Below, piece by piece: positions 1 through 6,322 of a stretch of DNA of 6,322 nucleotides. The position numbers and the translations under genes were made by a program. The stretch spans positions 1-6,322 of IMG/VR virus record IMGVR_UViG_3300045988_004451; one strand, given 5' to 3'. Each line of letters starts with the position of its first letter. Positions within the stretch are counted from its first letter, which is position 1. Source of the DNA: a virus. The notes under the pieces are model-generated. The model saw only the letters and a list, made by a program, of their open reading frames with translations. It was not told where the DNA came from and did not search any database.

Positions 1-77
1 ATGGCTTCTTACACTGGAATGTCCAATCTCCAGAACCACCCTCACCGTTCTGGATTTGATATTGGACGTAAAAATGC
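1..77. repeat. Terminal redundancy, left copy, identical to 6246..6322. It marks a circular genome with a 6245-nt unit.
   Basis: By direct comparison, the 77 nt atggcttcttacactggaatgtcc...ggacgtaaaaatgc at 1..77 are identical to 6246..6322. Confidence 0.97.
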
Positions 78-1868
78 TTTTACTGCTAAAGTTGGTGAGC
101 TTCTCCCTGTCTATTGGGATATTTCTATGCCAGGTGATAAGTATAAGTTTAATGTTGAGTATTTTACTCGTACCCAGCCCGTTGAAACTTCTGCTTATAC
201 CCGGTTGCGAGAGTATTTTGATTTCTATGCTGTTCCGTTGCGTCTTCTTTGGAAGTCTGCTCCTTCTGTGTTGACACAAATGCAGGACATCAATCAGATT
301 CAAGCTTTGTCTCTTACACAAAATTTGTCTCTGGGTACTTATCTCCCCTCTTTGCCTCTTAATGTTTGTATTTTCTGAGTACTGTTATTCAGCGTCTTAA
401 TGGAGGTTCTACCGATCCTAGTTCTTCATCTTCTTTGAAAAATCTTTTTGGTTTTTCTCGTTCAGATTTGTCTTTTAAGCTTTTGAATTATCTTGGTTAC
501 GGTAATTTTTTAAATTTTACTCCGTCTTCGGGCTCTCGTTGGTTTTCTACTTCTTTGAAAAATGATGATGATGCTTCTGACTATACTCAGCAATATATTC
601 AGAATAACTATGTGAATCTTTTCCCTCTTTTGGCTTATCAAAAGATTTATCAGGATTTTTTCCGTTGGTCTCAATGGGAGAATTCAAATCCTTCTTCTTA
701 TAATGTGGATTATTATTCCGGAATTTCGCCGTTGTTGTTATCCTCTATTCCTGAGGGTTCTAATGATTATTGGAAATCTGATACAATGTTTGACCTTAAA
801 TATTGTAACTGGAACAAGGATATGTTGATGGGTGTTCTTCCGAATTCTCAGTTTGGCGATGTTGCTGTGATTGATATTTCGAGTTCTGACGGTCCTATTC
901 CTAATTCTGTAGTATTAAAAGCTCCAAAAGGTAATGCTTCTTCTGAGGTTGTTACTACGGCTTCTTATAATGCTCCTCTTACTCCGTTATCTTTTGCTGC
1001 AAATTCTGCTTCTTCAACTAATGTTATTCCCAGTGGTTCTACTCTTCAAGTTAATCTTTCTAATTTGCAGAGTCAATTTACTGTACTTGCTCTTCGTCAA
1101 GCAGAAGCGCTCCAACGTTGGAAGGAAATCAGTCAGTCCGGTGATTCTGATTATCGTGAACAAATTCGTAAACATTTTGGCGTGAACTTGCCTCAAGCTC
1201 TCTCTAATATGTGCACCTATATCGGTGGTATTTCCCGTAATCTTGATATCAGTGAGGTTGTAAATAATAACCTTGCTTCTGAAAATAATGCTGCTGTTAT
1301 TGCTGGTAAAGGTGTCGGCACTGGTAATGGTTCATTTACTTACACAACTAACGAGCATTGTGTCGTTATGTGTATTTATCATGCCGTTCCTTTGCTTGAC
1401 TATACGATTACCGGACAAGACGGTCAGTTACTTGTAACTGATGCTGAGTCCCTCCCGATTCCGGAGTTTGATAATATTGGTATGGAAGTTCTTCCTATGA
1501 CACAGATTTTTAACTCTTCGCTTGCTACTGCTTTCAATTTGTTTAACGCTGGATATAATCCTCGCTATTTTAATTGGAAAACCAAGCTTGATGTTATCAA
1601 CGGTGCGTTCACTACTACTCTCAAGTCTTGGGTTTCTCCTGTTACTGAATCTTTGCTTTCTGGTTGGGCTCGCTTTGGTGGTTCTACTCCTGATTCAACG
1701 ACTAAGGTTGCTTTGAATTATAAGTTCTTCAAGGTTAGCCCCTCTGTTCTTGACCCTATTTTCGGTGTTAATGCTGATTCTACTTGGGACACTGACCAAC
1801 TTTTGATAAACTCTTATATTGGTTGCTATGTTGCCCGTAATTTGTCTCGTGACGGTGTACCTTACTAA
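1..1868 (+). CDS. VP1: Major capsid protein VP1 (phiX174 F-like jelly-roll). It is split across two frames, frame 1 at 1..378 and frame 3 at 363/366..1868, and needs a -1 shift or a 1-nt correction at about 363..375.
   Basis: The N-terminal 125 aa (SGFDIGRKNAFTAKVGELLPVYWDISMPGDKYKF..FTRTQPVETSAYTRLREYFDFYAVPLRLLW) is the conserved Microviridae VP1 N-terminal block as I recall it. The 500-aa continuation gives a combined length of about 620 aa, typical for Alpavirinae-like VP1. T-ending codon bias is strong in both segments. The frames overlap only between the frame-3 TAA at 360-362 and the frame-1 TGA at 376-378. Confidence 0.9.
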
Positions 1869-1882
1869 ACCTTGTTTTAATT

Positions 1883-2365
1883 ATGATTGGAAAATTTAAT
1901 AATTTGAATAGTTTGGAACAAGGTTCCGGACTTATTCCCAATGTTGGGCCGGATGCTTTTGCAGTTGCTTCCGAGTTTGATTCTACTGAGGAACTTCGTG
2001 TTGAAATCGATGAGTCTGATGAAACTCGTCCGGTTCGTTATACTTCTGATGTTCGTTTGATTCTTCATACCAAGGACTTGGCTTCCCGTGCTGGTCTTAC
2101 TATTGCTTCTAAGTTTGGTCAAAGTAAACAGACCGTTTCTCAGATTCAACAGCTTATGGATTTAATGTCTGATAATGACCTTTTATCTACGGTTCGTTCT
2201 CGGTATGTCCAGTCTCCCTCTGAAGTTATTGCTTGGTCAAAAGAGCTTATTGCTCGTGCTGAAGCTCTTAATCGTGAAGCTCAATTTTTGGTTGATGCTG
2301 AAACTGCTAAACAAGAAGCAGAAAAAGCGGCTGCTGCTTCCGCTGATACTGCTTCCTCTGAGTAA
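1883..2365 (+). CDS. Hypothetical 160-aa acidic protein, possibly an internal scaffolding protein (VP3-like) given its position and composition.
   Basis: ATG at 1883 and TAA at 2363-2365. It shares the T-ending codon bias of the structural genes. The C-terminal part is acidic and Ala-rich and looks helical (AEALNREAQFLVDAETAKQEAEKAAAASADTASSE). It lies between VP1 and VP2, and its stop overlaps the VP2 start (TAATG). I recognise no family motif. Confidence 0.7.
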   Translation: MIGKFNNLNSLEQGSGLIPNVGPDAFAVASEFDSTEELRVEIDESDETRPVRYTSDVRLILHTKDLASRAGLTIASKFGQSKQTVSQIQQLMDLMSDNDLLSTVRSRYVQSPSEVIAWSKELIARAEALNREAQFLVDAETAKQEAEKAAAASADTASSE

Positions 2366-3501
2366 TGGGTCTTCTTGGTTCAATCGCTGGTGGTCTCCTT
2401 GGTGTTGGTTCTTCTGCGATTCAAAATTCGCAGAATAGACAGAATGTCCGGGAGACCAATCAGATGAATTATAAGATAAATCAGATGAATAACCAGTTTA
2501 ACGAGCGTATGGCAATGCAGCAGCGCGATTTCCAGGAAAATATGTGGAATAAGGAGAATGAGTATAATACTGCCTCCGCGCAACGCCAACGCCTCGAAGA
2601 AGCTGGTTTAAACCCTTATCTGATGATGAATGGTGGTTCTGCTGGTACTGCTCAATCTGTTGGTTCTGGTGCTTCTGCTCAATCTGCAGGTTCTGCTGTT
2701 ATGCAACCTTTTCAGGCTGATTACTCAGGCATTGGTTCTTCTATTGGTAATATTTTTCAATATGAGCTTATGCAATCTGAAAAGTCTCAATTGCAAGGTG
2801 CCAGGCAGCTTGCCGATGCCAAGGCTATGGAAGTCCTTTCTAATATTGATTGGGGTAAACTTTCTGACGAAACTCGTAATTTTTTGAAATCTACCGGCTT
2901 GGCACGTGCCCAGCTTGGTTATGCCAAGGAGCAACAGGAAGTTGACAATATGGCAATGACTGGTCTTGTTATGCGTGCTCAGCGTTCTGGTATGCTTCTT
3001 GATAATGAGGCTAAAGGCATTATGAACCAGTATCTTGACCAACAACAGCAATTAGATTTAAATGTTAAGGCTGCGGACTACTATCAGCGTATGTCAGCTG
3101 GTTATCTATCTTATGCTGAAGCTAAAAAAGCTTTAGCTGAGGAAGCTTTGGCTGCTGCTCGTACTCGTGGTCAGAATATTTCTAATAAGGTTGCGGACCG
3201 TATTGCTGAATCTCAAATTGCTGCTAATATTGCAGCTAATGAGTCTGCCGCTGCTTATCATAATGAGGAGCTTAGATTGGGTCTTCCTCAAGATAATGCT
3301 CGTAGTAAGAATATTGAAGAATGGTATCGCGCTAGGAATGAGAAGAAAAGGTATCAGTATTTTGATGCTGATAAATGGGTTGATTATGGAACTAGTATTG
3401 GTAATACTATAGGTAATTTCTTACCTCGTAGAGTCTTTTCCAAATCTTTTTCTCGTTCTATTAATAGTAATACTAATTCTAATTATAATTATAGTCATTA
3501 G
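2365..3501 (+). CDS. VP2: VP2 minor capsid / DNA pilot protein (phiX174 H analogue).
   Basis: It has a Gly-rich hydrophobic N-terminus (MGLLGSIAGGLLGVGSSAI). It carries the block NMWNKENEYNTASAQRQRLEEAGLNPYLMM, which I recall as characteristic of gokusho/alpavirus VP2. The central part is long, Ala/Gln-rich and looks helical, and the protein is 378 aa. ATG at 2365 and TAG at 3499-3501. Confidence 0.85.
   Translation: MGLLGSIAGGLLGVGSSAIQNSQNRQNVRETNQMNYKINQMNNQFNERMAMQQRDFQENMWNKENEYNTASAQRQRLEEAGLNPYLMMNGGSAGTAQSVGSGASAQSAGSAVMQPFQADYSGIGSSIGNIFQYELMQSEKSQLQGARQLADAKAMEVLSNIDWGKLSDETRNFLKSTGLARAQLGYAKEQQEVDNMAMTGLVMRAQRSGMLLDNEAKGIMNQYLDQQQQLDLNVKAADYYQRMSAGYLSYAEAKKALAEEALAAARTRGQNISNKVADRIAESQIAANIAANESAAAYHNEELRLGLPQDNARSKNIEEWYRARNEKKRYQYFDADKWVDYGTSIGNTIGNFLPRRVFSKSFSRSINSNTNSNYNYSH
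2650..2703 (+). repeat. Imperfect in-frame 27-nt tandem duplication inside VP2 (AQSVGSGAS / AQSAGSAVM).
   Basis: gctcaatctgttggttctggtgcttct (2650..2676) compared with gctcaatctgcaggttctgctgttatg (2677..2703). The first 10 nt and the ggttctg core are identical, about 20/27 matches by hand alignment. The units start on codon boundaries. Confidence 0.6.
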
Positions 3502-3521
3502 TATTTTTTTATATTACATTT

Positions 3522-3552
3522 ACCCGGCCGTAGTGATACGTGTCGGGTTTTT
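3522..3552 (+). terminator. Rho-independent terminator downstream of VP2.
   Basis: ACCCGGCCGTA-GTGA-TACG(T)GTCGGGT forms an 11-bp stem with one G:U pair and one bulged T at 3541. The loop is a GNRA-type GUGA tetraloop (3533-3536). A TTTTT run follows at 3548-3552. The element begins 21 nt after the VP2 stop. Confidence 0.75.
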
Positions 3553-3573
3553 GTGTTTGGAGTAACTTCTGGC

Positions 3574-3643
3574 AACCGCGCGAAGCGTGGTTATACACCT
3601 ACTGAATTTCGGGACGTTAGGACTGAAATCAGAGCCGAAGGCT
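3574..3643 (+). promoter_or_regulatory. Three adjacent hairpins on the virion strand: 3574..3592 (containing GCGAAGC), 3602..3632, and 3633..3643 (AGCC-GAA-GGCT). Candidate single-strand initiation site or complementary-strand origin.
   Basis: Hand-folded pairings. AACCGCGC/GCGTGGTT gives 8 bp with one G:T around a GAA loop (3582-3584). CTGA(A)TTTCGG/CTGAAATCAG gives about 10 bp with one bulge. AGCC/GGCT gives 4 bp around GAA (3637-3639). No ORF is present on either strand, and the composition is more GC-rich than the coding regions. Confidence 0.5.
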
Positions 3644-3744
3644 ATAGTACTGCCTTCCTAAAAGCTTGATGTTTGCAACGCGTAAGCAGTCTCCCGGAAA
3701 TCTTTTCTCTTCCATCGCCGCTATACCCCTAAAAATATTATTTT

Positions 3745-3774
3745 GACGAAGTCTACATGAGTTTGCCCGAAGGG
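3745..3774 (+). promoter_or_regulatory. Two more C-GAA-G mini-hairpins: GAC-GAA-GTC (3745..3753) and CCC-GAA-GGG (3766..3774).
   Basis: Read directly from the sequence. Each has a 3-bp stem closing a GAA triloop with a C:G closing pair, the same architecture as at 3580-3586 and 3635-3641. Confidence 0.45.
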
Positions 3775-3798
3775 AAAGCGATTTACCTCATCGCTTTC
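3774..3798 (+). promoter_or_regulatory. Perfect 9-bp stem with a 7-nt loop: GAAAGCGAT-ttacctc-ATCGCTTTC. Function unknown; it could be an origin or Rep-recognition element or an RNA structure.
   Basis: GAAAGCGAT (3774-3782) is the exact reverse complement of ATCGCTTTC (3790-3798). No T-run follows, so it is not a canonical terminator. Confidence 0.5.
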
Positions 3799-3886
3799 AG
3801 TACCTTCTTGTCTTATATACGCAAACTCACAGACCCGCCTACAACTCCTTCAGCCTTCATTTTTTGTGTTAAAAGGTGTTTATATA

Positions 3887-3919
3887 TTTGTTCTTTTCAA
3901 ATTCTTATTTATACTTTTG
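3887..3919 (+). promoter_or_regulatory. Candidate Bacteroidota-type promoter, with a -33 TTTG and a -7 TAnnTTTG.
   Basis: TTTG at 3887-3890, a 21-nt spacer, then TACTTTTG at 3912-3919 fits the reported Bacteroides consensus TTTG-N19-21-TAnnTTTG. It lies about 45 nt upstream of the first ORF after the noncoding region (ATG 3964). Caveat: the region is T-rich, so chance matches are likely. A second TAnnTTTG (TATATTTG, 3883-3890) has a poorly spaced -33. Confidence 0.3.
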
Positions 3920-3963
3920 CCATGTTTTTAAAAAATCAATGTCTAATTAAAATTTTAAATGTT

Positions 3964-4140
3964 ATGGAAAAGTTTTATTTGTGTTCTATTCAATCTAAAA
4001 AAAATCCTGGTCAGAATGAAACTGTTCTTGTTCCGGTTGATGAAGTTTCTGTTTTTGTCTCTTCGGTCCTTAACTCGGATTGCTTACTCATTTTTTCTGA
4101 TTGTTCAACTTTTAATTCGAAATCCAACAATGAAAAGTGA
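3964..4140 (+). CDS. Hypothetical 58-aa protein.
   Basis: ATG at 3964 and TGA at 4138-4140. T-ending codon bias matches the other genes (ttt tat ttg tgt tct att ... gtt ctt gtt ccg gtt gat). The overlapping hydrophobic +1-frame ORF (3959..) behaves like the usual T-in-middle shadow frame, which supports this frame as the real one. No motif recognised. Confidence 0.5.
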   Translation: MEKFYLCSIQSKKNPGQNETVLVPVDEVSVFVSSVLNSDCLLIFSDCSTFNSKSNNEK

Positions 4141-4219
4141 AACTAAATCTAAAATTTGGTCTGCAATTATTGCAGCTGCTGTTAGTCTTCTTACGTCTAT
4201 TGCTCAAATATTTTCGTAA
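4130..4219 (+). CDS. 29-aa single-pass membrane peptide (MKSETKSKIWSAIIAAAVSLLTSIAQIFS). Candidate holin-like or lysis accessory peptide.
   Basis: ATG at 4130 and TAA at 4217-4219. The N-terminus is charged and followed by one hydrophobic segment of about 20 residues. T-ending codons are used. It overlaps the end of the upstream ORF by 11 nt and ends 3 nt before the peptidase ATG. Confidence 0.5.
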   Translation: MKSETKSKIWSAIIAAAVSLLTSIAQIFS

Positions 4220-4222
4220 GTC

Positions 4223-4531
4223 ATGAATCCCACATTAATGAAATTCATTGCATGGCTTCTGTTTCGGAATGTTCATTTCACCGTTACTTCCGCTCTTCGT
4301 ACTAAGGAACAAAACGATGCCTGTAAAGGGTCTCCTAATTCGCAGCATTTGACTGGTGATGCTATTGACTTGAAGCCTGTCGGTCTTTCTGTTGATGATT
4401 TTATTTCGCTGGTTAAGAGTTCTCCTTTTTCCTTTGACCAGTTAATAAAATATCGCACGTTTGTTCATGTTTCTTTTGCGCGTGTTCGTAGACCTCGCCA
4501 AATGGAATTAGATTTTACTAATAGAAAATGA
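4223..4531 (+). CDS. Zinc D-Ala-D-Ala carboxypeptidase-like / Peptidase_M15 (LAS superfamily) cell-wall hydrolase, a putative endolysin.
   Basis: SQHLTGDAID (nt 4340-4369) fits the M15_3/VanY-type S-x-H-x-x-G-x-A-x-D zinc-binding motif. FVHVS (His codon 4466-4468) supplies the third ligand, as in the family's vHvd block. An upstream VTSALRT..N block lies where the family has SgyR...N. The protein is 102 aa with no signal peptide. Its TGA overlaps the VP4 ATG (ATGA at 4528-4531). Confidence 0.8.
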   Translation: MNPTLMKFIAWLLFRNVHFTVTSALRTKEQNDACKGSPNSQHLTGDAIDLKPVGLSVDDFISLVKSSPFSFDQLIKYRTFVHVSFARVRRPRQMELDFTNRK

Positions 4532-6219
4532 TTACCAAGGAATTACAGAATAAGTTAGTAACTCGTTGCCAGAACCCTCGTACGGTTGTCAACAAATATA
4601 CGCATGAGCCTGTTGTTGTTCCCTGTGGCTCTTGCCCTTCTTGTATTCTTCGTCGTTCCGGTATTCAGACTAACCTGCTTACTTCTTATTCTACTCAGTT
4701 TCGTTATGTATACTTTGTTACTCTTACTTATGCTCCTTGCTTTCTTCCTACTTTGGAAGTTTCGGTTGTTGAAGCTTGTACGGATGATATTGCGGATGTT
4801 TCCGTTATTCCCGATATCAATGACTTGGATGTTAGTGACCCTAATACTTATTTGTTTGGTTTTCGCAGCGTTCCTCGTTCCGCTTCTGTTAAGTTAAAGA
4901 ATTCTACTGTCGAGCGTACATTTAGAGACCCTGATGTAGTATTTTCCTATCCTATGACTCCCAAGGATTTATTATCTATTCTTAGCAAAGTTAAGCATAA
5001 TGTTCCGAATAGAATTCCTTATGTTTGTAATCGTGACCTTGACTTGTTTTTAAAACGTTTAAGAAGTTACTACCCCGATGAAAAATTACGTTACTACGCT
5101 GTATCAGAGTATGGACCCACGAGTTACCGCCCGCATTGGCATTTGTTATTGTTTTCCAATTCCGAGCGATTCTCGCAAACTGTTCTTGAAAATGTATCTA
5201 AAGCTTGGTCTTACGGACGTTGTGATGCGTCACTGTCGCGAGGATTCGCAGCACCGTATGTTGCGTCGTATGTTAATAGCTTTGTCTCTTTACCCGACTT
5301 TTATGTTCAAATGCCAAAAGTGGTGCGACCTAAATCCTTCCATTCCATTGGATTTACGGAATCAAATCTCTTTCCTCGAAAGGTACGAATTGCCGAAATT
5401 GATGAAGTTGTCGATAAGTGCCTTAATGGAGTCCGCGTTGAGCGCGATGGCTATTTTCGGACAGTTAAACCTTCATGGTCGTATCTCCTTCGATTATTCC
5501 CCAGATTTTCGGACTCTATTCGTCAATCTCCATCGAACGTTTACCAGCTACTTTCTGCTGCGTTCACAGCGCCCGAACGAGTCATTCGTAGCGGATGCGC
5601 TGATTTGACTTGTGACCCTTTTAATGAATCTTCCAAGCAAAGCATATTATCTTTTTGTAAACAATATTTAAATTATGTAGACAATTATGGAAAAAGAAAT
5701 GACAAACGAAATGTTTTCTCACCTAAAGCGAATTTACCGCATAGTGATATTCTCATTTTGTCTGAATGTCGTTTGTATGATGGTGCTGATTTGGAACCTG
5801 TTCATCGCACAACCCGATTATACCGCTTTTTTCTCGGAATTGCGAAATTTATACGAACATATTCATCAAACGGAGAATTCTTATGGGCCGGTAGCTCCTT
5901 TCCAGGATATGCCGGCAGCCGAGAGAGAGCTTTACGAGTCCTCTCGGAAAAGATAATCGGATTCTGGCGTCGTTACGATTATAATCGTCTTGTTGATTTT
6001 TATCAGACTTTGGAAGACTCTAATGATAAGGATTTGCTTGACTTTGAGCTTCGTAACTATTCTTTTCGATACGATAAGTCTGTCCTTGATAATGAAGTGC
6101 CTTATAAATCTCTCCCTCTTGTTCGTCGTTTGGCTGCTGCGTCATTGATGAAATGTCGAGATAAGGTCAAACACAAGAGGGTTAACGATTCATTTGGTAT
6201 TTTTTCTTATCAGGATTGA
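4528..6219 (+). CDS. VP4: VP4 replication initiation protein, an HUH rolling-circle endonuclease (phiX174 A-like).
   Basis: RCR motif 1 is FVTLTY (4714-4731). Motif 2 (HUH) is PHWHLLLF, with HWH at 5134-5142. Motif 3 has two tyrosines, YVASYVNS (Tyr codons 5257-5259 and 5269-5271), comparable to phiX174 A YVAKYVNK. There is an N-terminal Cys cluster, C-x18-C-x2-C-x2-C. The 563-aa length is typical of Alpavirinae-like VP4. Confidence 0.92.
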   Translation: MITKELQNKLVTRCQNPRTVVNKYTHEPVVVPCGSCPSCILRRSGIQTNLLTSYSTQFRYVYFVTLTYAPCFLPTLEVSVVEACTDDIADVSVIPDINDLDVSDPNTYLFGFRSVPRSASVKLKNSTVERTFRDPDVVFSYPMTPKDLLSILSKVKHNVPNRIPYVCNRDLDLFLKRLRSYYPDEKLRYYAVSEYGPTSYRPHWHLLLFSNSERFSQTVLENVSKAWSYGRCDASLSRGFAAPYVASYVNSFVSLPDFYVQMPKVVRPKSFHSIGFTESNLFPRKVRIAEIDEVVDKCLNGVRVERDGYFRTVKPSWSYLLRLFPRFSDSIRQSPSNVYQLLSAAFTAPERVIRSGCADLTCDPFNESSKQSILSFCKQYLNYVDNYGKRNDKRNVFSPKANLPHSDILILSECRLYDGADLEPVHRTTRLYRFFLGIAKFIRTYSSNGEFLWAGSSFPGYAGSRERALRVLSEKIIGFWRRYDYNRLVDFYQTLEDSNDKDLLDFELRNYSFRYDKSVLDNEVPYKSLPLVRRLAAASLMKCRDKVKHKRVNDSFGIFSYQD

Positions 6220-6245
6220 TTATGTTTCATTTTTAATTTTTTTTT

Positions 6246-6322
6246 ATGGCTTCTTACACTGGAATGTCCAATCTCCAGAACCACCCTCACCGTTCTGGAT
6301 TTGATATTGGACGTAAAAATGC
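6246..6322. repeat. Terminal redundancy, right copy. It re-reads the first 77 nt of the VP1 gene.
   Basis: Exact 77-nt match to 1..77, and the window ends inside the repeat. This is typical wrap-around from assembling a circular genome. Confidence 0.97.

Follow-up and report, generated by a model that had tools for sequence, protein, structure and literature searches.

The hairpin cluster in the intergenic region of this microvirus genome is probably a conserved cis-acting element that acts as folded single-stranded DNA (ssDNA) on the packaged, T-rich strand, and its 5′ domain, module A, is most likely a single-strand initiation signal serving as complementary-strand origin. We put the probability of this reading at roughly 0.55. 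The element is conserved and its helices covary; it is specific to one strand, recurs across microvirus lineages, carries loops of one chemistry, and is oriented in step with compositional polarity. Every ssDNA phage depends on its host to start the second strand. To our knowledge, the start signal is experimentally known for only a few coliphages, and we know of none defined for the abundant gut (Alpavirinae-like) microviruses; a literature search covering gut and Alpavirinae-like microviruses turned up no described origin, which is not proof of absence.

The intergenic region and its hairpins

The window, the whole 6,322-nt stretch of viral DNA analysed, has a non-coding region between the stop codon of the pilot gene (3501) and the next gene (3959). 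The first-pass annotation had described this region as ORF-free, and the description was upheld, as no ORF is conserved among relatives. The ORF at 3757-4140 was rejected as a gene, its length varying from 9 to 129 codons in relatives, and a coding role for the CDS that Dulem virus 257 has annotated as hypothetical was rejected on the same ground. Identity to Dulem virus 257 is 92.6% over 3519-3835 and 87.7% over the whole genome. Searching the window and five relatives, insert variants included, with the covariance models of Rfam 15 (E up to 1) returned nothing relevant, a tRNA/tmRNA scan found none, and a sigma-70 scan of 3502-3963 found no promoter, the host's promoter type likely being different and outside the scan's coverage.

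In the window, the terminator-like hairpin is followed by module A, module B, a dif-like or promoter region, and then the genes. The hairpin, a putative terminator, is kept in relatives, where its pairs vary between G·T and G-C and between C-G and T-A. A terminator scan did not flag it because its stem is bulged, and we treat it as context outside the core element. Module A starts about 10 nt past this hairpin, and its end lies before the next promoter-like box. The features are as follows.

3522..3553, + strand: terminator-like hairpin, ACCCGGCCGTA-GTGA-TACG(T)GTCGGGT and then TTTTTG (MFE fold), directly after the pilot-protein stop codon
About 3558-3731, + strand: module A, multi-helix 5′ domain, TGGAGTAAC ... 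GCTATACCCC (nhmmer profile and alignment A4)
3570..3573, + strand: P0 5′ arm, YGGC, pairing with 3717-3720 (GCYG) and closing module A (RNAalifold consensus)
3574..3592, + strand: hp1, AACCGCGC-GAA-GCGTGGTT, 8-pair stem with a d(GCGNAGC) mini-hairpin cap
3602..3632, + strand: P2, bulged hairpin CTGA/TCAG plus TTTCGG/CTGAAA, with tandem G·A and C-GTTA-G (3615-3620) at the apex
3633..3643, + strand: hp2, AGCC-GAA-GGCT, inner three pairs all covarying
3644..3655, + strand: unpaired block TATAGTACTGCC, columns invariant or nearly so in the A3 and A4 alignments
3669..3683, + strand: P4, weakly supported 4-pair hairpin AYGY-TTGCAAC-GCGT
3717..3720, + strand: P0 3′ arm, GCCG (RNAalifold consensus)
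About 3741-3835, + strand: module B, 3′ domain, in the window's lineage only and always co-oriented with the genes
3745..3753, + strand: hp3, GAC-GAA-GTC
3758..3766, + strand: P6 5′ arm, TGAGTTTGC, long-range helix with 3821-3829 (GCAAACTCA)
3766..3774, + strand: hp4, CCC-GAA-GGG, with alternative partners for C3766 and G3774 in P6 and P8
3774..3798, + strand: P8, perfect 9-bp hairpin GAAAGCGAT-TTACCTC-ATCGCTTTC, 7-nt loop conserved
3807..3820, + strand: unpaired block, conserved CTTGTCT, then a variable AT-rich spacer of about 7-8 nt, then invariant GCAAACTCACAGAC
3821..3829, + strand: P6 3′ arm, GCAAACTCA, within invariant block GCAAACTCACAGAC

All six hairpins proposed in the first-pass annotation were recovered where it had placed them. 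The 3774-3798 stem is a perfect 9 bp, as described; the 8-bp stem of hp1, correctly located at 3574-3592, is less than perfect, with 7 Watson-Crick pairs and one G·T (3578·3588). The span given for the cluster, 3574-3798, cuts through two separable modules that are differently distributed. CGAAG occurs five times on the + strand, four times in the cluster and once elsewhere (2595), which agrees with the earlier count; the copy at 2595 lacks complementary flanks. The supposed enrichment of the motif was not borne out: with both strands counted, 14 copies were observed against 11.7 expected, so genome-wide enrichment is absent. Clustering, in contrast, is real. The whole window holds four cGAAg hairpins with at least three Watson-Crick pairs on the + strand (3579-3774) and none on the − strand, while dinucleotide shuffles gave a mean of 0.25 and reached four in 0 of 2000. 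The real signal of the CGAAG motif is its strand-specific clustering with flanking complementarity. Additionally, a fifth loop of like type, C-GTTA-G (3615-3620), caps the 3602-3632 hairpin.

Covariation, loop chemistry and folding energy

The predicted conservation of the hairpins, with compensatory changes, held in about 120 distinct relatives. In alignment A4, which comprises 120 distinct module A sequences, 99.1% of the cells of 31 pairs are paired, compared with 30-41% when partners are slid as a control, and double changes occur at 9 pairs. The proposed + strand structure was likewise confirmed: it is specific to the + (T-rich) strand, as module A has 518 G·T but only 8 A·C pairs, and module A is therefore no symmetric duplex or cruciform site. 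The closing helix P0 is paired in 99.6% of cells, and its changes, all from G-C to G·T, are one-sided. No other part of the element is as conserved as hp1, which keeps G·T at 3578·3588 in 117 of 120 sequences and has a compensatory C-G to T-A change in 8. P2 shows double changes at five pairs, among them T-A to C-G (40 sequences) and C-G to G-C (57), and its apex varies between GTTA, GTA, GATA and a GAC-TCC-GTC extension. The hp2 stem is replaced in mar62, mar45 and mar40 by ATTCAC/GTGAAT, with a GAA or GTA loop. Changes in P4 are one-sided only (C-G to T·G), and its outer pair is unpaired in 15 of 120 sequences. The repeat G[CT]TATA[CG] occurs three times, each directly 3′ of a helix (3589-3599, 3640-3650 and 3719-3729), and the TATAGTACTGCC block (3644-3655) belongs to one of these copies.

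Module B (alignment A5) has 23 pairs with 99.0% of cells paired and double changes at 6 pairs; slid-partner controls for the two modules together gave 27-41%. Its G·T and A·C counts are about equal. The stem of hp3 is GGC/GCC in 59 sequences, GAC/GTC in 28 and GGT/ACC in 10, with a GAA loop in about 110 of 116. The hp4 loop is GAA (72), GTA (19) or GGA (9), and its stem has the compensatory forms TCC..GGA and CCT..AGG. P8 carries G-C to T-A in 44 of 116 sequences and A-T to G-C in 2, and retains the TTACCTC loop in 101 of 116. Both arms of P6 are almost invariant, with a single compensatory change (G-C to A-T, in contig L076), and P6 could alternatively be a conserved inverted repeat acting as double-stranded DNA.

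C-GAA-G itself, put forward as the repeated unit, did not survive the comparison. The hp1 loop is GTA in 74 of 120 sequences, GAA in 33, GCA in 7 and GGA in 3; that of hp2 is GTTA in 50 of 120, GTA in 23, GTCA in 14, GAA in 12 and GCCA in 7. What is conserved is cG(N)NAg: a C-G pair closes a G-N-A or G-N-N-A loop whose middle bases are free, and tri- and tetraloops interchange among relatives. Among the hp2 cGNNAg tetraloops, 71 of 78 are non-GNRA (GTTA, GTCA, GCCA). GCGNAGC is present at hp1 in 117 of 120 sequences, and cG(N)NAg loops also cap P2, hp2, hp3 and hp4; these loops have C-G closure, G first, A last, 3-4 nt and any middle base, as in the mini-hairpin definition, with the full GCG..AGC context in hp1 only and different second pairs in the others. 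d(GCGNAGC) and d(GCGNNAGC), with any N, are extraordinarily stable DNA mini-hairpins that resist nucleases and bind SSB poorly (PMC13037366). Judged by sequence, the loops of the element are of this DNA mini-hairpin type. A match to the ssoA 'CS-6' motif TAGCGT within hp1 was discarded; it arises only when the unconstrained, free loop base is T, and is thus incidental.

The first-pass annotation had staked its proposal on folding energies better than those of shuffled sequence. This was the case for 3502-3963 (z −3.44), 3560-3810 (z −1.79) and module B (z −5.1 on the + strand; −6.25 on the − strand), but module A alone, at z 0.01 with DNA parameters, is indistinguishable from its shuffles, which by the annotation's own measure counts against that part. 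Folding energy was accordingly dropped as support for module A. In single-sequence MFE folds, hp2 and hp4 are displaced by competing pairings; relatives keep hp2 and hp4, and the competitors are not conserved there.

Distribution and strand orientation

The nhmmer profile of module A matched about 130 microvirus contigs. Two motifs of the element had 0 matches in 185,579 bacterial species-representative genomes, and a scan with the hp1 motif found 45-62 viral contigs and 0 bacterial genomes. Matches of a 22-nt motif in metagenomes outside microviruses numbered about 9 and were chance occurrences within unrelated coding DNA. An origin as host-derived sequence, a host gene fragment or an attP copy of a host RNA gene was rejected on the absence of bacterial matches.

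Module A is common to the window phage and mar45 despite the distance of their proteins (Rep 23% identity over 98 aa, capsid 27% over 92 aa), and both lineages contain the same three module subtypes. The comparison indicates that module A is portable between very distant microvirus lineages. Module B is present in 117 of 119 contigs of the window's lineage, where Rep has 563 aa, and in 0 of 9 of the other, where Rep has roughly 400 aa. Some relatives carry an insert of roughly 130 nt with a T-loop-like GGTTCAAGTCC.

Orientation follows base composition. In 119 contigs, T3 > A3 and module A points the same way as the genes; the other 9 have A3 > T3 and a module A that runs opposite to all genes. 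The rule has 0 exceptions in 128. Module A thus occupies the T-rich strand in 128 of 128 contigs, including the lineage with all genes on the other strand. At four-fold sites read on the module A strand, the 119- and 9-contig groups differ little in composition and have T at.64 and.60, C at.16 and.16, A at.12 and.12, and G at.08 and.12, respectively. T-richness at synonymous sites is a known ssDNA phage signature (PMC3278643), and we infer that the T-rich strand is the packaged strand in every lineage, the mar45 clade included. That clade, comprising mar45, mar40, Dulem 201/214, Tortoise microvirus 13 and an Antarctic microvirus, has the gene order capsid-pilot-Rep and 56-66% A at four-fold sites of the coding strand, and its A/purine-rich coding strand is a deep trait. 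Its polarity could alternatively reflect selection for purine-rich mRNA (PMC13323073); if so, it is the coding strand that would be packaged there, with module A on the strand left out of the virion. The association of orientation with composition may represent as few as one independent event; later exchanges through homologous recombination inside module A would preserve orientation automatically.

A candidate complementary-strand origin and its alternatives

In the mechanism we propose, ssDNA entering the cell would become coated with SSB, and the very stable mini-hairpins would remain folded and SSB-free. They would present the adjoining conserved single-stranded blocks to a host priming enzyme, either a DnaG-type primase or RNA polymerase, which would lay the primer for conversion of ssDNA to the replicative form. 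Both the exclusion of SSB and priming at the element are deduced by analogy. Such an origin would need host factors only, so module A could move between unrelated microviruses, and it would always have to occupy the packaged strand. Module B is a second structured element, specific to its lineage, and may be part two of the same origin, a Rep-dependent viral-strand origin or an accessory of the dif-like attachment site close by. The presence of module A in two lineages and its orientation on the T-rich strand favour a host-factor-dependent job on packaged ssDNA, most plausibly that of a complementary-strand origin. Several observations stand against this reading. Many helices depend on G·T, some of it near-invariant, and RNA tolerates G·T better than DNA; with DNA parameters, module A folds no more stably than its shuffles; the element has no sequence homology to the origins of G4 and alpha3; and one contig, L067, has module B with module A reduced to its 3′ tail.

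Among the closest parallels are the DnaG-dependent complementary-strand origins of G4, St-1, alpha3 and phiK (Bullavirinae), which likewise are non-coding, intergenic and formed by several hairpins on virion-strand ssDNA. The first-pass annotation had placed related mini-hairpins at the origins of both phiX174 and G4. This is right for G4, with GCGAAAGC at its complementary-strand primer site, whereas CCCCGAAGGGG of phiX174 adjoins the viral-strand origin. In the G4 record, GGCGAAAGCC lies inside the annotated primer site (3970-3997), and in that of alpha3, GGCGTTAGCC lies in the G-H intergenic region; the same mini-hairpin motif has been noted at both places (PMC13037366). A cG(N)NAg mini-hairpin is thus common to the element and these phages; in G4 it is found at the priming site or close to it, and in alpha3 in the G-H intergenic region. 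GTTA, the commonest hp2 loop, is also found in the G4/alpha3-type motif, and CTACTG stands 3′ of hp1 as it does 3′ of G4 hairpin I. Of the features of G4-type origins, the element has the intergenic, non-coding location and a GCG(N)NAGC-type mini-hairpin, but homology to the G4/St-1/alpha3 origins was not found: searching G4 and alpha3 with the nhmmer profiles of the two modules gave chance matches only (E 2-8), none in the origins. It is also larger, at about 175 nt (about 280 with module B), forms a closed multi-helix domain with at least five mini-hairpin loops instead of one, and belongs to a phage whose host is presumably Bacteroidales; its priming role is that of a candidate.

Other systems resemble the element in part. 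The primosome assembly site of phiX174, a hairpin between F and G, performs the task proposed here, complementary-strand start on SSB-coated virion DNA (PMC9865509). It differs in being a single hairpin of about 55 nt that is read by n′/PriA and not defined by GNA loops. In the intergenic region of the filamentous phages M13/f1, RNA polymerase reads the hairpins of the minus-strand origin, which has the plus origin and the packaging signal as neighbours. In the window, cis elements are similarly clustered in one structured intergenic region, with a different fold and host and with no sigma-70-type promoter mimic seen by a scan that may not cover the host's promoter type. RSF1010 ssiA/ssiB and ssoA-type origins are, like the element, orientation-dependent folded ssDNA of 40-300 nt read by host or primase, and module A resembles sso cassettes in being exchangeable between unrelated replicons. 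The CCGAAGG mini-hairpin of ssiA (PMC13037366) is comparable to CCCGAAGGG of hp4, but ssiA has no homology to the element and its primase is plasmid-encoded. Intergenic hairpins of the uncultured reekeekee- and roodoodoo-microviruses were proposed as negative-strand origins from conservation and compensatory substitutions (PMC9865509). Those candidates belong to other clades and consist of one or two simple hairpins, whereas the element is a bipartite domain that spans about 280 nt, has a defined loop chemistry, moves across lineages and is linked to strand polarity. Early promoters of phage N4 are ssDNA hairpins with a 5-bp stem and a GGA or GAA triloop read by the virion RNA polymerase (PMC13037366). 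They are also cGNAg-type mini-hairpins, extruded as ssDNA and serving as polymerase recognition points; N4, however, is a dsDNA phage, and its reader is a phage enzyme absent from microviruses.

Module A, or A and B together, could instead be a structured RNA, either a 3′ UTR element by which the capsid-pilot mRNA is stabilised or processed, or a non-coding RNA with transcription of its own, which we consider unlikely. The 518 G·U-type pairs, some of them invariant, would suit RNA, as would the multi-helix junction closed by a long-range helix (RNAalifold) and the T-loop-like sequence of the insert. RNA parameters also recover P0, P1 and P2 in module A and give it a better z (−1.57 against 0.01), and occurrence in both orientations relative to genes is what a free-standing gene would show. 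The loops, however, are mostly GNA triloops and non-GNRA GNNA tetraloops, atypical of RNA, and the Rfam search had no match even with insert variants. A start so close to the terminator-like hairpin leaves no space in the window's lineage for a promoter of module A's own, and in the other lineage module A is antisense to every gene, so that a single RNA mechanism for both needs extra assumptions. The RNA explanation also leaves the tracking of compositional polarity unaccounted for.

A viral-strand origin or packaging site, located mainly in module B, seems quite unlikely. CTTGTCT, the AT-rich spacer and GCAAACTCACAGAC, flanked by the inverted repeat TGAGTTTGC/GCAAACTCA, would be bound and nicked by the Rep of the lineage, with the hairpins aiding extrusion or presentation. 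Module B is indeed confined to the lineage with the 563-aa Rep, co-oriented with its genes and absent where Rep has roughly 400 aa; its two strands fold equally well, with G·T about equal to A·C, which suits a duplex or cruciform site. The phiX174 origin is laid out as conserved, variable AT-rich and conserved parts; module B repeats this over about 30 nt, and the cGAAg hairpin CCCCGAAGGGG lies directly beside that origin. The likeness was not upheld by alignment: the 30-nt phiX174 origin CAACTTGATATTAATAACACTATAGACCAC aligned best at 3390-3412, outside module B, and 53 of 300 shuffled queries scored as well, so the match to the window is not significant. Moreover, hp3, hp4 and P8 covary as hairpins, which implies that single-stranded or extruded structure matters, and module A, with two of the four mini-hairpins and a mobility independent of Rep type, would remain unexplained. 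Very improbable is an accessory arm of an attachment site, in which folded ssDNA or duplex would assist XerC/D-type recombinases of the host in inserting the phage into a dif-like site, the route known from CTX-phi. Close relatives do occur as prophages in metagenome contigs L136 (34.8 kb) and L160 (12.1 kb), with junctions about 100 nt 3′ of module B flanked by the imperfect direct repeat TTATATTAAACATnnTCCTGATATTG, and known Bacteroidales microvirus proviruses are flanked by dif-like sites, some with a second inverted copy (PMC3091885). The crossover, however, falls outside both modules, the junction sequence is absent from the window and most relatives, which still have modules A and B, and the lineage with inverted module A entirely lacks module B.

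Under the complementary-strand origin reading, the element is a concrete, alignable and testable candidate with a structural grammar of stems capped by cG(N)NAg mini-hairpins, and can be used as a search model in annotating microvirus genomes. Its mobility between unrelated phages suggests that such origins are exchanged as cassettes, like sso elements among plasmids. More tentatively, and at somewhat less than even odds, module A may be a mobile 'second-strand origin cassette', read by the host and marking which strand is packaged; in the mar45 clade, that strand would be antisense to every gene. A literature search for negative-sense or purine-rich microviruses found none, though this does not prove absence. 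As a possible marker of the packaged strand, the element would, if this is true, reveal a microvirus clade with antisense genomes; the mar45 clade would be the first negative-sense Microviridae, and the strand flip might be a way of meeting a need for purine-rich mRNA under the T-enriching mutation pressure that acts on packaged ssDNA.

Hairpins in the gene-free region of the genome

The window is a microvirus genome, complete or nearly so, with every gene on the + strand.

Genes and gene-free stretch of the window
1-378 plus 366-1868, +, capsid, with a frame break between the parts
1883-2365, +, unassigned ORF
2365-3501, +, DNA pilot protein
3502-3958, gene-free stretch
3959-4219, +, small ORF
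4223-4531, +, M15 peptidase
4528-6219, +, Rep

This order matches that of the Bacteroidales proviruses termed Alpavirinae, in which Rep, capsid and pilot genes are followed by a non-coding region (PMC3091885). Among GenBank records, "Dulem" and "bajarodmic" viruses from faeces come closest (82-88% identity). The major capsid gene runs in two frames, both halves of which match the F-protein family. The break (366-378) sits in an indel-rich variable stretch where several gaps differ among relatives, and may be an artefact of sequencing or assembly, a genuine frameshift or the mark of a defective genome.

The first-pass annotation listed six hairpins in the gene-free region, and all six were found in place, although the 8 pairs of the first include one G·T. 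It had also described CGAAG as clustered and always flanked by complementary bases. Indeed, 4 of the 5 + strand copies lie within 3581-3772; the fifth (2595), however, lacks complementary flanks. The supposed enrichment disappeared on proper counting, as 5 copies on the + strand and 9 on the - strand give a total of 14, unremarkable against 11.7 expected. The significant feature is narrower, namely the + strand clustering of cGAAg hairpins: with at least three Watson-Crick pairs required, four occur on the + strand, all inside 200 nt, and none on the - strand, while shuffled sequences carried 0.25 on average and 0 of 2000 reached four. An additional loop of the family, C-GTTA-G (3615-3620), missed in the original list, caps the 3602-3632 hairpin. 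Folding energy departed from shuffled sequence over the whole gene-free stretch (z = -3.44) and most clearly in its 3' part (z = -5.1), but not in its 5' part (z = 0.01); the value for 3560-3810 was -1.79. In the single-sequence minimum-free-energy fold, the second and fourth mini-hairpins (hp2 and hp4) were displaced by local competitor pairings.

A two-module element under structural selection

The hairpins belong to a folded element with two halves, module A (~3558-3731) and module B (~3741-3835).

Parts of modules A and B
3570-3573 with 3717-3720, +, closing helix of module A (P0), four pairs
3574-3592, +, mini-hairpin hp1
3602-3632, +, hairpin P2, bulged, with tandem G·A and a cGNNAg cap
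3633-3643, +, mini-hairpin hp2
Remainder of module A, +, invariant single-stranded block TATAGTACTGCC, weak hairpin P4, variable stretch
3745-3753, +, mini-hairpin hp3 of module B
3766-3774, +, mini-hairpin hp4, enclosed by the long-range helix TGAGTTTGC/GCAAACTCA
3774-3798, +, 9-bp hairpin P8
Unpaired block of module B, +, CTTGTCT and an AT-rich spacer, then invariant GCAAACTCACAGAC

Identity to Dulem virus 257 is 92.6% over the intergenic stretch 3519-3835, compared with 87.7% for the genome overall, and this stretch has matches in much more distant microviruses as well. In IMG/VR and gut metagenomes, motif scans and profile searches located the element in about 130 non-identical microvirus-sized contigs. 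It is restricted to viruses: in 185,579 species genomes of bacteria and archaea, two motif scans gave no match, and the few non-viral metagenome matches were chance matches inside coding DNA. No Rfam family matched the region. A 127-codon ORF starting at 3757 ends after 9-129 codons in relatives; the coding reading was therefore rejected and the region is non-coding.

The structure of both modules is under selection. Among 120 distinct module A sequences, 99.1% of cells were paired over the 31 pairs counted, compared with 96.3% in column shuffles (0/500 reached the observed value) and 30-41% with slid partners. Module B behaved similarly (116 sequences, 23 pairs, 99.0%; column shuffles 95.6%, 0/500; slid partners 27-41%). 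The conservation with compensatory changes anticipated for relatives was borne out, with 9 pairs in module A and 6 in module B changed on both sides. In mar62, mar45 and mar40, hp2 is rebuilt as an unrelated six-pair stem, ATTCAC/GTGAAT, whose loop is still GAA or GTA.

C-GAA-G itself did not hold up as the conserved unit, because GAA varies among relatives in three of the four mini-hairpins. The hp1 loops (n = 120) are GTA (74), GAA (33), GCA (7) and GGA (3); those of hp2 are GTTA (50), GTA (23), GTCA (14), GAA (12), GCCA (7), GTAA (5) and GCAA (2); and those of hp4 are GAA (72), GTA (19) and GGA (9). The hp3 loop is nearly always GAA. What is constrained is a C-G closing pair, a first G and a last A, separated by one or two bases that are free to vary. 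The same features define a class of exceptionally stable DNA mini-hairpins, GCGNAGC and GCGNNAGC, which are nuclease-resistant and bind SSB poorly (PMC13037366).

Some relatives carry a ~130-nt insert between the modules or alternative module A interiors, often bringing new cGAAg hairpins (for example GAGTC-GAA-GACTC and GCGC-GAA-GCGC). The insert, conserved as CTGTCGCTTGCGACCCC ... GGTTCAAGTCCGAAGG ... GTGATGAACGCAGTGAAGAACGCG, includes a T-loop-like GGTTCAAGTCC and further GAA hairpins, and has no Rfam match. It occurs in L004 (815-960), L022, L024 (shorter), L036, L043, L061, L062 and L100, and goes with a module A subtype, variant A', into an A-rich clade. In a third lineage (L074 and L008, Dulem virus 262; 4000-4236), only the module A ends are kept (GGAGTAAC..hp1..TATACACC and ..CCGTATATACCC), enclosing an unrelated hairpin set; module A thus resembles a conserved frame whose interior can be exchanged.

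Three direct repeats G[CT]TATA[CG] (3589-3599, 3640-3650 and 3719-3729) each start in a helix 3' arm (hp1, hp2 and P0, respectively) and extend into single-stranded DNA. TTA or CTA, initiation trinucleotides of some primases, occurs within them. L149 (900-1832) has two full inverted copies of both modules within 2.7 kb, probably an assembly fold-back at hairpins, and L083 and L110 each have two direct copies, from longer-than-unit or concatemeric assemblies. In L092 (~3660-3720 of a 9.5-kb contig), the first ~55 nt of a module A variant abut DNA resembling an efflux-pump gene, representing either an assembly chimera or a second type of integration junction inside the element.

Neighbouring sites and known single-strand start signals

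In the lineage of the window, the pilot gene is directly followed by a GC-rich hairpin and a T-run (3522-3553) that resemble an intrinsic terminator; a consensus terminator scan did not call this hairpin. Module A begins ~10 nt later. The element ends ~50 nt ahead of TATATTTG (3883-3890), which lies upstream of the next genes and fits the Bacteroidetes -7 promoter box TAnnTTTG; a TTTG lies ~20 nt further upstream, ahead of the 3959 gene. A box of this type supports a Bacteroidales host. There is no space for the element to have its own promoter. In two close relatives present as prophages and inserted at the same bacterial locus (L136, 34.8 kb; L160, 12.1 kb; metagenome), the phage-host junction lies ~100 nt downstream of module B (L136, 5845-6000; L160, reverse strand, ~1650-1760 and 7940-8150). 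These junctions carry an imperfect direct repeat, TTATATTAAACATnnTCCTGATATTG, which looks like a dif-like att site, in agreement with the model published for Bacteroidales microvirus proviruses (PMC3091885). The window itself lacks this junction sequence. Given this clustering of terminator-like hairpin, element, promoter-like box and relatives' junction, cis-acting sites of the genome seem to be gathered in the gene-free region, much like those of filamentous phages in their intergenic region.

The mini-hairpin motif is present in known ssDNA start signals (PMC13037366). The first-pass annotation had placed related motifs at the origins of G4 and phiX174. In the G4 record, GGCGAAAGCC does lie inside the annotated primer site (3970-3997), adjoining the annotated complementary-strand origin, but the cGAAg mini-hairpin of phiX174, CCCCGAAGGGG (4299-4345), lies beside the viral-strand origin, two bases after its 30 nt. 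The alpha3 record has GGCGTTAGCC in the G-H intergenic region, RSF1010 ssiA has CCGAAGG, and the ssDNA promoters of phage N4 carry GGA or GAA triloops (PMC13037366). A resemblance of module B to the phiX174 origin, seen by eye, failed when tested. CTACTG occurs nine bases after hp1 (3589-3604) and, in G4 (3975-4000), directly after hairpin I (with GCGAAAGC), where the primer starts; in the window its CTG forms the first three P2 pairs, nearly invariant in relatives. This likeness may be coincidence.

In function the element appears to resemble the origins of G4, St-1 and alpha3 as well as plasmid ssi/sso signals, but has no sequence in common with them and differs in size, closed multi-helix layout, number of mini-hairpins and exchange between phage lineages. 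In other uncultured clades of microviruses, similar comparative arguments have led to proposals of candidate negative-strand hairpins (PMC9865509). Our literature search retrieved no description of the element, nor of any origin for gut Alpavirinae-like phages.

Orientation of module A and the packaged strand

Module A helices contain 518 G·T but only 8 A·C pairs, indicating that it is the strand shown, rather than its complement, that folds in this way; a symmetric duplex site was thereby ruled out. Module B shows no such asymmetry (G·T 8, A·C 12), and both its strands fold equally well. Module B is missing from mar45, mar40 and at least 7 metagenome contigs, in which module A is found downstream of rep, on the other strand from all of the genes. 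Judged by protein identity (Rep 23% over 98 aa; capsid 27% over 92 aa), these phages are only remotely related to the window phage. All three module A subtypes (canonical, mar-type hp2, and variant A' with insert) occur in both lineages; hence module A has moved between them.

In the most informative result, orientation followed coding-strand composition without exception. In 119 contigs with the module co-oriented with the genes, third-position T is 0.47-0.61 and A 0.10-0.21, whereas in 9 with the module opposite, A is 0.40-0.51 and T 0.13-0.19. Read on the module A strand, four-fold sites are alike in the co-oriented and opposite groups (T.644/.602, C.158/.162, A.119/.115, G.080/.120). T-enrichment at synonymous sites is a recognised mark of ssDNA phages, ascribed to cytosine deamination in single strands (PMC3278643). 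The pattern is most simply read as module A keeping to the packaged strand in every case, regardless of gene direction, as a signal read on incoming ssDNA would require. The association could nevertheless rest on one inversion, with exchanges by recombination inside the module then keeping the orientation by default.

That module A, or both modules, acts as a structured RNA seems unlikely. RNA tolerates G·T pairs better, and some of those here are nearly invariant; in addition, the RNA-parameter fold of module A is slightly better than its DNA fold. However, the hp2 tetraloops are mostly non-GNRA, which would be unusual for a structured RNA, and keeping to the T-rich strand whatever the gene direction is unlike an mRNA element. 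The best-supported reading of module A is an ssDNA element that lies on the packaged strand, depends on orientation and is read by the host; most plausibly it would be the complementary-strand origin. Its mini-hairpins would remain folded in SSB-coated DNA and, so folded, could mark the place of priming. The analysis demonstrates that the module exists and is conserved, covaries, is specific to one strand, follows a loop rule, is confined to viruses, moves between unrelated phages and tracks compositional polarity, whereas the packaged strand of the mar45 clade, SSB exclusion and priming are inferred. Module B is a separate element bound to one lineage, and may be a second half of the origin, a Rep origin or an attachment-site accessory.

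In the mar45 clade, whose genes run capsid-pilot-Rep, the coding strand is extremely rich in A or in purines, a mirror image of ordinary microviruses (four-fold A 0.56-0.66, or A+G 0.75; T 0.06-0.18). Its members are mar45 (L073, MZ089791), mar40 (L007), L036, L075, L107, L113, L117, L141, L165, L174, L182, L183, L184, L185 and L187; module A, where present, lies on the opposite, T-rich strand. Four-fold A reaches 59-66% in Dulem 201, Dulem 214, Tortoise microvirus 13 and an Antarctic microvirus, and A plus G 75% in bajarodmic 680. A more distant relative (L186, capsid identity 28%) is T-rich as usual. Purine-rich coding is a deep trait of the clade. It might stem from selection for purine-rich mRNA (PMC13323073), in which case the coding strand would be the one packaged in this clade, and the interpretation of module A as an ssDNA signal would not hold for it. 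If module A instead marks the packaged strand, the genes of this clade may be antisense to it. A microvirus clade with genes antisense to the packaged strand would, if confirmed, be more surprising than the element itself.

Follow-up and report, generated by a model that had tools for sequence, protein, structure and literature searches.

The stretch of DNA analysed here, 6322 nt long and referred to below as the window, is a complete microvirus genome in which every gene lies on the + strand (Table 1). Its closest relatives in GenBank, with 82–88% nucleotide identity and an unchanged gene order, come from lemur faeces (Dulem viruses 257 and 236) and rodent faeces (bajarodmic viruses 410 and 1134). 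The three small genes ahead of rep are tightly packed. ORF-A and the peptide gene overlap by 11 nt (ATGAAAAGTGA), the ORF-A stop codon (TGA, 4138–4140) falling 8 nt into the peptide gene; the peptide stop precedes the peptidase ATG by three bases (GTC); and ATGA (4528–4531) contains both the stop of the peptidase and the start of Rep, a 4-nt overlap that a first-pass annotation of this DNA had already pointed out when it placed the peptidase within the replication operon. The packing is apparently an arrangement for coupled translation. The Rep gene is the context of the gene pair discussed here and has no part in the proposed lysis function.

Table 1 Features of the 6322-nt window
Feature	Position	Strand	Remarks
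Major capsid protein	1..378 + 366..1868	+	frameshift splits gene
160-aa ORF	1883..2365	+	internal scaffolding protein in the annotation of relatives
Pilot protein	2365..3501	+	
Non-coding stretch			~460 nt, between the pilot gene and the three small genes ahead of Rep
Two overlapping promoter-pattern matches	3863..3919	+	TTTG-N15-23-TAnnTTTG, 50–100 nt upstream of ORF-A
ORF-A, 57-aa soluble protein	3967..4140	+	'hypothetical protein' in GenBank relatives
29-aa predicted single-pass membrane peptide	4130..4219	+	MKSETKSKIWSAIIAAAVSLLTSIAQIFS; ATG 4130, TAA 4219
Minimal Peptidase_M15_3 / M15A LAS zinc peptidase, candidate endolysin	4223..4531	+	102 aa
Rep/VP4 replication initiator	4528..6219	+	Pfam REP_ORF2-G2P, PHROG 942

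Upstream of these genes, the pattern of the Bacteroides-type promoter consensus, which reportedly goes back to Bayley et al. 2000, has two matches, and no others occur on either strand of the window (chance expectation 0.58); at least two matches also arose in 23 of 200 shuffles. The region is a possible, weak candidate for a promoter of the ORF-A/peptide/peptidase/rep unit.

A shortened M15 peptidase beside a 29-residue predicted membrane peptide

The first-pass annotation had assigned the ORF at 4223..4531 to the M15/LAS-type cell-wall peptidases from its letters, and profile searches agree. The protein matches Pfam PF08291 (Peptidase_M15_3) with 44.8 bits against a gathering threshold of 23.2 (E=1.6e-11) and PHROG 894 'endolysin' with E=4.4e-16, and the ligand motif lies where that annotation had put it (S40-Q-H42-L-T-G45-D-A47-I-D49, followed by F80-V-H82-V-S84). 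As a sequence pattern, the motif is far above chance. The family is an abundant one: at E<=1e-3, 1638 proteins match the peptidase; the best 120 of them are all at least 77% identical, are encoded mostly on ~6.2-kb contigs and all carry PF08291.

The putative zinc ligands H42, D49 and H82 are invariant across four homologue alignments, and conservation extends to R26, S23, N31, S40 and D72-Q73. In the alignment that includes annotated tailed-phage endolysins, the invariant positions are S23, R26, N31, G36, S40, H42, G45, A47, D49, H82 and R90, and two subtypes are seen, one with 'FDQLI ... H-x-S' and the other, lacking FDQ, with 'H-x-D'. The window protein belongs to the former together with its phiHBP1 homologue and endolysins of Xanthomonas and Burkholderia phages; since it is of the H-x-S subtype, D72 may supply the acidic residue. 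Searching with a profile of diverse microviral homologues yields the zinc D-Ala-D-Ala carboxypeptidase of PDB entry 1LBU (E=3.2e-11), with which the R...S-x-H-x-x-G-x-A-x-D block, including H42 and D49, aligns. H82 pairs with the second histidine of the Sonic hedgehog H-I-H, which we take to be zinc ligand H183, in a profile alignment below significance (E ~0.07). The AF2 model of the peptidase (pLDDT 83.5, pTM 0.76, weaker near residues 30–45) gives 14 matches at E<=1e-3 among predicted viral M15/M15A structures, with 2e-10 as the best and 'Peptidase [Microvirus mar54]' among them. A Foldseek search of the model against solved structures returned nothing significant, and Ply500, LysB4 and VanY appeared at E ~1.

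The domain is incomplete at its N-terminus, a feature that the first-pass annotation had overlooked. The PF08291 match spans profile positions 43–108 of 108, leaving out the N-terminal ~40% of the domain, and the 35–50 N-terminal residues of phiHBP1 and tailed-phage homologues are absent. The N-terminal helix (residues 3–14) aligns with the core helix of the longer homologues, and the protein has no hydrophobic run of more than 7 residues; this helix is evidently the core helix of the family and no signal sequence, in keeping with what had been proposed before. An enzyme without an export signal next to a membrane-protein gene is the layout of the endolysin class. The protein is, as judged from its sequence, a genuine, N-terminally shortened M15_3 protein and putative enzyme that keeps the metal ligands of the family and the residues it has in common with tailed-phage endolysins.

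The peptide gene had been described as a 29-aa ORF with a charged N-terminus and one hydrophobic helix that ends 3 nt upstream of the peptidase, and both sequence and hydropathy agree with this. In the ORF listing, it is folded into a longer 86-aa frame (3959..4219). ATG 4130 is present in all 68 close relatives, and 24 of these have no in-frame ATG upstream of it. The gene is intact in 68 of 69 clade-1 and 22 of 22 clade-2 genomes (90/91 in total), and the expectation that the small ORF is conserved beside the peptidase was thus borne out. The peptidases of the two clades are ~47–55% identical, and the clade-2 peptide, MKSNNIWKIIIGAVSAALGYILNAIGL (27–29 aa), has a stop codon that overlaps the peptidase ATG. 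In the window, the small ORF and the peptidase ORF happen to lie in one frame, an arrangement that is not conserved among relatives and that had escaped the first-pass annotation.

By Nei-Gojobori counts, the pN/pS of the peptide in its own frame is 0.118 in clade 1 and 0.141 in clade 2, compared with 1.2–2.6 in the other two frames, and the variable sites per codon position number 11/5/23 and 8/2/21, respectively. Over the same 58 genomes, the pN/pS of the peptide (0.109) is below those of the peptidase (0.293) and ORF-A (0.258). The 29-aa ORF is, on this substitution pattern, a real and strongly constrained gene, and both genes of the pair are under purifying selection.

The peptide consists of an 8-residue N-terminus with a net charge of +2, a hydrophobic helix of ~20 residues and nearly no C-terminal tail. 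Its best 19-residue hydrophobic segment has a mean hydropathy of 1.88, and 'FS' alone follows this segment. The polar residues of the clade-1 peptide, K8, S11, S19, T22, S23 and Q26, fall within a 120-degree arc, and the clade-2 peptide has a small/polar face (K8, G12, S15, G19, N23 and G26) in the same register. Such a polar stripe would fit an oligomerising or pore-lining helix. In common with holins, the peptide has a transmembrane helix by hydropathy, a small size and a gene adjoining a candidate endolysin. It has no hydrophilic, charged C-terminal domain, its charge being entirely N-terminal, and it has no match in Pfam, PHROG or NCBIfam and therefore belongs to no holin family described there.

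None of 10 annotated GenBank relatives inspected has the peptide annotated, and the gene calls of the related metagenome contigs examined lack it as well. The records of Dulem viruses 238, 226 and 243 have a peptidase CDS wrongly extended upstream, out of frame, over the peptide gene. A 47-aa membrane protein that has the IWxIIIGA motif in common with the peptide and is encoded on ~55-kb phage contigs was rejected as a further candidate: at the one locus checked (L105), no lysis genes adjoin it, and the search pattern itself probably produced the match.

The gene pair in other microviruses and the host

Since clades 1 and 2 are of common ancestry, their synteny represents a single event, and only a clade of pig-gut microviruses (L033, L220–L224) gives independent support for the pairing. 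The peptidase of this clade is ~37% identical to that of the window, and its genomes encode a conserved 29–30-aa peptide of like build, MTKEQLNKISNALCALISAVCAALSYFFS or MLTKEKLTRISNGICALISAICAAISYFLN. The gene order is reversed in this unrelated clade; the peptide gene lies directly downstream of the peptidase gene, with a 3'-end overlap in another frame, just before rep. In an ungapped comparison, the similarity of the window peptide to that of the pig-gut clade has P ~0.009 and that to the clade-2 peptide P ~0.005, which are modest values obtained with compartment-preserving shuffles.

Two genomes of the pig-gut clade, MG945328 and MG945336, have been compared before. Their capsid proteins are 21% identical, yet these distantly related microviruses have a block of ~700 nt around the peptidase in common, which was reported without mention of the peptide (PMC9239249). 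We found that this block (~750 nt, 76% identity) extends into the peptide gene and that the whole peptide is kept in both genomes.

The two genes are also found apart. The clade-2 genome L199 (5845 nt) has lost the peptidase gene and keeps the peptide directly ahead of rep, and L010 has an intact peptidase and a disrupted peptide gene, in which codon 4 is a stop and 8 nt are inserted. In phiHBP1, by its authors' account the first isolated Bacteroidota-infecting Microviridae phage, a full-length 134-aa peptidase homologue is located after rep, and no comparable transmembrane ORF is found beside it. Dulem virus 264, which has a 26-aa membrane ORF, has no relatives in viral_contigs, and its GenBank relatives are uninformative because they are near-identical.

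The first-pass annotation had not mentioned the third conserved gene, ORF-A, which overlaps the start of the peptide gene. ORF-A was seen only on microvirus-sized contigs or prophages and has no Pfam domain. Its AF2 model (pLDDT 84) has a beta-beta-alpha-beta fold without a significant match in the PDB, and homology to the ORFs at the same position in clade 2 and phiHBP1 was rejected because neither hhalign nor BLASTP detected any.

Long metagenome scaffolds that encode an identical ORF-A protein carry a whole microvirus, integrated between a Usp gene and a TPR gene situated downstream of gyrA. Within the prophage, the genes are arranged as a 60-aa ORF, ORF-A, an uncalled peptide gene, peptidase, Rep, capsid, scaffold and pilot, and the flanking GyrA is 89–91% identical to the GyrA of Bacteroides species. 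A search of reference genomes for integrated copies gave distant peptidase matches only. From this prophage, which carries the same module next to a Bacteroides-type gyrA, it follows that the host is a Gram-negative Bacteroides and that the phage is temperate. The repeat at the prophage ends, ATATTAAACAT(A/T)(A/C)TGCTGATATT, can be interpreted as that expected for dif/XerCD-type integration of Alpavirinae-like phages (PMC11980548).

A lysis-module reading and its alternatives

The enzyme half of the pair is already in the literature, and the conserved membrane peptide is the new part. In 11 Microviridae associated with humans (10 from gut and 1 from lung), Roux et al. 2012 (PMC3394797) found genes for M15_3 peptidases; they argued for their horizontal acquisition and a role as endolysins, and recorded an unknown ORF beside five of these genes. 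Peptidases were classed by Kirchberger et al. 2022 (PMC9239249) among the accessory genes associated with lysis in several families of microviruses, and most marine Occultatumvirinae have an M15 peptidase. For the microvirus Ebor, a peptidoglycan-degrading enzyme was verified by zymogram and a 45-aa predicted membrane protein, Gp1, was reported in 2025 (PMC11980548). In GenBank, the product name of the window's peptidase in relatives is 'peptidase'. With these reports and names, the statement in the first-pass annotation that M15-like ORFs of microviruses were sporadic and uncharacterised is outdated. No small membrane peptide is described in PMC3394797 or PMC9239249, and the words 'holin' and 'transmembrane' each occur 0 times in the latter.

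We find the pair best read as a minimal, holin-endolysin-like module for lysis in a temperate microvirus of Bacteroides, a reading in which our confidence is evenly balanced. In this module, the 102-aa M15A zinc peptidase would be made in the cytoplasm without an export signal and would cut peptide bonds of peptidoglycan. The 29-aa peptide would insert in the inner membrane with its N-terminus inside, oligomerise via its small/polar helix face and, at a critical level, permeabilise the membrane in a holin-like manner. We infer that the enzyme depends on the peptide for access; it would reach the murein through the permeabilised membrane, and the cell would burst. In favour of this reading are the identity of the peptidase, the retention and strong constraint of the peptide gene beside diverging peptidases, the in-register polar stripe, the tight gene packing, the pairing in the pig-gut clade and the Bacteroides host. 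By analogy, it is also consistent with the FDQLI...H-x-S homologues that reside in the holin-endolysin(-spanin) cassettes of tailed phages, and with Ebor as a precedent for a microvirus with a hydrolase and a 45-aa predicted membrane protein (PMC11980548). The features that argue against it are the lack of a charged C-terminal tail and of a holin-family match, the genomes without the peptidase (L199) or with a broken peptide (L010), the phiHBP1 homologue without a neighbouring membrane ORF, the missing N-terminal 40% of the Pfam domain in the enzyme, the lack of a significant match of its model to solved structures, and the common ancestry of clades 1 and 2, which leaves the pig-gut clade as the sole independent case. 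In addition, we know of no 29-aa single helix that releases a folded 11.7-kDa enzyme.

More tentatively, and with some doubt on our part, the 27–30-aa peptides might constitute a new minimal class of holins or permeabilisers, smaller than any described holin, that travels with an M15 peptidase as a two-gene lysis cassette of ~0.5–0.75 kb and recombines between distant microvirus families. Gut ssDNA phages would then lyse their hosts in the mode of tailed phages and not in that of phiX174.

The main rival, which we consider unlikely, casts the peptide as an autonomous factor for lysis or killing: either a single-gene-lysis amurin that stops wall synthesis at a membrane step, or a depolarising toxin akin to TisB. 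The peptidase would then only speed or complete wall breakdown. The stronger constraint on the peptide than on the enzyme points in this direction, as does the position of the peptide directly before rep in L199 with the peptidase gene gone; however, L199 is a single contig and may be defective. The size of the peptide is near that of the single-gene lysis proteins of ssRNA phages, which are single-pass and ~35–37 aa long, and phiX174 E works through its N-terminal helix. A review of the Sgl concept is available (bioRxiv 10.1101/2022.01.20.477139). Nevertheless, the peptide has neither a proline nor any other phiX174 E-like feature, its gene is not overprinted, and its adjacency to the peptidase is kept even in the reversed gene order. 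Quite improbable, in our view, is a scheme in which the peptidase is an entry or virion-associated murein remodeller or some other accessory and the peptide has an unrelated membrane role, such as superinfection exclusion or the anchoring of replication or assembly. The genes do sit in a rep-proximal unit, M15A domains also occur inside very large virion/tail proteins of tailed phages (structure matches of 701–1191 aa), and trace amounts of the Ebor hydrolase are found in virions (PMC11980548, Table 1). However, a T=1 microvirus capsid leaves little room for cargo, the closest non-microviral homologues of the FDQLI...H-x-S subtype are annotated endolysins in lysis cassettes, and the peptide and the peptidase are adjacent in two different gene orders.

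We give very little credence to the idea that the small ORF has no separate product of its own, being either a DNA/RNA element or part of a readthrough or frameshift fusion that yields a membrane-anchored peptidase. Synonymous diversity in the peptide gene reaches about half the level of the genes beside it (pS 0.24 versus 0.43–0.48), as an element would have it, and positions 4130 and 4223 are in one frame here, separated by TAA-GTC, as a readthrough fusion would have it. Against a nucleic-acid structure behind the conservation, which we rejected, stand the coding-specific substitution, with a pN/pS of 0.11–0.14 in frame 0 only, the absence of an unusual RNA fold (z=+0.19) and the absence of any Rfam match. 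Stop-codon readthrough was likewise rejected: the spacers in clade 1 are 3, 9, 12, 13, 15, 16, 21, 32 and 56 nt long and the clade-2 ORFs overlap out of frame, and a conserved readthrough fusion is excluded because spacer lengths and frames vary among relatives.

The question of how microviruses other than phiX174 lyse their hosts concerns some of the commonest phages of the mammalian gut. If the peptide is the permeabilising partner of the enzyme, the annotation of microviruses would be corrected, and a tractable two-gene lysis system for Bacteroides would be at hand, useful as a genetic tool or an antibacterial lead. As the permeabilising partner, the peptide would be an unusually small holin-like protein; if it kills alone, it would be a new single-gene lysis candidate with a target in Bacteroidota.

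Comparison with known systems

The peptidases of Roux et al. and Kirchberger et al. carry PF08291, as does that of the window, and come from gut microviruses of the Alpavirinae/Gokushovirinae type; the window enzyme is a shortened, 102-aa form. Compared by description, Ebor has in common with the window phage that it is an ssDNA microvirus encoding a wall-lytic enzyme (verified in Ebor, putative in the window) and a small protein predicted to lie in the membrane. Ebor is also temperate, and its integration is dif-flanked. Unlike the window phage, Ebor belongs to the Tainavirinae and has a Rhodobacter host, and its Gp1 is not stated to adjoin the hydrolase Gp7.

The best solved relative of the peptidase by profile search is the 1LBU enzyme of Streptomyces albus G (MEROPS M15A), which has an extra N-terminal domain and whose alignment with the peptidase ends before the C-terminal histidine. 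The H-x-H of the classical LAS enzymes presumably corresponds to F-V-H in the window peptidase.

Closer parallels are found in Xanthomonas phage Suba, in which an annotated 39-aa holin overlaps the endolysin start, and in Burkholderia phage vB_PR2a, which has a holin-endolysin-spanin cassette. Their endolysins are of the same FDQLI...H-x-S subtype and 36–41% identical to the window peptidase over the core, and a small membrane-protein gene lies directly upstream, as in the window; theirs overlaps the endolysin start. In contrast to the window, these endolysins keep the N-terminal segment (~140–150 aa in total) and the holins end in a charged C-terminal tail. The vB_PR2a endolysin is followed by a spanin, whereas none was seen in the window.

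In phages with tiny genomes, the host is lysed via a short single-pass membrane peptide, as with phiX174 E and the lysis peptides of ssRNA phages, and this single-gene lysis employs no muralytic enzyme. The gene for phiX174 E lies overprinted in gene D, and the protein requires Pro21. The window peptide differs from it in being proline-free, in having a slot of its own with an overlap of only 11 nt, and in having a peptidase partner, and it therefore falls outside the phiX174 E-type amurins, which are marked by an overprinted gene and an essential proline.

The membrane peptide gene among relatives

The 29-codon membrane-peptide ORF of the window (4130..4219) has a synonymous diversity (pS) of 0.24, approximately half that of the M15_3 peptidase gene (0.48) and of ORF-A, the 57-aa ORF overlapping its start (0.43), in the same genomes. 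We considered predicted RNA structure as the cause of this low value and found that it does not account for it. A few relatives (L006, L017, L041, L069, L079) begin the peptide with a double methionine, MMKSETK or MMKNETK, which resembles the dual-start motifs known in certain holins. The double start is not conserved among the relatives, and the window lacks it.

L199, a 5845-nt member of clade 2, the second related group, has lost the peptidase gene and keeps the peptide gene about 60 nt before rep, with an altered peptide C-terminus (…ILSSFGG). The sole relative with a disrupted peptide gene is L010, where the peptidase is intact; the stop codon and duplication in the peptide gene are listed in the table. 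In addition, the GenBank peptidase CDS of Dulem viruses 238, 226 and 243 begins 21 codons too early. The extended frame (e.g. MENHHWCCLCCPRLCLKFSWAMNV...) runs across the small membrane ORF and thereby masks the peptide gene in these genomes.

Features of the window and of related genomes
Feature	Location	Basis or remark
Major capsid gene, two pieces	window 1..378 and 366..1868	frameshift
Non-coding block	window 3519..3839	identity to Bacteroides prophage copies; ssDNA fold
ORF-A, 57 aa	window 3967..4140	conservation, pN/pS 0.26
Peptide gene without peptidase	L199 about 3355..3560, reverse strand	peptidase gene deleted
Broken peptide gene	L010, upstream of 3326	TAA at codon 4; 8-nt duplication
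Peptidase CDSs begun too early	L022 3985..4359; L024 3935..4309; L025 3999..4373	Dulem viruses 238, 226, 243
29-aa ORF, phiHBP1 group	L028 6330..6419 (wraps to 11..100); L207 5298..5387; L208 931..1020	
26-aa ORF, Dulem virus 264	L029 4862..4942	between peptidase and rep

Other regions of the window

ORF-A was seen only within the microvirus lineage of the window, and no homology to the same-position ORFs in clade 2 and the cultured Bacteroides microvirus phiHBP1 was detectable. Its predicted model is confident, with a beta-beta-alpha-beta arrangement, for which we found no structural match.

The non-coding block is 88–91% identical to the Bacteroides prophage copies, while the coding DNA is less so (79–88%). 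Its ssDNA folding is far better than that of shuffled sequences (z=-3.28; 0/100 shuffles equally good), and it had no match in Rfam. The block may be an element that serves replication or packaging, or it may be an RNA. In the Bacteroides scaffold L216, dif-like ATATTAAACAT(A/T)(A/C)TGCTGATATT repeats flank the related prophage (about 9700-9790 and 16130-16160). The window counterpart of this attachment region lies at about 3839-3962, with the conserved block on one side and ORF-A on the other, and its sequence is different; a 60-aa ORF of the L216 prophage is absent from the window.

The major capsid gene is a single ORF of 615-616 aa in the relatives, whereas in the window a frameshift at ~358-378, within a hypervariable stretch, breaks it into two frames. 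Either an error in sequencing or assembly or a defective genome accounts for this split.

Small ORFs beside other microvirus peptidases

The phiHBP1 group carries a conserved cationic 29-aa ORF, MKLNFSVLKKVILLIHDIVTFLLQRKKNN, about 90 nt downstream of the peptidase. This ORF does not encode a transmembrane helix of the classical kind; its product may be a further small peptide related to lysis. In Dulem virus 264, the peptidase is full-length (159 aa) and is followed, just before rep, by the 26-aa ORF MGPKTKEIIRFIITVITSVAAALGIM. This ORF, whose available relatives are near-identical, has the same build as the 29-aa peptide of the window.
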